Source: Nitrosopumilus sp.
GTDB lineage: Archaea; Thermoproteota; Nitrososphaeria; Nitrososphaerales; Nitrosopumilaceae
Direction: 5' to 3'
Length of the DNA stretch: 64,000 nt
NCBI GenBank assembly: GCA_029861785.1
Contig: JAOTYR010000001.1
Coordinates: 2,636-66,635 of the forward strand
Both the position numbers and the translations under genes were made by a program. This document shows positions 1 through 64,000 of the stretch, one piece after another. A model generated the notes under the pieces. The model was not told where the DNA came from and searched no databases. It saw only the letters and a program-made list of their open reading frames with translations. Numbering within the stretch: the first letter of the stretch is position 1; the number at the start of each line of letters is the position of its first letter.

Positions 1-1
1 A

Positions 2-769
2 AACGTTAAACCCAAATCTGGAAGACTAAATCCTAGTCAAAGAACCGCAGTAAAAGAGGCCGTTAAAAAAATGTTAATGGGTTCTGAAATTATTTCAGAT
101 TCTACAGGAGGGATTACTGCTCAAGTTTTAGTTAATCTTTTAGAGCTTTCTGTTGATGGGGCATTCAAAAGAATGCTTCACCTTACAAAATCAATGTCAA
201 ATGATGCCATACTTGCAGTAAAAGAAAATAATTTGGAGCTTGCGCAAGAAGTTATCAATACCGATGATGAGGTAGATAGATTTGGATTTTATATTATTCG
301 CCAATTAAAAATTGCAATTCAGAATGAACATATGCTAAAAGAAATGGGATTCAGAAATGCTAGAAATTGCCTTGGATATCGGCTGGTTGTAAAAAATATT
401 GAAAGAACAGGAGATCATGCAGCATTTATTGCAAAGGATCTCTTAGAATTCAAAAAGTCTGTGAAAAAGGAAATTTTAGACAAAATTCAAGAGATGAATG
501 AATTTTGTTTAGGCGTCCTAGACGATTCTTGTTTGGCCTTATTCAAGGAAGACTATAATCATGCCGAAAAGATAATTGAGAAAACCTTTGATATCACAAA
601 ATATGAGAAAAAAATTCGAGATGCTTCCAGATCTCTAAAGGATGATGAAGAAATTTACAGAATAAGAAGGATAAGTGAGAGCATTAGGAGGATTTCAGAG
701 TATGCAAGTGATATTGCAGAAATTGTTCTAAATATGAATATTGAAAAGGCGTTAAAGAAAAAGGCATAA
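2..769 (+). CDS. PhoU-domain protein (phosphate-uptake-regulator-like); N-terminus probably upstream of the window
   Basis: The listed ORF is 71..769, but the frame stays open back to nt 2. Two PhoU-type helical repeats carry the ERxGDxxxxIA-like signature (IERTGDHAAFIAKDL and ISEYASDIAEIV). Confidence 0.7.
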   Translation, partial: NVKPKSGRLNPSQRTAVKEAVKKMLMGSEIISDSTGGITAQVLVNLLELSVDGAFKRMLHLTKSMSNDAILAVKENNLELAQEVINTDDEVDRFGFYIIRQLKIAIQNEHMLKEMGFRNARNCLGYRLVVKNIERTGDHAAFIAKDLLEFKKSVKKEILDKIQEMNEFCLGVLDDSCLALFKEDYNHAEKIIEKTFDITKYEKKIRDASRSLKDDEEIYRIRRISESIRRISEYASDIAEIVLNMNIEKALKKKA

Positions 770-828
770 TTTTTGGTAGGCAAAGATAGTCAGGTTTTAA
801 TTTACGGTAAAATGAAATAATTAGAAAA

Positions 829-1950
829 ATGAATTCTGCCATTTTAATCACATACGACAAGGAAGATGTAATAACAGAGGCAGTGGGATTATGTGATGCA
901 GCAAGATATCATATAGTCCACACTATTACCCAAAATTTCCTAAAGAAGCCAAAGTATGGAATTAGTGGTGGAGTGTTAGAAAAATTAGAAGGGATAACTG
1001 AAAAGCTTAGACCAGATGTGATTGTTTTTGATGAAATTTTAAAACCAAGTCAGAATTATAATCTAGCAACTGCACTTCATAAAGAAATTTTAGATAGAGA
1101 GGCACTAATTCTTGAAATATTTGAATCTAGAGCATCAAGTTCAGAATCAAAATTACAAGTAAAACTGGCTCAACTACGATATGAAATGGTAAGAGCAAGA
1201 GAAAAGGTACGATTGTCCAGAATAGGAGAACAGCCAGGATTTATGGGAATTGGACAATTCGAGGTTGATGTTTACTATAACGATATAAAAAACAGAATGA
1301 AAACTGTAAGATCAAAATTAGAAAAAGCTGGTAAGCAAAGAGAGTTGCATCGACAAAGTAGAAAAAGACAAGGCTTCAAGACCATGTCATTGGCAGGATA
1401 TACGTCTGCCGGAAAAACAACTTTATTTAACAAATTAACCGGAGAGTCAAAGGAACAAAGTAAAGAGTTGTTTACGACATTATCTACCACTACCAGAAGG
1501 ATAGTAATAAATCAGGATCAATTTTTAATTGCAGATACTGTTGGTTTTATTAGCAAATTACCTGCATATATGATAGAAGCATTCAAGTCCACATTAGAGG
1601 AATTAATTTACACAGATGTTATTCTACTTGTAATTGACATTAGTGATTCTGCATCTGAATTAAAAAAGAAAGTTGCAAGTTGTCTACGTACATTAAGCGA
1701 TGTTGGAGTGGAACAAGATAAAATAATTTTTGTACTGAATAAATCAGATTTAGTTTCTAATTATGAAATTCGAGAAAAAGTAAAAATTTTAAATTTAGCG
1801 GAGAATAAAAAATGTATTGCAGTATCTGCTTTAGCAGAAAAAAATATGGATGAATTAAAAATTCTAATCAAAGATATAATTGAAAGTCAAAGTTTAACAA
1901 AAAATGATAAAAATTTGGTAAAGGAGTGGAATCATCCTTATGGTAATTGA
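829..1950 (+). CDS. hflX: GTPase HflX
   Basis: HflX-type N-terminal domain followed by a G domain: G1 [15 protein letters not shown]3 DTVGF, G4 NKSD. Length 373 aa. Confidence 0.9.
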
Positions 1951-2473
1951 AGTGGTTAGAATTGGCCAAAGAGTAGTAAGAGATGATAGAGTAACAACTC
2001 ATGTCACTTTGGTTGCAAGGGCATTTGGTGCTAAAACAATTTTTATGACAGAGGTAAATCCAGACATCAAAGATACCCTAGATAAGATAAACAATACTTG
2101 GGGAGGTGATTTTTCAGTAGAATTTATTGATAGTTGGAAACCTTTAATAAAAAAGAAAAAAGAAAATGGCTTTAAAATTGTGCATCTTTCTATGTACGGT
2201 GAAAAAATTAATGATATTCAATCTGACCTTAGAAAAGAAGAGAATATGGTAATAGTAGTGGGTGCAGAAAAAGTACCCAGAGAAATTTACGAGTCTGCAG
2301 ATTATAACGTAGGAATTGGAAGTCAACCTCATTCTGAAATCAGTGCTTTAGCAATACTTTTGGATCGAATTCAAAAGGGGAGTCAGTTCAACAAAGTATT
2401 CCCAGAGGCAAAAAGAAAGATCATACCTACAAAAATGGGTAAAACTGTAGTAATGAAAGAGACAAGGGATTAA
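1940..2473 (+). CDS. trm56: tRNA (cytidine56-2'-O)-methyltransferase aTrm56 (SPOUT family)
   Basis: The N-terminus [27 protein letters not shown] matches the recalled aTrm56 signature (LGHRxxRDxRvtTHVaLtARAFGA). About 177 aa. Overlaps the hflX stop by 11 nt. Confidence 0.8.
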
Positions 2474-2499
2474 TAATAGAATACAATTAGTCATTAAAG

Positions 2500-3015
2500 T
2501 TGGTAGACAAATACGAAGATCCCTTTGTCAGAATTGCTTCGATGATTGGCGGTGATGAATACCTAAAGGTTGCCAGATCACTTTTAAAAGCAGAAGATGC
2601 AACAGATGAAGAAATAGCTAGTTCTACAGGCCTAAGGATTAACATGGTCAGAAAAGTATTGTATGATTTATTTGGAAAATCACTGATAACGGGAATTCGA
2701 GTAAAAGATGAACGAAAGGGTTGGTTTGTTTATAGATGGAGAACAAGAAGAGAGGAGGTAGAGCATTTCATTGAAAATCAAAAAAAGAAAATCACTGAAA
2801 GGCTGCAGCAGAGATTAGATTTTGAAAACCATTCAGATTTTTATCATTGTGGGAATGAAGATTGTCCAAGAGTAACATTTGAAGAGGCTTTAGAAGGGAT
2901 GTTCAAGTGTCCCTCTTGCCAAAATGTATTGAATTTAAAGAAAAACGATAAATCAAAAAAAGCATATGCCAAGAAAGTTGATGAGATAAAAAAAGATATG
3001 CAACAAATATTCTAG
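2500..3015 (+). CDS. tfe: Transcription factor E (TFE alpha / TFIIE-alpha homolog)
   Basis: TTG start. N-terminal winged-helix region, then a zinc ribbon (CGNEDC...CPSC). Size is typical of archaeal TFE. Confidence 0.85.
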   Translation: MVDKYEDPFVRIASMIGGDEYLKVARSLLKAEDATDEEIASSTGLRINMVRKVLYDLFGKSLITGIRVKDERKGWFVYRWRTRREEVEHFIENQKKKITERLQQRLDFENHSDFYHCGNEDCPRVTFEEALEGMFKCPSCQNVLNLKKNDKSKKAYAKKVDEIKKDMQQIF

Positions 3016-3254
3016 GTGAATTTTTCAAATTAACTAATTTCACTAGTCCCTTGTAGAAAATAATTTTTTAATAAATTTTAGTGAAAATATGATATGAAGT
3101 AATTACAAATAATAATAATTTCTTGAAAAAGTTTTCCAAGTTATGAATTTTTAATAATGATCATACAAAAAATATTCATTTTTTACTATATCGAGAAGAA
3201 AAGATGCTTTCTAATAGTTCGAAAAAACTTGAATTCTAGCTTACTGAATTAAAT

Positions 3255-4670
3255 ATGAGTAATTATTGGAAAAGATCCTTGAATCAAATTACTACGGTAA
3301 ATCCAGCAACAGGTGAAGAAATTTCAAAATTTACCCCAATGGATAAAGATCAGGTTTTTCAATTAGTAGGTAAAGCAAAGAGAGCATATCCAGAGTGGAA
3401 AAAAAACTATGAAAAACGAAGAAGTTACATTTACAATTTAGTTGAATATTTAAAAAAAAATAAAACAGAGTTAGGCAAAATTGCAACATCTGAGATGGGA
3501 AAGGCTCTCAAGGAATCAATTGGTGAAGTTGAAAAATGTGCGTGGGCGTTAGAGTTTTATGCGGATCATGGTGATAGTTTTCTTTCTGATGAAGTCCTAA
3601 ACACAGATGCTCGAAAAAGTTTCTTAACATTTGAACCACTTGGAGTAATTGGTTCTATTATGCCATGGAACTTTCCGTATTGGCAAGCACTAAGATTTGC
3701 TGCACCATGTTTAATGGCAGGAAATGTAATAGTTATGAAACCATCCAGATTAACTCTTCAATCTGGAATTGAAATTGAAAAAGCATTTACAGAATCAGGT
3801 GTTCCAGATGGGATTTTTCAAACAGTAGTAGGAAGTGTTGATTCAGCTAACCATCTAATCGATTCAGAAGTTAATGCTGTTACATTTACTGGAAGTACAA
3901 ATGCAGGAGCAAAAGTCGGTGAACGTGCAGCAATAAATTTGAAAAAATGTGTTCTAGAACTTGGAGGAAGTGATCCATTCATCGTTTTAGATGATGCAAT
4001 AATTGAAAAAGCTGCTGAAGGAGCAGTTAAAGGAAGGTTTATCAATTGTGGACAAAGCTGTGTGGCCTCAAAAAGGTTTTTTGTAGGAAAAAATATTGCT
4101 AAAGATTTCATTGAGCTGTTTATTAAGAAAGCATCTAAGCTGAAAGTTGGAGATCCTATGTCCATAGAAACTGATGTAGGTCCACTTTCGAGTAAAGAAG
4201 GATTAGATACGATTTCAGGGATTGTCGAAGATGCTAAGGAAAAAGGAGCTGAAATTCTTTTAGGAGGAGCTGAAATTGAAGGTAAGGGTTGCTTTTATCA
4301 GCCTACTATTCTTACAAATGTTAAACCAAATATGCGAATTGCAAAAGAAGAAACTTTTGGTCCGGTAGCTCCAATAACAGTAGTAGACAATGAAAGTGAA
4401 GCAGTTAGATTAGCAAATGATATTGAATTCGGATTAGGAGCCAGCATTTGGACCAAAGATTTAGAAAAAGCCGATAAAATGTCAAGAAGAATAGAATCAG
4501 GCATAGTTAGTGTAAATAACGTGGTTCTTTCAGATCCACGAGTTCCTTTTGGAGGGATAAAACATAGTGGATTTGGAAGAGAATTATCAAGATACGGTAT
4601 GCTAGAATTTGTAAATATTAAATCAGTTAGATTTTATGAAAATCTTACTCATCATCATTATGTAGAATAG
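3255..4670 (+). CDS. NAD(P)-dependent aldehyde dehydrogenase (succinate-semialdehyde-dehydrogenase-like)
   Basis: ALDH superfamily signatures: catalytic Glu context ELGGSDP, catalytic Cys context FINCGQSCVAS, and FTGSTNAG. Length 471 aa. Confidence 0.85.
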   Translation: MSNYWKRSLNQITTVNPATGEEISKFTPMDKDQVFQLVGKAKRAYPEWKKNYEKRRSYIYNLVEYLKKNKTELGKIATSEMGKALKESIGEVEKCAWALEFYADHGDSFLSDEVLNTDARKSFLTFEPLGVIGSIMPWNFPYWQALRFAAPCLMAGNVIVMKPSRLTLQSGIEIEKAFTESGVPDGIFQTVVGSVDSANHLIDSEVNAVTFTGSTNAGAKVGERAAINLKKCVLELGGSDPFIVLDDAIIEKAAEGAVKGRFINCGQSCVASKRFFVGKNIAKDFIELFIKKASKLKVGDPMSIETDVGPLSSKEGLDTISGIVEDAKEKGAEILLGGAEIEGKGCFYQPTILTNVKPNMRIAKEETFGPVAPITVVDNESEAVRLANDIEFGLGASIWTKDLEKADKMSRRIESGIVSVNNVVLSDPRVPFGGIKHSGFGRELSRYGMLEFVNIKSVRFYENLTHHHYVE

Positions 4671-4681
4671 ATCAATTTATC

Positions 4682-5239
4682 TTAGTTTTCTTGTTTAGAA
4701 ACATCTTTGGTGAGATTTTCAACAAGTTCTTCATAATTTTCTCGAGTTTTTCCGGTTTCTTTGAGTTTAATTTCTTCTATATTGGTTAATTCTCTATCGA
4801 CTTTCTCTGAAACATATTGTAACCTAGCCTCGGCCATCATAAACAATCTATTATTTTCTTTCCACAGATGCTCAGTTATGTGTTCAGTATATTGTTTCAT
4901 ATCATTAATTAAATTTTCAGAGGTTCCAGAATCAATGTATTGTTTTGCAGATTCTTCCATATGTTTTCCAATTTCTCGTGATCGTTCATGATCTATTAAC
5001 ATCATTGCAATTGGTCCCATATTTCTTGGCATTCCAGCTTGCTCTAATGCAGGAAACAAAGCATTTTCTTCTTTACTATGATGACACACATCTGTAAAGT
5101 TTTTAGAAAAGTCAATTACTGGATAAAGTATAGATTCAGGAATTTGTTTTCCACTATCAAGGAGTTGAATTGTCGCTTTCATAGCTTTAATTACTTTTTC
5201 AATTAATTCATGGTCTCGTCGTAAAGATGCAGTTGACAT
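4682..5239 (-). CDS. Hemerythrin (HHE cation-binding domain) protein
   Basis: HHE signature CHHSKEENALFP, plus further His/Glu ligand motifs (IDHERSREI, HLWKENNRLF). Confidence 0.8.
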   Translation of the reverse strand: MSTASLRRDHELIEKVIKAMKATIQLLDSGKQIPESILYPVIDFSKNFTDVCHHSKEENALFPALEQAGMPRNMGPIAMMLIDHERSREIGKHMEESAKQYIDSGTSENLINDMKQYTEHITEHLWKENNRLFMMAEARLQYVSEKVDRELTNIEEIKLKETGKTRENYEELVENLTKDVSKQEN

Positions 5240-5306
5240 GTAATTTTTTGATAAATTCCTTTATCTAAAGTTTATTAAATTTATAGGAAAATATTAGAAA
5301 GAAGGA

Positions 5307-5323
5307 AACGAAATTTTTTCGTT
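5307..5323 (-). terminator. Short hairpin downstream of the small basic-protein gene (possible terminator)
   Basis: Perfect inverted repeat AACGAAA-TTT-TTTCGTT. It lies 13 nt past the stop at 5336 and is followed on the coding strand by a T-rich stretch. The function is not demonstrated. Confidence 0.3.
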
Positions 5324-5335
5324 AACCATTTGTTT

Positions 5336-5566
5336 CTATCGGTTTGAAAGACTATTGGATTTCACAAATGCCCAAATTTTTTTGGTCATTTCACTTGGTG
5401 CAATCGGTTTCTTACCAAATACTTGCTCAACTGTTTCTTTGCGACCTACAAAGTTAATTGCATATCCACCAAATGCTGGTTTTTTTGTTTTAGTGGTAGA
5501 TTTTGTTTTTTTACTTGAGCTGCTAGTGGTTTTCTTTTTTGTTGTAGTTTTCTTTTTTGCTGCCAA
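5336..5566 (-). CDS. Small basic protein: K/T/S-rich N-terminal tail plus a C-terminal segment resembling the first half of a SWIB/MDM2 domain
   Basis: 76-aa ORF. Residues 1-30 are AAKKKTTTKKKTTSSSSKKTKSTTKTKK. The C-terminus VEQVFGKKPIAPSEMTKKIWAFVKSNSL resembles the recalled SWIB motif (xxIVGxxPMxRTEiiKKmWdYIKenxLQ). The antisense ORF 5355..5618 is a low-complexity mirror. Confidence 0.55.
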   Translation of the reverse strand: MAAKKKTTTKKKTTSSSSKKTKSTTKTKKPAFGGYAINFVGRKETVEQVFGKKPIAPSEMTKKIWAFVKSNSLSNR

Positions 5567-5602
5567 TTTCTCGTACTACTATTTCAAATTAAGTATAATA
5601 AC

Positions 5603-6259
5603 TTACAGTTTTGTATAATGTAAAACAAGGTCATTTTCAAGCCTTTTGATTCTATTTAGCCTTAGTTTTGGTGATTTTGTAACTTTATCAAATCCTTTAC
5701 CTTGAACCAAAGATATTGCATTTTTTCCACCTAAAATAAAAGGTGTTATTGTTATGAAAAATTCATCAACTAAATTATTTTTTATAAATTCCCAGTTTAT
5801 AGTCCCCCCACCCTCTAGAAGCACCGTTTTAATTTTTCTTTTTCCAAGACTACTCATTAATGTTTTAACATTTATTTGGTTTTTACCTATTATCAGTATT
5901 TCAATTGGAAAGTTCTTTAATTTTTGCAAATTTCTTTTTGTTATTTTTTTGGAAACAACAATGATGGTTTTTATTTGATAGCTTGTTTGCAGTATTTTGG
6001 ATTTATTTGAAATAGTTCCCCGAGAATCCAGAATTATTCTGATAGGATTTCTTCCTCTGGAGTATCTTACGTTAAGTAAAGGATCATCTTTGTTAACTGT
6101 ATTTTTTCCAATTAAAATTGCGTCTACTTGTGAACGTAATTGGTGAAGTCTTATGAGATCCTTTTTAGAAGAAAGTTTAGAATCTCCTGAGCCAGTTGCT
6201 ATTTTTCCATCTATTGATATTGCTGCACTTAAAATTATTTTTGGATTAAATTTTTCCAT
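5603..6259 (-). CDS. arfC: 2,5-diamino-6-ribosylamino-4(3H)-pyrimidinone 5'-phosphate reductase (RibD C-terminal-domain type; archaeal ArfC)
   Basis: DHFR-like RibD_C signature (IILSAAISIDGKIAT ... LLEGGGTINWEF). About 218 aa. Last gene of the riboflavin operon. Confidence 0.8.
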   Translation of the reverse strand: MEKFNPKIILSAAISIDGKIATGSGDSKLSSKKDLIRLHQLRSQVDAILIGKNTVNKDDPLLNVRYSRGRNPIRIILDSRGTISNKSKILQTSYQIKTIIVVSKKITKRNLQKLKNFPIEILIIGKNQINVKTLMSSLGKRKIKTVLLEGGGTINWEFIKNNLVDEFFITITPFILGGKNAISLVQGKGFDKVTKSPKLRLNRIKRLENDLVLHYTKL

Positions 6260-7436
6260 GAACTATCTTACCTCCAATCATAACTGCTCTAATACTAGAT
6301 TCTGAAGCTCGATGCACAATTGATGCATGAACATTATGCATTGGTTCTAAATCAATAGAATGTTTATCAATGAATATTCCATCTGCATATTTTCCCGTCT
6401 CAATTACTCCAACTTCTTTTTTCAAAATTTTTCCACCGTTTACTGTTGCCATTTTCAAAATTTCTTTTGGATTTACTCTTTTTTTATGAATTGCCATTGA
6501 AACTTTCCATAAATAATCCATTTCTCGAAACATATCTGGAGAATTTATCATGATATTATCCGTTCCTAATGCTATTGTACATCCAGTTTTTTTCATTAAA
6601 TCAATGTCTGGAATTCCTTCTGCAAGTGAAGCATTTGCTCGTGGACAAATTACAATTCCCCTGGTTTTTTTGGCTGTAGTGAAAAGATCTCCTTTTGAGG
6701 CATGAGTCATATGAACCAAAAAATGAGGTTTAAGATTCAATGCCCGTATTGTCTCAGATTTTCCAGTAATTTTTTTTGACGTAGAAACACTTTGTCTTGT
6801 TTCTGATGAATGGATTGCTCTCAATTTTGATGTCCTAGAGTAGAAATTTAGAACTGATTGACTATTTTCATTTGCTCCACTAATTCCAAGTCCATCACAT
6901 TTTGTAAGTAAATTTGTCAATTCATCAATTCGGTTTTTTGGGAATGATGTATTTTTTTGTATTTCTATATTTGTTTGATAAAATTCTAATCTTCCAAGAA
7001 TTATTGACCGTATTGGGACTTTAGATAACACTTCTTTAAGCATCAAAATTCCATCTAATCCTCCTTCTCGAAAATCCACAAATGTAGTGATTCCGTTTTT
7101 TAACATAGTGTTGCAAGAATTTTTCATGAAGTTTTTAAGCTGTTTAGGATCTGTTTCTTTTAGGATTTTTGATTTTATTCCTAGAACGGGATGAATGCGG
7201 TTGTTTACAGAGCTATTCAAAGTAATGTCTTTTGCGATAGAATCTCCAATATGAGTATGACAATTCATAAATCCAGGAATTAATAACATTCCTTCACAAT
7301 CTATTGATTCTTCTTTTGCGCTTGGACCTATATTATGTTGAATTTTTTTAAATCTATTATTCTGAACTTTTAAATTAATGTTGGATACATATACTAATTC
7401 TTTACCAATTAGCGCACTAACATTTTTTATTAACAT
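6246..7436 (-). CDS. Metal-dependent amidohydrolase (chlorohydrolase/aminohydrolase-type) embedded in the riboflavin operon
   Basis: Amidohydrolase-superfamily ligands are intact: HxH in PGFMNCHTHIGDS, His in FLVHMTHAS, Asp in IALGTDN. It overlaps arfA by 7 nt and arfC by 14 nt. Confidence 0.8.
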   Translation of the reverse strand: MLIKNVSALIGKELVYVSNINLKVQNNRFKKIQHNIGPSAKEESIDCEGMLLIPGFMNCHTHIGDSIAKDITLNSSVNNRIHPVLGIKSKILKETDPKQLKNFMKNSCNTMLKNGITTFVDFREGGLDGILMLKEVLSKVPIRSIILGRLEFYQTNIEIQKNTSFPKNRIDELTNLLTKCDGLGISGANENSQSVLNFYSRTSKLRAIHSSETRQSVSTSKKITGKSETIRALNLKPHFLVHMTHASKGDLFTTAKKTRGIVICPRANASLAEGIPDIDLMKKTGCTIALGTDNIMINSPDMFREMDYLWKVSMAIHKKRVNPKEILKMATVNGGKILKKEVGVIETGKYADGIFIDKHSIDLEPMHNVHASIVHRASESSIRAVMIGGKIVHGKI

Positions 7437-8182
7437 TGTAATTCATAAACTTCAGGTTTTTCTTTTCCTGAATCTCGAATTTCTCTAATAGTATCAAGAG
7501 ATTTGGTGGCAAGATTTACAGCCTCTCTAGAAGTTTTTCCACTGCCAATCCCACAATTCAAAATAATTCCATCTTCTTTTTTGATTAATCCTATGAAGTC
7601 CTTTGCAGTTTTTTTTGCATCCACACTGGCAATGACCATAAAATTATCTCCTCCCATGAAAAATGTTAAAGAATTTCTTTTAATAAAGAATTTCAACATT
7701 TTTGCATATAAGCTAAAAATAACTGAAGAGATTTCAATTGGAGAGAGTATTTTTCTTTTAGAAGAAAGATCATCTATATCAAAATGCATAATGATTACAT
7801 TTTTTTTTGACACAGCATTTTCAAAACCAAAAATATCATGTTCTTTACTTAAAATGATTTCATTTTTCTTTCCTTCGTATGCTTTTAGATTTGCTTCAAA
7901 TGGAGAATTTGCGTGTCCTATGAAAATTGAAAGTCGTATATCAAATTTTTTTCTAAGATTTTTTTGAATTTCTATATGATCTTCCAGATTTAACCCGTTT
8001 GATACTACAAAAAATTCATCTGCCCTATTTAGGAAAACGAGACAATTCTTTTCTGAAAATTGTCTCTGGAGTTCCTTGTAAAGAGATGCTTGAAGCATTT
8101 GAAGCTCATGTTCTCTATCACTTCCTTGTGTCAATGTCCATGGACCATAATCGTTTATTTTTAAAATACTAAGTTGAATCAT
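7430..8182 (-). CDS. arfA: GTP cyclohydrolase III (archaeal, FAPy-forming)
   Basis: The N-terminus IQLSILKINDYGPWTLTQGSDREHELQMLQASLY matches the recalled MJ0145-family signature (IQxxxIDNYGPWTxTPxPRRExDLQxLQSRLY). 250 aa. Confidence 0.85.
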   Translation of the reverse strand: MIQLSILKINDYGPWTLTQGSDREHELQMLQASLYKELQRQFSEKNCLVFLNRADEFFVVSNGLNLEDHIEIQKNLRKKFDIRLSIFIGHANSPFEANLKAYEGKKNEIILSKEHDIFGFENAVSKKNVIIMHFDIDDLSSKRKILSPIEISSVIFSLYAKMLKFFIKRNSLTFFMGGDNFMVIASVDAKKTAKDFIGLIKKEDGIILNCGIGSGKTSREAVNLATKSLDTIREIRDSGKEKPEVYELQC

Positions 8183-8595
8183 TCCTTAATCCTATCAAGT
8201 TCATTTGTTACTTTTACAAATGCTTCTACTGCTCTTTCAGATACAGATCTAATTCGTGCAAAAGCATGTCTTTCTTGCATACCAGGTCCTGTAATTCCAA
8301 GTGAAACAGGTTTTCGATATTTTAATGATAGTTCGGTTAAGGCCTTTGCTGCAGAATGAGCAATTACCTCATCATGTTTTGTTTGTCCTTTGATAATAGC
8401 ACCCAAGGTAACTACCCCATCTACATTTTTTTTTTGTAATAAGGAATCAACAATAATAGGCATATCGTATGCACCTGGAACTTTACAAATATAGGTTATT
8501 TTTAATTTCAATATTTTTGCTTTTTCTTGGGCCACAGAAAGCATTTTTGATGTCACTTCTTGATTAAATTCTGAAACTACTATAGCAATGTTCAA
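8179..8595 (-). CDS. ribH: 6,7-dimethyl-8-ribityllumazine synthase
   Basis: 138 aa. N-terminus IAIVVSEFNQEVTSKML and the lumazine-synthase core (GAYDMP, VTLGAIIKGQTKHDEVI). Confidence 0.9.
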   Translation of the reverse strand: MNIAIVVSEFNQEVTSKMLSVAQEKAKILKLKITYICKVPGAYDMPIIVDSLLQKKNVDGVVTLGAIIKGQTKHDEVIAHSAAKALTELSLKYRKPVSLGITGPGMQERHAFARIRSVSERAVEAFVKVTNELDRIKE

Positions 8596-8597
8596 AA

Positions 8598-9260
8598 TTA
8601 ATGCACCTTTGCGTATTCTAATAGTTCTTTTCCATCAATTAATGGAATAGCGTTTTGTTTTGCATATTTTTCTGCTTTTTCTATTGACAAGGCAGAATAT
8701 GTTTCAGCATCCATCATTTCACATATTGCTGTTACTGGAGTCAAATCTGCGAGTTTGGTCATGTAAACTGACATTTCAGTATGACCTTGTCTGTTTTGTA
8801 ATAGTCCTTTTGATGCAAGCAATATGGGTACATGGCCAGGAGTTTTAAAAGAAGAAATAAATTTTTTCTTTTTGTTATCGACATCAAAAATATTGGCCAT
8901 TTCTCTAATAGTTAAGGAACGATCTCTATCAGTAATTCCGGTATAAGTTTGATAATGATTTATAGAAATTGAAAAAGTCGGCCGATCTCCATAGGGAGCA
9001 AGGCCCATTATCATTTCTTTGTCGGTAGATGTTTCTGCCAAAATATCGTGCATATAGCGTAAACCTAAAGAATTTGCAAAATCATTATCAATTGCAATAC
9101 ATAAAAGACCTCCTGCATGTTGACGCATACGGGCAACATGTTCGGGAGTAACAAATTCTGCAGCTGTTACCATGTCGATCTCATTTTCCCTTCCTGCAGA
9201 GTCAAACAAGAGAACAAATTCTCCTCTTTTCAAGGATTGAATACCTGATTCAAGTGACAC
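8598..9260 (-). CDS. ribB: 3,4-dihydroxy-2-butanone 4-phosphate synthase
   Basis: DHBP synthase signature GRENEIDMVTAAEFVTPEHVARMRQHAGGLLC and the HTE motif (RQGHTEMSV). Confidence 0.9.
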   Translation of the reverse strand: MSLESGIQSLKRGEFVLLFDSAGRENEIDMVTAAEFVTPEHVARMRQHAGGLLCIAIDNDFANSLGLRYMHDILAETSTDKEMIMGLAPYGDRPTFSISINHYQTYTGITDRDRSLTIREMANIFDVDNKKKKFISSFKTPGHVPILLASKGLLQNRQGHTEMSVYMTKLADLTPVTAICEMMDAETYSALSIEKAEKYAKQNAIPLIDGKELLEYAKVH

Positions 9261-9339
9261 GAGTGAAAATGGGCAAGAGTCAGATTATAAAGTTTACTAA
9301 AAAATTAGTAAATACCACGATATTGGTAATAAAGGTATT

Positions 9340-9924
9340 TTATTTTAAAATATATTTCCCAAGAATATCGGTTTCAATATTAATTTTATCACCAATATTT
9401 TTTGTTTGAAAGTTGGTAATTTCAATTGTATGAGGAATAAGACAAACAGAAACTAAATTATTTTTTATATCAACAACAGTTAAGCTTATTCCATCCATTG
9501 CAATTGATCCTTTTTTTACAATGAATTTTGATAATTTTTTTGGAACTTCAAACCAGATTTGAACTTCTTTTGGTTTCTTTTGGATTTTTTTTATTATTCC
9601 CACTCCATCTACATGCCCCAATACAAAATGCCCTTCTAGTCTATCACCTGCCTTGAGACTTCTTTCAATATTTACCATATCTCCTGGTTTGAGGTTACCC
9701 AAATCAGTTTTCTTTGTTGTTTCTTCAATCATTTCAAAAGTGCATTTAGTTTTAGATAATTTTGTTACAGTTAAACAAACTCCATTCAAGGCAACACTTT
9801 GACCAATCTTCAAACCTTTTCCATGTTTTCCTAGATCTACAATCATTTGTATTGCACTTCTATTTTTGGTAGCTTCAGAAATTTTCTTCACTTTTCCAAT
9901 ACCTTTAACTATTCCCGTAAACAT
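9340..9924 (-). CDS. ribE: Riboflavin synthase, bacterial/eukaryotic alpha-chain type
   Basis: Canonical MFTGIVKGIGKV start and a second lumazine-binding repeat (GHFVLGHVDGVG). The ORF track starts 5 codons earlier at 9939. The ATG at 9924 fits the family N-terminus. Confidence 0.85.
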   Translation of the reverse strand: MFTGIVKGIGKVKKISEATKNRSAIQMIVDLGKHGKGLKIGQSVALNGVCLTVTKLSKTKCTFEMIEETTKKTDLGNLKPGDMVNIERSLKAGDRLEGHFVLGHVDGVGIIKKIQKKPKEVQIWFEVPKKLSKFIVKKGSIAMDGISLTVVDIKNNLVSVCLIPHTIEITNFQTKNIGDKINIETDILGKYILK

Positions 9925-10091
9925 AAATTCGAAAAGCAATTCTTTGTATAAATTGATTTAGATGAAATGTAAAATTGATATAAACGCATGAAATGATTAT
10001 TACCTTATCTAGTATCTCATACTAAATAAAAAAGATTTCTGATACTGAAATAATTTTCAAAAAATAAATACCACGTTTACCAAATAAAGTC

Positions 10092-10772
10092 GTGACAGGA
10101 GATAATTTTTCTCTTTTTGGGAGAATAGTAAATCAGTCTAAAAATCCTCAAAGTGGTTTAATTGTTTCTGCATTTGACAAGGATGGAGCAAGTGATTCTG
10201 ACTTTTTAGGAAAGAGCGTTACAGATGCATCAGGAAAATTTTCTATAGAGTTTAATACACAAAAGTTTAAAAAATGGTGGGAACTTTTTGAGGAAACTCC
10301 AGATGTATACTTGGTGATTCATGACCAACAAGGTCTTGAATTGTTAAAAACTCGCATAAAGAGTACCAAGCAGGAAATAGAATATCTAATAAAACTTCAA
10401 GAAAATGATCCAGATCCAAACTCAATTGATATCTATCAGGATAACTTCAACCGGTTTGGAGGTCAACTTGGAAGCGTAGGAATGACAATGGATTGGGAAA
10501 ACTCTATTAATCTAGATACTTTAGCTAGTGGACAACTTTCACCAGAAGTCAGAAAAAGACTTGAAGAATTCCGTGATGGTTACCTTGATAGGAGAAACAT
10601 GTTCAATATTCTTACGTCAATAATTAATGGAACTACTCTTTCCCTAGCTGAGGAACGTGACTTTAACATTATTGGTTACGATGGGGCACAAGTTCCAAGA
10701 TTGCCTCGACGCCAACGTTACAATCAAGTAATAATTTGGCCAAGAGAGGAGAGTAGTGAAAATTGGGAATAA
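10092..10772 (+). CDS. Hypothetical protein with an N-terminal transthyretin/carboxypeptidase-regulatory-like beta-sandwich
   Basis: GTG start. The pattern GRIVNQ..GLIVSAFDKD..SDFLGKSVTDASGKFSIEF...PDVYLVIHD is typical of transthyretin-like folds. The C-terminal ~120 aa are unrecognised. The stop lies 10 nt inside the next ORF. Confidence 0.55.
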   Translation: MTGDNFSLFGRIVNQSKNPQSGLIVSAFDKDGASDSDFLGKSVTDASGKFSIEFNTQKFKKWWELFEETPDVYLVIHDQQGLELLKTRIKSTKQEIEYLIKLQENDPDPNSIDIYQDNFNRFGGQLGSVGMTMDWENSINLDTLASGQLSPEVRKRLEEFRDGYLDRRNMFNILTSIINGTTLSLAEERDFNIIGYDGAQVPRLPRRQRYNQVIIWPREESSENWE

Positions 10773-13366
10773 TTTATGGTACAATAAAACTTCCGCCAAG
10801 AAATGAACGATATGAAATTATTGAAAACGATATTGTAAAAACAGCAGATGTCTGCATTATAGGATCAGGAGCGGCAGGTTCAGTTCTCTCAAAAGAATTG
10901 GCAGAAAAAGGTCTCAAAGTTGTCCTATTGGAGAGAGGGGGGTATTATGAAGGAAAAGATATGAATCAACGTGATGTTGACATGATTCCACTTTTATGGA
11001 AAAATTCTGGATTCCAATTTGATGACAGTCTTAAACTTGCAATTGCTCAAGGGACATGTCTTGGGGGTTCAACAATAATTAATGATGCTGTGTGTTTTGA
11101 TCCTCCAGAAAAAGTAATTGATGAATGGAATAGTATGGGAGCAAATTTCCCATATCAGGAAATCCAAAACCACACAAACAAAGTAAATACTACACTTAGT
11201 GTATCAGAAGCAACAGATGAAGAACTAAATCGAAATAACCAAATGCTTAGAAATGGGGCCAAAAAAATTGGTCTCAAGCATCATCACAAGAATCAGAGAA
11301 ACTGCATTAATTGCATGCAGTGCGGATATTGTCATCTAGGTTGTCACTATGAAACTAAACAAGATATGTTGCATACCTATCTCCATAAAGCGCTAAATGA
11401 TCCCAATTCAGATCTTTCAATCTATTGTAATTGTTACATCGATACTTTGGAGAAAAATGAAAACGGAATCATTCAGGGAGTAGAGGGAACTTTTCGAGAT
11501 TCTGGAGGAAATGATTCCTTTCGTATTAGAGTAAATGCAAAAATAGTAATTATTAGTGCAGGGACGATTGCCTCATCAAAAATTTTACTTCAAAATGGAA
11601 TTGCTCAGAAAACATCTGGTACAGGTCTATGTTTTCATCCTTCTCCAACTGTAGTGGCGGAATTTGACAAAGAAATAAAGGGAAATGAGGGAGTTCCGAT
11701 GGCATATACTGTTCATGATTTTGGAGTTACCAGATCCGATAATGAAACATGGGACAGCTATGAATTTTCAGGAAGGGAATTCTTGATAGAGAGCATATTT
11801 TTACCTATTTTGCAATTTTCAACAGCAATCCCAGTTGCGCTAAATGATCATTTGCAAATTATGAGAAGGTTGAATAATCTTACAATGGCAGGAATTGTAG
11901 TTCGTGATAGAAACAATGGTAAAGTTTCACTTACCCCAACTGGAAGAGCAAGTGTTCAATACACATTAGGTGATGAAGAACTAGAGTCAATGATAATGGG
12001 AATAAAATTACTAGCCAAGATGTGGTTTGAGCTTGGAGCAAAGAGAATAATTACCTCAATGACTACAATGAGCATTATCAATTCTGAAGATGAAATTCCA
12101 CAACTTGTTGATGAAATAAGAAAAAATCGACAATATCTATATCTTGGTTCTGCACATCCACAATCAGGAAATAAAATAGGCCTCGATAAAGAAACTTCTG
12201 TTGTAGATTCTAATTGTAAAGTACATGGATTTCAAAATCTTTTTGTTTGTGATGCAAGCGTATTTCCTACTGCTGTTGGTGTTAATCCTCAAATTACAGT
12301 AATGACAATTGCCTCAATTATAGCTGAAAGAATCAGCAATAATTGGAGTCAATTTAATTCAATTCCAATTTCCGAATCTCTAGGGAATACATGTAGTTTA
12401 TCCCAACCCTTCTATTGTCTTCAAAAAAACCTTTCAGAAATGTTTGATTCACTTGATAATAATGGTAAGGCACTTGATCTTATTAATGACGAAGATGAAA
12501 AAGCCAACGATAACAACTGGTCATTTGATCCGCAAAATCTTACAATTCAAAATAACACATATTGGAAGGGATTGTTTCCCCGTAATGGAAATATCCCTAA
12601 CACTCTTACAGCTTTTCTTGGAGGATTTTGGAAAAGATTCACAGAGGATTCATCTGGAGAAAATAGTTCCAAAGTAAAGGGAATTACTCATCCATTTGAG
12701 CTGGGAGTTTTTGCCAAAAACAAAGCGTTTGATAAGGTAATTGATGGGTTTGGAAAAGTCATTATTTTAGACTATTCTGAGCCAGGATATGACCAATTTC
12801 ATGATGTGTTAAAATTTGTCGATAAAAATATGATTTTAGGTAAGGCATTTTTTCGAGATCCTCAAAAAGGACAAGAAATGCTTACATTTTCCATGGCTAG
12901 AAAATATCCACTTGAATTTATGACTGAAGAAGACCACTCAATGCTATATTCCAAGATGAGCAAACCTGATTCCTTTGATAGTATAGTCGGGATTTGGGAA
13001 GGGCAGTTAGTTTCTGACTCTATAATGACACCTCCAGTTTTTGTATTTCGTTATTATTTTGATTCTGAGAACAAACTTCAAAACGATTATTTGTTTAATG
13101 GAATACTTTCAGGGACTGCCAAGGTAAATGAAGAAGATGATCATTATGAAATGCAAGACGTTACCCAGATATTTCATGATGAGCTTCGTCAGGTAAACAA
13201 GGATTTATTGATCGGAAAATATTGTACTGAACCCAGTGAGATAACTCGTTGGATTCCAAATGGATTAAGTTTTCTAAATGTAGATCGGGAAAGTAATAAG
13301 GTATGTTTACCATATATTTTAAAAAGAATTGGCGAAGAGGAAGCTTATAGAGGATATAGACCCTAA
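10763..13366 (+). CDS. GMC-family FAD oxidoreductase with a ~330-aa C-terminal extension (two lipocalin-like GXWXG/DUF4334-like modules)
   Basis: FAD Rossmann motif VCIIGSGAAGSVLSKELAEKGLKVVLLERG. Cys-rich insert CINCMQCGYCHLGCHY. GMC C-terminal catalytic region HPQSGNKIG..VVDSNCKVHGFQNLFVCDASVFP..NPQITV. TTG start, with no in-frame ATG before the Rossmann motif. Confidence 0.8.
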   Translation: MGIIYGTIKLPPRNERYEIIENDIVKTADVCIIGSGAAGSVLSKELAEKGLKVVLLERGGYYEGKDMNQRDVDMIPLLWKNSGFQFDDSLKLAIAQGTCLGGSTIINDAVCFDPPEKVIDEWNSMGANFPYQEIQNHTNKVNTTLSVSEATDEELNRNNQMLRNGAKKIGLKHHHKNQRNCINCMQCGYCHLGCHYETKQDMLHTYLHKALNDPNSDLSIYCNCYIDTLEKNENGIIQGVEGTFRDSGGNDSFRIRVNAKIVIISAGTIASSKILLQNGIAQKTSGTGLCFHPSPTVVAEFDKEIKGNEGVPMAYTVHDFGVTRSDNETWDSYEFSGREFLIESIFLPILQFSTAIPVALNDHLQIMRRLNNLTMAGIVVRDRNNGKVSLTPTGRASVQYTLGDEELESMIMGIKLLAKMWFELGAKRIITSMTTMSIINSEDEIPQLVDEIRKNRQYLYLGSAHPQSGNKIGLDKETSVVDSNCKVHGFQNLFVCDASVFPTAVGVNPQITVMTIASIIAERISNNWSQFNSIPISESLGNTCSLSQPFYCLQKNLSEMFDSLDNNGKALDLINDEDEKANDNNWSFDPQNLTIQNNTYWKGLFPRNGNIPNTLTAFLGGFWKRFTEDSSGENSSKVKGITHPFELGVFAKNKAFDKVIDGFGKVIILDYSEPGYDQFHDVLKFVDKNMILGKAFFRDPQKGQEMLTFSMARKYPLEFMTEEDHSMLYSKMSKPDSFDSIVGIWEGQLVSDSIMTPPVFVFRYYFDSENKLQNDYLFNGILSGTAKVNEEDDHYEMQDVTQIFHDELRQVNKDLLIGKYCTEPSEITRWIPNGLSFLNVDRESNKVCLPYILKRIGEEEAYRGYRP

Positions 13367-13382
13367 ACATTTTTGATAATTT

Positions 13383-13760
13383 ATGAGATATTCAGATGAA
13401 ATTGTTTATGAGCTAAAGCTGAAAAGTGGCAGCCAAAAAATTATCAGTGCATTAATTTAGAAAAAAATAACAATATTCTTACAAGTTTAAAGGGAATTTG
13501 TAGTAACAGACGAGGAGGATATTACGATGCAAACCAAGATCTTATTGTTCCTTTCAATTTAGAATATTATAAAAAAAATGGTCACGCCAAACCTTGCAGT
13601 ACGGAGGTGGATAACTGATTGGTTTAATCAAAATGCATTAGAACCCTTTGTTGATGATTTTAAACGAATATTTCCAGTTCCTATTATCAGAGAGAAAAGT
13701 GGCCTGTTGGAACAGATTACAGATACATTTCAGTTTAGATGGCCCAGACTTTCTAAATAG
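13383..13760 (+). pseudogene. Possible decayed ORF in three fragments joined at poly-A runs
   Basis: Frame-0 ORF 13383..13460 (MRYSDEIVYELKLKSGSQK...). Start-less frame-2 open stretch 13412..13618 (69 codons). Frame-0 ORF 13578..13760. The frame switches coincide with the A6 run (13435-13440) and the A8 run (13571-13578). No family recognised. Confidence 0.25.
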
Positions 13761-13961
13761 ACTGGGTTTAGTTTTATTCGAGTTGAAAAAATAAACAAAC
13801 ACAAATTGGTTTATTCTTTATTTTAATAAGAACAGGCTAATCAACGTCTCAAATTGTTTATCTAGCGAAACACAGTAACTTCATACAATTTTATAAATTT
13901 ACATATTAATCAAAATTAGATAAATAATAAATCTAATTTTAAATTAATTATTAATTTTTTG

Positions 13962-16097
13962 TTATCGAACATAATTATCATTTACTTCATAAACAAATAC
14001 GCCAATTAGAACTCGATCTTCGTTCACAAATGATGGCGAACCATAAACAAATCTGAATGGTCCTTCACCATCTGTAGGATATTTTATGTCCTTACCATAT
14101 AAAGGAGTGAGTCCAGGCCTGTAGGTTTCAGCCTGTACCTCAGTATTTCTTATATCCACATAAGATAAGGTAGAGAATGGAAATAGTGTTCCCAATAAGG
14201 TGTCATTCCAAAAATAATCTGTTCCGCTTCTCCCATCAGAGTGTACATATTTTTGAACAGGTTCTCCTGCAATCCGCATAAACCATTGCTTTTTTGATTC
14301 GTCTCCTCCTCCATTAAGAACATACACAGGTTTATCTACTCCAGAATCAACCCTTTGACCAGCAACAAAAACCAATACATAGTCAGCTCCCATCTCTTGA
14401 AGAGTATTCCATGCTTCATCAGGAGGACTAAGCAGAGTCTGCGCAATTACTTTGATTCGCGTATGATTGCCAGTGAAATTATCTGCTAGAGTAGCTCTAT
14501 CGGACATTGTAGTTATCCAATACCCATAATCCCACCATGCAGCGACTACTGAGTCTTCAGGAGTGTTTGTGTTTAGCCACTCAAATGATCCCTTCCAATC
14601 ATTTGTGACAACTCCAAAATTTGAACCACCATTCAGGATTGTAAGAGGAGCCTTTGCACTATTTATCCAATTTGAATTTGTAGGAAATACCAGAGGTATT
14701 AAAAGAAAAATAATTATTACTCCCAAAAATGAGATTTTTAAAATATTTTTTGTACGTAGATTTTCATAAAAATTTTTGTTATTAAAAATCTCTTTAGTTA
14801 AAATTGATAATCCAATGGATGATAATATAATTAGTGCAATAGAAGCAAAAACTTCTAACCTAATAAACGCCGAGCTAACATAAACTCCTGTTAAACCTAT
14901 TATTAAAGAAAATACCATCATGTCATTTCTGATATAAGAACTGCTATCAGATTTTTTACTCAGGATAATCCAAATTCCTAGTCCTGCAAAAATCATTAAA
15001 ATAGAATGAAAGAAAAAGGATTGTGTAAGTGTTGTTGTTGCGTGTTCTGCTACTGAATCAACTAATGCATTGTCAGTAGTAAGAAATGGATTTATTGCGT
15101 TTAAATAACGAAAACTGGGTAAAGGCAAAATTCTAGCTTCTTCATTAATTATCAATGAAAAGGAACCAATAATTATTAGCATAAACAAAAAGATCAACCC
15201 ATTTCTTGTTTTATTCTTGATTTTACTGATTTTTTGAATAAATATGCAAGATATTAAAAATCCAGTAGGGATAATTAAAGAAAAACCGCCAATGCCAAAT
15301 ACAAAACCTGTTCCAGGTCTTTCAAATATTAGTACAGTTAACAAAAATGAGGATACAAAAATAGGAATGCTCCAAATGATAAATTCGTGATCTTTTCTGA
15401 CAAAGGGAAGTACTAAAATAAACATTCCAATTGGAATTACAAAAAATTGTATTCCCCCCCAAGAAGCTAGTCCAAAAGCCAAAATTATACCTCCTACAAT
15501 TAATTTAATAATTGCAATTTTTTTATTTTCTGATTTTATTCCACTAAGAAAAAAGTACATTCCCAATAATCCATAAAATAGACCTAATGGTTCTGATTTG
15601 AACCACCCCATTGTTCCTCTCAACAAAATTGGCACAGATACTGAATATAATATAGCTGCAAAAAGTCCCGCAGTTGTTCCCCCTATTACTCGAACTAGAG
15701 CAAAAATTACTATGACAGTTAATGAACCAAAAACTACAGGAAATAAAATAGTAAAGTCATAAAGACTAGAGTCTCCCCCAAAAATTTGATATGTAATGGC
15801 TGCTGTAAAGTGAAGCATTATTTGGGATGTTGCAGATACATTTCTTCCTTCTGGATACCAGCTCAAATCATCATGCCAATCAAAGTATTCTGAATAGCCA
15901 TTTTCTACAATGAATTCTGTTGCTCTAAAATTAAAGAAAGGATCAAATTCGTTTAGCTCAAAACCATAATCTGCACCTTGAGATCTAATCATAAAAGATA
16001 TTGAAAACGATAAAACTAGTACCCCAATCACCAATAGATGATTTAACCTGAAATCAAATATGCCAATCTTTAATATTTGGGCTTGGGAATTCATCAA
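13962..16097 (-). CDS. aglB: Archaeal oligosaccharyltransferase AglB (STT3 family)
   Basis: 711 aa. Multi-TM N-terminal half and a C-terminal domain with the WWDYGYW catalytic motif. Confidence 0.9.
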   Translation of the reverse strand: MMNSQAQILKIGIFDFRLNHLLVIGVLVLSFSISFMIRSQGADYGFELNEFDPFFNFRATEFIVENGYSEYFDWHDDLSWYPEGRNVSATSQIMLHFTAAITYQIFGGDSSLYDFTILFPVVFGSLTVIVIFALVRVIGGTTAGLFAAILYSVSVPILLRGTMGWFKSEPLGLFYGLLGMYFFLSGIKSENKKIAIIKLIVGGIILAFGLASWGGIQFFVIPIGMFILVLPFVRKDHEFIIWSIPIFVSSFLLTVLIFERPGTGFVFGIGGFSLIIPTGFLISCIFIQKISKIKNKTRNGLIFLFMLIIIGSFSLIINEEARILPLPSFRYLNAINPFLTTDNALVDSVAEHATTTLTQSFFFHSILMIFAGLGIWIILSKKSDSSSYIRNDMMVFSLIIGLTGVYVSSAFIRLEVFASIALIILSSIGLSILTKEIFNNKNFYENLRTKNILKISFLGVIIIFLLIPLVFPTNSNWINSAKAPLTILNGGSNFGVVTNDWKGSFEWLNTNTPEDSVVAAWWDYGYWITTMSDRATLADNFTGNHTRIKVIAQTLLSPPDEAWNTLQEMGADYVLVFVAGQRVDSGVDKPVYVLNGGGDESKKQWFMRIAGEPVQKYVHSDGRSGTDYFWNDTLLGTLFPFSTLSYVDIRNTEVQAETYRPGLTPLYGKDIKYPTDGEGPFRFVYGSPSFVNEDRVLIGVFVYEVNDNYVR

Positions 16098-16162
16098 ATT
16101 TGCACCAATTTGTAAGGTTATTACTCTTTTGAATAAAGAATTTTTGATTTAAAAGGTTAGTC

Positions 16163-17827
16163 TTACATTGTAGCTTGTGCTGCATCATGGAACATCTGAC
16201 TCTTTGCACAACCCGCAGCAAGTTCATCACCTGCACCACGTCTCATAAGGCCTCTGTAAAGACCGTCTTCAAGTTTCACACCTTCTCTTTCTTCCCACTC
16301 CTCTACAGTGATAGAGTATTTCTTTTGAATTCTATCTCTGTACCATTCTGGAATTACATTGAATGCGCAAAATGGAATAATTCTGAGATCTGGTGTCACA
16401 TAATGAATATCACATCTTTGTAATCTTTCAAGATCCTCATTGTATTTGTCTTGAAAGTGCATCATGCCCAGAAATAGTCCTTTAACATGCCAAGAGCCAA
16501 TTGAATCAAATGATCTTTTCATCAAGATGTTTCCAAACATCTTTGCTAGGTCTAATCCTGCAGGTTGTTTCTTTGTATCAACAAAGCCTTTTAGTTTTCG
16601 GACAACTTCAAGCATTGTGAAGTATTTGTTTTTACCAGAACGGATTTCTTCGGATTTGTCTTCAAATAATTCTAGCATTCCTTGAATATCACAGAATTTT
16701 GTTAATGGTACAAATTTCTTTGTCTCTTCATCTTCAAAGATGTATGTTCCTGCACCGCAAGCAAAGTGTATTGATAGCTCATACTTTGGTTTGCTTGAAA
16801 ATGCTTCTATTACATTGGTTAGTGGCATACAACTTGGTACTGGGAACCAATCATCCACAGTTACCTCACCATTTGTTTGCTCTTCTATTCTTTGAATACA
16901 ATCAGGGACTGTAATTCGATATTTTTCCCGCTCACCTTTGCCCATTCTTCCAGTTAGTGATACTGGTTGAAAGTTAACAGCATGAACTACATCCATATTT
17001 TTTTGAGCATATCTAATGATACCACCTAATTCATGATCATTAATTGATTTGATTACAGTTGGAACAAATACAACAGTTGTTCCAGTTTTTCTGCAACTAT
17101 CAAGGGCATAAGGAATTTCCCAGTGGTTTTTTGGGTTTGTTCTGGCAGTTACACCGTCAAAGCTAAGATACAAATTGTTACATCCCGCAAGCCTTACTTC
17201 TCTTGCAGCCTCTGGATCCATGGCATGTCTAATACCATTTGTGTTCATTTGGATATGATCAACGCCTTCTTCTTTCATTATTTTAATAAGATCAGTAATG
17301 TCTTCTCTTAGCATTGGTTCGCCACCAGTAATTTGCATAGAGTTTCCAGGAATTGGTCTTTCAGCCTTTAGGGTCTTCATCATTCCTCTAACTTGTTCAT
17401 GATCTGGTTCATACATGTAAGCACCCTCAAGTCCTTTCTTTACATAAAAGAAACAATACCAGCAAGTCAAATCACATCTGTTAGTAACTATCATGTTTGC
17501 TAATCCACTGTGAGATAAGTGGTTTGAGCACAATCCACAGTTATTTGGACATGAACACTTGTCAATCATTACATTTGGGGCATGAGCTCCTTTTCCATCT
17601 ACCCAATAGGTACTGAATTTTTTGTACATTTGATAAGAACCAAAGTATAATTCCTCACATTCTCCGTGAGTGGGACAAATTTTTGACATGTAGACTTTAT
17701 CATCTCTTTCAAAAACTTCAGCATCTAAAATCATATTACAATCAGGGCAAATACTTTGAGTAAATCTTATGGTAGATTTTTTACCTAGGTTTTTTGTTGA
17801 TTGATTGGAAATCTGAATTAGAGCCAT
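16163..17827 (-). CDS. tes: Radical SAM enzyme, COG1964 / tetraether lipid synthase (Tes, GDGT-MAS)-like
   Basis: N-terminal zinc-ribbon/rubredoxin-like motif (CPDCN...CPTHG), a Cys-rich segment (CSCPNNCGLCSNH) and the radical SAM motif CDLTCWYC. The ~550-aa architecture matches my recollection of MJ0619/MA_1486-type Tes. Not aligned. Confidence 0.6.
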   Translation of the reverse strand: MALIQISNQSTKNLGKKSTIRFTQSICPDCNMILDAEVFERDDKVYMSKICPTHGECEELYFGSYQMYKKFSTYWVDGKGAHAPNVMIDKCSCPNNCGLCSNHLSHSGLANMIVTNRCDLTCWYCFFYVKKGLEGAYMYEPDHEQVRGMMKTLKAERPIPGNSMQITGGEPMLREDITDLIKIMKEEGVDHIQMNTNGIRHAMDPEAAREVRLAGCNNLYLSFDGVTARTNPKNHWEIPYALDSCRKTGTTVVFVPTVIKSINDHELGGIIRYAQKNMDVVHAVNFQPVSLTGRMGKGEREKYRITVPDCIQRIEEQTNGEVTVDDWFPVPSCMPLTNVIEAFSSKPKYELSIHFACGAGTYIFEDEETKKFVPLTKFCDIQGMLELFEDKSEEIRSGKNKYFTMLEVVRKLKGFVDTKKQPAGLDLAKMFGNILMKRSFDSIGSWHVKGLFLGMMHFQDKYNEDLERLQRCDIHYVTPDLRIIPFCAFNVIPEWYRDRIQKKYSITVEEWEEREGVKLEDGLYRGLMRRGAGDELAAGCAKSQMFHDAAQATM

Positions 17828-17850
17828 CTATATTTGAAAACCTTCTGAAA

Positions 17851-17860
17851 TAGTATATAA
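17851..17860 (-). promoter_or_regulatory. Putative TATA box for the Tes-like gene
   Basis: TTATATACTA on the minus strand, centred ~27 nt upstream of the ATG at 17827. This is consistent with a leaderless archaeal transcript. Confidence 0.35.
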
Positions 17861-17867
17861 TCCATTT

Positions 17868-17885
17868 CACACTACCCCCCGTGTG
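17868..17885. promoter_or_regulatory. GC-rich inverted repeat CACAC-N8-GTGTG in a divergent promoter region (candidate operator)
   Basis: CACACTACCCCCCGTGTG is the only GC-rich island in the 114-bp AT-rich spacer between the Tes-like gene and the TrmB-family regulator gene. It lies between the two putative TATA boxes. Confidence 0.3.
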
Positions 17886-17910
17886 GAATTTAGGTTCTAG
17901 GCATATCTAA

Positions 17911-17918
17911 TTTAAATA
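17911..17918 (+). promoter_or_regulatory. Putative TATA box for the TrmB-family regulator gene
   Basis: TTTAAATA centred ~27 nt upstream of the ATG at 17942. Confidence 0.35.
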
Positions 17919-17941
17919 TCAAATCCAATCGATTAGATCGC

Positions 17942-18709
17942 ATGAACATATCTGATAAAACTAGAAGGGCCCTAGAAAAAATTGGATTAACTAGCTACGA
18001 AACAAGGACATTTACTTCATTACTAAAAGATGGGGAGCTTACAGCATCCGATCTTAGTCAAAAATCGGGAGTTCCTTATTCTAAAATTTATGAGGTGTTA
18101 GGAACACTTGAGGAAAAAGGTTGGATAGGTTCGGATGATTCCAGGCCAACAAAATACTTCGCCAAGTCGCCATCAACGGGGCTGGAAACTACAAAACAAA
18201 AGATAGAAAGAGATTTTTCAGAAAATCAAAATATTATTCTAAATGAATTAGTTCCCTTATATGAAAAAAGTGGAACCAGTGAGAAACCAGATATCTGGGT
18301 ACTTTCTGGTGCAGTAAATATTACTACAAAAATTTTAGAAATGGTCGAATCTTGTAGAAATGAAGTAATGATTGCAATACCAGAAGCTGGGCAAGAGCTG
18401 GTTAAGTTATCCTTGCCAAAGCTAAGATTACTTCATGATAAAGGAGTTAAAATTACTCTTCTTACTTCGGATAAAATGGATAAAGTTGCAATAACTGCTA
18501 TCAAAAGGGTGGCAAATGTAAAAATTAAAAAAGGATTGTTTGGAGGAGGTATAATTTCTGATAAAAGATATGTTGTAATTTTATTAGGTCCAGAAAGAGG
18601 AGAGGGAAAATCCAATGAAATAGTTGCAATTTGGGCAGATCATGCCGGATTAGCAGTTTTTGCAAGAGAATATTTTGAATATTTATTAAAAGATTCAAAG
18701 AAGGTCTGA
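17942..18709 (+). CDS. TrmB-family transcriptional regulator
   Basis: N-terminal TrmB winged helix (LEKIGLTSYETRTFTSLLKDGELTASDLSQKSGVPYSKIYEVLGTLEEKGWI) plus a C-terminal effector-like domain. Confidence 0.8.
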   Translation: MNISDKTRRALEKIGLTSYETRTFTSLLKDGELTASDLSQKSGVPYSKIYEVLGTLEEKGWIGSDDSRPTKYFAKSPSTGLETTKQKIERDFSENQNIILNELVPLYEKSGTSEKPDIWVLSGAVNITTKILEMVESCRNEVMIAIPEAGQELVKLSLPKLRLLHDKGVKITLLTSDKMDKVAITAIKRVANVKIKKGLFGGGIISDKRYVVILLGPERGEGKSNEIVAIWADHAGLAVFAREYFEYLLKDSKKV

Positions 18710-18710
18710 T

Positions 18711-19169
18711 ATGGACATATTAGATGACGAAACTCTGTTTGTTGGAACTGCGGAAGCTGAACATGTTGAGATGTATCTAAAAGCCATTTGGCACATTAAA
18801 GAACGTGGTGGGGAAGTAAAAATTAGCACTATTGCAAAAATGCTTAATGTTAGACAACCAAGTGTTGTCCAGATGTTAAAAAAATTAAATGAGAGAAATT
18901 TAGTAAATTACAACAAAGCAGGAGTCGTTCTAACCGAAGAAGGTGAAAAAGTCGGTTCCAGTATGATGAGAAATAGTAGATTATTAGAAGTCCTAATGGA
19001 TAGTGCACTCAAAGTGGAAATAGATGAAGAAATGGTATGTGGTATTGAACATCATATGAATAAACAATTTACAGATGCACTTTGTACGATGTTAAAACAT
19101 CCTAGAAAATGCCCTCATGATCATGATATCCCAGTTGGAGAATGTTGTAAAGTAGAAATTCAAAATTAA
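18711..19169 (+). CDS. DtxR/MntR-family metal-dependent transcriptional regulator
   Basis: DtxR-type HTH (EMYLKAIWHIKERGGEVKISTIAKMLNVRQPSVVQMLKKL) and a dimerisation/metal-site region with His/Cys (CGIEHH, KCPHDHDIP). It starts 2 nt after the TrmB stop. Confidence 0.8.
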   Translation: MDILDDETLFVGTAEAEHVEMYLKAIWHIKERGGEVKISTIAKMLNVRQPSVVQMLKKLNERNLVNYNKAGVVLTEEGEKVGSSMMRNSRLLEVLMDSALKVEIDEEMVCGIEHHMNKQFTDALCTMLKHPRKCPHDHDIPVGECCKVEIQN

Positions 19170-19221
19170 AGAAGAGCTGTTTATCCCAAAAGATATATCG
19201 TCAGATAAATTATTTATCCTT

Positions 19222-19386
19222 ATGGCATGTTTTTGTGGTTGTGAAACTTATCAAAAAGATGATGATGGTTACAAAGTTGCTTGTGTAAAATGTGGTCATG
19301 GTCTTCAAAATCATGATGATGAATTTAGAGAAGCCGCAAGAAAAAATGAATCACAAAGTCAAAAAAGAGATGCTGACTTTGGATAG
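19222..19386 (+). CDS. Cys/His-rich micro-protein (54 aa), hypothetical
   Basis: ATG ORF below the track cutoff: MACFCGCETYQKDDDGYKVACVKCGHGLQNHDDEFREAARKNESQSQKRDADFG. It has CxCxC plus CxxCxH motifs and lies 52 nt downstream of the DtxR-family gene. Confidence 0.4.
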   Translation: MACFCGCETYQKDDDGYKVACVKCGHGLQNHDDEFREAARKNESQSQKRDADFG

Positions 19387-19391
19387 TTTGT

Positions 19392-19811
19392 TTACTCCCC
19401 AATAATTTTTACTAGAACTCGTTTTGGTCTTCGCCCATCAAATTCCCCATAGAAAATTTGTTCCCATGGACCAAAATCTAGTTCCCCATTTGTAATTGCT
19501 ACTACAACCTCTCTTCCCATTATTTGCCGTTTTAAATGAGCATCCGCATTATCCTCCCCTGTTTTATTGTGATTGTACTGTTCTGTTGGTTCATGGGGAG
19601 CAAGACCCTCTAACCATTTTTCATAATCCTGATGTAAGCCACTTTCATTATCATTAATGAACACACTTGCTGTGATATGCATTGCATTTACAAGACATAA
19701 TCCTTCTTGGATTTTGCTTTTTGTAACCAATTTTCTTATATTAGGAGTGATGTTAATCAACGCTCTTCTAGTTTTTATATTAAATTCAAGATATTCTGTT
19801 GAGAATTTCAT
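19392..19811 (-). CDS. YjbQ/UPF0047 family protein (secondary thiamine-phosphate synthase-like)
   Basis: Family motifs [23 protein letters not shown] and NADAHLK. 139 aa. Confidence 0.8.
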
Positions 19812-19983
19812 GAATTAAAATAATCGATCTATCATAAAAATTCTAAAAGCAGGCTCAGAACTCAAGATCCTCATCATCAATCATAGGGATAAAAACATCA
19901 CTGCCTGCAAAGGAAAATTTGTTCTGAGACTAATTGAGTCTTTCAAGAAGCTTGATAAATGGCCAATTGCTCAATCTTTCAAA

Positions 19984-20397
19984 ATGGTTACAATTGATAT
20001 GGCTACTTCACTTGAAAGTTTTAGAAAATTTATCATATCAAGTACATGTAAATCATATGCTCCCAGAAGCTATTTAGAGGATTATGAGGTTTTTGCTGAA
20101 AGAGAGGAGAGTTTAGGTAGCATTTACGTTGAGGCAGCAGATAAAGTAACCTTGAAAAAAATACGAGATATTACTTTTGTCAATGCAAGAGATGTGCTTG
20201 GAATAATCTACAATTCAAAAAGTGGAAATACTTCCTTAAAGTGGCGTCAGATTAAAAGAGATAACGGAAAAGTTACAGGTGAGGCTTCTTCAAATTCATT
20301 AACAAATTTAGCTGAATCAGGTGTTCTAACATTAGATTGGGTAGAAAATTATCTAAAGAAAAAAGCAAACGATAAAAATTCAGAAGTTAATAGCTAA
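19984..20397 (+). CDS. Hypothetical protein
   Basis: 137-aa ORF with no recognisable motif. The frame is open for ~55 codons upstream of the ATG with no canonical start there. Confidence 0.4.
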   Translation: MVTIDMATSLESFRKFIISSTCKSYAPRSYLEDYEVFAEREESLGSIYVEAADKVTLKKIRDITFVNARDVLGIIYNSKSGNTSLKWRQIKRDNGKVTGEASSNSLTNLAESGVLTLDWVENYLKKKANDKNSEVNS

Positions 20398-20429
20398 ACT
20401 CTTTTTTCTTTGATTCCTATTGTATTATT

Positions 20430-21479
20430 ATGATTACAAAGATTATTGATGAAAATTCAATCTCTATAATTCCTGAAGATTCAGATGATTTGTTCAATCT
20501 TAGGCGTATAATAAAAGAGGGCGATACAGTTGTAGGTGACACTACTAGAGTAATAAAACAAGAAAAGGATTATTCAAGACCCGATAAAGGGGAAAGGATC
20601 AAAGTTCGAATTGCACTTAATGTAGAAAAAATTTCACTTGATGATGTTTTAGATAGATTAAGAATAGGTGGAACCATTTCTGAATCAAGCAATGAATTGG
20701 TACCGCATGGATCGCATCACTCATTTATTCTAAAAGTCAATGATGGTATTACAATTACAAAAAAAAATTGGTTACCAGTTGAAAAGAATTTAGTTGAGTC
20801 AAATAATAAACAAATCGGTTTTTTGCTAGTTGCTATTGATACAGGTGATTGTGGGATTGCAAGATTAAAAGGAACGCATTTACAGTTTATTCCAAATATT
20901 TATTCAGGTTGGGGAGGAAAAAGATACAAAACTAATTTTAATCTTGAAAAATTTTTTGAACAAGTTCAGCAGGCCATATTTTCTATCATTCAAGATATAG
21001 ATTCCATTATCATTTTTGGTCCAGGAGAAACAAAAAAACGATTTGCAAATTTTCTTCAAAAACCTCAAACCAAGAAACTTAAAGTTCAGGTTATCGATGG
21101 AATAGATTCAGGAGGAGAAGATGGTATTTACATATTTACTAAATCTCAAACCATGAAAGAGATAATGTCTGAAAGCAAATTAGCTAAAGTTTCTTCCATT
21201 ATTGATGAAATCATGACCATGGCAAATAAAAAAAGTAAAAAATTTACAATGGGTTTTGAAGAAACATTCAAAGCAAATCAATTTGGTGCAGTTGAATCAC
21301 TTGTTTTCTCAGACAAAGTAATTCAAACATATAATGAAAAAAAAGTAATTGATTTTCTCAATGATGCAGAAAGTAAAGGTGTAAAGACATATGGTGTTGA
21401 TTCTTCCACGGATATTGGTCTTAGAGTAACTGGTCTTGGAGGAATTGTTTCATTATTACGATTTCCTGTTGAATCTTAA
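20430..21479 (+). CDS. pelA: Pelota (Dom34) mRNA surveillance/ribosome rescue factor
   Basis: 349 aa. N-terminal Sm-like domain (ISIIPEDSDDLFNLRRIIKEGDTV), then eRF1-like central and C-terminal domains. Confidence 0.85.
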   Translation: MITKIIDENSISIIPEDSDDLFNLRRIIKEGDTVVGDTTRVIKQEKDYSRPDKGERIKVRIALNVEKISLDDVLDRLRIGGTISESSNELVPHGSHHSFILKVNDGITITKKNWLPVEKNLVESNNKQIGFLLVAIDTGDCGIARLKGTHLQFIPNIYSGWGGKRYKTNFNLEKFFEQVQQAIFSIIQDIDSIIIFGPGETKKRFANFLQKPQTKKLKVQVIDGIDSGGEDGIYIFTKSQTMKEIMSESKLAKVSSIIDEIMTMANKKSKKFTMGFEETFKANQFGAVESLVFSDKVIQTYNEKKVIDFLNDAESKGVKTYGVDSSTDIGLRVTGLGGIVSLLRFPVES

Positions 21480-21784
21480 GTAGAATCTTTCAACCATTCA
21501 AGATAAGGTTTGTTAATTGATTGGACATTAATTTCTGCTATTTCAGGAATATCATAGGGATGAGAAGATTGGATTTTTTCTTTTAGGATTTTTTTATTTT
21601 TGTGGGTGGTCTTAAACAAAGCCAGATATTCTGATGAATTTTTAATTTTACCTTGCCATGCATAAACAGAAGAAATTTTTGAAATGTTAACACACGCAAC
21701 AATTTTGGCTTTAACTAATTCATTTGAAATTTTGATAACCGATTTTTTGTCGGGATAAGTTGAGACAATTATCGTTGGCTTCAT
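21476..21784 (-). CDS. cutA: Divalent-cation tolerance protein CutA
   Basis: 102 aa. CutA signature AKIVACVNI...SVYAWQGKI...EYLALFKT. Shares 4 nt with the convergent pelota stop. Confidence 0.85.
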   Translation of the reverse strand: MKPTIIVSTYPDKKSVIKISNELVKAKIVACVNISKISSVYAWQGKIKNSSEYLALFKTTHKNKKILKEKIQSSHPYDIPEIAEINVQSINKPYLEWLKDST

Positions 21785-21827
21785 AGTAAACGATAAATGG
21801 CCGAGGTTTAAAAAATTAACAATTAGT

Positions 21828-23024
21828 TTGGAACTTGATTTTATTACTCAAAATTCGATTATCTATGTGTTAATAGCTTGGGTGGTAATTGTGGTAACAG
21901 CCAAGGGTTTAAAACTTGAAAAATATGGGGTTGAAATCAAAGCTTATAGTCTTGTTTACAAAAATAAACAAGTTCAAACCGTATTAACAAAAATTCTGGG
22001 GCGTACGAGGAGAGGAATTAGAGTATTTGCAGATGTAAGTGTTATAGCAGGTTTTATTATGATGGGATTTGCATTTTGGTTTTTGTTAGATAATGTTTCA
22101 AAGTTTTTTGTAGCACCTACAGATTTTTCAGAACTTACTGTTTTAATTCCTGGAGTGACTTTAACCTCTTCAGCATCAATTACATATTTTCTTTTATCAA
22201 TTCCAATAGTTTTAGTTGTTCATGAAGGTGCACATGGAATAGTAGCAGCGTTAGAAAAAATTAAGATAAAGACTGGAGGATTTGCAATTTTTATTGCAAT
22301 GTTTGCAGGATTTGTAGAACCAGATGAGGAAGAGTTTAACAAAGCAAAAAAGATTTCAAAATTAAGAGTTATTGGAGCAGGAGCTACTGCAAATGTAATT
22401 TTCGCATTTGTTTTAGGAGCAATTCTCTTGACAAATCCATTATTTGCTTTGATAATGCCGGAGCCTCTATTAAGTATCTTTTATGAATTACCTCAAGGTG
22501 TTTTGATTCTTTCCATAATTGAGAATTCAGGAGCTGAGCAAGCAGGACTGTTGTCAAATGATATTATTACGTCAATAAATGGAATATCAATTTTGAGTCC
22601 GGTTGATTTTCCCAGTCTAAGTCCTGGAGAAACTGCCGATGTTTCTGTTCTAAGAAGTGGAGAAAAATTAGATTTTTCAGTTGAAATCATGCCATCTCCT
22701 GAAGATGCTGAAAGAGGTTTGATTGGAATAATGCGTGACAATTCTTTGGCATACAAACCTGTTTTAAATTTTATCGAATGGAATGATCCAGGTGTTTCAA
22801 TGTTTTTGTTATGGTTATGGATGATTTCCTTTTTCATTGGTATAATCAATATGCTTCCACTACCCATTTTGGATGGTGGAAAATTTGTTCATACTATTAT
22901 TGATCAGAGATTATCAGAAAAATTAGTTAATGGAATAATGTGGGGAATCTATGGGTTTACTTTTGCCTTGTTTGGATTAAATATAGCATTATCATATATT
23001 AAATCGGGTTGGTTTACAATCTAA
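21828..23024 (+). CDS. Site-2 protease (M50 family) with PDZ domain
   Basis: Multi-TM protein with the HExxH motif (VVHEGAHGIVA), an internal PDZ-like segment (GAEQAGLLSNDIITSINGI) and the downstream M50 motif NMLPLPILDGG. Confidence 0.85.
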   Translation: MELDFITQNSIIYVLIAWVVIVVTAKGLKLEKYGVEIKAYSLVYKNKQVQTVLTKILGRTRRGIRVFADVSVIAGFIMMGFAFWFLLDNVSKFFVAPTDFSELTVLIPGVTLTSSASITYFLLSIPIVLVVHEGAHGIVAALEKIKIKTGGFAIFIAMFAGFVEPDEEEFNKAKKISKLRVIGAGATANVIFAFVLGAILLTNPLFALIMPEPLLSIFYELPQGVLILSIIENSGAEQAGLLSNDIITSINGISILSPVDFPSLSPGETADVSVLRSGEKLDFSVEIMPSPEDAERGLIGIMRDNSLAYKPVLNFIEWNDPGVSMFLLWLWMISFFIGIINMLPLPILDGGKFVHTIIDQRLSEKLVNGIMWGIYGFTFALFGLNIALSYIKSGWFTI

Positions 23025-23059
23025 AAAATTCCTAAAGAATAATTAATGAAAAATTTAGG

Positions 23060-23983
23060 GTGAGATCAATGAAATGCGATAGATGCGATAATCAGATTGC
23101 ATTTACTAGGAAGTATTCTGGTGAGAAACTTTGTTCTAAATGTTTTTCAAATTCAATATTGCGTAAAACAGCTAAAACTATTTCAAAATATAAAATGGTT
23201 CAAAATGATGAACTTGTTGCAGTTGCAGTCTCTGGAGGAAAGGATTCACTTGCACTCCTAAATATTATGAATAAAATGGCAAAAAATCATAATTTTAGAA
23301 TTAAGGCGGTTACTATAGATGAAGGAATATCGGGATATAGAAATGAAGCCCTTGAAATTGTAGAAAAGTTTTGCCAAAATCTAAATGTGGAATTAAGCAC
23401 GTTTTCCTTTAAAGAATTATTTGAATTAACATTAGATGAAGCACTAGATTTAAGAGAAAATGAGAAAAAAACTTCTTGTTCTATTTGTGGAACTTTGCGT
23501 AGAAGGGCAATGGAATATGCGGCAAAAGATATTGGTGCAAAGGTAATAGCTACTGGTCATAATTTAGACGATACTTTACAAACTTTTGTCATAAACATGT
23601 TATCTGGCGACACAAGTAAAGTAGGTTGGATGGACCCAGACACTTCTGGAAATTCATTAAGAAAAATTAAACCATTTTCCGAAATTTATGAATCAGAAAT
23701 TGTATTTTATGCATTTACAAATAATATTCCCTTTCAATCTGAACCATGTCCACACATGAGTGAAGGTATTAGAACAGAAATTAGAGAATTTCTAAATTCA
23801 TTAGAGAATAAACATAGTGGAATAAAAAATAATCTATATCAATCAATAATTAGAGTATCTCAAATTGTAAAAGATTCCAATAAAAAGCAAAAAAAAATTT
23901 GTGAAAAATGTGGATGTGAGTGTACTGGCATTACCTGTTCTGTCTGCAATGTTGTTTTAAAACTAAAAGGAAACAAAACCTAA
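23060..23983 (+). CDS. PP-loop ATPase, tRNA 2-thiolation enzyme (NcsA/Ctu1 or TtuA family)
   Basis: PP-loop SGGKDS flanked by N-terminal (CDRC...CSKC) and C-terminal (CEKCGCEC...CSVC) zinc-finger motifs. Central CSICG and GHNLDD motifs. Confidence 0.75.
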   Translation: MRSMKCDRCDNQIAFTRKYSGEKLCSKCFSNSILRKTAKTISKYKMVQNDELVAVAVSGGKDSLALLNIMNKMAKNHNFRIKAVTIDEGISGYRNEALEIVEKFCQNLNVELSTFSFKELFELTLDEALDLRENEKKTSCSICGTLRRRAMEYAAKDIGAKVIATGHNLDDTLQTFVINMLSGDTSKVGWMDPDTSGNSLRKIKPFSEIYESEIVFYAFTNNIPFQSEPCPHMSEGIRTEIREFLNSLENKHSGIKNNLYQSIIRVSQIVKDSNKKQKKICEKCGCECTGITCSVCNVVLKLKGNKT

Positions 23984-23986
23984 TGC

Positions 23987-23994
23987 AAATATAA
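23987..23994 (+). promoter_or_regulatory. Putative TATA box for the SRP RNA gene
   Basis: AAATATAA centred ~25 nt upstream of the predicted SRP RNA 5' end. Confidence 0.35.
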
Positions 23995-24014
23995 CAATAC
24001 TTTCAAAGAAAAAT

Positions 24015-24330
24015 GGTAGTAGGGAGGATCAGGGTGCCAGCCGTGCCCTATTCTGAAACCGGCTATATGCAGAGATCAGTAACTGTTGGGTAAATCTCTA
24101 GATTGGTAATTCCCGCTTGGTGTGCGGAAATGAAATCACGCCGAGGCGGGTGGTTACAGGACTAGAACTATCCGAAGGGATAACTTCTAAGACCGAACCA
24201 TCGAAAGGGATGAGGTCCGGGAGGGAGCAATCCTAAGGTGGAGCATCCACGCTTCCTCGTCTACGTGGCGGATCTTGTATGCCTTGAAATGGGGCTATCC
24301 GTTTAGACTGGAACCAACAGACCTGCTACC
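24015..24330 (+). ncRNA. Signal recognition particle RNA (archaeal 7S RNA)
   Basis: ~316-nt GC-rich island in AT-rich DNA. The ends pair (5' GGTAGTAGG with 3' CCTGCTACC). The helix-8 motif GAGGTCCGGGAGGGAGCAATCCTAAGG resembles the recalled archaeal consensus (GGCCCGGAAGGGAGCAACGGUAGG). No ORF. Confidence 0.85.
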
Positions 24331-24377
24331 ATTAATTTATGATTTTTAATTTATATTATAAAATCTAAATTTATTAT

Positions 24378-24656
24378 CTAGTATAACACATCAAACTTTG
24401 AAAATTCATTTGTAAATTTTTCATTTCTAATATCTACGTCTTCAACTCTAGCGTTAGCCGGCCCACCATGACACCATTCTACTATAGTACTTACATTTTC
24501 TTCATTGCCTTCAAGAATGGCTTCTACTCTTCCATCATCAAGATTTTTTACCCACCCTAAAACATTATTTTGTTTAGCTTTTACTTTTAGAGTTTGTCGA
24601 AAAAAAACTCCTTGTACCTTTCCTTTTACAAAAACTCTAATCCTTTGATTAGTCAT
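24378..24656 (-). CDS. acyP: Acylphosphatase
   Basis: 92 aa. Signature VKGKVQGVFFR and GWVKNLDDGRVE. Confidence 0.9.
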   Translation of the reverse strand: MTNQRIRVFVKGKVQGVFFRQTLKVKAKQNNVLGWVKNLDDGRVEAILEGNEENVSTIVEWCHGGPANARVEDVDIRNEKFTNEFSKFDVLY

Positions 24657-24717
24657 TCAGAAATTAGGATTCTTAAGTTATTTATCAATTTTAGGTTGTA
24701 ATAGACACTTGTAGAAT

Positions 24718-25452
24718 CTACTTTCTTTCTTTAATTCTAGCTCTACCAGTTTTTCTTGCAGCAATACTTCCCACTTTTGCACCTGGTGGAGCATCACGGG
24801 AAACTGTAGAGCTTTGTCCAACATGTTGATGTCTACCACCTCCATGAGGGTGAACATATGCGGCTTGGGCGACACCTCTTACAATTGGATATTTTTGTCC
24901 TTTAGATCTGAAACTTCGCCATTTGTTACCTGCCAACATAAAGGGTCTATCAGTAGAACCGCCACCAGCAAGAGTACCAATCATAGCTCTGTTTTTAGGA
25001 TTAAGTGTGATAAATTTTCCAGATGGAAGCTTTATGGTAACTCCTTCTTCTCCATGTGAGAATACGGTTGCATCAGTTCCCGCAGATTTTACAATAGCAC
25101 CGCCATCGCCAAAGTGTCTTTCAATATTACAAACAATAGTACCATCAGGGATGTTCTGGACACTAATCACATTTCCCTTCTCGATAATTGATTTTAAACC
25201 AAAATTCAAAATTGTGCCAACTCTTGTTCCAAGAACTGCAGGTACAAAAGAAACAGAACCGTCTTCAAATCTTACTTTGGAAAGGGGAGCTTCTCTACCA
25301 CGCTCATGAACTAAATCAATTACTTCTCCGGTATGTTGCTCAGATAAGGGAAAACGTGGATACTTGGCCTGATGTCCTATTTTACCAGTTGAAGTCGCTC
25401 TAAATTGATTTCCTCCACGGCCACGTCTTCTTACTAATGGTCTTTTACCCAA
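24718..25452 (-). CDS. rpl2: 50S ribosomal protein L2 (uL2)
   Basis: 244 aa. uL2 signatures (GRNxxGxIT-like core, PHGGGRHQHVGQSSTV). Confidence 0.95.
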   Translation of the reverse strand: MGKRPLVRRRGRGGNQFRATSTGKIGHQAKYPRFPLSEQHTGEVIDLVHERGREAPLSKVRFEDGSVSFVPAVLGTRVGTILNFGLKSIIEKGNVISVQNIPDGTIVCNIERHFGDGGAIVKSAGTDATVFSHGEEGVTIKLPSGKFITLNPKNRAMIGTLAGGGSTDRPFMLAGNKWRSFRSKGQKYPIVRGVAQAAYVHPHGGGRHQHVGQSSTVSRDAPPGAKVGSIAARKTGRARIKERK

Positions 25453-25555
25453 GTAGATCGTTTCCTGCTTAATGTAGATTTTAAGCTTGTGATTTTATGC
25501 TGTTTTCGATGAAAACACCACAAAGGTATAAAAATTAGACGACTGAATTTCATTT

Positions 25556-27742
25556 ATGAGTCAGAATGCTCTTTCATTGAAAGTGTTAGAAGCTTATACC
25601 CGAGATGTTGGTCGTGGAGTAGCAAGAATTGATTATGATTCTATGGATACACTTGGGGCATCAACTGGTGATGTAATTGAAATAAAAGGTAAGAGAAGAA
25701 CTGTTGCAAAATGTCTTCCACTTTACCCTTCAGATGAGGGAAAGGGAATTATTAGAATCGATGGGTTAGGTCGAAATAATTCTGGAATCGCTATAGGAGA
25801 CACTATTACAGTGAGAAAAATTAAAGCAGTAGCTGCTGAAAAAGTGGTAGTTGCTCCATTAGAGGCAATTCCTCCAATTGATGAAAGATATTTAGCTGAT
25901 GCACTAGAAAGTGTACCTTTGATAAAGGGGGATAATGTAATGGTTCCATATTTTGGTGGACGTTTAACTTTTCAAGTTATTGGTGTAACGCCAGGAGCTG
26001 ATGCAGTATTGGTTACTCAAAAAACTGTTTTTCATATTGCTGAAAAAGGAGAGACATTACGAGGCGTTCCTCAAGTAACGTATGAAGATATTGGTGGAAT
26101 TCAAGATGAGATTAAAAAAGTAAGAGAAATGATTGAATTGCCATTAAGGCATCCTGAAATATTTGAAAAATTAGGAATAGAAGCTCCAAAAGGCGTTTTA
26201 TTATTTGGTCCTCCCGGGACCGGTAAAACATTACTTGCAAAGGCAGTTGCAAATGAGAGTCAAGCTCATTTCATTAGCATATCAGGTCCTGAAATTATGA
26301 GTAAGTTTTATGGTGAAAGTGAAGCTAGATTACGAGAGATTTTCAAAGAAGCAAGGGAAAAAGCACCTTCTATTATTTTTGTAGATGAAATTGATTCTAT
26401 TGCACCAAAAAGAGAAGAAGTAACTGGAGAAGTTGAAAGAAGGGTTGTTTCACAAATGTTATCTTTAATGGATGGTTTAGAGGCAAGGGGAAGAGTAATC
26501 GTAATTGCTGCAACAAATAGACCAAATGCAATTGATCCTGCTCTACGAAGACCTGGAAGATTTGATAGAGAAATTGAAATCAAAGTTCCAGATAAGAGGG
26601 GAAGAAAAGACATTCTCTCTATTCATAGTAGAAACATGCCTTTGACTGATGATGTTGATATTGACAAAATTGCGAGTGTCAGCCATGGATATGTTGGAGC
26701 AGATTTAGAATACCTATGTAAAGAAGCTGCAATGAAATGTTTGAGAAGATTACTTCCCGTATTAAATTTGGAAGAGGAAAAGATACCTCCAGAGACTCTA
26801 GAACAACTAATTGTAAACCATGAAGACTTTCAAAAAGCTTTGATTGAAGTAACACCGTCAGGAATGAGAGAAGTATTCATTGAAAATCCAGATGTTAAGT
26901 GGGATGATGTAGGAGGATTAGAGGATGTAAAACGTGAACTTCAAGAAGCAGTTGAATGGCCAATGAAATATCCAGGGCTTTACGATAAATTAGGACATAG
27001 AATGCCTAGAGGAATTTTACTTCATGGTCCTAGTGGTACAGGAAAAACCCTTCTAGCTAAAGCAGTTGCTACAGAAAGTGAGGCAAATTTCGTTTCTGTT
27101 AGAGGTCCAGAATTATTATCAAAATGGGTAGGAGAATCAGAACGTGGAATAAGAGAAATTTTTAGAAGAGCAAGACAAGCATCGCCATGCGTAGTATTTT
27201 TTGATGAAATTGATTCAATTGCACCAATTAGAGGGGCAGGGGGCGAAACCGCTGTTACTGAAAGAGTCGTTAGTCAATTACTAACTGAGTTAGATGGCAT
27301 GGAAAATATGCATGGAGTAGTTGTATTAGCTGCTACTAACAGAGCAGATATGATTGATCCAGCATTGCTTAGACCAGGAAGATTTGATAAAATTATACAA
27401 ATTCCATTACCAGATAAAGAAAGTAGGAAGATGATAATTAAAATTGGCTCAAAGATAATTCCAGTTATTGATGATGTTAATGATCCACAACATGTTGATT
27501 ACGATAAAATTGCAGAATTAACTGATGGGTTAAGTGGTGCAGATGTTGCCGCTATTGCAAATACTGCGGTTTCGTTAGTTATTCATGAATTTTTGGATAA
27601 ACAGCCAGATCTTAAGGACGTTGAAAAGAGCTCTGAAAATGCCAAGGTCACAATGAAACATTTTGAAGAAGCAGTAAAGAAAGTACGCGAACAAAAAGAC
27701 CTCAAGATAGGCGAAAAATTGGTAGCTTCCTATTACAGGTAG
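25556..27742 (+). CDS. cdc48: CDC48/VCP-type AAA+ ATPase
   Basis: N-domain ([19 protein letters not shown]) followed by two AAA modules with Walker A motifs [13 protein letters not shown] and [13 protein letters not shown]. 728 aa. Confidence 0.95.
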
Positions 27743-27776
27743 TTTTTATTAAATAGACAAAAAGTAGTTCTGGTAA

Positions 27777-29066
27777 ATGTCTGAATATACCGGATATATA
27801 GGAAGATCATTAGAATTTCTAAAATTAAATGATCTTGTAGTTGGAGATTCAGTCAAGATCTTATCAGACCTAACTTTTTCTGGGATAATTATGCCTAGAT
27901 ATGAGCACAGTGACGATAAACATGTTGTTCTAAAATTAAACAGTGGTTATAACGTTGGATTAGAGATAGACAAAATTGAAAATGTTGAGAAATTATCCAC
28001 AGCTGAAAAAAATGTTGAGAAAATACAAAAACTCGAAACAAATCCATCATTACCAAAAATACTTCTCTTGTCTACTGGTGGTACGATTGCAAGCAAGGTG
28101 GATTATAGAACAGGTGCAGTTACACCAATCTTGACTGCTGAAGAACTAAATTCATCAGTACCTGAATTAGCAAGAATTGCTAATATAGATACTGAAGTAT
28201 TATTTTCAGAATATTCTGAAAATATTATGCCAGACCATTGGTTAAAAATTGCTAAAAAATTAGAAGGATATTCTAATTCGGATTATTCAGGAATTATTAT
28301 TGCTCATGGAACAGATACCATGCATTATACATCATCATTTCTTTCTTTTTCATTATCAGGATATCCAATTCCTATTGCATTAGTTGGCTCTCAAAGATCT
28401 TCAGATAGAGCATCTTCAGATGCTGCTCTTAATTTAATTGGAGCAACTAAATTTCTAGTTGAATCTAAAACTAAAGGAATCTATGTAATCATGCATTATG
28501 ATGAAAGTGATGAAATTATAGCTTGTCATTTTGGTACTAGAGTAAGAAAAAACCACACAAGTAAAAGAAATGCATTTCAAACAGTTGGAGATTCTCCAGC
28601 ATATCTCATCTTTAATAATAATATTCAGAAAAATACTAGAGAGAAGTTCTTTAAAACAAAAGTCTTCAGTCCAAAAATTCATCTTGATACAAAAGTTGCA
28701 TTGATAAAATACTATCCAGGTTTTGATTCAAAGATTATAGAAAAAATAATTGAAATGGGATATAAAGCCATAATTTTTGAAGGAACTGGTTTAGGACATA
28801 TTGGAAAAACAATGTATGAATCAATAAAAAAAGCACATGAAAATGGCATTTTTTTAGGTATGACTTCTCAGTGTATTGAGGGAAGAGTACGCATGACTGT
28901 ATATGAAAGTGGACGAGATTTACTTAATTTAGGAATTATCCCACTAGAAAATATGATTCCAGAAGTAGCACTAGTTAAAACTATGTGGGCAGTTGCAAAT
29001 TCAAGAGATAATGAAGATTTAAAAAAAATTATGTTAGAGAATATTTCCTCTGAGATATCTTATTAG
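27777..29066 (+). CDS. gatD: Glu-tRNA(Gln) amidotransferase subunit D
   Basis: Asparaginase-like core (LSTGGTIASKVDYRTGAV, HGTDTM) preceded by the GatD N-terminal domain. Confidence 0.9.
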   Translation: MSEYTGYIGRSLEFLKLNDLVVGDSVKILSDLTFSGIIMPRYEHSDDKHVVLKLNSGYNVGLEIDKIENVEKLSTAEKNVEKIQKLETNPSLPKILLLSTGGTIASKVDYRTGAVTPILTAEELNSSVPELARIANIDTEVLFSEYSENIMPDHWLKIAKKLEGYSNSDYSGIIIAHGTDTMHYTSSFLSFSLSGYPIPIALVGSQRSSDRASSDAALNLIGATKFLVESKTKGIYVIMHYDESDEIIACHFGTRVRKNHTSKRNAFQTVGDSPAYLIFNNNIQKNTREKFFKTKVFSPKIHLDTKVALIKYYPGFDSKIIEKIIEMGYKAIIFEGTGLGHIGKTMYESIKKAHENGIFLGMTSQCIEGRVRMTVYESGRDLLNLGIIPLENMIPEVALVKTMWAVANSRDNEDLKKIMLENISSEISY

Positions 29067-29085
29067 AAAATGGAAGTTTTGATAA

Positions 29086-30987
29086 TTGTCTGAATTTATT
29101 ATTGAAAATGTTGGATTAAAGGTTGGTTTGGAAATTCATCAACAATTAGCTACTAATAAAAAATTATTTTGTAATTGCAAACCAATTGAATCTGATGAAT
29201 ATACTAGTAAATTTCAAAGAAAATTGCGAGCAGTAAAAAGTGAATTGGGAAAGTATGATCCTGCAGCTTTATTTGAAAAATCAAAATCAAAGACAATAAT
29301 GTATTATGCAAATCCTCAAAGTAGTTGTCTTGTAGAAAAAGATGAAGAACCACCCCATGATTTGGATAAAGATGCAAGAATACTAGCTTTGATTATTGCA
29401 TCTTCCTTAAAATCAAATATTTTTCCTGAATTATACCCAATGAGAAAAACAGTAATTGATGGTTCAAACACAACAGGTTTTCAACGAACCATTTTAATTT
29501 CGCAAGGTGGTTATATTGAAGTTAATGGAGATAAAATTGGTGTGCAATCAATTTGTCTAGAAGAGGATGCAGCAAAGCTTCTCGGAGATAAGGGAACTAT
29601 TAGAGAATATAGTCTTGACCGACTTGGGGTACCACTAGTTGAAATAGCATTAGATCCTGTTGAAGGAAAACCTGTAGAAATTAAAAAAATAGCATTGTCT
29701 CTTGGAAAATTGTTAAGAAGTACTAAAAAAGTAACAAGAGGCATTGGATCAATTCGACAAGATGTAAATGTATCTGTAAAAGATGGTGGAGCTGTAGTTG
29801 AGGTTAAGGGTGTTCAACAATTAGACCAATTAGAAAAAATTGTAGAATTTGAGGCTAAAAGACAATATGGCTTGGTCAAAATTGCTAAAAAATTACAAGA
29901 TTCAAATTTTCTGGGAATATCAAAAGATAATGTTTATGAGATAACCAATAATTGGAAAAATTGCCCATCAAAAATCATTCAAAAAGCCCTAAAAGACAAT
30001 TCCATTATCAAAGCAATAAAAATTCAGAATTTTGTAGGAATGTTTGGATATTCTCCCTACGAAGGAATTAGACTAGGAAAGGAGATAGGACAACTAGTAA
30101 AATTTTATGGGATTGGGGGAGTTTTTCATTCAGACGAGTTACCAAATTACGGAATAGAAGAAGAAGATATTATTATTGTAAAAAAAGTGCTTGACATTAA
30201 AGAGAATGATGCCTTTTTGATAATAGCTGCACCTTCATCTAAAATTGGCTTTGCTATAGACTCGATAATCAACAGGATCAACCAAGCCTCTAGTGGAGTT
30301 CCTGCAGAAACTAGATTGGCTACTCCAAATGGGGATACCGTATTTCTTAGACCGCGTCCAGGGGCTTCTAGAATGTATCCTGAAACTGATATTCCACCAA
30401 TTACTCTATCAAAAAATGAATTAGAATATGCCGAAAAAAATATTCCTAAACCTTGGAATGAATCTCTTGAAGAAATTCGAAAAAAATATGGTTTGAATGA
30501 ACAATTAGCTGAACAAATTTTTGATTCACCATATATTGATTTGTTTGAAAAAATTGTGAAAAAAACATCAGTTAATTCAACTTTTATTGCTTCGGTACTT
30601 TGTTCTTCAATAACTAGATTAGAAAGAGATGGATTGAACTCGAAATTGTTAAAAAATGAAGAGATTACAAAAGCCTTTGAACTTTTGGAAAACGGAAAGA
30701 TAACTAAAGAATCTATTGATATAATTTTTGAGAATATTATGGGTGAAAAATCAAATACCATCGAACAGGCTCTTAAAAATACCAAAATTGAGACAGTTGA
30801 CGAGATTAAATTGGAAAAAATAATTGGAAAAATAATAGATGAAAACAAAGGATTAATCCAAAATCAAAAAGAAAGAGCTATGGGTCCATTAATGGGAATT
30901 GCCATGAAGGAGCTTAGGGGAAAAGCTCCTGGAGAGATTATAAATAATCTTCTTTTGAAGAATATTAAGAAAATCTTGGAGAATTAG
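29086..30987 (+). CDS. gatE: Glu-tRNA(Gln) amidotransferase subunit E
   Basis: 633 aa. GatB/E catalytic N-terminus (GLEIHQQL...KLFCNC), a GatE-specific insertion and a C-terminal YqeY-like tail. Immediately follows gatD. Confidence 0.9.
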   Translation: MSEFIIENVGLKVGLEIHQQLATNKKLFCNCKPIESDEYTSKFQRKLRAVKSELGKYDPAALFEKSKSKTIMYYANPQSSCLVEKDEEPPHDLDKDARILALIIASSLKSNIFPELYPMRKTVIDGSNTTGFQRTILISQGGYIEVNGDKIGVQSICLEEDAAKLLGDKGTIREYSLDRLGVPLVEIALDPVEGKPVEIKKIALSLGKLLRSTKKVTRGIGSIRQDVNVSVKDGGAVVEVKGVQQLDQLEKIVEFEAKRQYGLVKIAKKLQDSNFLGISKDNVYEITNNWKNCPSKIIQKALKDNSIIKAIKIQNFVGMFGYSPYEGIRLGKEIGQLVKFYGIGGVFHSDELPNYGIEEEDIIIVKKVLDIKENDAFLIIAAPSSKIGFAIDSIINRINQASSGVPAETRLATPNGDTVFLRPRPGASRMYPETDIPPITLSKNELEYAEKNIPKPWNESLEEIRKKYGLNEQLAEQIFDSPYIDLFEKIVKKTSVNSTFIASVLCSSITRLERDGLNSKLLKNEEITKAFELLENGKITKESIDIIFENIMGEKSNTIEQALKNTKIETVDEIKLEKIIGKIIDENKGLIQNQKERAMGPLMGIAMKELRGKAPGEIINNLLLKNIKKILEN

Positions 30988-30999
30988 TAATGATTTGTA

Positions 31000-31084
31000 T
31001 GCGGGAGGTGGGATTTGAACCCACGAACTCCTAGAAGATAAGGATCTGAACCTTACACCGTTGGCCAGGCTGGGTGACTCCCGC
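31000..31084 (-). tRNA. tRNA-Leu (anticodon CAG), class II with a long variable arm
   Basis: Manual fold: acceptor GCGGGAG/CUCCCGC, 3-bp D stem, anticodon stem UAAGG/CCUUA with loop UUCAGAU, long variable arm, T arm GUGGG-UUCAAAU-CCCAC. No encoded CCA and no intron. Confidence 0.9.
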
Positions 31085-31165
31085 AATTTGAAACTTGAAA
31101 ATCTAGAATAAGTTTCTTTATTACACAGTTTTTTAAAATCGATCCAAGTAACTTACTGTGATAAA

Positions 31166-31330
31166 ATGAAATTTAGAGAAATTTATTGTAATAATTGCAA
31201 GAAGGTGTTAGGTCGATATAATACCAAATACTACGATAGTGGTAAAATTAAAGAAATATTAAATTCTAGACATTCAACACATGTGCGGAAAGGTCATCGA
31301 GTGGTATTCAGAGATTTTTTCAAAGAATGA
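31166..31330 (+). CDS. Micro-protein (54 aa) with a CxxC...HxH motif, hypothetical
   Basis: ATG ORF below the track cutoff: MKFREIYCNNCKKVLGRYNTKYYDSGKIKEILNSRHSTHVRKGHRVVFRDFFKE. No family recognised. Confidence 0.3.
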   Translation: MKFREIYCNNCKKVLGRYNTKYYDSGKIKEILNSRHSTHVRKGHRVVFRDFFKE

Positions 31331-31405
31331 TCAAGGTATTGAATTTAATTTGTTAACAGCATCTGAAAGAGAAGAAATTATTTTTAAAATAGAAATATGC
31401 ATATT

Positions 31406-31866
31406 CTAAGGTTGGGAGTAAATTAAAAAAAATTTCTTATATTCTAAAAATTTTTTGTTATTTAGAGGAGAATCATCAATAAAGAGATCGTAGTCCAAAT
31501 CTGCCTTCATTGTTCCATCTATTACAGAGACATAATTTTCATATTTTACTTCATGTAGTTTTGGGCAATTTTTTAAAAAATATCAGTAGACAATTCTCTT
31601 GCTGTAACAATATCTACCTGACCAAATTCAGCTAATTCTTTTGTAATTTGAGACAAATAAGGCTCAGTTGGAGGAAGAATATGCCAATTTTTCCAACATA
31701 ACGTTAGTTCTTTGTAAAAATTATATCTATTTATGTCGAATTTTTTCCAAAAATCCCAGGTTGTAATTTCTTCTTTAAAAATAGTAGGCCTAATTTGATT
31801 ACTATAGCTTAACCAAGATTCAATTACATCTGCTATAACTCCATCAACATCTAAGGCAATTTTCAA
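31406..31866 (-). pseudogene. HAD-superfamily 5'(3')-deoxyribonucleotidase-like gene interrupted by a frameshift at a T6A6 run
   Basis: ORF 31573..31866 carries HAD motif I (DVDGVIADV) and motif II (DIVTAR), then stops. The next frame continues ...KNCPKLHEVKYENYVSVIDGTMKADLDYDLFIDDSPLNN... with motifs III/IV (K, DD) to the stop at 31406. The junction is ATTTTTTAAAAAAT (31571-31581). Confidence 0.7.
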
Positions 31867-31876
31867 TTTTTAATAA

Positions 31877-32959
31877 CTACTCAGATGAATTTTGAAACTC
31901 TTGTAAAATATTTTTTTGATGCTTGCTAATTTTTTTTGGTATGTTTACCACAACTCTGATATATTGATCTCCTCGACCTCGAGAATTCATTCGTGGTAAT
32001 CCTTTTCCTTTTAATTTGATTATAGTATTTGGTTGACTACCTGCTTCAATTTTTATTTTTTCATTTCCATTTAAAACTGGAATAGTTACTTCTTTTCCAA
32101 GAGTAGCGTCAATCATTGAAATATCTTGATCATAAAAAATATCTGCTCCATCTCTTTTAAAATTTTGATGAGATAAAATACGAATCCTAATAATTAGATC
32201 TCCGTTCATACCTCCAGGAATTTCATCCCCTTCATTTGGAATTGTGTAATCGCCATTATCAACACCTGGTGGTATATCAAAAGATAATTTTTTGATTCCT
32301 TTTTTCTTACCACTTCCTTTGCATTCAGTACAGGGCGTTTCAATTATTGATCCTTTACCTCTACACGAAGTACAAGGCTCAACGGTTACAAAAGAAGCAA
32401 ATCCCATGCTTCTACTTTTACGAACTTGACCTTGTCCTTTACAACTACTACAAGTTTTTTGATTTGTTCCAGATTTACAACCTGAACCATTACAAGTATT
32501 ACATTCAATATTTTTATTTAATTCTATTTCCATTTTTTTTCCAGAAAAAACATCCTCTAAAGTGATTGAAGTCTCATATAGAAGATCAGATCCTCTTTGT
32601 TGTTGTGCCCCAAAACCTCCTCCTCTGCCAAATATTGATTCAAAAATAGAGTCAAATCCTCCTCCACCTCGTCCAAAAATATCGCTAAAATTTGCACTAG
32701 CACCTTGGAAAATATCATCAGAGCTATATCGCCCATCAACTCCTGCATGACCGTATAGGTCGTAAATTTTTCTTTTCTCAGGATCCGAAATAACAGCATA
32801 TGCTTCAGAAATTTCTTTAAAATGTTCTGCTGCTTCTTTAGTTTTGTTTCTATCAGGATGAAACTTTAAAGCTAATTTTCTATATTGAGACTTAATTTCG
32901 TCTACAGGAGTAGTTTTTGAAACTCCTAAAACCTCATAATAATCTCGTTTGGCAGTCAT
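31877..32959 (-). CDS. dnaJ: Chaperone DnaJ (Hsp40)
   Basis: J domain with HPD (KFHPDRNK), a G/F-rich linker and four CxxCxGxG repeats (CNTCNGSG, CSSCKGQG, CTSCRGKG, CTECKGSG). Confidence 0.95.
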   Translation of the reverse strand: MTAKRDYYEVLGVSKTTPVDEIKSQYRKLALKFHPDRNKTKEAAEHFKEISEAYAVISDPEKRKIYDLYGHAGVDGRYSSDDIFQGASANFSDIFGRGGGGFDSIFESIFGRGGGFGAQQQRGSDLLYETSITLEDVFSGKKMEIELNKNIECNTCNGSGCKSGTNQKTCSSCKGQGQVRKSRSMGFASFVTVEPCTSCRGKGSIIETPCTECKGSGKKKGIKKLSFDIPPGVDNGDYTIPNEGDEIPGGMNGDLIIRIRILSHQNFKRDGADIFYDQDISMIDATLGKEVTIPVLNGNEKIKIEAGSQPNTIIKLKGKGLPRMNSRGRGDQYIRVVVNIPKKISKHQKNILQEFQNSSE

Positions 32960-33008
32960 GAATTAATCTTTAATTGTTATTGCTGTATAAACGATTAATT
33001 TCCTAGAA

Positions 33009-34889
33009 TTAGTTATTTTTTGTTTCATCAGTTGAAGATGATTCAGAAGCTTGTTCAGTTGTTGTTTGCTCTTGTCCCTCACCTGTTTGGTTTTGTGATT
33101 CTTTACCTCTTTCTTGCTCTGAACCTGGAGGTGGTGTAGCGTTTTTGTAAAGTTCAGTAGTAATTTCATTTACTGTTGATTTTAATGCCTCTAGTTTTGG
33201 TTTTAGTTCATCTACTTCTTTATCTAATACTTCTTTTACTTCTTTTACTGCATCTGTAACCTTAATTCCTTGTTCTTGGGAAATTTTATCCTTAAGGTCA
33301 TGATTAACTAATTTTTCTGTGGTGTAAATGAAACTTTCAGCCTCATTTTTAAGATCAATTTTTTCTTTTTTCTTTTTATCTTCTTCAGAGAATTTTTCTG
33401 CATCTTCTTTAAGTTTTTCAATTTCTTCTTTGGAAAGTTTTGTGTTAGACTCAATTGTAATTGTAGCTTCTTTTTGTGTACCAAAATCTTTTGCTGTGAC
33501 ATTAATTATCCCATTTGCATCTATGTCAAATTTCACTTCAATTTGGGGAACACCTCTTGGTGCAGGTGGTAAATCAGTTAGATTGAAGCTTCCCAAAGAT
33601 ACGTTATCATTGGCCATGGGACGTTCTCCCTGGACTACGTGAATCGTAACTGCGGTTTGGTTATCTGCCGCAGTTGTGAATACCTTACTTTTTGATGTTG
33701 GAATCGTGGTGTTACGCTCAATAAGAGGCTCTCGAACTCCCCCCATTGTTTCAATACCTAACGTCAATGGAGTCACATCTAATAATACAATATCGCTTGT
33801 GACATCTCCCGCAATTATGCCTGCTTGAATAGCTGCTCCCATTGCAACGGCTTCCATTGGATCTACACCTGATTCTACATCTTTTGCTAAAACTTCACTA
33901 ACAAATTTTCTAACTAAGGGAATTCTTGTGGGTCCTCCAACCATTACTATTTTGTTAATATTTGATTTTGTTAATTTAGCGTCTTCAAGAGCTTTTTCTA
34001 TAGAAGGTCTACAACGTTCAATTATTGGATTTATTAATTCATCTAATTTTGCTCGTGTTATCCTTAATTCAAGGTTCTTAGCACCTGAAGAAGGATCATG
34101 TGAAATGAAAGGAAGATTGATGTCTGTTTCCATTACAGTAGAAAGTTCAATTTTTGCTTTTTCAGAACCTTCTCTAATTCTGGTCATTGCTGTAGTATCT
34201 TGTGAAAGATCTAATCCTTCTTTTTTCTTAAATTCGTCTAGGACATAATCAATTATCACTTTATCCATATCAGTACCACCTAATTGGGTATCGCCTGAAG
34301 TACTCATTACTTCAAATACACCACCACCCATTTCCATGACAGTAACATCCAAAGTTCCTCCACCAAAATCAAAAACAAGGATTTTCATATCTTGTTTAGC
34401 TTTATCTAACCCAAAGGCTAATGATGCTGCTGTTGGTTCATTGATTATCCTTACTACATCTAAACCTGCAATAGTACCAGCATCTTTTGTTGCTTGTCTT
34501 TGATTATCGTCAAAATATGCGGGAACTGTAATTACAGCTTTTTCTACTGGTTCCCCTACAAAAGCTTCTGCATCTTTTTTTATTTTCTGAAGAATAAAAG
34601 CAGAGATTTGTTGGGGTTTGTATTCTTTGTCTTGAATTTTAAAGATATGATCACTCCCCATTTTCCTTTTTGCTGCAATTATGGTACTATCAGGATTTGT
34701 TACAGCTTGTCTTCGTGCAGGTTCCCCAACCAAAAGATCCCCTTCTTTTGTAAATGCCACAACTGAGGGAAATGCTTTACCTCCTACAGTTGCTCCTTCA
34801 GCAGCTGGAATAATTGTAGGCTTACCACCCATAATTACAGAGGCAGCTGAATTACTTGTTCCTAAATCAATTCCTATTATTTTAACCAT
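33009..34889 (-). CDS. dnaK: Chaperone DnaK (Hsp70)
   Basis: [21 protein letters not shown] and other Hsp70 signatures. 626 aa. Confidence 0.95.
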
Positions 34890-35472
34890 TTTTACCTTTA
34901 CCTTGTTTTTTTGAAATTTCTACTAGTGTTGGTCTAATAATCTTATTATGAGAAATATATCCTTTCCTGATTTCTTTGGTTATTGTGTTGTCATCAAGTT
35001 CAGGATCACTGATTATGGAGATTGCTTCATGTAAATTAGGATCGAAAATTTCCCCCAAGGCATCAATTGGAGTTACATGATTCTTTTCAAGTAAGGAATT
35101 CATATTTTTTAAAATAGAATCCAATCCCTCAATATTTCCTTCATTATTTGCAAAAACTTCTTTTGCTCTAACAAAATCATCATAAATTTTAAGAAATTCT
35201 AACATAAACTGGGCTAATTTGATATTTATTCCATTTTTAACTTCAAATTCAGTTTTTTTATTTAAATTTTGGAAATCTGCTATAACATGTTTTAATTTAT
35301 TTTCTAAATCTTGTGATTTTTCCTTTTCTTTTTCCAAAAGAATTTTCAATTCTTCTGAGGAAATATTTTTATCAATTTCTAGGATCAGATTTTTTTCCTT
35401 GCTATTATTATGCTCGGAAATGATAGTAACTGGAATTTCATCCGAAGTTTTTTCATCTGACATTTCAAACAC
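34882..35472 (-). CDS. grpE: Nucleotide exchange factor GrpE
   Basis: Coiled-coil N-terminus and GrpE C-terminal beta domain ([21 protein letters not shown]). Overlaps the dnaK start by 8 nt. Confidence 0.85.
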
Positions 35473-35498
35473 AGTAATTGATAAGCTAATTTATACTC

Positions 35499-36653
35499 TT
35501 ATTGAATGGTTTCACATAAAGGATTTGCTTTAACAATAATTAGATTAGAATCTTTTTTATTTTTTTCAATATTTTCAAAATCTCCTTTTGAACAAGCTAC
35601 TACTATAGTAGTTTTATCGCTATGAAATAGATCTAAATGAGGATCCTCATAAGCCTCAACATCACCAATATAATCCCGTAATCGCGAAGTTAGATTTTGT
35701 AACATTTCAATTTTATCCCCTCTCATTGCATGTTGATCAAGAGTCCAGGATATTGCAATCTTTGTTCTACTTGCTTTAAGATCGTTTTTCTTTAAGGTAG
35801 CCCGTATTTCATCAATTAATCTTTTAATGTATCCATCTATTCCTTTAACACTTCCATTAATTAGGTACATGAGAGTATTTGCTCCTTCAAAGGAGGAACC
35901 TAGTGATTTTAGATCATGTAACCCGGTAACCATGTCATCTAAGAATATTTCTTGAAAGACATCAGATGAAAGATCCTTCTTTGTAATATCATCTTGGGCG
36001 TATTTACAAACTTCCAAAATGCTACAAAGGCTTGAAAAGTTAGACAAAACATTGATTGCATGAAAATGTTCCGACGAAGAAATTGCAACAAATTTTTTTT
36101 CTTTCTTTCCTGTAGATAACAGCTCAGCTAATTTTGGATCTTCTTTTCCATTATATGACCCAATTGTTTTTGGTTGTTGATTTAGATCTTCTAAAGGATA
36201 GTAAAAATAAGAGATTTGTTTTCCAATTTCTAAACCAGTAATATGCTCTAATAATGAAATATTTTCATTGTTTCCACCAAACCCTGTTGGCAAGGTGTAG
36301 ATGATAGAACTATTCTTTTTTAGAGAATTTGTTGCATCTTTAAATTTGGAGTGAATTTCTGTTTTTATATCCTGGCCAGTTTTCCTTACTCTGGGAGTAA
36401 AAAAAAGATATTGAGCCTTTGAAATTGCAACATCTATTGGTTCCATTGCCAATAATGGTTCATCTTCTTTTAGCGAAGTAACATTTGGATAAATTTTAGC
36501 GATTTCCGCTTTTAGCGAAATAGCGGAGGGATTAGATTCATCTATAATGTAGACATCTGCACCTTTCATTGCCATTTGAGAGGCAATTGCATATCCCTCT
36601 GTACTTAGACCATATACGACAACTTTTGATCCAACCATTACATTGACAGCCAT
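35499..36653 (-). CDS. Hypothetical protein with an N-terminal Rossmann-like domain (distant nucleotide-sugar-dehydrogenase-like architecture)
   Basis: SKVVVYGLSTEGYAIASQMAMKGADVYIIDES resembles a degenerate GxGxxG beta-alpha-beta unit. The three-part layout loosely recalls the UDP-glucose/GDP-mannose dehydrogenase fold, but no catalytic Cys motif is seen. It ends 26 nt before grpE. Confidence 0.4.
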   Translation of the reverse strand: MAVNVMVGSKVVVYGLSTEGYAIASQMAMKGADVYIIDESNPSAISLKAEIAKIYPNVTSLKEDEPLLAMEPIDVAISKAQYLFFTPRVRKTGQDIKTEIHSKFKDATNSLKKNSSIIYTLPTGFGGNNENISLLEHITGLEIGKQISYFYYPLEDLNQQPKTIGSYNGKEDPKLAELLSTGKKEKKFVAISSSEHFHAINVLSNFSSLCSILEVCKYAQDDITKKDLSSDVFQEIFLDDMVTGLHDLKSLGSSFEGANTLMYLINGSVKGIDGYIKRLIDEIRATLKKNDLKASRTKIAISWTLDQHAMRGDKIEMLQNLTSRLRDYIGDVEAYEDPHLDLFHSDKTTIVVACSKGDFENIEKNKKDSNLIIVKANPLCETIQ

Positions 36654-37037
36654 AATCGACTAAGAAAAACTTATTGAACTTATGATTAGGAGGAAAAATA
36701 CAATGAATTTTTGGATTTTGCTCAACCTAGAAGTACAATAATACTCAGATTTGCTTAATTTACTTTGTGCATAATTTTGGAAAGTGTAATAAAAATCCCT
36801 GAGAAGAATTATTTTATAAATAATCTCCTAAAAGTGAATCAAATTCCTAAAAATTCCTCAAAAAACTACTAGTATTATTTTATGATGGAATAAAAAAGAC
36901 AATAATAGTTTAGAGTAATTATAGATTTCAATTATTAAAATTACTTGATGTAATTTAGGAATGTTAAATGATTTTTCTATTTCCAAAATTAAGATGATAA
37001 AAAGTTCATTAAGGGAATTAGTCTGCTGGATTTTGTA

Positions 37038-37110
37038 AGCCCGGTAGTGTAGCGGTCAAGCATAGGGGCCTTTGGAGCCCTTGACCCCAGTTCGAGTCTG
37101 GGCCGGGCTA
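37038..37110 (+). tRNA. tRNA-Gln (anticodon TTG)
   Basis: Manual fold: acceptor AGCCCGG/CCGGGCU, D arm, anticodon stem GGGGC/GCCCU with loop CUUUGGA, T arm CCCAG-UUCGAGU-CUGGG, discriminator A. Confidence 0.9.
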
Positions 37111-37122
37111 CTAGTCTGCTTT

Positions 37123-37884
37123 TCAAAAATCTAATTTAGTAAGAAGTTTGGTTGCAATAAGAAATAAAATAGACGCAATTATTGCAAGAATTCCCATTTC
37201 AATAATTACAAATTCATTAACATTTCCAAAAATTCCAGCCCGAATTATATCAACTAAATAGGTTAGTGGATTCAAGTAAAAAGCAGTTTTTAGAGGTTCT
37301 GGAGCTCCTGAGGCTGGATAAAATGCGGTACTTACAAAAGCAAAGAAAAGAAATGCCGTGTTTAAGATTACATTAAATCCTTCACTAGATCGTAATTTAG
37401 TTGCAATTATTGATGCTATTGAACCAAACAGAACTGATCCAGTTACTGCTGCAAAAACTATCAAAGGAATTGTAAACAGAGAGAATTCAATAGAATCAAA
37501 AAATACTGGATACCCAATTAGTGCAATCAATGCTGCACTTACCAAACCAATAATCCCGATTGTACAAATATTACTCAAAATATAATTTGCTCTGGTAAAT
37601 GGTCCAGACATAATTTGTTCAAACATTGCGTATTTCCTATCGTTCCAAATAATGATACCGGAAACTAAGGTACTATTCATAATGTTAAATCCAATCATTC
37701 CAGACGCCAAAAAAGCTGGATATGCTAACCCCCTGATACCATAAGGAACTTCTTGTATTAACGAAGAATAAGCAAATCCAGCAATAAAGATGTAAATCAC
37801 TGGGAAAATTATTTGCCAAAGTAAAAATGCCGGATTAATAGAAATTGTTAAATTTCTATTTACAAGTCTAATTATTGGATACAT
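37123..37884 (-). CDS. ABC-2 type transporter permease
   Basis: 253 aa with about six hydrophobic segments. Overlaps the upstream ATPase gene by 17 nt. Confidence 0.8.
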   Translation of the reverse strand: MYPIIRLVNRNLTISINPAFLLWQIIFPVIYIFIAGFAYSSLIQEVPYGIRGLAYPAFLASGMIGFNIMNSTLVSGIIIWNDRKYAMFEQIMSGPFTRANYILSNICTIGIIGLVSAALIALIGYPVFFDSIEFSLFTIPLIVFAAVTGSVLFGSIASIIATKLRSSEGFNVILNTAFLFFAFVSTAFYPASGAPEPLKTAFYLNPLTYLVDIIRAGIFGNVNEFVIIEMGILAIIASILFLIATKLLTKLDF

Positions 37885-38806
37885 TGTCCTCCACCATTTT
37901 TAAGAAAATTTCTTCAAGGTTTGTTGGAACCGCAGAAAGATCATCGATTTCAATATCATTTTCATTTAAAATTTTTAATATTTTCATTAACACCAATTCT
38001 GATTGTTCAGAATGTATTATGATATTTGTCCCAGTATCGAAATCGATTTTGCAGTCAGGAATATCAGAAAGATATGATTTAATTTCTTGTTGATTTTTTA
38101 ATAGGTGAATTTTTATTGTTTTTTCCTTACCAAATCGGTTTTTTAAGGCATTAGGGGTATCAACTGCAAGAATCTTACCTTTGTCAATTATTGCTATTTC
38201 ATCACAAAGATATTCAGCTTCAGTTAGAATGTGTGTGGTAAAAAATATTGTTAAGCCGGTTTTTACCTTATTTTTCAAATAATCTAATAATTTTCTTCGT
38301 GCACTAGGATCTAAACCTACAGTTGGTTCATCTAAAAATAAAAGATCCATATCGTGCATAAATTCACGTGCTACTTGGACTCGTCTTCTTTGCCCAATTG
38401 ACAAATCTTCATTTCTTTTCTTCCGAATTTCGATTAAATCAAAATCCTCCAAGAGTTTTTCCATCCTATTTTTGCGCTCAATATTGGGCACATTCCACAT
38501 CATTCCATATTTCTCAAGAGATTTTTCTACAGTTAATGTTGGTTCATAGCTTGGTTGCTGTAAAACTACTCCAATTTTATGACGCAATTCAAGAGGATTT
38601 TTTATGGCATCTATACCTAAAATATTAAGAGAACCACTAGAAGGTTGAATCAGAGTTGTAAGAAGTTTGATCGTTGTAGATTTTCCCGCCCCATTGGGTC
38701 CCAGAAATCCAAAAACTTGGCCACTTTTTACAGACATTGTGATATCATTAACCGCTTTGACAGATCCATAAGATTTCGATAAACTTTCAGCATTGATACA
38801 CAACAT
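37868..38806 (-). CDS. ABC transporter ATP-binding protein (DrrA/CcmA-like)
   Basis: Walker A GPNGAGKST, signature LSIGQRRR, Walker B LLFLDEPTVGLD. Confidence 0.9.
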   Translation of the reverse strand: MLCINAESLSKSYGSVKAVNDITMSVKSGQVFGFLGPNGAGKSTTIKLLTTLIQPSSGSLNILGIDAIKNPLELRHKIGVVLQQPSYEPTLTVEKSLEKYGMMWNVPNIERKNRMEKLLEDFDLIEIRKKRNEDLSIGQRRRVQVAREFMHDMDLLFLDEPTVGLDPSARRKLLDYLKNKVKTGLTIFFTTHILTEAEYLCDEIAIIDKGKILAVDTPNALKNRFGKEKTIKIHLLKNQQEIKSYLSDIPDCKIDFDTGTNIIIHSEQSELVLMKILKILNENDIEIDDLSAVPTNLEEIFLKMVEDNVSNN

Positions 38807-38861
38807 GACCCAGTTCCGATCTGCTTACTAATTTAGGTAATGAAATTTTTATTAATAGACC

Positions 38862-40277
38862 ATGTTTACAACCAATGAAATGTCTGAATTTGAAAATCTT
38901 TTGAATAAATTACTTGAACAAAAACCAGAACTATCTAGGTCTGATATTGAAGAAATGATTCAACAGAAAAAAGAAAAAATTGGTGCAGGGTATCTAACTG
39001 ACCAAGGGGCAATTTTTTTAATTGCCTCTGATTTTGGGATATCACTTTCTGAACCACTAAAAGTAGAAATGGGGTTAAAGGATCTTTATGCCGGTGCAAA
39101 AGAAATTTCCTTAGAAACTAGGGTTCTTAATATGTCCCCAGCAAAACAATTTTCCAGAAAAGATGGCTCTCCATTTTACCTGAGAACCATGACAGTTTAC
39201 GATACTAACTCTACTGCTAGTGTTAAATTGTGGGATGAGAAAGCAAATACTCCTGGAATTGAAAATATCAAACCTGGTGATCTGGTAAAAATTATCAAGG
39301 CATATGTAAAATCAGATCTCAATGGAGATCCCACTATCAATATCGGATCAGGTTCTAATTTACAAACTGTAGATACTGAAAGTGAAATTCCAAATATAGA
39401 CAATATAACAAAAGATGTAAGTGAATTAAAAGAAGGACAAAAAGATTTGGTAATTTCAGGAATAATAGATGGAATGATTACCGGTATGGAATTTACAAAT
39501 TCTCGAGGACAGCCTGGTAAAGCTCTTAGAATGAGGCTGAAAGGAAAAGATGGAAATGCTATGAAGGTGGTACTGTGGGGACAAGATGAATCTAGCATCC
39601 CAAATATGATTTCTCAAGATGCCAAAGTTAGACTCCTTGGTGTTAAAGTAAGATCAGGGAATCAAGGAACAGAGATTCATGGTAATGAGTCAACTATAGT
39701 TGAAATTGAAGGAGGTAAAGAAGCAGAACCCATTATCAACAGAATACTTTCGATTTCAACAAATGAAAGTGGAAATAAAATGATATTAGGAGTTGACAAA
39801 AATAAAAAATTATTCAATATTAGTGATCTCTCAAATTCTATAGGAATTTTCAATGAAGGTGATGTAATAGAATTAATGCCATCAAAAGCTTATGGAAATT
39901 CTGTTACATTAGATGATAATTCATTTGTTAGAAAACTAGATGAGGATAATACAATCCCTTCACTGTCAAAACTTAGAACAAAAATAAATGATGTAAAAGT
40001 AGATGGAAATTATTGTATTGAGGCAATAGTTTTGAAGGTTCCAGAAAGACGAGAAGTCCAAACTAAATCAGGTGAATCTATTGCATTGTCTGAAATGTTT
40101 GTTGAAGACGATACTGGTCAAATCTGGGTTAAAGGTTGGAGAAATCAAGCAAGACTAATTGAAAAATGTGAGCTTGGAGAAATTATTTCCATAACTGGAC
40201 TTAGTGGTAGAGCTGGACTTGAAGGTAGAATAGATTTGTTCTTAACAGCTTTTTCTAAAATTACAAAGAAAAATTAA
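38862..40277 (+). CDS. RPA-like single-stranded DNA-binding protein with four OB-fold-like repeats
   Basis: Four repeated segments of ~90-100 aa have the OB-fold pattern (e.g. ISLETRVLNMSP...RTMTVYDTNSTASVKLWDEKA...GDLVKI and YCIEAIVLKV...SEMFVEDDTGQIWVKGWRNQA...GEIISI). These follow a ~60-aa helical N-terminal domain. Confidence 0.6.
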   Translation: MFTTNEMSEFENLLNKLLEQKPELSRSDIEEMIQQKKEKIGAGYLTDQGAIFLIASDFGISLSEPLKVEMGLKDLYAGAKEISLETRVLNMSPAKQFSRKDGSPFYLRTMTVYDTNSTASVKLWDEKANTPGIENIKPGDLVKIIKAYVKSDLNGDPTINIGSGSNLQTVDTESEIPNIDNITKDVSELKEGQKDLVISGIIDGMITGMEFTNSRGQPGKALRMRLKGKDGNAMKVVLWGQDESSIPNMISQDAKVRLLGVKVRSGNQGTEIHGNESTIVEIEGGKEAEPIINRILSISTNESGNKMILGVDKNKKLFNISDLSNSIGIFNEGDVIELMPSKAYGNSVTLDDNSFVRKLDEDNTIPSLSKLRTKINDVKVDGNYCIEAIVLKVPERREVQTKSGESIALSEMFVEDDTGQIWVKGWRNQARLIEKCELGEIISITGLSGRAGLEGRIDLFLTAFSKITKKN

Positions 40278-43027
40278 GAATCCCAAAATCCCCTCGTTAC
40301 TACATATTGTCTTTCTGCCTCATAGATTTGTTTAAATATTAATTCTTCATCAACCATATTTCGTAAGATTCGGGCACCAGTATCGGCACCCACACCATAT
40401 CCAGATAGTACCATAATAGCTAATTTTCCAAAATTTTCTATGAGTGAGGCCACTTTCCAGGCTCGGTCATACTTGTGTTTTTCATCTCCAGATAGTTTTT
40501 TTCCTTGATGCTTTTTACGAATAATTTTTGGGAGATCATAATCTGAGTAAAAGGTAGTGGTAATTTGTCTTGATTTACAGTATGGGCAAATTAGAAGATT
40601 TTTTACTTCTCGTGTTTCCACAACCCTTTCCCATTTTCCACACCTTGCACAAATTAATCGATGTTTTGTTTTTGCAAGCCTAGCCTTAACAAGATCAAGT
40701 ATACTTTTATCGAGATTAATCGGAGATGAGTAATATTTTGCGGTGTGATCTAAAATAGGTTCTGCTAATTTTGAAAACTTATCAACTTCTAACCATTTAA
40801 TTTTGATAATATTTTCCTTAATTTTTTTTAAAATCATTTCAGTATTTTTTAGATCATATTTATCATGAAATAGTTCTCTTAATGCCTCAGCTACTAATGG
40901 AGTTTTAGAATATCGTTCATATAAAAAATGGGCTGATTTTTTTTCATAAATTGCACCTCTTCTTACTACGCCAAATTTTTTTGCAACGCACCAAGTTCTC
41001 CAATTTACATTATGTGTTCCTGTTAAAGAGACTGTGACCATTGAATACAAATCATAATCATCGTTTATTACTTCAAGAAATAGTTTTTCGGAGATTCTTG
41101 ACCTTGAAGATAAAACAATTCTGTAACCATCAGATCTAGAATCAACTAAAAATCCAAGGATTGAAGATAACATCGAAGAAAGTAAAGTAGATAGTGTTGA
41201 ATTTATTTTTGTTCCAAAACATGAATGAATAACTATTGCACCTTGGGATCTACAAGATTCAATTACCATAGTATTTTCATCTGGGATATCCTTAAGCGTT
41301 AATTTTTCAATAGTTTGATTGATTAACTTCAAAGAACCATTTTTTACCTTTGTTCTAAAATGGCCTACTTTTTTTGCTGTATTATAGTCAATAGGGATAC
41401 TTTCTCCTTCCCAATAGGGAACAGTTATTCCACCTCCTCTAAATGGTTCAACATTTACGGTAAATGATTTTTCATCAACATTAAGAATTCTCCATTGTGA
41501 TCCCTTGAGAACAAAAATATTTCCAGAATCACCAAAATCTCCTACAAATCGTTGGTCCAATGATCCTATGATTTTTTTCCCTACACTATCAAAAACTTTG
41601 AATTTAAGAATATCAGGTATTGTAGACAGATTTTCAAAATAATATTTGAACGCACCACCTTTTTTTCTAAAACTCATTTCAATCCTGTCGAAAAATATCA
41701 GATAATTTGAATCAAGTAAATCTAAAACACTTACCAGGTCTTTCAGTTTTAAATTTCTAAAAGAATATGATTGAGTTATTGTTTCGTATGCTGTATCTAC
41801 AGACATTTCACCTAATTGCATGGTCATCCCTACTAGATGATGAGCTAGTACATCTAAAGAACCAGAATGTATTTTTTGTGGTTCAATAGAACCTTCTTTT
41901 ATTCGATCAAGTATTGCTTTAGCTTCAAATTCATCATCAAAATTATTTGTAATAATCAAACCTCTAGCTGATTCATTTCTATTGTGTTTACTTCTCCCAA
42001 TTCTTTGCACTAATTTTGAAACTTGTCTTGGGGAACCATAATGAATCACCAATTCTACTGAACCAATATCTAATCCCAATTCAAGTGAAGAAGTACAAAC
42101 AACGATACCTGATTTGCCTTCCCTAAGTGAAATTTCCGTATCTTCTCTTACTTCTTTTGATAATGAACCATGATGTAATTCAATGTTAATAGAAGATTTT
42201 TCCTTTAAAATTGAAGCCAAAAATTCTGCCTCACCTCTGGTGTTAGTAAAAAGTAGTATTGGAGAATTCTGATTCAAGTTTATAACATATTCAATAATTT
42301 TATCAGCAACATCTGAAATTGTTCCATCTACAAATTTTACTTCTACATCATAATCTCTTACTGACGAATCTCTAATTATTTCACATTTTCTTTTAGTTCC
42401 AACAACAAATTTACCAGCTTCTTCAAAATTACCTACAGTTGCAGATAGTCCGATTTTTGTTAGAGGATACTTTGAATTTAGTTGAAGTCTCTCTAAGCTT
42501 AATGATAGTTGAGAACCTCTTTCACTTGCCAGTAATTCATGAACTTCATCTATTACAATCCATTCAAGATCAGATAATGCATTCAACATCTTAATTTGAG
42601 TAAGTAAAATTACTAGAGTTTCAGGTGTGGTAATAAGAATATCAGGAGGGTTTTCAGTTATTTTCCTTCGTGCTTGCTGAGTAGTATCGCCATGTCTAAT
42701 TTCTATTGAAAGCTCCTTACTTTTTGCATATTTTGTAATTCTTCTAAAAACATCTCGATTAAGAGATCTTAATGGAGTAACGTAAAGAACTTTAATTTTA
42801 CCTAGTTTTTTAGAAGTTTTAACTAGGGAGAAAATTGGAATTACAGCACATTCAGTTTTTCCCGAACCGGTAGGTGCAATAACCAGACAATCTTTTTTTC
42901 TCAATATTTTTGGAGATGCCTTTTTTTGAATTTCTGTAAGAGTGGTAAATCCTAGATTGCCAAATAGGGAGTGAAGATTGGAGTTAGGAACTAGTTCTTT
43001 CGACTGTTTTTGATTTTGATTTTTCAT
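40274..43027 (-). CDS. lhr: Lhr-family ATP-dependent (DEVH-box) helicase
   Basis: Walker A APTGSGKTECA, DEVHEL box, helicase C motifs (HHGSLS, RIGRSKH) and a long Lhr-type C-terminal region with a zinc ribbon (CARCGKW...CPYCKS). 917 aa. Confidence 0.85.
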   Translation of the reverse strand: MKNQNQKQSKELVPNSNLHSLFGNLGFTTLTEIQKKASPKILRKKDCLVIAPTGSGKTECAVIPIFSLVKTSKKLGKIKVLYVTPLRSLNRDVFRRITKYAKSKELSIEIRHGDTTQQARRKITENPPDILITTPETLVILLTQIKMLNALSDLEWIVIDEVHELLASERGSQLSLSLERLQLNSKYPLTKIGLSATVGNFEEAGKFVVGTKRKCEIIRDSSVRDYDVEVKFVDGTISDVADKIIEYVINLNQNSPILLFTNTRGEAEFLASILKEKSSINIELHHGSLSKEVREDTEISLREGKSGIVVCTSSLELGLDIGSVELVIHYGSPRQVSKLVQRIGRSKHNRNESARGLIITNNFDDEFEAKAILDRIKEGSIEPQKIHSGSLDVLAHHLVGMTMQLGEMSVDTAYETITQSYSFRNLKLKDLVSVLDLLDSNYLIFFDRIEMSFRKKGGAFKYYFENLSTIPDILKFKVFDSVGKKIIGSLDQRFVGDFGDSGNIFVLKGSQWRILNVDEKSFTVNVEPFRGGGITVPYWEGESIPIDYNTAKKVGHFRTKVKNGSLKLINQTIEKLTLKDIPDENTMVIESCRSQGAIVIHSCFGTKINSTLSTLLSSMLSSILGFLVDSRSDGYRIVLSSRSRISEKLFLEVINDDYDLYSMVTVSLTGTHNVNWRTWCVAKKFGVVRRGAIYEKKSAHFLYERYSKTPLVAEALRELFHDKYDLKNTEMILKKIKENIIKIKWLEVDKFSKLAEPILDHTAKYYSSPINLDKSILDLVKARLAKTKHRLICARCGKWERVVETREVKNLLICPYCKSRQITTTFYSDYDLPKIIRKKHQGKKLSGDEKHKYDRAWKVASLIENFGKLAIMVLSGYGVGADTGARILRNMVDEELIFKQIYEAERQYVVTRGFWDS

Positions 43028-43103
43028 AAACCATTACGCCGACTAGCCCAATTGCAAATAAAATTACTGTAATTACTGGAATAGAATCAAAAATTCCCGC
43101 CAT
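42984..43103 (-). CDS. Possible 39-aa single-pass membrane micro-protein
   Basis: ATG ORF MAGIFDSIPVITVILFAIGLVGVMVYEKSKSKTVERTSS with one clear hydrophobic helix and a basic tail. It fills the gap between the RadB-like gene and lhr and overlaps the lhr start by 44 nt in another frame. Confidence 0.3.
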   Translation of the reverse strand: MAGIFDSIPVITVILFAIGLVGVMVYEKSKSKTVERTSS

Positions 43104-43125
43104 AGGTTAATTATTTCCATCATCA

Positions 43126-43785
43126 TTAAAAATCTTCAGTATTTTCGGATAATCCATGCGTGTCTATAATATAAGAAAAGGTTTGGTGGTTTAATAACCA
43201 ATTTACTTCTCCGTTATATTTTGATGAATTTTTAGATAATTTAATTTTGATATGTGTAAAAATATCTACAGCCTTTTTCATATTTTCCACTTGTTTATCA
43301 CCAATATTTCTAATCATATTGGTAATAACAATTGGAATATTATCGGTAATTGCAATTGAAGAAAGATCATGAAGGTGTTTCATGAATAAAGCATTTTTTT
43401 TATATGTAGAATTTCCAGTTTTGTATTCATAAGAAAATAAATCTGTAATATTATCAATTGCAATGAGCGAATAATTTCCTTTTCTTAGATTTTTAATGGA
43501 ATTTATCTGCTCAGATGTATTTGTTACTCTAGAAACGGTAATTTTATCTAAAATATCAAAACCAAAATTTTGATTTTTCTTCATCTCTAGAATACGTTCT
43601 GGTCTAAATCCACCTGTTGTATCTAAATAAAGAACAGTTCCACCTTCTCTTATGGCATTGATTGAGATTTGGAACAATAATTGTGTCTTACCCGTTCCAT
43701 TCTCACCATAAATATCGGTGATGACGCTTGAAGGAATTCCACCTGATAGAAATTCATCTAATTTTTGTAAACCTGTAGAAATCAT
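43126..43785 (-). CDS. RecA-superfamily ATPase, RadA paralog (RadB/aRadC-like)
   Basis: ISTGLQKLDEFLSGGIPSSVITDIYGENGTGKTQL (Walker A), then YLDTTGGFRPERI. Short (219 aa), with no N-terminal HhH domain. Confidence 0.75.
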   Translation of the reverse strand: MISTGLQKLDEFLSGGIPSSVITDIYGENGTGKTQLLFQISINAIREGGTVLYLDTTGGFRPERILEMKKNQNFGFDILDKITVSRVTNTSEQINSIKNLRKGNYSLIAIDNITDLFSYEYKTGNSTYKKNALFMKHLHDLSSIAITDNIPIVITNMIRNIGDKQVENMKKAVDIFTHIKIKLSKNSSKYNGEVNWLLNHQTFSYIIDTHGLSENTEDF

Positions 43786-43894
43786 TTATTTAATTAAAGA
43801 AAAACGGGGGAAAAATTTAAGGAATTTCATTATTTCGCAAAGAGGCAAGGCTTTTATTCAAGATAACAACGATGCCAAATTAAGTGAATAATTA

Positions 43895-44137
43895 GTGTCA
43901 CAAAGTAGCGCAAAAAGACCATTGACCATGCTTCAAAAAAGCACAAAGAAAAAAGTTACTGTTAGACTGAAAAATGAAGTTGAGTACAAGGGCAAAATGG
44001 ATAATGTTGATTCTTATATGAATCTGATTATGACTGATGCAGAGGAACTTCAAAAAGACAAAGTAATTGCAAATTATGGTAGAGTAATAGTCAGAGGTAA
44101 TAACGTTTTATTTATCAAAATCGAAAATGAACTCTAA
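43895..44137 (+). CDS. Sm-like (LSm) archaeal protein
   Basis: Sm1 (VRLKNEVEYKGKMDNVDSYMNLIMTDAEE) and Sm2 (VIVRGNNVLFI) motifs. 80 aa. Confidence 0.85.
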   Translation: MSQSSAKRPLTMLQKSTKKKVTVRLKNEVEYKGKMDNVDSYMNLIMTDAEELQKDKVIANYGRVIVRGNNVLFIKIENEL

Positions 44138-44152
44138 GATTTAGTGGTCCCT

Positions 44153-45319
44153 ATGACTAACAATTTTCTGTTTACATCAGAATCAGTCACTGAAGGACAT
44201 CCAGATAAAATATGTGATCAGATTTCAGATGCTTTTTTAGATGAATTTTTAAGACAAGATCCAAATTCAAGAGTAGCTGTTGAAACTCTTGTCACAACTG
44301 ATTTTGTAGCCGTTGCTGGAGAGGTAACTTCAAAGGCAGATTTTGATAAAAAAGCACAGGAAGAATTAGTGAGAAAAACCATTAGAGAAATTGGCTACAA
44401 TAATAAAGATTTGATGTTTGATACTGATTCGTGTGAAATTACCTTAAGACTTCATTCCCAAAGTCCAGATATTAGCCAAGGAGTTACAGCAACAGAAGAA
44501 AAAGAACAAGGGGCAGGAGATCAAGGCCTAATGTTTGGATATGCAACAAATGAAACAGAAGAATTTATGCCAATGCCAATTTTGCTTTCTCAAAAACTTG
44601 CTCAACAGTTGGCTAAAGTAAGAAAAAATAATGTTTTACCTTGGGTTAGACCAGATGGAAAAACCCAAGTTTCTGTGAGATATGAGAATAATAAACCAAC
44701 AAAAATAGAAACAATTGTAATTTCAACTCAACATTCTCCAGAAGTTTCTCAAGAAGAAATAACAAGAGAGATGATAGAAAAAGTAATCAAGCCGGTATTG
44801 GGAAATCTTTGGAATGATAAAATAATAATCCATATCAATCCAACAGGAAAATTTGTTATTGGAGGTCCACATGGTGATGCCGGACTTACTGGAAGAAAAA
44901 TAATTGTGGATACTTATGGTGGTTTTGGAAGGCATGGAGGAGGTGCTTTTTCAGGAAAGGATCCCTCAAAAGTTGATAGATCAGCATGTTACATGTGTAG
45001 ATATATTGCAAAAAATATTATTGCTGCAGAATTAGCAGAAAGATGTGAAGTACAATTAGCCTACGCGATAGGAGTAGCCGAACCTGTATCTCTTTATGTC
45101 AATACTTTTGGAACAAGTAAAATTCCTGAAAAAGAGATTGAGGAAATTGTAAGGAAGAATTTTGATATGAAACCCTCAGGGATTATTTCAAGTTTAGATT
45201 TAAAAAGACCTATCTATCGAAAGACCGCCTCATATGGTCATTTTGGAAGAAATGAGCCAGAATTTAATTGGGAAAAGACCGATAAGGCAGATAAATTAAA
45301 GCAAGATGCCAGACTTTAA
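44153..45319 (+). CDS. metK: S-adenosylmethionine synthetase, bacterial/eukaryotic MetK type
   Basis: [33 protein letters not shown] and [16 protein letters not shown] signatures. The ATG at 44153 is preferred over the GTG at 44144. Confidence 0.95.
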
Positions 45320-46171
45320 TAATTCTTGGATAGATTGAAAAGAGATTTTTGAAATCTTTTGTAATTTTTTGTGATCACCCGAAAAATCTCCAACCAGAAG
45401 ATTTAGATCATCAACTCCAAATTCGCTATGAGGATTTGATATTGCATCATGATAAGCAGATTCTAGATTTATTTTTTTTATTTTAGCTTTAGTTTTCTTT
45501 GAGAAAAGTGTAACATATTTTTGAAATGAAATTGATTCAGAACCTACAAGATCGAGAATTTGTTTATTGAATTTATTCTCAGATATTGCCTTAGAAATTA
45601 TTTGAGAAACGTCTTTAATGTGGATTGGTTGAATAGAGTATTTTCCGCTTCCAGGAATTTGGATCTCTCCTTTTTTGATTTGTTTTTTAAGATATTTTGT
45701 AAAAAGGTCATCTTTTCCAATAATATAAGATGGTCTGAAAATGGTGTAATCTAAGCCAGATTCAATTATCAATTTTTCTGCCTGATATTTTGAAACAAAA
45801 TAACTCATTGAACTTGATTTAGAAACTCCTAATCCGCTTGTGTAAACAATTTTTTTTATGTTTGCTTTTTTACATAAATGAATAATTTTTTTTGTAAACT
45901 CTACATTAATTAAATTATAATTATTTTTAATAGATTGTTTTCCTATTCCAACAAGATGTATTAGACCATTTGAATTTTTTATTTTAGGAAGAATTATTTT
46001 TTCATTATAATCCTTAGAAACAATTTTAGTTTCATTTTTTAATTTCTTAAAGTTCTTCCTAGATATTGAAATTAACTCTATATTATTTTCAGAGAGATAT
46101 TTTCTAACATTTTTTGCCACAAATCCACTTGCTCCAGTGACAACTATTTGAAAATTTTTCGTCATACTCAA
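45296..46171 (-). CDS. NAD-dependent epimerase/dehydratase-family (NmrA/complex-I 39 kDa-like) protein
   Basis: N-terminal [13 protein letters not shown] Rossmann motif. 291 aa. The 3' end overlaps metK by 24 nt (convergent). Confidence 0.75.
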
Positions 46172-46238
46172 TTCTAAAAGGATTTGATTTTAAATATATT
46201 CTAAAAAAGTAAACAAGAATTAATACATCAATAGGAAC

Positions 46239-47336
46239 ATGGTTATCGTGGAAAAATCAGATAAAAAAAAATTAAAAACAGGATTTACCACAGGAACTTC
46301 TGCTACGGCTGGAGCAATAGCTGCTCTTTTATCAATAATTAAACAAAAAAAAATCCAAAATATTGACGTTAAATTACCTAAAGGGAATTTTTTAAAAATT
46401 CCAATTCATCTATGCAAATTTGATAAAAATAATGCCCGATGTTCTGTAATCAAAAATGGGGGGGATGATCCAGATGTTACTCATGGTGCTGAAATTATAG
46501 TTGATTTAATCTTAACAGAAAAGAAAAATGAAATCGAGATAGAAGGTGGAGAAGGAGTTGGTATTGTAACTAAACCTGGATTAGGCTTAGAAATCAATAA
46601 ACCTGCAATTAACCCCGTTCCAAAAAAAATGATTAAAGAAAACTTGATGTCGACTGCAGGTAATCTGCTATCAGAAAAAGGGATCAAAATTACCATTTCT
46701 ATTCCAAAGGGAAAAGAATTAGGTCCAAAAACAGATAATCCTAGAATTGGAATATTACATGGAATATCTATTTTAGGAACAAGTGGTATTGTCATACCAT
46801 TTTCTACTGCATCATATGCAGCATCTATCAGACAAAATCTAGATGTTGTAGTTGCAATGGGAAATGATACAGTTGTTCTTACAACTGGCGGAAGAAGCGA
46901 AGATTTTGCTAAAAAAATAATTGATTTACCAGAACATTGTTTTGTTCAAATGGGAGATTTTTCAGGATATTCTATCCAACAATGCTCAAAAAAAAATATC
47001 AAGAAAGCATATGTTGTGGGATTTATTGGCAAATTAGCAAAAATGGCGGCAGGAGTAAAACAGACTCACGTCAAGGGATCTAAAGTAAATATGAAATTTT
47101 TGTCAGAGTTAGCTAAAAATTGTAAGGCCAATGAAACAATAATTGATACCATTCAAAAAGCAAATACGGCCAGACATGTATTAGAAATAATTAAAGAAAA
47201 TCAAATAGTTGGGTTTTTTGAGCAGATTTGTGAAGAAACATTCAAACAAATGAAGAAGCATTCAGACGGAAAGATTTCCTTAGAAGTGATATTATTTGAC
47301 TTTGATGGGAAAATTCTAGCAAGAAAATCCTATTAG
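46239..47336 (+). CDS. cbiD: Cobalt-precorrin-5B (C1)-methyltransferase CbiD
   Basis: LKTGFTTGTSATAGAIAAL N-terminal signature. 365 aa. Confidence 0.85.
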   Translation: MVIVEKSDKKKLKTGFTTGTSATAGAIAALLSIIKQKKIQNIDVKLPKGNFLKIPIHLCKFDKNNARCSVIKNGGDDPDVTHGAEIIVDLILTEKKNEIEIEGGEGVGIVTKPGLGLEINKPAINPVPKKMIKENLMSTAGNLLSEKGIKITISIPKGKELGPKTDNPRIGILHGISILGTSGIVIPFSTASYAASIRQNLDVVVAMGNDTVVLTTGGRSEDFAKKIIDLPEHCFVQMGDFSGYSIQQCSKKNIKKAYVVGFIGKLAKMAAGVKQTHVKGSKVNMKFLSELAKNCKANETIIDTIQKANTARHVLEIIKENQIVGFFEQICEETFKQMKKHSDGKISLEVILFDFDGKILARKSY

Positions 47337-47370
47337 CAAGGTATTTTATTAATTTTAGAACTTTCCAAGT

Positions 47371-48420
47371 GTGGAAAAAGTTTCGGTTCTTGCAATTACT
47401 AAAAATGGAATTGTTATTGGATCTAAATTAAAAGAAATTTTTCCTCATTGGAATGTTTATGCTCCATCAAAATTTTCAAATGATGAGGAAATAAATTGGT
47501 ATTTTAATCCTACATCGGAAAAAATTATCGAGTTATTTAAGAATAGTAATGCCTTAATTTGCTTATTTTCATTAGGAGCAGTAATTAGATTAATAGCCCC
47601 ACATTTGAAAGATAAAAAAACTGACCCTGCAGTTATTGTAATTGATGACAAAATTAATTTTGTAATCAGCGTGTTATCAGGTCATTTAGGTGGTGCTAAT
47701 GAGCTAACAAAGACTATCGCTGAAAAATTAAATTCCAAAGCAGTAATTACCACAGCAGCAGATGTAAACAAAACCATTGCAGTTGATCTTTTAGGGAAGG
47801 GTTTTGGATGGAAAATTGAGGATGATTCCACAGTAACAAAAATAAGTGCCCATATGGTAAATGAAGAAAAAATTGGAGTGTATCAAGATGCAGGAAAAAC
47901 AAATTTGCTTAAAGAATTGCCAAAAAATGTGAAAATTTATGAAAGCATGGATGATTTGAAAAATTCACATTCCAAAGGAAATTTAATAATTTCTGACCGA
48001 ATCGTGAATTATGATTTCATTGATAATTCGGTGATTTATCGTCCACCTAGTTTAGTAATAGGAATTGGTTTGCATAGGGATACATCAAAACAAACAATCA
48101 GGGATGGAATTGATGTTTGCCTAAAAAAATACAATCTAAGTCAAAAATCTATTTCTAAATTAGTCTCAATAAAAAAACCAAAAGATGTTCAAGGTTTGGT
48201 GGATGTTGGAAAAGAAATGAAAATTCCAGTTGAATATGTAGATAGAGAAGACCTGGCAGAAGTTCCAACACCTAATCCCTCTGATACAGTTAAAGCATTT
48301 GAGGGTACTTCAAGTGTATCTGAAGCTGCTGCAATCAAAGCCTCTGGAGGCAAATTAATTGTGGAAAAGCAAAAATTCCCGCCTAATTTGACCATAGCAA
48401 TAGCGAGGATTTTAGATTGA
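47371..48420 (+). CDS. cbiG: Cobalt-precorrin-5A hydrolase CbiG
   Basis: CbiG N-terminal and C-terminal domains (GIGLHRDTSKQTI...VSIKKPKDVQGLVDVGKEMKIPVEYV). GTG start. Confidence 0.8.
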   Translation: MEKVSVLAITKNGIVIGSKLKEIFPHWNVYAPSKFSNDEEINWYFNPTSEKIIELFKNSNALICLFSLGAVIRLIAPHLKDKKTDPAVIVIDDKINFVISVLSGHLGGANELTKTIAEKLNSKAVITTAADVNKTIAVDLLGKGFGWKIEDDSTVTKISAHMVNEEKIGVYQDAGKTNLLKELPKNVKIYESMDDLKNSHSKGNLIISDRIVNYDFIDNSVIYRPPSLVIGIGLHRDTSKQTIRDGIDVCLKKYNLSQKSISKLVSIKKPKDVQGLVDVGKEMKIPVEYVDREDLAEVPTPNPSDTVKAFEGTSSVSEAAAIKASGGKLIVEKQKFPPNLTIAIARILD

Positions 48421-49169
48421 AACGAGGCTTATTGCTAATAGATAGAGGAAGCAGAGAAAGAGAAGCATCCGAAGAACTAGAAGTCATATGTGAAGGAGTC
48501 AAGGCTAAAGGAGATTATACCTTTACAGACTATTGTTTTCTTGAGGTTGAGCCTCCGTATATTGAAGATGGCATACAAAAGTCATTGAAGCAAGATATAG
48601 AATCACTTACTATCGTGCCATATTTTCTCTATCCTGGAAAAAAAGTAAAACTAGCAGTTTCCGATGTGATGAAATTTCAGAAAAATACTGATGTAAAATT
48701 TCTTGTAACAAAACCAATGAGTATGCATAAAACTTTGATTAATCTTGTTGAAAATAGAATATCAACTTCTTTAAATGAAAATAAAATTACAAATTCTAAA
48801 AAAAATATTGATGTTTTAATAATTGGTCATGGTAGTAAAGATCCAAATGCTCAAATGTCATTAAATTATGTTGTAGATGGGTTAAAAGAAAAATATAGAA
48901 ATGTTAGTAGATGTTTCTTAGAAATTGAACAACCAGATATTTTTGAAGGAATAAAAAGTTGTGAAAAAAATAATCCAGAAGTTCTTGTAATCGTTTTTTA
49001 TTTTTTACATGAAGGTGCACATGTTAAAACAGATATTAATAATGATCTTAAGCCAGCCATTGAAAAATCAAATTTAAAAAAAATATGCATCACTAAACAT
49101 TTAGGAACAGATGAGAAAATGATTGATTTGATAGTTGAAAGAGCAAAAGAGGTTGAAAATGCAAACTGA
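48417..49169 (+). CDS. cbiX: Sirohydrochlorin cobaltochelatase CbiX, fused two-domain form
   Basis: Two CbiX-like halves. Half 1 has LLLIDRGSRE...VPYFLYPGKKV. Half 2 has VLIIGHGSKD...VFYFLHEGAHV. TTG start sharing TTGA with the cbiG stop. Confidence 0.8.
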   Translation: MKRGLLLIDRGSREREASEELEVICEGVKAKGDYTFTDYCFLEVEPPYIEDGIQKSLKQDIESLTIVPYFLYPGKKVKLAVSDVMKFQKNTDVKFLVTKPMSMHKTLINLVENRISTSLNENKITNSKKNIDVLIIGHGSKDPNAQMSLNYVVDGLKEKYRNVSRCFLEIEQPDIFEGIKSCEKNNPEVLVIVFYFLHEGAHVKTDINNDLKPAIEKSNLKKICITKHLGTDEKMIDLIVERAKEVENAN

Positions 49170-49800
49170 AAAGGGTCAATCAATAGAAGATGCAAGTATG
49201 GAAATTATTGAAAACGAAATTGGAAATCATGATTATAGTGAAAAAGAATGGCCAATCGTTAGGAGAATTATTCATTCAACAGCTGATTTTGATTTTGTAA
49301 CTAAAAATAAAATTGTTTTTTCTAAAAATGCAATTGAAAGTGGAATTAATGCGCTCAAAAATGGTTGTAGTGTAATAGTTGACGTTAATGGGGTTATTGG
49401 AGGAATGAATAAACAAAATCCCAAAGATTTCAAAAATAAGATAATTTGCAATATTTCGAGCCCTGAAATTATGGAATTAGCTAAAAAACAGGGAAAAACA
49501 CGTTCTCAGGTGTCAATGAGAGTTGCTTCTTCTGATATGGAGGGTGGAATAGTCGTGATAGGAAATGCCCCAACTGCACTTTTAGAGGTAATTCAGATGA
49601 TCAAGGAAGGTCTGGTCAAACCAGCATTGATTATTGGCATTCCTGTAGGCTTCATTTCTTCGCCAGAATCAAAAGAAGAACTTTCTCATATCACAGAAGT
49701 TCCCTTTATTACAAATATTGGAAGAAAAGGAGGTAGTTCTTCAGCCTCTGCAATCCTTAATGCACTATATAAACTTCTTAGGTCAGATTTAACGTCTTGA
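49159..49800 (+). CDS. cbiC: Cobalt-precorrin-8 methylmutase CbiC
   Basis: IHSTADFDF and VIGNAPTAL signatures. The ATG at 49159 is preferred over the TTG at 49135 and gives an 11-nt overlap with cbiX. Confidence 0.85.
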   Translation: MQTEKGQSIEDASMEIIENEIGNHDYSEKEWPIVRRIIHSTADFDFVTKNKIVFSKNAIESGINALKNGCSVIVDVNGVIGGMNKQNPKDFKNKIICNISSPEIMELAKKQGKTRSQVSMRVASSDMEGGIVVIGNAPTALLEVIQMIKEGLVKPALIIGIPVGFISSPESKEELSHITEVPFITNIGRKGGSSSASAILNALYKLLRSDLTS

Positions 49801-51144
49801 TGATTTAATACAATTTTTTACAAAAATTTTTGCATAATCTGAACTATCAAAATACAGATGTCCGTAAGAAGCTAGAGTGTTATTTTGAATCATACCATCA
49901 AATTGATTTTTTATCCCTTCACCAATTTTTAATTCATAAGCAAATTTTGAATCAGAAGATATGGACTCTAGTTTAGAATAGTGAAATTCATGACCCTGAA
50001 GTGTGTGTTTTTTATCAGATAAGATATTTGTTGAAATTATTTTTCCTTGTGTATAATTTAACTTCATTTTTTTTGTCATCTTTATTTCCGCATCAAAAAT
50101 GCCAACCATCTTGTTCGTTTTTTTACCATAATCAATAGATTTTGTTAGATACATTAATCCTCCACATTCAGCATAGATTGGTACATTTTCTTCGGATAAT
50201 TGTTTAATTTTTTTTCTCATCCATTGATTTTTTTCTAAACATCCTCCAAGAATTTCAGGGAATCCTCCTCCAATGTAAATTCCATCAGACTTTGGTAATT
50301 TTTTATCTTTAATTGGACTAAAAAATTTAAGATTGGCCCCTTCTCGTTTTAATGCTTCTAGATTATCACGATAATAGAAATTAAAAGAATTGTCAAGTGC
50401 TACTGCAATTGTGATTTTTGGTTTTTGGTAAAGTTTTGTATCTGAAATTTTTAGAAGAATAGGAGTTTGTATAATTTGGAGAATTTTTTCAACATCTAAG
50501 GAGTTAGAAATAATTTTTGATGTTTGTTTAATTTTTTGATTAAGAGTTGTATCTTCTTTTGTGGGTATTAATCCCAGATGTCTTGACTGCAAATCAAGAT
50601 CAGGATTTTTCTGGATTATCCCAACTATGGGTAATTTTGTCTTTTCAATTGCTTTTCTACATAGAATTTCATGTTTTTTACTCCCAATTTTATTTAGAAT
50701 AATTCCTTTTATTCGTGAATTGCTATGAAATTTAAGAAAACCTAAAGCCGTTGCAGCAACAGATCTGGCTGCTTTACTGGCGTCTATTACCAATATTGTT
50801 GGAGATTTTGTTATTGAGGCAACATGATGAGTACTTGCAAAATTAGAATCTCCACCAAATCCATCATAATATCCCATTACTCCTTCTATAATTGAAATAT
50901 CTGACTTTGAATTTGAAACAAAACATTCCAAAAGACGATTTTTACCCATTAACCAAACATCAAGATTAAACACATCCTTTTTTGCAATTGAGGAAAGATA
51001 GCTGGGATCGATGTAGTCAGGACCAACCTTAAAGGGTTGTACCGAAAAACCTTCTTTTTGTAATGCATGAATAATTGCGCATGTAATTGATGTTTTTCCC
51101 ACTCCACTATTAGTACCTGCTAAAACAAGTCTTGGAATTTTCAA
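49789..51144 (-). CDS. cbiA: Cobyrinate a,c-diamide synthase CbiA
   Basis: LAGTNSGVGKTSIT P-loop, KVGPDYIDP motif and a C-terminal GATase domain (YAECGGLMYL). 451 aa. Confidence 0.9.
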   Translation of the reverse strand: MKIPRLVLAGTNSGVGKTSITCAIIHALQKEGFSVQPFKVGPDYIDPSYLSSIAKKDVFNLDVWLMGKNRLLECFVSNSKSDISIIEGVMGYYDGFGGDSNFASTHHVASITKSPTILVIDASKAARSVAATALGFLKFHSNSRIKGIILNKIGSKKHEILCRKAIEKTKLPIVGIIQKNPDLDLQSRHLGLIPTKEDTTLNQKIKQTSKIISNSLDVEKILQIIQTPILLKISDTKLYQKPKITIAVALDNSFNFYYRDNLEALKREGANLKFFSPIKDKKLPKSDGIYIGGGFPEILGGCLEKNQWMRKKIKQLSEENVPIYAECGGLMYLTKSIDYGKKTNKMVGIFDAEIKMTKKMKLNYTQGKIISTNILSDKKHTLQGHEFHYSKLESISSDSKFAYELKIGEGIKNQFDGMIQNNTLASYGHLYFDSSDYAKIFVKNCIKSSRR

Positions 51145-51231
51145 TTTGAATGTGTAATTGTATTTTTTTATTTAAATGATGCATTTAAAAAAAATCTGAA
51201 TGTTTTTACCGTGAGAAAAAAGAAAAATACT

Positions 51232-51765
51232 ATGAGTGAAGATGGTCTAACAATTGTATATACCGGAAAGGGTAAAGGAAAAACTACGGCCGCACTAGGA
51301 ATTGCGTTAAGAGCGACAGGTTATGATAAAAAAATTTGTATGATTCAATTCATTAAAGGCTCATGGCATTATGGGGAGATGAATTCTTCAAAAAGATTGG
51401 AACCAGAATTTGAGATGGTTGCGGTAGGAAAAGGATTCGTAGGAATAATTGATGATAAAAGTCCTATAGAAGAACATAAGAAAATAGCAAATGAGGCTAT
51501 TAAAATAAGTAATAAAAAAATTCAATCAGGAAATTACGATATTATTATTCTAGATGAAGTAAATTATGCTATCAATTTAGATTTAGTAAAATTGGAGGAT
51601 GTTCTGAATTTAATAAAATCTAAACCTGCTTCCTTAGATCTTGTTTTAACGGGAAATCATGCTAAAGAGGAGATAATTGAATTGGCAGATTTAGTAACGG
51701 AGATGAAGGAAATTAAACATCCATTTCAACAGGGTAAAAAAGCCAAAAAAGGAATTGATTTCTAA
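51232..51765 (+). CDS. cobO: Cob(I)yrinic acid a,c-diamide adenosyltransferase (CobO/BtuR type)
   Basis: YTGKGKGKTTAALGIALRA P-loop and LDEVNYA motif. The ATG at 51232 is used (the GTG at 51211 is also possible). Confidence 0.85.
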   Translation: MSEDGLTIVYTGKGKGKTTAALGIALRATGYDKKICMIQFIKGSWHYGEMNSSKRLEPEFEMVAVGKGFVGIIDDKSPIEEHKKIANEAIKISNKKIQSGNYDIIILDEVNYAINLDLVKLEDVLNLIKSKPASLDLVLTGNHAKEEIIELADLVTEMKEIKHPFQQGKKAKKGIDF

Positions 51766-51793
51766 CTAGCAACATTAAATTACGCACAATAAA

Positions 51794-52603
51794 ATGAAAG
51801 AAGAAATGCCTGCAGAAATTCAAGAAATGCCTGAACAAGGAGAAATTGTTCTTGCTACAGTAACCAAAGTAATGGATCACGGGGCGTATGTAACATTAGA
51901 TGAATATGATGGGATTCAAGGATTTTTACATATTTCGGAAATTGCACCAGGTTGGATCAGATCAATCAATAGATTTGTGAAAGAAAATGAGAAAAAAGTT
52001 CTTCTTGTAAAAAAAGTTAATCTGAAAAGGGGAGATATTGATCTGTCCTTAAAACAGGTATCCAAAGATCAAAAAAAGCATAAACTAAAAGAAGTTAAAA
52101 AATTTGAAAAAGGAAAAACTCTTTTGAAAAATGTTCAAGAAAAAACCAACCTTTCAGATAAAGAAATTGAAAAACTAGAAGATGATATTTATTCTAAATT
52201 TGATTCAGTTTATGATGCTTTTATTGAAATTGGAAGAAATGGAATAGATTCAATTAAGGACCTTAAACTTTCAAAAAACACTGCTAGTGTTATTGAAGAA
52301 ATATGTTCAAAGATTAAACTACCTTCAGTTGAAATAAGAGGAATTATGAAAATTACAAATAGTAAATCCAATGGAATAGAAATTATTAAAAAGACTCTTT
52401 TAGATGTAATAAAAAAAGATTCTTCCATTGATATTACATATGTAGGAGCTCCAAAATATCGCCTTTCAATCAAGTCGGAGGATTTCAAGTCTGCAGAAAA
52501 AAAATTGAAACCAATAGTACAGGAAATTCAACAATCTATCGAAAAAAAGAAAGGAGAGTTTACATTTACAAGAGAAGATTCCAAGAAAACCAGAGAAAAT
52601 TAA
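51794..52603 (+). CDS. Translation initiation factor aIF2 subunit alpha
   Basis: N-terminal S1/OB domain (GEIVLATVTKVMDHGAYVTLDEYDGIQGFLHISE), then helical and alpha-beta domains. 269 aa. Confidence 0.9.
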   Translation: MKEEMPAEIQEMPEQGEIVLATVTKVMDHGAYVTLDEYDGIQGFLHISEIAPGWIRSINRFVKENEKKVLLVKKVNLKRGDIDLSLKQVSKDQKKHKLKEVKKFEKGKTLLKNVQEKTNLSDKEIEKLEDDIYSKFDSVYDAFIEIGRNGIDSIKDLKLSKNTASVIEEICSKIKLPSVEIRGIMKITNSKSNGIEIIKKTLLDVIKKDSSIDITYVGAPKYRLSIKSEDFKSAEKKLKPIVQEIQQSIEKKKGEFTFTREDSKKTREN

Positions 52604-52604
52604 A

Positions 52605-52763
52605 TTGCGATTTTTATTAAGAAAATGTACTAAATGTTATCATTATACCCTTAAAGAAAAATGTCCTTTATGTAAAGAAGAGACTATTTCAGCTCATCCA
52701 GCAAAATTTTCACCTGATGACAAGTATATGAAATATAGACTAGCTGAGCGTTATAATCAATAA
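52605..52763 (+). CDS. nop10: H/ACA RNP protein Nop10
   Basis: 52-aa TTG-start ORF missing from the track: (M)RFLLRKCTKCYHYTLKEKCPLCKEETISAHPAKFSPDDKYMKYRLAERYNQ. It has the zinc ribbon plus the HPxxFSPxDxYxxYR signature and the conserved position after aIF2alpha. Confidence 0.85.
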   Translation: MRFLLRKCTKCYHYTLKEKCPLCKEETISAHPAKFSPDDKYMKYRLAERYNQ

Positions 52764-52782
52764 AAAATATTTTTTTACTCCT

Positions 52783-53229
52783 TTATGGAGCATATCGGCC
52801 CTCTAACTTAGATTCAGCAATTATATACTCTTTCATTGCTTTTTCTAATTGTGATTTGGTAGATCCAGAATCTAAATTCAATTTATCATCTAGTGCATAT
52901 AATTTGAAAACATACGTATGTTCTTTATCAGGTGGAGCTGGTCCACCATAATTAGTTTTGCCAAAGTCAGTTTTTCCTTGAATAGAATTTGGAGGAATCG
53001 AATTTTCTTTGATTTCGTGAACATTAGGTTCTATATTCCAAACAATCCAATGAACCCATATTTTTCCTACAGCTCCCATGGCATCAGGATCATCCATAAT
53101 GAGAGCTAAAGATTTGGCAGTATTGGGTACATCTGAAAATATTAGTGGGGGATTTATGTTGTCATTATTATATCCATACTTTCGAGGTATTTCTCCTCCA
53201 TTTTGAAATGCATTGCTTTCTAGTTTCAT
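52783..53229 (-). CDS. PEBP (YbhB/YbcL, Raf-kinase-inhibitor-like) family protein
   Basis: MDDPDA...WVHWIVWNI and GPAPPDKEHTYVFKLYAL signatures. Confidence 0.85.
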   Translation of the reverse strand: MKLESNAFQNGGEIPRKYGYNNDNINPPLIFSDVPNTAKSLALIMDDPDAMGAVGKIWVHWIVWNIEPNVHEIKENSIPPNSIQGKTDFGKTNYGGPAPPDKEHTYVFKLYALDDKLNLDSGSTKSQLEKAMKEYIIAESKLEGRYAP

Positions 53230-53268
53230 TGATATGTCTTCAATTCAAATTGTTCCAGTTAAATTTTA

Positions 53269-53637
53269 CTAAGACTCTAAGATCATTTTATTGTTTAAAA
53301 ATGAAATGATTGAACCACCATTTTTTTTAATTTCCTTTTTTAATTCTTTATCCATTGTTCCAATTATTCCTCCATTGTTTTTTACGTAGTTTATTATTTC
53401 ATTATCCGCAAATTTACCAGCAATTGGAATGATTTTAAAATTTTTGATAAAATTAAGGGTAGTTATAATATCTTGTTTTTTTTTACTATCCTTTTTCAAA
53501 GTAAATAATTCATCTTGAACTACTTTTGGAATAACAAATGAAATTTGTCCAATATCGATATTAACACTATCAATATTTTTGATTCTTTTTGTAGCTAAAT
53601 GTATTAAGAAGTTTGTATCACAGATTACTTCAACCAA
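53269..53637 (-). CDS. PIN-domain protein (Fcf1/COG1412-like)
   Basis: N-terminal ICDTNFLIHL acidic motif and downstream D residues (TMDKELK). Overlaps the aIF2gamma stop by 8 nt, the conserved archaeal neighbourhood. Confidence 0.7.
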   Translation of the reverse strand: MVEVICDTNFLIHLATKRIKNIDSVNIDIGQISFVIPKVVQDELFTLKKDSKKKQDIITTLNFIKNFKIIPIAGKFADNEIINYVKNNGGIIGTMDKELKKEIKKNGGSIISFLNNKMILES

Positions 53638-54892
53638 CTACGCCGGCCCCAATCAATCTCCATCTATCAGAGATTCGTCTACTAATTGCCACATTTCCAT
53701 TCTCAAAAATACAAGCTGGTCTTCTAAGTTCAATTTCAACATTTTTTGATTTTATTTTAGATACTTTACCTAGAATCGGTGCTGTTCCGATGTTTAATCT
53801 TAAAAGTTCATCTTTTTGTATTGGAAGTACTTTAGTATCTTCTGTTATTCCAACTGCAGAATCAAAAAGACTTACTTCTAGAGATATTTTATTGGAATTT
53901 TCTGGTAAAGTTTCAGGTTTTCCGATAACTGATCCTATAAATGAATCACTTCTAGTTAATGCTGGATCTAGTTTAGTACCAATTGCTACCAGTCCTCCTG
54001 GTTTAACTGACTCGACAATCCCAGCAGCTGTGCCCAATGAAGTAATTTCAGTGAATAATGACTCATAGGTTTTCTTTTTGTCATCCATTATTCCTGGCTT
54101 GATTTCAATTTCATCACCTACATTAAAAATTCCTTGAGCAAGACTTCCTCCTATTACTCCACCTTTGATATTTTTTAATTTGGTTCCAGGTTTATTAACA
54201 TCAAAAGATCTTAAGACATGCATTATTGTATCCTTGGACTCGTCTCTATCAGGAGTTTTGATGGTAGATTCGATAGAGCCAATTAATGCATCAATATTTA
54301 ATCCAGATTGGGCTGAAATAGGAATTATTGGAGCTTTTGCTGCATGAGTTCCTTTAACAAATTTATTTATTTCTTGATAATTTGATACAGCTTCTTTGTA
54401 TGAAATTAAATCTACCTTGTTTTGAACAATTACAATTTGTTGTATGTTGAGTGTTTGAAGAGCTAACAGATGTTCTTTAGTTTGAGGTTTGGGTACTTTT
54501 TCATTTGCTGCAATCAACAATAATGCTCCATCCATTAATGCAGATCCAGAGAGCATGTTTGCCATTAAACTTTCATGGCCTGGACTATCTACAAAACTCA
54601 CAACTCTAGATAATTCACTTTCTTTTCCACAATTATTACATTTGGGAGTGGTTGAATATCCTAAAGGTTCTTCACAATCAACACATTTGTAAAAAGCAGT
54701 ATCAGAATATCCTACACGTATTGTAATACCACGTTTTAATTCTTGGCTATGAACACTTGTCCAAGATCCAGTTAATGACTGAATTAGAGTTGTTTTTCCA
54801 TGATCAACGTGGCCTGCAGTTCCAATGTTTATACATGGTTGAGATCCATATTTTTTTATGTACCAATCAGGAAGCGTATCTCGCCAATGCAT
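53630..54892 (-). CDS. Translation initiation factor aIF2 subunit gamma
   Basis: G domain GHVDHGKTTL, zinc knuckle (CVDCEE...CNNCG), NKVD, and EF-Tu-like domains II/III. Confidence 0.95.
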   Translation of the reverse strand: MHWRDTLPDWYIKKYGSQPCINIGTAGHVDHGKTTLIQSLTGSWTSVHSQELKRGITIRVGYSDTAFYKCVDCEEPLGYSTTPKCNNCGKESELSRVVSFVDSPGHESLMANMLSGSALMDGALLLIAANEKVPKPQTKEHLLALQTLNIQQIVIVQNKVDLISYKEAVSNYQEINKFVKGTHAAKAPIIPISAQSGLNIDALIGSIESTIKTPDRDESKDTIMHVLRSFDVNKPGTKLKNIKGGVIGGSLAQGIFNVGDEIEIKPGIMDDKKKTYESLFTEITSLGTAAGIVESVKPGGLVAIGTKLDPALTRSDSFIGSVIGKPETLPENSNKISLEVSLFDSAVGITEDTKVLPIQKDELLRLNIGTAPILGKVSKIKSKNVEIELRRPACIFENGNVAISRRISDRWRLIGAGVVG

Positions 54893-54923
54893 GAGTCAAA
54901 ATGTAGAATCGGTATATGTTAAG

Positions 54924-55319
54924 TTATTCTTTTTTTTCTTCAGAATTTTCAGGTGATTCTTCTGGAGCTGCAACTGGTAATTCTCCATCAAATTTACAGT
55001 TGATTTGATAAATTTCTTCGGAGATTGTGTTCCCTCTCATAAGCTTTCTTACTCTTTGTCCAATCTCTGCATCTTGTAATCCAACACCCTTAGAGAGAAG
55101 CACTCTTTTTCTGGCTGCACCATGAATATCACTTCTCATAGGAACTCCTGATTTGTCACTTCCACCAGTGACTTTCAATTTTCCTTTCAATCCAACGATT
55201 ATTGCATCTGTTTCGTTTCCAAGTTGTAATCCAAGCAATGGGTTACCATCGTTATCTTTCAATTCTTTGGTTACAGATTTTCCTTGAATGTCTGATACAG
55301 TTAGTTTGAAGTTTGTCAA
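54924..55319 (-). CDS. rps6e: 30S ribosomal protein S6e (eS6)
   Basis: FKLTVSDIQGKS...GGSDKSGVPMR...RKRVLLSKGVG signatures. 131 aa. Confidence 0.9.
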   Translation of the reverse strand: MTNFKLTVSDIQGKSVTKELKDNDGNPLLGLQLGNETDAIIVGLKGKLKVTGGSDKSGVPMRSDIHGAARKRVLLSKGVGLQDAEIGQRVRKLMRGNTISEEIYQINCKFDGELPVAAPEESPENSEEKKE

Positions 55320-55393
55320 TTATTCGAAGACAAAGTCGTACGACTAATTAACGTTTTGACATTATTTTTAAATCTAGATTTTCTCTAGGGTAT

Positions 55394-55516
55394 ATGAACA
55401 AGGAAATAAGATGTCCTCGATGCGACAATAAAATGATAGATATGCAAGCATGTCATATGTTTTGTCTTAAATGTGGAGCACATTTAGATTGCTCAGATAA
55501 AGGAAGTTTTTGGTAA
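55394..55516 (+). CDS. Zinc-ribbon micro-protein (40 aa), hypothetical
   Basis: MNKEIRCPRCDNKMIDMQACHMFCLKCGAHLDCSDKGSFW has CxxC...CxxC. Below the ORF-track cutoff. Confidence 0.4.
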   Translation: MNKEIRCPRCDNKMIDMQACHMFCLKCGAHLDCSDKGSFW

Positions 55517-55690
55517 TTAAAAACCAGGTCTTTTTGGTATATAATCAGATGACATGTTAATAGCTTGATCCTTCATAATTTCAAGGTAAGTCTCATAATC
55601 AGTTTCAAAGCTACAATGAGGACATTTTACTTTGGTTATTTCCTCATTTAAAACAGCAGTTTTTTCACATTCAGGACAACGTGCATCCAT
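55517..55690 (-). CDS. Zinc-ribbon micro-protein (57 aa), hypothetical
   Basis: MDARCPECEKTAVLNEEITKVKCPHCSFETDYETYLEIMKDQAINMSSDYIPKRPGF has CPxC...CPxC. Its stop abuts the stop of the convergent 40-aa ORF. Confidence 0.45.
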   Translation of the reverse strand: MDARCPECEKTAVLNEEITKVKCPHCSFETDYETYLEIMKDQAINMSSDYIPKRPGF

Positions 55691-55742
55691 GTAAAGAATA
55701 TGTGGTTAAGATATTTAATCATAATTAAATCATTGAATTTAG

Positions 55743-55816
55743 GCGGAGTTAGTTTAGTCTGGTATGACGTCAGCTTCCCAAGCTGAAGGCCGCGGGTTCA
55801 AATCCCGCACTCCGCA
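55743..55816 (+). tRNA. tRNA-Gly (anticodon CCC)
   Basis: Manual fold: acceptor GCGGAGU/ACUCCGC, anticodon stem UCAGC/GCUGA with loop UUCCCAA, T arm GCGGG-UUCAAAU-CCCGC, discriminator A. Confidence 0.9.
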
Positions 55817-55820
55817 TTTC

Positions 55821-56831
55821 TTATAATTCTCGAATCGCTTGTTCAATAATTCCTCTATCTTGTGCTTTTGGTGCAAATTTTAAATAATTTTTTAGATCAT
55901 CTATTGCTCCTGAATTCTTTTTTTGCTTTTCTCTAAGATAAGCACGATTTTTGTATATTTTTGCTGATCTTTTAGGATTAACTTCAATGGCTTTGGTGTA
56001 GAAGGATTCAGCTTTTTCAAATTGATTAGATTTTAAGTAGAAATTGCCTAATCCGTTGTAGGAAAGGAAAGATCTATTATTGAGATCAATACTTTTTTGA
56101 TAAAATATTATACAGTCTTCTGAATTTTGAGCACTAAGCATCCCGCCTAGCAGGTATAATGCAGTAAAATTGTTTTTATCTAATTCAATAGCTTTGTTTA
56201 ATGATTCTAAAGCTTTTGAATAATTATTTTGTATATTCAATTTTTCGGAGATAAAGCATAATCGATTTGATTTTTCATCTTGATTATTTTCTATGTTTAA
56301 GGATGAGATGATATCTTCTGGTGCCAAAATTATCAATAGTCTACCATCCTCAGACCATTCTTTATCAAATATTTCTTGAGGAATTACACCTTCTTGTTGT
56401 TCTCCTTCTTGAGTTCCTTTTTGAACATAGTGAAAAATAATATTTTCAGTATCATCGTATCCTGATATTACTGATGCATGTTGTGTTATTTCTGGAATCC
56501 CTGGTAAAATTACTATGGGAGGTATTCCACTATCTATTATTTTTTTTAATTCAGATAGTGAGGAATGACGTATTTTACAAATCAGACCATTCCGTTCAGC
56601 CAATTCTATTCCTTCTATTAAGATACTTCCAGTGGTGCTAGGATATTGCTTAGCAGTTTCTAAAGCTTCTTCCATTGAAAGATCTATATTCCAATATTTT
56701 GAAACAACGTTTATCGGTAATGGAAGGCAAATATTTTCTTCTTCAACTATAGGGAGTAAAAGTTGATGATTTGAAGATTCCAATAAATAAAATAAATTTT
56801 GAGAGTTATTAAAAGTAATCAGAGTAAACAA
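55821..56831 (-). CDS. Papain-like (peptidase C39-like) N-terminal domain fused to TPR repeats
   Basis: The N-terminal ~170 aa follow the C39_2-like pattern: candidate nucleophile in EENICLPLP, then GIPPIVIL, then candidate His in HASVISGYDDTENIIFHYV. The C-terminal half has ~4 TPR-like repeats (ALESLNKAIELDKNN..., AESFYTKAIEVNPK...). Confidence 0.55.
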   Translation of the reverse strand: MFTLITFNNSQNLFYLLESSNHQLLLPIVEEENICLPLPINVVSKYWNIDLSMEEALETAKQYPSTTGSILIEGIELAERNGLICKIRHSSLSELKKIIDSGIPPIVILPGIPEITQHASVISGYDDTENIIFHYVQKGTQEGEQQEGVIPQEIFDKEWSEDGRLLIILAPEDIISSLNIENNQDEKSNRLCFISEKLNIQNNYSKALESLNKAIELDKNNFTALYLLGGMLSAQNSEDCIIFYQKSIDLNNRSFLSYNGLGNFYLKSNQFEKAESFYTKAIEVNPKRSAKIYKNRAYLREKQKKNSGAIDDLKNYLKFAPKAQDRGIIEQAIREL

Positions 56832-57364
56832 AATTTATGGATTAGATCTTTACCGTCAGTAGACATTTCGGGATGAAACTGTGTTCCAAAGATAAATTTT
56901 CCATTATAATAGATGATTTCATTTTTACATTCTTTAGAACTAGCTATTGGAACTAGCATATCAGGTAATTTTGAAATTTCATATAAATGACTTTCAAAAA
57001 CTTTTATTTTTTTATTTGTTAGAACATTTTTTCGTTGGATGAAAACTTCTTTTGTTCCTTTTTGACTATCATTTAATCTTCTTATAGTGCCCCCTAATGT
57101 GAGAGCTAAAATTTCAGCACCATAACAAATACCAAATAATTTTTTATTATTTTTGACACTATGTAGTATTACTTTAGAGTTAATTTGATTAATTTTTTTT
57201 TCATTTCTACGACGGCCTGATAAAATAAAAGAATCATATTTTTCAAGCGAATTTAGTTTTAATTCTTTTGGAGATATATTTTCAAATCTAATTTTCTTCT
57301 CTTCAAGAAAATCTAATAGATTTTGTGTGTAAATAGAACCATTATCAATAATTAGTAGCAACAA
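56819..57364 (-). CDS. Class I glutamine amidotransferase (GuaA-subunit-A/PabA-like), stand-alone
   Basis: IIDNGSIYTQNLLDFL N-terminus, nucleophile elbow FGICYGAEILAL, and His/Glu in GTQFHPE. 181 aa. Overlaps the downstream TPR gene by 13 nt. Confidence 0.7.
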   Translation of the reverse strand: MLLLIIDNGSIYTQNLLDFLEEKKIRFENISPKELKLNSLEKYDSFILSGRRRNEKKINQINSKVILHSVKNNKKLFGICYGAEILALTLGGTIRRLNDSQKGTKEVFIQRKNVLTNKKIKVFESHLYEISKLPDMLVPIASSKECKNEIIYYNGKFIFGTQFHPEMSTDGKDLIHKFCLL

Positions 57365-57711
57365 ACAAAAGTAGAGTTATTGTTAATTTAGGTTTTCAGT
57401 AATAAAATGATAGTTTTAAGATTCGAAAATATAATTAACCTAAATTTTTTTGAGGTTATATTGTCAATATCTGTGATAAAATTTGGAAAAATAATTAGCA
57501 GAACTGAATTAATTTTCCAAATTTTTGATAAATATCTCTAAATCGTCAATCTTATTTTGATTGTTCATTTTTTTAAGAGACTATTTTCATTTTTAAAATA
57601 AAAATCCCTTTTTCTTTGGAAGCTTTTACTATTTTTTCTTTTAGTGCAAATTTTGTTCTTTTATCATTGCAATATATTTTTTCTAAACCCAAATAATATT
57701 TTCAATGGTTT

Positions 57712-60573
57712 CTATACACCCACTTCTATTGAAATGAAATGCATTTCCGGAATATTATCTATGACAATTATTGTACCAATATTAATTCGGTTTCCTTCTT
57801 CCCACATGAAAATTCTTTCACTTCTTGGTTTTACCAAATCATCTATGAATTCTGACAAGAATACTTCAGTCTCTTCACGATCTTTTTCAGTGAAGAAGAA
57901 AATTTCTCCTTCTCTAAATGAAAGTGGAACTTGGATAGAAGTTGGCTCTGATATCTCTATTCCTTCATTTTCAAATATTGATTTTATTATATCAATTCTA
58001 TCTTGTCTTTCCAATTCTACAAACGTTTCATCTGAAACAAATGATGGATCAGTCACTCCTGAAACTTTTTGCAGGTAGGCTTCAAAGGCCTCTTCTTGTG
58101 TATTACCTAAGCCGACATAATATTCTCCTGTAAATGCTGCTCCAACAGCTGCAATTGTACCAAGCTGAGCGACTACTCCTCCAGCTCCTGCGGTGTATAC
58201 TGGAATAAAGTATACATCATGCTCGCCCACTCTATACAAAATATTATCACCAATTCTAGGATTTCTCAGTAAAGTCTTTAATTGAGCAAATTCCGGATCT
58301 CTATCTAATGCTTCTCTGACTGCGGTAGGACCAATTAATTTTGTAGTTGAGTTTAATGGAACTTCATAGAATTGTAAATTTCCTAGATTTGCAAGATCAT
58401 TTTCAACAACCATATAACCTGCAAGGTTTCTTCCTTGAGATCCTCTTAATTCCAGTGAAAGTAAGCCTACAAACTCGGTGGTTTCAAATCCAGGGGGTTT
58501 TGCTTGAATATAATATGTGTCCAAGCCAGTTGGAATTTCATAAAATTCATTGGCTTGAATAAAAGTCTCGACATCAGTTACATGATAGATGTTATACATT
58601 TCTGTTTTCCAATTAAATAATTCCGATGGGTATCGGATTTGTTCCTCAAGCCATTCTGGGATGGGTACAAATTGTTCAGAGTATTGCTCAGAGAACATAT
58701 CCGTAAAGAAATCATCACCTGTTTTCAATAATTGGATTCCACCATCTTGGGTATCAACTAATGCATATCCTACTAATCGCAGATAGGGGTTTCCAACAGA
58801 CCATGGAACGTCACTTGTATCAAATCCGATGATTAATGGAACAAGCCAATACGAATTTTCTCCGTCAGTTACTGGAAGAGAATCTAGTTCTTTTCCAAAT
58901 AAATCATATAAGAAATAAGGATACAAAATTTCCATTCTATCATGTACATCTTTGTATCTCATAATATGTACAGATTCAGTAGGAAATGATAGTAAGAAAT
59001 TGGGTTCAAAAATCCAACTTAACGGAGGAGATACATCTAATCCTCCATCTCCTTCATAAAATACACCGCCCAATTCAGCACTTACATCTCCTCTAGAATT
59101 TGGATATGCTGACCAGGTTTGCTCGAAAAGGCCTCCTTCACCATAATAAATTTCTCTTTCACTGAAAAATTCGCTACTGTCTACTATTTGGCCTCCTGTG
59201 GCATCTAGTGTAAGAAATCCATTTGGGACATGAGTATATACTAAGTGTTCATTATACCACCTATTTTCATTAGCCACAGTTGATGGCAAAACTGGTTTCA
59301 TAGAGGCCGTCCAAAACAAATTGTTATCAAAACGAAGAATATCGTTATCCTCAAAGTCTACGTATGGTATTAAACCAATTTCAGGTTTTAATTTGGCAAA
59401 AGCTGCTTGCCAATCCCAAATTCTAATAACATCTAAAACATCGCTATTTTGTTCAACATAATTGTTAATATTGTTTGGAGAAATATTTTGCAATTTAACA
59501 TCATGATCATTTTCTTGAATACTATTTAGTTCTCCAAGATATCGGTTGACTCCAATTTGTTGAGCGGTATATGGTCCTAAATATTCTATTTTTCTAGAAT
59601 CTGCTATACTGTTATTTACCGAAATAACAGCTATAACTAGAATTACAATTACTAAAATGGTAAAAATTCTGATGTAAACATCTCTCTTAAACATATGAGT
59701 AAGAACTCTGGATCTTATTCTATCTGCAAATGAAAAGGCTAAAAATGCAAAGCCAACTACTAGAACACCACCGATTATGTATCTTGAATTGTAATCAAGT
59801 TGATCTGTAAAAAATAGATTAAAACCTACCCAAATAATTCCAATACCTAAAATACTTTCTATAATAGATACATAATTTAGATATCTAGGTTTTCCTTCAT
59901 TTGAATCCTGAATAAATGATGTGACAACATCTATTATTTTATGAATACCAACATAAATGACTAAACGTAGACCAATTGCTGCTAGTATTGATGGGATTAA
60001 GATTATCAGAGCTGGAATCATTGGAACAACTTGCTCAGTAGCATAATTGGGGTTTGTATCTGGAGTGACAAATGGTAAAGAGAATAATGTTGGCAAGTTT
60101 TCAATTCCTAAAGAATTTCCATCAATGAAAGATACTGCTGCGAATCCAAACATTGTATTTACAAAAAAGGCTCCAAAAAGCAAAATTTTGGTAATTTGCC
60201 ATATTATAAATTGGGGCGTACTTAGTTTGAAATCTTTAAAGCTAGAGATAGTATTTGATATCGACTGTTGTGGTCCCTGAGCAACAAAACCTATAGCAGT
60301 TTTTATTGAATACCAGAAGATCGAGGATCTAGATGCTATATTTACTCTTACAAGTGCTATGGTTGAAAGAATCATAGCTGATACAAGAGAATAGTAAAGA
60401 GGTTTGGTAAATTTTTCTCCAAATTCAGTGAAATTCATTGAAAGTATTACTCCCTGATTTCCTACAATGGCGACAATTGCAATTACAATAATTGCTAAAA
60501 TCCCTAACCGAATGTATTTCCCAGCATCAGGAGGTGGAGCTTGTTTATCAGTAGTGGCGCTATACAAAATCAA
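57712..60573 (-). CDS. Large integral membrane protein, UPF0182 (COG1615)-like
   Basis: 953 aa. About seven hydrophobic segments in the first ~330 aa, followed by a ~600-aa soluble region rich in aromatic residues. The architecture matches my recollection of UPF0182. No diagnostic motif verified. Confidence 0.45.
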   Translation of the reverse strand: MILYSATTDKQAPPPDAGKYIRLGILAIIVIAIVAIVGNQGVILSMNFTEFGEKFTKPLYYSLVSAMILSTIALVRVNIASRSSIFWYSIKTAIGFVAQGPQQSISNTISSFKDFKLSTPQFIIWQITKILLFGAFFVNTMFGFAAVSFIDGNSLGIENLPTLFSLPFVTPDTNPNYATEQVVPMIPALIILIPSILAAIGLRLVIYVGIHKIIDVVTSFIQDSNEGKPRYLNYVSIIESILGIGIIWVGFNLFFTDQLDYNSRYIIGGVLVVGFAFLAFSFADRIRSRVLTHMFKRDVYIRIFTILVIVILVIAVISVNNSIADSRKIEYLGPYTAQQIGVNRYLGELNSIQENDHDVKLQNISPNNINNYVEQNSDVLDVIRIWDWQAAFAKLKPEIGLIPYVDFEDNDILRFDNNLFWTASMKPVLPSTVANENRWYNEHLVYTHVPNGFLTLDATGGQIVDSSEFFSEREIYYGEGGLFEQTWSAYPNSRGDVSAELGGVFYEGDGGLDVSPPLSWIFEPNFLLSFPTESVHIMRYKDVHDRMEILYPYFLYDLFGKELDSLPVTDGENSYWLVPLIIGFDTSDVPWSVGNPYLRLVGYALVDTQDGGIQLLKTGDDFFTDMFSEQYSEQFVPIPEWLEEQIRYPSELFNWKTEMYNIYHVTDVETFIQANEFYEIPTGLDTYYIQAKPPGFETTEFVGLLSLELRGSQGRNLAGYMVVENDLANLGNLQFYEVPLNSTTKLIGPTAVREALDRDPEFAQLKTLLRNPRIGDNILYRVGEHDVYFIPVYTAGAGGVVAQLGTIAAVGAAFTGEYYVGLGNTQEEAFEAYLQKVSGVTDPSFVSDETFVELERQDRIDIIKSIFENEGIEISEPTSIQVPLSFREGEIFFFTEKDREETEVFLSEFIDDLVKPRSERIFMWEEGNRINIGTIIVIDNIPEMHFISIEVGV

Positions 60574-60695
60574 ACTTTGTTATGGTTTGGTAAATTAATG
60601 TCTTACCAGAATAAACTAATTCTTATCATTATTTTTCCAAAATAAGTGAGTAAAAAATCAAATTTTCTGCTTTAATTTTCTAAAATTTAAGAAAT

Positions 60696-61817
60696 CTAAG
60701 ATATTGTTGCTAAATTTTTACAGATCATGTACACAGCAGTGTAAGTTGGAACTGTGGTATTTTCATTGTCAAAAGGACCAAATTTCTTGTTTTTTATTTT
60801 AAATTCAATTGGACAATTTGCCATGATTTCTACAGTATTTTCATCTAAAAAAGAAGATTCCAAATACGGGTCAAATTTTTGAATATCCCTACACAAAATT
60901 TTTGTTAGCCCACTTTTGCTATTCAATGAACCAGGAAGTCTAAAGATTCTATGAATATCCATAGTAACATTAGGATCAATTTGTGCTCCAATTGTGGTGG
61001 AAATATCTATTAATTTTTTTTGAAAACTTGAATATCCCTCTGAAATTAATTCAGAGACAATTTTTGATCTTTTTGATTTTAACCCAAAAATTTCTTTAGA
61101 AAATCTTCCACGCCAACCTTTGTCTTCAATTTCAGGAAATAATGATCGGTTTGGTTTTAATTTTTTCATTCCGAAGGTTTCTGGTATAGTACCCTTAAAC
61201 ATCAGATAGTCTACTAATTCTGCTCTTTCTCTTGAACCAAGTTGTTGAAATTGAGATTCATAAACATAAACATGAAATCCTTCATTTCCGGAAAAATATA
61301 CTTGAATGTTTTTTTTCTCTACACCTAAATCTTCTATTAAAATATTTGATAGTTTAAAAACTTCTTTTTTGGATTCTTCAATACAGGTTTTGCATGGTAA
61401 AGATTTGATGTTAATTTTTGAAGAATTACATTTTGGACAATAATCACTTAATTTTGATACTTCATTACATTCATTACACTTTGTAACACAATGGTTACTT
61501 CTACATTCCAAGTGAAGGTCTTTAGCATCAATATCAAAAATAAGATCTGCTTCTTTCCAATCTTTTTCATTCATAGGTAGGTTTGGAAATGAGTAATAAG
61601 CATTGGAACAATAAATATCAGAAGGAATGTTCTGCATAAGTAGTAAGTGTAATTCTTTATTGTCTTTTAATGACATATGTCGAATCATGCCAGAATTAAA
61701 TTTTTGAAATCCAAATTCCCGTTCAGATGTACGTTTAGGTACATGAATAAGATCAAAGTGATCAAAATAATATTTTTTGAAGGATTCTTCTAAAAATTTT
61801 ATTTCTTTTGCTCTCAT
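60696..61817 (-). CDS. priS: DNA primase small (catalytic) subunit PriS
   Basis: Catalytic acidic motif LIFDIDAKD, zinc-binding insert (CVTKCNEC...CPKC) and the SGNEGFHVYV motif. Confidence 0.9.
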   Translation of the reverse strand: MRAKEIKFLEESFKKYYFDHFDLIHVPKRTSEREFGFQKFNSGMIRHMSLKDNKELHLLLMQNIPSDIYCSNAYYSFPNLPMNEKDWKEADLIFDIDAKDLHLECRSNHCVTKCNECNEVSKLSDYCPKCNSSKINIKSLPCKTCIEESKKEVFKLSNILIEDLGVEKKNIQVYFSGNEGFHVYVYESQFQQLGSRERAELVDYLMFKGTIPETFGMKKLKPNRSLFPEIEDKGWRGRFSKEIFGLKSKRSKIVSELISEGYSSFQKKLIDISTTIGAQIDPNVTMDIHRIFRLPGSLNSKSGLTKILCRDIQKFDPYLESSFLDENTVEIMANCPIEFKIKNKKFGPFDNENTTVPTYTAVYMICKNLATIS

Positions 61818-62842
61818 TACTTTCTCCTTTTTCCAAATTGAAGAGGGTTAAAGATATTATCACATTCAGGAATAGCAAAACATAGATTTTGAGTCTTTAA
61901 TTTTTCACAAGATGGGCAAGAGTATTGAGTACCACTTCCTGATGTTCCTGCAAGGTGATTTAACTGATATAATGTAACTCGTTCATTGTAATCAGGTGCA
62001 TTCTTGAATAATGGAGCTATTTGTTGAACTGATTGATTTCTGGCTAAAAGAAAGGTGGCTAACATGAATCGTCCAGAATGTGGAAGATTCTCGCCTCTTT
62101 CTAGAACTTCAATAGCGTGTTTAATACAAGGAGGATATTCGCCGGTAGTAATTGTGTGAGTTACAAATTTTTTAGATAATGAAATCAATTTATCAACTGG
62201 CTCTTCAAATCCTGAAATCATAGTGGGAGTTTTTGCATTAAAAATTTTTGTAGTAATATAGTTACCTAATTCTTTTCTTATTAATCTAACCGTTTCATGT
62301 GGAGTAAGAAAAACAAACCCCTTTTCTACGTGTCGATTGATTAACTTCCATTCTCTTTCATGGAAATTAATAGAATGTTGGAGGTAATTAGAAACTGGAA
62401 TTATAAAATGATTATTCTGTTCTTTAATTTGAATAGAAAATAAATCGTCAATAATTCTGATTGCTAATTCTTTTTTTGACCCATCAGAAATATTTGCAAG
62501 ATCTTTTTCAAGATATTTTTCTGCACGTCTAGCTTCTGCAAGAGCAAATCTTTTGATTAAGGTAGTCATTCCAGTTAATTTTAGCAAAACAATTGCTAAG
62601 AGAAAAGAAAAAACTTCTCTTTCAAGGACAAAGTCTTTTGAAGCTTCACCATCTATCAAGTCAGATTTGTATATTTTTCCCTCAGTAGAAACTTGAACTC
62701 TGTTGAAAGCTTTATCTATTGATAATTTTAGATCAGGATCAATTCCAAATTGTTGAAGAGTAAAACCCTTATCTTTTAGATATTGACCTGCATCTGCTAA
62801 GAATGGATATTTTGCAATTTCATCTTTTCCTAGAGTAATCAT
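61817..62842 (-). CDS. priL: DNA primase large subunit PriL
   Basis: C-terminal Fe-S domain cysteines (PPCIKHA...CPSCEKLK...C). Its stop overlaps the priS start by 1 nt (TAATG). Confidence 0.85.
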   Translation of the reverse strand: MITLGKDEIAKYPFLADAGQYLKDKGFTLQQFGIDPDLKLSIDKAFNRVQVSTEGKIYKSDLIDGEASKDFVLEREVFSFLLAIVLLKLTGMTTLIKRFALAEARRAEKYLEKDLANISDGSKKELAIRIIDDLFSIQIKEQNNHFIIPVSNYLQHSINFHEREWKLINRHVEKGFVFLTPHETVRLIRKELGNYITTKIFNAKTPTMISGFEEPVDKLISLSKKFVTHTITTGEYPPCIKHAIEVLERGENLPHSGRFMLATFLLARNQSVQQIAPLFKNAPDYNERVTLYQLNHLAGTSGSGTQYSCPSCEKLKTQNLCFAIPECDNIFNPLQFGKRRK

Positions 62843-62932
62843 GAATTATGATTAATAACATAGACTTAAAAATCTGATTTCTGTTTTAGGTTATTTGCTG
62901 ATTTAAATAATGTTTGATTGAGATCCTTCAAT

Positions 62933-63772
62933 ATGCAGATTGGATGTCATGTTTCAATTTCAGGTTCAATAGACAAGGCAATAGATAATGCAATTGAAAG
63001 AAAATGCTCAGCTTTTCAGATTTTTACCCGAAATCCACGAGGGTGGCATGCAAAGGAATTGGCAGATTTTGACATTAAAAATTTCAAAGAGAAGCTAAAG
63101 AATAGTCAAATTGATAGATTTGCCACCTGTGCTCATATGCCATATTTACCAAATCTTTCATCTCCTAAAGAAGAGGGATTTCAAAAATCAGTAAATTCAT
63201 TAATTGAGGAGGTTCAAAGATGTGGAAAGTTAGGTATACCGTACCTTGTGACTCATCTGGGTAGTCACTTAGGAACTGGCGAAGAAGTAGGGATAAAACG
63301 ACTAGTAAAAGGATTAACAAAAGCTGGTCAAGTAAAAAATGATGTAATGATTTTATTGGAAAATACAGCAGGACAGAAAAATTCAGTTGGATCAGATTTT
63401 GCTCAATTAGGTGAAATTTTTAGACAGTTAAAACCAGTGAAGAAATTTGGTGTATGTTTTGACACATGTCATGCATTTGTTTCAGGTTATGATTTAAGGA
63501 CCGAAAAAAGTGTAAAAGAAACTTTTCAGGAATTTGAAAAATATGTTGGAATGGAAAACCTAAAAGTTGTACATCTTAATGATGCTAAAGGAGAAATAGG
63601 TTGTAATCTTGATAGACATTATCATATTGGTTTAGGGAATATCGGAGAAAAAGGAATGGCTACAATAATTAAATTGATAACAAAGAAGAACATTCCAATA
63701 ATATTAGAAACTCCTATAGATGATATTAGAGATGACTTTGAAAATATTCGTATTGTAAAGGAGCTAACCTAA
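62933..63772 (+). CDS. nfo: Endonuclease IV (deoxyribonuclease IV, Nfo)
   Basis: IGCHVS N-terminus, LVTHLGSH, LLENTAGQ, FDTCHAF and VHLNDAK metal-ligand motifs. The ATG at 62933 is preferred over the TTG at 62918. Confidence 0.9.
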   Translation: MQIGCHVSISGSIDKAIDNAIERKCSAFQIFTRNPRGWHAKELADFDIKNFKEKLKNSQIDRFATCAHMPYLPNLSSPKEEGFQKSVNSLIEEVQRCGKLGIPYLVTHLGSHLGTGEEVGIKRLVKGLTKAGQVKNDVMILLENTAGQKNSVGSDFAQLGEIFRQLKPVKKFGVCFDTCHAFVSGYDLRTEKSVKETFQEFEKYVGMENLKVVHLNDAKGEIGCNLDRHYHIGLGNIGEKGMATIIKLITKKNIPIILETPIDDIRDDFENIRIVKELT

Positions 63773-63791
63773 AGAATTGGAGAGTGATTAA

Positions 63792-64000
63792 ATGAATTAT
63801 GAAGATGTAATGAAATTGGCACTTGAACGAGGATTTTATTTTCCAAGTTGTGAGGTTTATGGAGACGCGCAAGCTGGATTTTGGGAATATGGTCCATCTG
63901 GTGTAGGATTGAAAAATAAGTTTCTTGAATTATGGAGAAGAGAATTGGTAAGAAGAGACGGAATGCTTGAGATAGATGGATCACAAATAATGTCAAAGTC
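63792..64000 (+). CDS. glyS: Glycyl-tRNA synthetase (archaeal/eukaryotic type), 5' fragment running off the window
   Basis: ATG at 63792: MNYEDVMKLALERGFYFPSCEVYGDAQAGFWEYGPSGVGLKNKFLELWRRELV matches the class II GlyRS N-terminus. No stop before the window end. The antisense ORF 63769..63996 is spurious. Confidence 0.85.
   Translation, partial: MNYEDVMKLALERGFYFPSCEVYGDAQAGFWEYGPSGVGLKNKFLELWRRELVRRDGMLEIDGSQIMSK

Follow-up and report, generated by a model that had tools for sequence, protein, structure and literature searches.

The riboflavin operon and its upstream region

The window, a 64-kb stretch of Nitrosopumilus sp. DNA, contains a minus-strand operon in which ORFs for ribE, ribB, ribH, arfA, a 396-aa amidohydrolase and arfC follow one another (Table 1). 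Gene identities were assigned by Pfam and NCBIfam profile searches on each operon ORF; together with the ORF coordinates, they bear out the gene order that an earlier note had read from the letters. ArfC is the archaeal 2,5-diamino-6-ribosylamino-pyrimidinone 5'-phosphate reductase, which here is a stand-alone RibD_C protein without a CDA deaminase domain. The overlaps that had been described at both ends of the amidohydrolase gene are exact: the arfA stop and the amidohydrolase start have 7 nt (ATGTTAA) in common, and the amidohydrolase stop and the arfC start share the 14 nt ATGGAAAAATTTAA. In addition, ribH and arfA overlap at ATGA. Translation of ribE probably begins at the ATG at 9924 (MFTGIVKG) and not at the listed ORF start, because the family models (NF006767) match only from residue 6 of the listed ORF.

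Table 1. Genes and predicted regulatory sites of the riboflavin operon in the window.
Feature	Position	Strand	Profile match or location
arfC	5603-6259	-	RibD_C E 2.8e-52 (Pfam); TIGR01508 rib_reduct_arch 198 bits (cutoff 186)
amidohydrolase, 396 aa	6246-7436	-	Amidohydro_1 E 4.5e-39 (Pfam); NF005552 317 bits
arfA, GTP cyclohydrolase III	7430-8182	-	GCH_III E 1.8e-48 (Pfam)
ribH, 6,7-dimethyl-8-ribityllumazine synthase	8179-8595	-	DMRL_synthase E 9.9e-34; TIGR00114 133 bits
ribB	8598-9260	-	DHBP_synthase E 1.2e-56 (Pfam)
two adjoining 18-bp palindromes, TTACTAAAAAATTAGTAA and ATACCACGATATTGGTAA	9294-9329	.	ribE-ribB gap, directly upstream of ribB
ribE, bacterial-type riboflavin synthase	9340-9939	-	Lum_binding E 1.1e-47; NF006767 226 bits

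Both palindromes are predicted sites that fit the published thaumarchaeal RbkR operator consensus TTAC-N10-GTAA, which was reported along with "two adjacent sites in Thaumarchaeota" (PMC5397151). Of 66 related loci, 54 have a double RbkR-type site at the same position and 64 have at least one site. The double TTAC-N10-GTAA site upstream of ribB suggests that the amidohydrolase is a predicted member of the RbkR regulon. A third RbkR-like match (31228-31245) lies inside a small ORF and was taken as chance because the matches across the whole window (38, against 32 ± 6 expected) are not above chance.

Family membership of the amidohydrolase

The profile search proposed in the earlier note returned Amidohydro_1 and placed the protein above the cutoff of the equivalog model NF005552 (PRK07213, "chlorohydrolase"), at 317.3 bits against 294, with residues 2-387 aligned to positions 3-377 of the 382-position profile. 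The next-best family reached 119 bits only. The gene is intact at 396 aa, as the earlier note had stated, and the family match is full-length. On the same model M. jannaschii MJ0699 (Q58110), identified by way of cluster look-ups and a Methanotorris representative, has a score of 589 bits; in a pairwise alignment of 355 aa it is 35% identical to the window protein (E 6e-53). HVO_2483 is 34% identical to MJ0699 (PMC8305020), and this is the sole basis for its family membership here.

The family is equivalog-level kin of the window protein with the same invariant HxH/HxxE/H/D set and, like the gene in the window, it is clustered with riboflavin genes; it has also been described as part of the RbkR regulon (PMC5397151), as is predicted for the window gene. 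The identity to MJ0699 is nevertheless only 35%, and the family function is itself a prediction. Nitrososphaeria proteins also differ from the Methanococcales and Jordarchaeales proteins by an insertion of ~15-30 residues around residues 150-165.

MJ0699 and HVO_2483 have been named as the archaeal pyrimidine deaminase candidate (PMC8305020), and the PyrD candidate was put forward from clustering and co-occurrence (PMC5397151); the "PyrD" proposal is already in Osterman et al. 2010, as cited in the latter paper. The published candidate trail for MJ0699/HVO_2483 thus runs through Osterman 2010, Rodionova 2017 and Pfeiffer 2021, and M. lauensis orthologs are already named "Pyrimidine deaminase archaeal predicted" in NCBI records. 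Because the MJ0699 family has been proposed for the deaminase step and is annotated so in some records, the amidohydrolase is not a new candidate. The deaminase idea in the earlier note is sound but already known, and its novelty does not hold, as exactly this family had been proposed (PMC5397151, PMC8305020). Its statement that the archaeal deaminase lacks a firm assignment agrees with our literature search, which found no experimental proof: in the literature that could be searched, no paper turned up that tests an MJ0699/NF005552 protein biochemically or genetically.

Active site and predicted fold

An alignment of 58 family members shows no variation at H60, H62, D65, E212, H242 and D293, and conservation of H209 in at least 90%. 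The COG0402-type set is complete, with the HxH pair H60/H62 on strand 1, H209 on strand 5, H242 on strand 6 and D293 (GTDN) on strand 8, and the catalytic glutamate of HxxE is E212, which lies together with H209 in "HSSE". Among the metal ligands listed in the earlier note, HxH and D293 therefore stand, while H245 of "MTHAS" is replaced in relatives: the invariant histidine of strand 6 is H242 in "LVHMT", and H209 and E212 had been missed.

The AF2 model of the protein is confident (pLDDT 96.1, pTM 0.94). Foldseek against the PDB matched it to COG0402 deaminases and dehalogenases, including isocytosine and guanine deaminases (E 1e-27 to 1e-19, TM 0.74-0.88), the best matches having a TM of about 0.85 and at most 20% identity. 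The PDB sequence search gave partial C-terminal matches only (E 1e-19 or weaker), and there is therefore no close solved homolog. By its active-site signature and modeled fold, the amidohydrolase is a predicted COG0402-type deaminase.

The solved COG0402 enzymes (guanine deaminase, the isocytosine deaminase Vcz 7ww2, the MTA/SAH/adenosine deaminases 4gbd and 1p1m, and AtzA/TrzN) resemble the window protein in the (beta/alpha)8 barrel and the N/C-terminal beta-sandwich (TM 0.8-0.88), and have its metal ligands and its HxxE glutamate. The guanine and isocytosine deaminases among them have as their target the 2-amino-4-oxopyrimidine ring that is also present in the predicted substrate. However, the window protein is at most 20% identical to these enzymes and falls below every specific family cutoff, and at this distance from the nearest solved structures the substrate specificity is not readable from homology. 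The motifs GDSxxKD, DFREGG, CPRxN, GTDNxM and VHR are conserved specifically within the amidohydrolase family, which suggests that its substrate may differ from those of the COG0402 deaminases and is probably phosphorylated. Among the conserved residues, K69, R123, R231, R266 and R376 may take part in holding the phosphate.

Gene neighborhoods in other archaea

The 80 loci kept from a scan of genome contigs are all from Nitrososphaeria. The order ribE-ribB-ribH-arfA-amidohydrolase-arfC is present in every one of them, down to 45% amidohydrolase identity, so the arfA-amidohydrolase-arfC adjacency, whose conservation the earlier note had left to be checked, is kept in 80/80. Five loci outside the ammonia oxidizers (AOA) have a RibD_C gene immediately after the amidohydrolase (L081, L084, L086, L087 and L089). 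The ends of the two genes overlap in the first four, while in L089 the amidohydrolase is followed, past a gap, by a 65-aa RibD_C fragment only. The amidohydrolase-arfC pair of L084 has no adjoining arfA, that of L081 is followed by cofG-cofH, and L087 has cofG-cofH upstream and a HAD hydrolase gene in the same compact operon. CofG/CofH use the deaminated product. As judged from the gene ends, translational coupling of the amidohydrolase to arfC extends to several lineages of archaea.

L086, L087 and L089 have the arrangement ribB-ribH-arfA-amidohydrolase-arfC-creatininase-ribE. In the four loci examined from Methanococcales, Methanobacteriales and a Thermoplasmatales MAG, clustering with rib genes was absent, so it is mainly Nitrososphaerota and Bathyarchaeia-type lineages that supply the support from gene context.

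ArfB-like and cytidine deaminase-type genes

Motif, tblastn and Pfam searches agree with the earlier observation that the cluster lacks both an ArfB-like gene and a CDA-fold RibD domain. The creatininase motif (EQHGPH) was not found across the 64-kb window, tblastn with creatininase homologs gave no match anywhere in it, and none of ten window ORFs of 219-307 aa is a creatininase according to Pfam. Likewise, no creatininase-family gene was found when the search was extended to 8 kb around the operon of 80 AOA loci. The window contains no true CDA motif (H(A/C)E...PCxxC), a CDA-like match at 61383-61514 being a zinc-ribbon false positive, and the dCMP_cyt_deam domain has no match in the amidohydrolase or ArfC. 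We rejected the amidohydrolase itself as an ArfB, as it matches only Amidohydro_1/Amidohydro_3 and has neither PF02633 nor the EQHGPHLP motif, and as a RibD/Rib2 CDA-fold deaminase, as it has neither the dCMP_cyt_deam domain nor the zinc site.

The creatininase of L086 scores 41 bits on the ArfB equivalog model (cutoff 180), and those of L087 and L089 are also below the cutoff; they are therefore treated as putative ArfB proteins. Because these three loci encode both proteins in one rib operon, the amidohydrolase would act beside the ArfB-like protein and not replace it. ArfB, an Fe(II)-dependent formamide hydrolase (EC 3.5.1.102), belongs to the same pathway, is also metal-dependent and in some archaea shares operons with the amidohydrolase, but it has the creatininase fold and is of another family. 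The locus tag of the M. jannaschii ArfB is presumably MJ0116. This ArfB is a characterized deformylase (PMC5397151), and M. jannaschii carries MJ0699 besides it. Creatininase-like genes have been reported in cultured Nitrosopumilaceae (PMC12625717), and one is labelled arfB in a sponge AOA (PMC11812461).

Discussion

Taken as a whole, the evidence makes it likely that the 396-aa protein is orthologous to MJ0699/HVO_2483 and represents in Nitrosopumilus the "PyrD" predicted to be the pyrimidine deaminase of archaeal riboflavin synthesis. The enzyme would be of the mononuclear-metal (beta/alpha)8 type within the COG0402 deaminase class. A metal-bound hydroxide may be held by H60, H62, D293 and either H209 or H242, and E212 of HxxE is the putative proton shuttle. 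The hydroxide would attack C2 of the 2-amino-4-oxopyrimidine ring and release ammonia, as in the ring chemistry of guanine and isocytosine deaminases. We infer that the substrate is the ArfC product, 2,5-diamino-6-ribitylamino-4(3H)-pyrimidinone 5'-phosphate, and the product would be 5-amino-6-ribitylaminouracil 5'-phosphate, which would flow to lumazine synthase and, where present, to F0 synthase (CofG/CofH). The amidohydrolase and ArfC would be co-translated through their overlapping stop and start, and transcribed with ribB-ribH-arfA from a promoter bearing the predicted RbkR operator. In bacterial RibD, deamination falls to a zinc CDA-fold domain, of which the enzyme would be a non-homologous replacement. 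The N-terminal domain of RibD and yeast Rib2 (cytidine-deaminase fold, EC 3.5.4.26) carry out the C2 deamination that is the predicted equivalent, and the RibD deaminase is joined to its RibD_C-type reductase by fusion, whereas the amidohydrolase is joined by translational coupling; the folds and metal sites are unrelated, so this would be a non-orthologous displacement.

The earlier note had left the choice between deaminase and deformylase open, and the comparative data now argue well for the former: membership in the MJ0699 family, the active site and the coupling to arfC all point to a deaminase. It is still conceivable, if quite improbable, that in AOA the protein replaces ArfB and hydrolyses the formamide in the product of GCH III (2-amino-5-formylamino-6-ribosylamino-pyrimidinone 5'-phosphate), alone or together with deamination. 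The gene directly follows arfA with the 7-nt overlap, neither the window nor the 8 kb around the operon of the 80 loci from AOA yielded a creatininase-family gene, and in related non-AOA operons a creatininase adjoins arfC, which implies that AOA lost the gene from that position. Because the ArfB-like gene is gone from its place in the AOA operon, a bifunctional formamidase/deaminase acting on consecutive riboflavin intermediates, in a translationally coupled complex with ArfC, can be envisaged, with an equally small probability. Against a takeover of deformylation, the family shares single operons with a creatininase-fold gene in L086, L087 and L089, and L084 has the amidohydrolase-arfC pair without an adjoining arfA. 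The HxxE signature is that of deaminases, and the nearest folds are all deaminases or dehalogenases, not formamidases. The family also occurs in M. jannaschii beside the characterized ArfB (PMC5397151), and the creatininase-like genes of Nitrosopumilaceae (PMC12625717) and the arfB label in the sponge AOA (PMC11812461) argue in the same direction.

The protein could also be a deaminase of the same pathway with a substrate other than the ArfC product: the ribosyl form, before reduction, as happens in bacteria, or an intermediate that has lost its phosphate. The gene sits between arfA and arfC, and sequence data do not fix the step order or the phosphorylation state of the substrate; in M. jannaschii, however, reduction precedes deamination (Graupner et al. 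2002, as cited in PMC5397151), and we consider this variant very unlikely. Highly improbable is an unrelated COG0402 deaminase that merely travels with the rib genes and acts on 5'-deoxyadenosine, MTA or SAH (by-products of the radical-SAM enzymes CofG/CofH), guanine or a pterin. Some sources do label the family "MTA/SAH deaminase", "cytosine deaminase" or "chlorohydrolase", its top Foldseek matches are MTA/adenosine deaminases, and cofG and cofH are neighbors in L081 and L087. Yet the protein misses the cutoffs of the models for 5'-deoxyadenosine and MTA/SAH deaminases (NF005557, NF012037) by far, with 97 bits against 522 for DadD and 58 against 779 for MtaD, and that for guanine deaminase as well (68 against 375). 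M. jannaschii, moreover, has a separate DadD, which we take to be MJ1541. The gene is constantly partnered by arfC: the ends of the two overlap in the window and in four loci outside the AOA, among them rib operons that lack cofGH. The gene also lies behind a predicted RbkR operator.

To our knowledge, C2 deamination is among the last steps of archaeal riboflavin/F420 (F0) biosynthesis without enzymatic proof. For this step the MJ0699 family is already the candidate, and the window brings no further one. The comparative data sharpen the existing case for a deaminase, over a deformylase, through the Nitrososphaeria synteny, the arfC adjacency in five non-AOA loci, the co-occurrence with an ArfB-like gene, the RbkR operator and a confident model. 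Compact operons such as that of L087, with cofGH and the HAD hydrolase gene, would lend themselves to heterologous reconstitution. If the deaminase assignment is true, an amidohydrolase-fold enzyme would have replaced the deaminase domain of RibD non-homologously.

The amidohydrolase lies in a riboflavin operon with a predicted RbkR operator

Six close-packed genes occupy the minus strand of the window at 5603-9939. The gene order reported in the earlier note (ribE, ribB, ribH, arfA, the amidohydrolase and arfC) is confirmed by the coordinates and by Pfam and NCBIfam, and the junction sequences bear out both overlaps that it had described: ATGTTAA is common to the arfA stop and the amidohydrolase start (7 nt), and ATGGAAAAATTTAA to the amidohydrolase stop and the arfC start (14 nt). 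The ribH and arfA genes overlap by ATGA. The ribE ORF as called mechanically begins at a TTG (MLFEFMFTG...); its real start is probably the ATG at 9924, because family models match from residue 6 and this ATG gives the canonical MFTGIV N-terminus. The window is ~32% GC and Nitrosopumilus-like, with best protein matches in Nitrosopumilus or Nitrosopumilaceae (76-89% identity).

Features of the window and of homologous loci from other genomes (AH, amidohydrolase)
Feature	Location	Strand	Basis or gene order
Riboflavin synthase (ribE), Lum_binding type	window 9340-9939	-	Pfam, NCBIfam
DHBP synthase (ribB)	window 8598-9260	-	Pfam, NCBIfam
Lumazine synthase (ribH)	window 8179-8595	-	Pfam, NCBIfam
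GTP cyclohydrolase III (arfA)	window 7430-8182	-	Pfam, NCBIfam
Amidohydro_1 protein, 396 aa (AH)	window 6246-7436	-	Pfam, NCBIfam
RibD_C-type reductase, archaeal (arfC)	window 5603-6259	-	Pfam, NCBIfam
Hemerythrin-domain protein	window 4682-5239	-	weak YtfE/RIC-like match
226-aa and overlapping 867-aa ORFs	window 10092-13366	+	
CbiX-type chelatase, CbiC precorrin-8X methylmutase	window 48417-49800	+	
Bathyarchaeota contig	L081		AH-arfC (overlapping)-cofG-cofH
'HR06'-like contig	L084		ribE-ribB-ribH-AH-arfC, without arfA
Locus L086	L086		ribB-ribH-arfA-AH-arfC-Creatininase-ribE
Nitrososphaerota MAG	L087		L086 order, cofG-cofH upstream, HAD hydrolase downstream
Locus L089	L089		L086 order, RibD_C a 65-aa fragment only
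Creatininase-fold protein	L086 7900-8664		within rib operon
Creatininase-fold protein	L087 6935-7750		within rib operon
Creatininase-fold protein	L089 6902-7636		within rib operon

In Thaumarchaeota the riboflavin regulator RbkR has the published operator TTAC-N10-GTAA, usually present as a pair of neighbouring palindromes. The 79-nt gap between ribE and ribB holds such a matching pair, two adjacent 18-bp palindromes, at 9294-9329. Of 66 related loci, 54 have a paired site in this position and 64 have one or more sites. Single sites are not above chance across the window. From the position, pairing and conservation of the operator, ribB-ribH-arfA-amidohydrolase-arfC is predicted to be under RbkR control, while ribE may not be part of the regulated unit, since the palindromes are not upstream of it. 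Within a 54-aa zinc-ribbon-like ORF (CNNCKK..., 31166-31330, plus strand), ATACTACGATAGTGGTAA at 31228-31245 closely resembles the second half-operator (9312-9329); this is probably coincidental, given its place in coding sequence and the chance level of window-wide matches.

The hemerythrin-domain gene, ~360 nt downstream of arfC, is syntenic in most Nitrosopumilus loci and absent in more distant ones. The 226-aa and 867-aa ORFs diverge from ribE and share its upstream intergenic region; the latter has an N-terminal, FAD-binding-like GSGAAG motif. The overlapping CbiX and CbiC genes belong to a second cofactor cluster, for cobalamin biosynthesis.

The amidohydrolase belongs to the family of the predicted deaminase PyrD

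The protein passes one curated NCBIfam equivalog, NF005552 (PRK07213, 'chlorohydrolase'), over its full length with 317 bits (cutoff 294), and the second-best family reaches 119 bits. Scores against the models for 5'-deoxyadenosine, MTA/SAH, guanine and 8-oxoguanine deaminases are in each case far under cutoff. Among 1.84 billion cluster representatives, searched exhaustively, 197 clusters match at E <= 1e-30. Most of those that could be named are archaeal (Bathyarchaeia, Jordarchaeales, Archaeoglobi, Methanotorris, 'archaeon HR06'), and bacterial members (Trueperaceae, Actinomycetota) occur in the clusters of two weaker representatives. A search from the Methanotorris member, followed by opening neighbour clusters, led to Q58110 of M. 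jannaschii ('Uncharacterized protein MJ0699'), a family member that scores 589 bits against NF005552 and is 35% identical to the window protein (E 6e-53). M. lauensis orthologs in its cluster group carry the database name 'Pyrimidine deaminase archaeal predicted'.

Rodionova et al. (2017, PMC5397151), whose study took in Nitrosopumilales, list PyrD, the predicted archaeal riboflavin pyrimidine deaminase, as an RbkR regulon member in 15 genomes. HVO_2483 and MJ0699 were later named as the PyrD candidate, and experimental confirmation was again called for (Pfeiffer and Dyall-Smith 2021, PMC8305020). We found no later assay or knockout of the candidate in the literature searched, and a 2026 review of the pathway goes no further than stating that separate polypeptides are used in some archaea. 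The hypothesis of the earlier note thus rediscovers a prediction that had already been published.

The metal site is intact, as that note held, with the correction that the invariant strand-6 histidine is H242 (LVH) and not H245 of 'MTHAS'. It had missed H209/E212, the HxxE motif that amidohydrolase-superfamily deaminases typically carry. Across 58 members of the family the residues H60, H62, H209, E212, H242 and D293 are conserved, giving an active site of the deaminase type. The best PDB matches of the AlphaFold2 model (pLDDT 96.1, pTM 0.94) are all COG0402 deaminases or dehalogenases (TM 0.74-0.88, identity <=20%). Among them are isocytosine deaminase and guanine deaminase, enzymes that act on the same 2-amino-4-oxopyrimidine ring. 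The conserved basic K69, R123, R231, R266 and R376 are, speculatively, candidate ribityl phosphate binders.

arfC is the invariant partner

The adjacency, which the earlier note had proposed to check, is kept as ribE-ribB-ribH-arfA-amidohydrolase-arfC in 80 of 80 Nitrososphaeria loci retrieved (Nitrosopumilus, Nitrosarchaeum, Nitrosopelagicus, Nitrosotenuis, Nitrosotalea, Cenarchaeum, Nitrososphaerales), down to 45% amidohydrolase identity. The gene orders outside the ammonia oxidizers identify arfC, and therefore not arfA, as the invariant partner, with ends usually overlapping. The amidohydrolase gene stands apart from rib genes in Methanotorris, two Methanobacterium-type loci and one Thermoplasmatales MAG.

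Two loci are irregular. In L063 (8001-8849) the best match stops at ~residue 283 of 396 with arfC in its normal place, which could be a frameshift, pseudogene or assembly error; in L056 (1250-2814) ~300 nt separate arfA from a longer amidohydrolase match.

Deaminase or deformylase

The earlier note offered the enzyme as deaminase or deformylase, having seen no ArfB-like (creatininase-fold formamide hydrolase) or CDA-type deaminase gene in the cluster. This absence extends to the whole 64-kb window, where motif scans, Pfam on ten ORFs of 219-307 aa and tblastn queried with three creatininases from rib operons revealed no such gene; the locus search likewise found no creatininase gene near the operon in ammonia oxidizers. 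Creatininase-like genes are reported in cultured Nitrosopumilaceae (PMC12625717), and one in sponge ammonia-oxidizing archaea is labelled 'arfB' (PMC11812461). In L086, L087 and L089 a creatininase-fold protein with the SxEQHGPHLP motif shares the operon with the amidohydrolase, so in these lineages the amidohydrolase does not stand in for ArfB. The creatininase-fold proteins match MftE and creatininase models best and reach only 41 bits against the ArfB equivalog (cutoff 180), so we infer their ArfB role; possibly they form a divergent subgroup of ArfB that current models leave unnamed. The ArfB of M. jannaschii is described as characterised (PMC5397151), and MJ0699 is present besides.

With GTP cyclohydrolase III, formamide hydrolase and reductase accounted for, deamination and dephosphorylation are the only chemical steps left. 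The deaminase half of the proposal was right in substance, and the deformylase half is disfavoured by the co-occurring creatininase-fold proteins; a bifunctional role in ammonia oxidizers has a low probability. We consider it likely that the amidohydrolase is the pyrimidine deaminase of the riboflavin pathway.

Proposed pathway

ArfA would convert GTP to the formamidopyrimidine. Removal of the formyl group would fall to a creatininase-fold ArfB, whose gene in ammonia oxidizers would lie elsewhere, and ArfC would reduce ribosyl to ribityl. The amidohydrolase would then exchange the amino group at C2 for oxygen by means of a metal-activated hydroxide, E212 serving as the proton shuttle. Its product, 5-amino-6-ribitylaminouracil 5'-phosphate, would once dephosphorylated supply RibH and, where present, CofG/CofH. 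Bacterial RibD fuses the same two activities, of the amidohydrolase and ArfC, in one protein; here the stop/start overlap may couple their synthesis.

L087 (98-9364; MAG contig JAFLYV010000008.1) holds a very compact flavin/deazaflavin cluster, cofG-cofH-ribB-ribH-arfA-amidohydrolase-arfC-creatininase-ribE, then a HAD-family hydrolase (8699-9364). The latter is a plausible candidate for the archaeal 5-amino-6-ribitylaminouracil 5'-phosphate phosphatase; we found no homolog in the window or other loci.

Follow-up and report, generated by a model that had tools for sequence, protein, structure and literature searches.

The gene at positions 10763..13366 of the window (the whole 64,000-nucleotide stretch of Nitrosopumilus sp. 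DNA analysed here) codes for an FAD-dependent alcohol oxidoreductase of the GMC family that, to judge from its conserved motifs, appears to be functional. Structure prediction supports its C-terminal tail as a separate module of two consecutive calycin/lipocalin-like beta-barrels, and in database searches this module is a previously unnamed domain family, with neither a Pfam or NCBIfam model nor a solved sequence relative. GMC oxidoreductases are widely used and studied, and accessory loops or domains usually determine which substrates they accept. The conserved tandem-barrel module is attached to enzymes of two GMC subfamilies, from archaea as well as from Acidobacteriota that abound in soil, and defining it would provide both a new domain family and a handle on the substrate of this set of enzymes. 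The analysis also removes a tempting, unsupported tie to archaeal tetraether-lipid genes.

All coding features described below lie on the plus strand. The reading frame is intact and encodes 867 aa; its TTG start lies in a 10-nt overlap with the end of the upstream ORF, and its product is identical to a protein called on a public metagenome contig. No signal peptide was seen when the N-terminus was read by eye. A preliminary description of this DNA had presented the product as a GMC oxidoreductase with a long C-terminal extension, which is borne out by Pfam GMC matches at aa 32-517 followed by a 340-residue tail. The flavoenzyme core (aa 28-527; 10844..12343) is supported by conserved motifs and by matches to GMC_oxred_N (PF00732, aa 32-293, E 3.5e-34, 119 bits against a cut-off of 23) and GMC_oxred_C (PF05199, aa 386-517, E 1.4e-22, 81.2 bits against a cut-off of 24.6). 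The FAD-binding GxGxxG motif reads GSGAAG (aa 34-39) and is kept in relatives, while the catalytic pair, His465 (nt 12155-12157) and Asn508 (nt 12284-12286), is conserved in every relative aligned. Cellobiose dehydrogenase is the nearest solved GMC protein by sequence (E 5e-17), and an ungapped alignment places His465 and Asn508 on the residues of its SNHW and GNPQ motifs, which we take to be the catalytic His689 and Asn732, with a 43-residue spacing in both proteins. The core additionally contains a cysteine cluster, C181-x2-C184-x2-C187-x2-C190-x3-C194 (11303..11344), conserved in archaeal relatives and located where related dehydrogenases presumably carry an Fe-S cluster; bacterial relatives have CxxCxxCxxxC at this place, with weak Fer4 Pfam hits.

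The C-terminal module (aa 528-867; 12344..13363) opens with ~16 poorly predicted linker residues and a helical cap; barrels 1 and 2 follow, with a linker helix between them. The cap (aa 544-585; 12392..12517), predicted with pLDDT 89-96 in the second AlphaFold2 model, bears a C-x4-QP-x-YC motif that is kept in archaeal fused and stand-alone forms. Barrel 1 (aa 586-716; 12518..12910) has ~10 strands, assigned by DSSP at tail residues 59-189, and contains the motifs YWKG (on an early strand), GGFWKRF and GITHPFE as well as the hairpin FHDVLKFVDKNMILGKAF (nt 12788-12859). The inter-barrel helix (aa 722-731, inside FMTEEDHSMLYSKM; 12926..12955), which both models place at tail residues 195-204, leads to barrel 2 (aa 743-857; 12989..13333), whose ~9 strands fall at tail residues 216-330 by DSSP and which opens with GIWEG and holds the hairpin FHDELRQVNKDLLIGKY (nt 13169-13234). 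All motifs quoted in the preliminary description were found in the protein at the implied places. The end of the catalytic region, NPQITVMTIASIIAERI, occupies aa 508-524, and nt 12365, from which the extension had been counted, corresponds to aa 535. The first of the two segments reported to have parallel endings comprises YDQFHDVLKFVDKNMILGKAFFRD (aa 676-699; nt 12788-12859) and EMLTFSMAR (aa 705-713), and the second IFHDELRQVNKDLLIGKYCTEP (aa 803-824; nt 13169-13234) and VCLPYILKR (aa 847-855); GIWEG (aa 743-747; nt 12989-13003) is the sole G.W.G of the whole protein.

Among close orthologs the barrels are conserved to ~60%, compared with 64% for the catalytic domain. Across the wider family, the W-x-G and G-x-W residues W74, G76, G216 and W218 (tail numbering here and below) are invariant or nearly so, as are the charged residues D62, K97, D154, K157, R186, D197 and E280. 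M193 and D197 in the inter-barrel region are nearly invariant or invariant, and G216, W218, E280 and G291 of barrel 2 are nearly invariant.

An AlphaFold2 run with 13 close sequences gave a moderate model of the tail (pLDDT 70) and was replaced by a run with 24 diverse sequences, which predicted a helical cap and two antiparallel beta-barrels with pLDDT 85.8 and pTM 0.85. The proposal that the extension is built from two lipocalin-like modules agrees with this model and with its structural matches. The top Foldseek matches, with probability ~1.0, were the tandem-barrel protein 2O62 (DUF3598; E 3.4e-7) and then BFA1 (5YVF; E 1.8e-5). Taken singly, the barrels matched 4MVE, 4GZV and lipocalins with a probability of 0.95-1.0; single-barrel TM-scores are 0.4-0.56, and the target-normalised values for lipocalins and bacterial lipocalin-like proteins 0.36-0.56. 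The whole-tail TM-scores against 2O62 and BFA1 are low (0.22-0.27, rmsd 18-20 A) because the orientation of one barrel to the other differs. At the level of prediction, both barrels are of the closed antiparallel up-and-down type with 8-10 strands that characterises calycins, in runs of 10 and 9 strands, and a G-x-W type motif lies on the first strand of barrel 2, which GIWEG opens (tail residues 216-222). 2O62 has been classed in the lipocalin superfamily, near the haem-binding nitrobindin (PMC4532494).

Like the tail, the DUF3598 proteins 2O62 from Nostoc punctiforme and BFA1 from Arabidopsis have two consecutive calycin-like barrels in one chain of ~270-320 residues, and their Foldseek alignments span both tail barrels. 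The tail differs from them in its barrel orientation, its extra helical cap and its fusion to an enzyme, and sequence searches matched it neither to PF12204 nor to these chains in the PDB; the DUF3598 model was not matched in any Pfam scan, and the resemblance is structural only. With lipocalins and lipocalin-like proteins (tear lipocalin 3EYC, Can f 1, RBP, 4GZV, 4MVE) the tail has in common the up-and-down barrel and the G-x-W type motif on the first strand. Its barrels have 9-10 strands rather than 8, however, and show no sequence similarity to lipocalins, the likeness of fold being predicted; moreover, the N-terminus read by eye suggests that the GMC-tail protein is intracellular. In its overall plan the protein is reminiscent of cellobiose dehydrogenase (4QI7, 1KDG), which likewise joins a GMC core with the His/Asn pair to an accessory non-catalytic domain. 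In that enzyme the accessory domain, a haem b cytochrome, stands at the N-terminus, whereas here a double barrel that lacks conserved haem ligands stands at the C-terminus, and a separate gene encodes a transthyretin (TTR)-like beta-sandwich.

The extension had been likened to the GXWXG (PF14231) and DUF4334 (PF14232) pair. Proteins of these two uncharacterised families are beta-rich single units of ~170-190 aa; the point of likeness is GIWEG at the start of barrel 2, whereas the tail is a 340-aa tandem module that the Pfam models do not match. Pfam-A was scanned to E = 10 with the GMC-tail protein, the tail alone, the consensus of each barrel and ~30 relatives, and neither family reached its gathering score. 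No relevant Pfam or NCBIfam match was obtained for the tail, the barrel consensus sequences or the relatives scanned. The lone trace of DUF4334 (E 0.19), in one trimmed relative, did not recur with full-length proteins. PDB sequence searches with two tail profiles returned chance matches only (OspI/ORF169b, E 0.15; ribosomal protein S4, E 1.7). Given the lack of Pfam, NCBIfam and PDB sequence matches, membership of the GXWXG/DUF4334 group is unsupported. Literature searches on DUF4334/GXWXG, on GMC enzymes in Thaumarchaeota and on 4MVE/Tcur_1030 yielded nothing functional.

Plain self-BLASTP of the tail found no repeat. Profile-profile alignment (hhalign) of module 1 against module 2, built from 91 and 79 homologous sequences respectively, paired precisely the two hairpins, with a score of 28.6, P 1.6e-4 and a probability of 51%. 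None of 150 column-shuffled profiles reached this score (maximum 20.0), and a reversed profile scored 15.4. In a relaxed alignment WKGxFPxD (module 1) also came to lie over WEGxLVSD (module 2). The parallel course of the two segments noticed earlier is thus recovered in the profile comparison, which supports a collinear motif pair common to both barrels; an ancient duplication within the module is the probable origin of the two barrels.

The tail family comprises 209 clusters at 50% identity. Its members are stand-alone proteins or are fused to two GMC subfamilies, START/SRPBCC-like, TTR-like or caspase domains, and in some loci stand-alone double barrels adjoin GMC genes. In locus L188 a GH5 gene adjoins a stand-alone double barrel; as it was not found in the other 26 archaeal loci or in the window, it is given no weight here. 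Some other proteins match module 1 only, and a second copy of barrel 1 occurs in P0036 and P0040. The hosts are Nitrososphaerales, a few other archaea, including Methanoperedens and Thermoplasmatota MAGs, and bacteria. Species-representative genomes contained at least 207 matched places, mostly in Acidobacteriota among the matches listed, and the module is abundant in the Bryobacterales/Solibacteraceae of that phylum. A restriction to ammonia-oxidising archaea, raised in the preliminary description, does not agree with this distribution. Compared with bacterial proteins, the barrels are 25-30% identical and the GMC domain only 21-22%, which indicates that one module serves two GMC subfamilies. 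The double-barrel module is evolutionarily mobile. PADLOC gave no defence-system match for the proteins of the window, and among relatives only the caspase domains of two were matched.

Immediately upstream lies the gene for the TTR-like partner (10092..10772; 226 aa), which has weak Pfam matches to TTR-52 and CarboxypepD_reg and combines an N-terminal TTR-like beta-sandwich with ~120 aa without a recognised fold. Such a gene is immediately upstream of, or overlaps, the GMC-tail gene in 17-18 of the 26 related loci. In P0017 (E 4e-15) and P0032 the TTR-like N-terminal domain is joined directly to the tail; in P0050 a TTR-like region, recognised by eye and having no Pfam TTR match, seems to precede GMC and tail in one chain. 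Downstream, a decayed fragment of a second double-barrel gene (13575..13799) gives a 75-aa match with an in-frame stop at ~13758. This relic corresponds to the barrel 2 hairpin and long loop of Nitrososphaera-type tails (tblastn, P0021 aa 456-529, E 2e-12; P0027, E 1e-9). The TTR-like gene, the GMC-tail gene and the relic are the entire content of a ~3.9-kb segment (9965..13900) that is missing from the closest Nitrosopumilaceae. In these three relatives (L108-L110) AglB directly abuts ribE at a distance of ~70-100 nt, and blastn similarity to them ends at 9962-9966 and restarts at 13893-13967. The TTR-like and GMC-double-barrel genes form a cassette of two translationally coupled genes, and comparison of gene order shows it to be an insertion between ribE and AglB in this genome. 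Neither flanking direct repeats nor a tRNA or an integrase could be seen where the insertion begins and ends.

Our working model, held tentatively and with somewhat less than an even chance of being right, is that the double barrel serves as the substrate-binding module of the GMC enzyme. The GMC domain would oxidise an alcohol group, with hydride transfer to FAD by means of the His465/Asn508 pair. The double barrel would provide specificity by capturing a poorly soluble small molecule and holding it at the entrance of the active site, and the TTR-like protein would be a further partner. Domain boundaries, predicted fold, conservation, modularity, gene linkage and the insertion are findings of the analysis; that the module binds a ligand, that this ligand is hydrophobic and that the module works together with the active site are inferences. 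A hydrophobic ligand is plausible because the module also occurs fused to START/SRPBCC, a hydrophobic-ligand domain. Against the model counts that one of the two closest structural matches of the tail is BFA1, which is an assembly scaffold and is not known as a ligand carrier. The conservation of the barrels among orthologs and their invariant or nearly invariant charged residues would be explained by a fixed interface with another protein, or by a catalytic site, no less well than by an unspecific hydrophobic pocket. A scaffold of the BFA1 type, which docks the TTR-like partner or another subunit, or oligomerises, and binds no small molecule, is unlikely. BFA1 was the second-best structural match, the TTR-like protein is a recurrent partner that is sometimes fused to the tail without a GMC domain, and the strongly conserved charged residues are of the surface type. 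Nevertheless, the module also accompanies START/SRPBCC or caspase domains, or stands alone, with no TTR-like domain in the same chain, and its likeness to the BFA1 fold is no better than that to 2O62 or to ligand-binding lipocalins.

It is improbable that the double barrel is instead a second catalytic domain of calycin fold, for example an isomerase, cyclase or hydratase, acting on the carbonyl product of the GMC domain. The barrels are conserved among orthologs to almost the same degree as the catalytic domain, and the polar hairpin residues (FHD/YDV...K, HDE), GGFWKRF and THP are invariant or nearly so; yet the THP histidine is missing from the bacterial branch (GITSDTD), and no known catalytic motif was recognised in the tail. 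Foldseek matches to the two-barrel Diels-Alderases Fsa2 and CghA were weak, at a probability of 0.11-0.21. Quite improbable, too, is a true but very divergent, tandemly duplicated GXWXG and DUF4334 protein. The exact GxWxG that opens barrel 2, the DUF4334 trace and the similarity to a hairpin that DUF4334 proteins carry ('YD..P..D.F+.vd.d..lG') are outweighed by the non-recurrence of that trace, the scans described above and the different size and architecture. Binding of a redox cofactor, such as haem in the manner of nitrobindin, with electrons received from FAD or the cysteine cluster as in the cytochrome domain of cellobiose dehydrogenase, is very unlikely. The kinship of the core with cellobiose dehydrogenase, the resemblance of 2O62 to nitrobindin and the cysteine cluster at the presumed Fe-S position are in line with it, but no His, Met or Cys is conserved family-wide in either barrel, and the archaeal His116 is absent from the bacterial branch. 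Least credible of all is that the enzyme acts with its neighbours Tes and AglB in modifying the membrane lipids of Thaumarchaeota, a link floated in the preliminary description and contradicted by synteny. Apart from the lipocalin-like fold, it draws on physical closeness seen in the window only: AglB, Tes or rib genes flank the GMC-tail gene in none of the 26 related archaeal loci, none of 80 Nitrosopumilaceae Tes loci contains the cassette, which is an insertion between AglB and ribE, and the family is common in Acidobacteriota.

A broader conjecture, which is doubtful, can be set beside these readings. The TTR-like protein, the GMC enzyme and the double barrel, together with a ~350-aa protein in larger loci, might form an unrecognised, horizontally mobile oxidation system of soil Nitrososphaerales and Acidobacteriota (Bryobacterales/Solibacteraceae). 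In it the double barrel would be a new calycin-type family, and its substrate a hydrophobic or amphipathic alcohol, for example a lipid, terpenoid or glycolipid, for which it would be either a dedicated carrier or a second catalytic domain. In public records the enzymes of this set are labelled just 'choline dehydrogenase-like flavoprotein' or 'hypothetical protein'.

The gene carrying the double barrel is an unbroken ORF of 867 aa (10763–13366, forward strand), whose TTG start overlaps by 10 nt the stop codon of the TTR-like gene (10092–10772, forward strand). Pfam places GMC_oxred_N at aa 32–293 (3.5e-34) and GMC_oxred_C at aa 386–517 (1.4e-22). The segment NPQITVMTIASIIAERI occupies aa 508–524, and 340 more residues follow, with GIWEG (aa 743–747) being the sole G.W.G in the protein; all motifs quoted in the preliminary description were found at the implied positions, confirming a C-terminal extension on a GMC enzyme. 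The core retains a conserved FAD motif, GSGAAG. His465 (SAHPQ) and Asn508 (GVNPQ) are kept in every relative examined; in a gap-free alignment they fall on the cellobiose dehydrogenase residues in SNHW and GNPQ, which are likewise 43 residues apart. Judging by these motifs, the enzyme is probably active. The GMC domain also contains a five-cysteine cluster, CxxCxxCxxCxxxC (C181, C184, C187, C190, C194; nt 11303–11344, aa 181–194), conserved in archaeal relatives, while the bacterial branch has CxxCxxCxxxC instead, with weak Fer4 (ferredoxin-type) Pfam matches. These cysteines may bind an Fe-S cluster or a metal, as in some FAD-dependent dehydrogenase complexes.

The tail (aa 528–867) was modelled by AlphaFold2 with pLDDT 70 when 13 close homologs were supplied, and with pLDDT 85.8 and pTM 0.85 when 24 diverse family members were used. 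In the better model (tail residue n being protein residue n+527), a helical cap (tail ~17–58) precedes a predicted barrel of ~10 strands (59–189), a helix (195–204) and a second barrel of ~9 strands (216–330). The top two Foldseek matches in the PDB were themselves tandem-barrel proteins, 2O62 (DUF3598; E 3.4e-7) and 5YVF (BFA1; E 1.8e-5), each aligned over ~300 columns spanning both barrels. Single-barrel matches (probability 0.95–1.0) followed: 4MVE (target TM 0.56), the Bacteroides lipocalin-family protein 4GZV, Can f 1, tear lipocalin, RBP and odorant-binding proteins. The first model yielded a similar pattern of matches. A structure-based survey put 2O62 in the lipocalin superfamily, beside nitrobindin and DUF1794 (PMC4532494). 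Whole-tail TM-scores were low (0.22–0.27) because the relative orientation of the barrels differs from that in 2O62 and BFA1; the predicted fold is assigned per barrel and for the tandem arrangement.

Self-BLASTP of the tail revealed no repeat, and therefore the family was gathered by exhaustive profile search and split into two modules, which were compared as profiles (91 sequences for module 1, 79 for module 2). Hhalign matched them with a score of 28.6 (P 1.6e-4, probability 51%), precisely at the two hairpins pointed out in the preliminary description, with the pattern FhD.lK.Vd.d.iiGK; at a relaxed threshold the alignment became longer and remained collinear, pairing WKGxFPxD in module 1 with WEGxLVSD in module 2. 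Of 150 column-shuffled controls, none attained this score (maximum 20.0), the reversed profile scored 15.4, and 4 of 150 shuffles in 8-column blocks, which partly retain the motif, attained it. Since both modules carry the two motifs in identical order, the comparison is consistent with an ancient duplication, for which it is weak evidence on its own. The earlier structural reading of two related lipocalin-like modules was essentially right. Their assignment to GXWXG/DUF4334 found no support, as the tail had no match in Pfam-A or NCBIfam down to E = 10 in scans of the complete protein, the isolated tail, each barrel's HMM consensus, 8 diverse single-barrel sequences and ~30 relatives, except for a lone DUF4334 trace (E 0.19) in one trimmed relative, which was not seen again when full-length proteins were scanned. 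Searching PDB sequences by profile gave chance matches only. As a domain family the double barrel is undescribed, and its fold is known; its members bear the public names 'choline dehydrogenase-like flavoprotein', 'GMC oxidoreductase' or 'hypothetical protein'.

A word-index search returned 24 relatives, all metagenomic, and an exhaustive HMMER search 209 clusters at 50% identity (E <= 1e-3). According to Pfam scans and domain mapping, most long proteins combine GMC and tail. The tail also follows a TTR-like region without GMC (P0017, P0032), a START/SRPBCC domain (Polyketide_cyc2; P0037) or a caspase domain (Peptidase_C14; P0045, P0058), and P0050 appears by eye to join TTR-like, GMC and tail regions in a single chain, with no Pfam TTR match. 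Stand-alone double barrels of ~320 aa form a 91-member cluster (P0028), several proteins match barrel 1 only, and bacterial giants (P0036, P0040) extend GMC and tail by an unknown domain of ~250 aa and, in some cases, a second tail. Modular reuse of the barrels is strongly supported, as is their autonomy as a two-barrel module attached to a GMC flavoenzyme.

Pattern scans of species-representative genomes detected 26 archaeal-type loci, mostly in Nitrososphaeraceae and other Nitrososphaerales, the remaining hosts being one Nitrosopumilaceae MAG, a Nitrosarchaeum fragment, Methanoperedens and a Thermoplasmatota MAG. The bacterial type was encoded in at least 207 matched places, and the 80 listed were overwhelmingly from Acidobacteriota (Bryobacterales, Solibacteraceae). 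The fusion is therefore not limited to ammonia oxidisers, and the restriction raised in the preliminary description is refuted. Bacterial barrels are 25–30% identical to those of the window protein, whereas identity in the GMC core, which belongs to another, cholesterol-oxidase-like type, is only 21–22%; the same module has thus become attached to two GMC subfamilies. The acidobacterial proteins (L031 4045–7596; L101 2063–3454; P0036, P0040, P0047) comprise ~1180–1470 aa, with the cholesterol-oxidase-like GMC followed by the double barrel, the ~250-aa domain without a Pfam match and sometimes a second double barrel. In 22 of the 80 loci, the upstream region carries a gene for a FAD oxidase of the VAO/ALO type. 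A locus of the acidobacterial type labelled Bifidobacteriaceae (L043) probably reflects a binning or labelling error in a public MAG.

A homolog of the TTR-like gene lies directly upstream of, or overlaps, the gene in 17–18 of the 26 archaeal loci, and its TTR-like domain has a homolog at the N-terminus of P0017 (E 4e-15), fused there straight onto the tail; a constant partnership is strongly supported. AglB, Tes and riboflavin genes occur in none of the 26 loci. The window organism belongs to Nitrosopumilaceae near Nitrosarchaeum (Tes 97–99% identical), and the GMC gene is absent from all 80 Nitrosopumilaceae Tes loci examined. The three closest relatives (L108–L110) have the order trmB-Tes-AglB-ribE-ribB-ribH with an AglB–ribE gap of 70–100 nt. 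Nucleotide similarity to them ends at 9962–9966 and restarts at 13893–13967, therefore a ~3.9-kb insertion (~9965–13900), made up of the TTR-like gene, the GMC gene with its tail and a relic, lies between ribE and AglB; it is missing in these relatives and in the 80 Tes loci, and its borders showed neither flanking repeats nor a tRNA or integrase. The link to AglB and Tes on which the preliminary description speculated is refuted, their proximity being an accident of the landing site. A contig labelled Alphaproteobacteria with a 97%-identical thaumarchaeal Tes (L123) is probably another binning or labelling error.

We tentatively propose, at somewhat less than even confidence, that the barrels act as a substrate or ligand carrier for the GMC enzyme, since the fold is calycin-like, the module is fused to START/SRPBCC and stand-alone copies lie beside GMC genes; they would form a specificity module binding a poorly soluble alcohol. 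Against this stands the close structural match BFA1, which is a scaffold. The barrels are almost as conserved among orthologs as the catalytic core (~60% vs ~64%), and several of their charged residues are invariant or nearly so family-wide, which a fixed protein interface would explain at least equally well; a scaffold role is rather unlikely. A catalytic site would account for the same conservation no less well, and a second catalytic domain seems more doubtful still. Haem-type electron-acceptor barrels are unlikely because none of their His, Met or Cys residues is conserved across the family. The module poses a clean, testable question of domain function; nothing about its mechanism is surprising so far, and it does not touch on a long-standing problem.

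The relic of a second double-barrel gene (13575–13799, forward strand) follows the intact gene; it encodes 75 aa interrupted by a stop codon and resembling barrel 2 of the Nitrososphaera long-loop type (E 2e-12); the small ORF of the gene caller (13578–13760) covers its first 60 codons. Such extra copies occur in larger Nitrososphaeraceae loci, with a stand-alone tail downstream in L001 and L003 and additionally a TTR-GMC fusion in L003. Clusters of this type (L188 1–8960, also L189–L191; L003 2260–10386) contain a tailless TTR-like+GMC fusion of 772 aa, another GMC gene and a stand-alone double barrel; a GH5 gene (PF00150) was found in the L188 cluster only and is not a general associate. Near the GMC and double-barrel genes of ~10 archaeal loci there is a ~350-aa ORF without a Pfam match (L010 7003–8148; L015 7114–8139; L025 477–1535; L188 4630–5700), absent from the window, with the conserved pattern ...HPIVFINTSNHAMAEHDTN..LWKWEY... 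Elsewhere, the window encodes an archaeal SRP RNA (24017–24328, forward strand) and tRNA genes Leu-CAG (30999–31085, reverse strand), Gln-TTG (37038–37111, forward) and Gly-CCC (55743–55816, forward), which are ordinary and confirm an archaeal genome.
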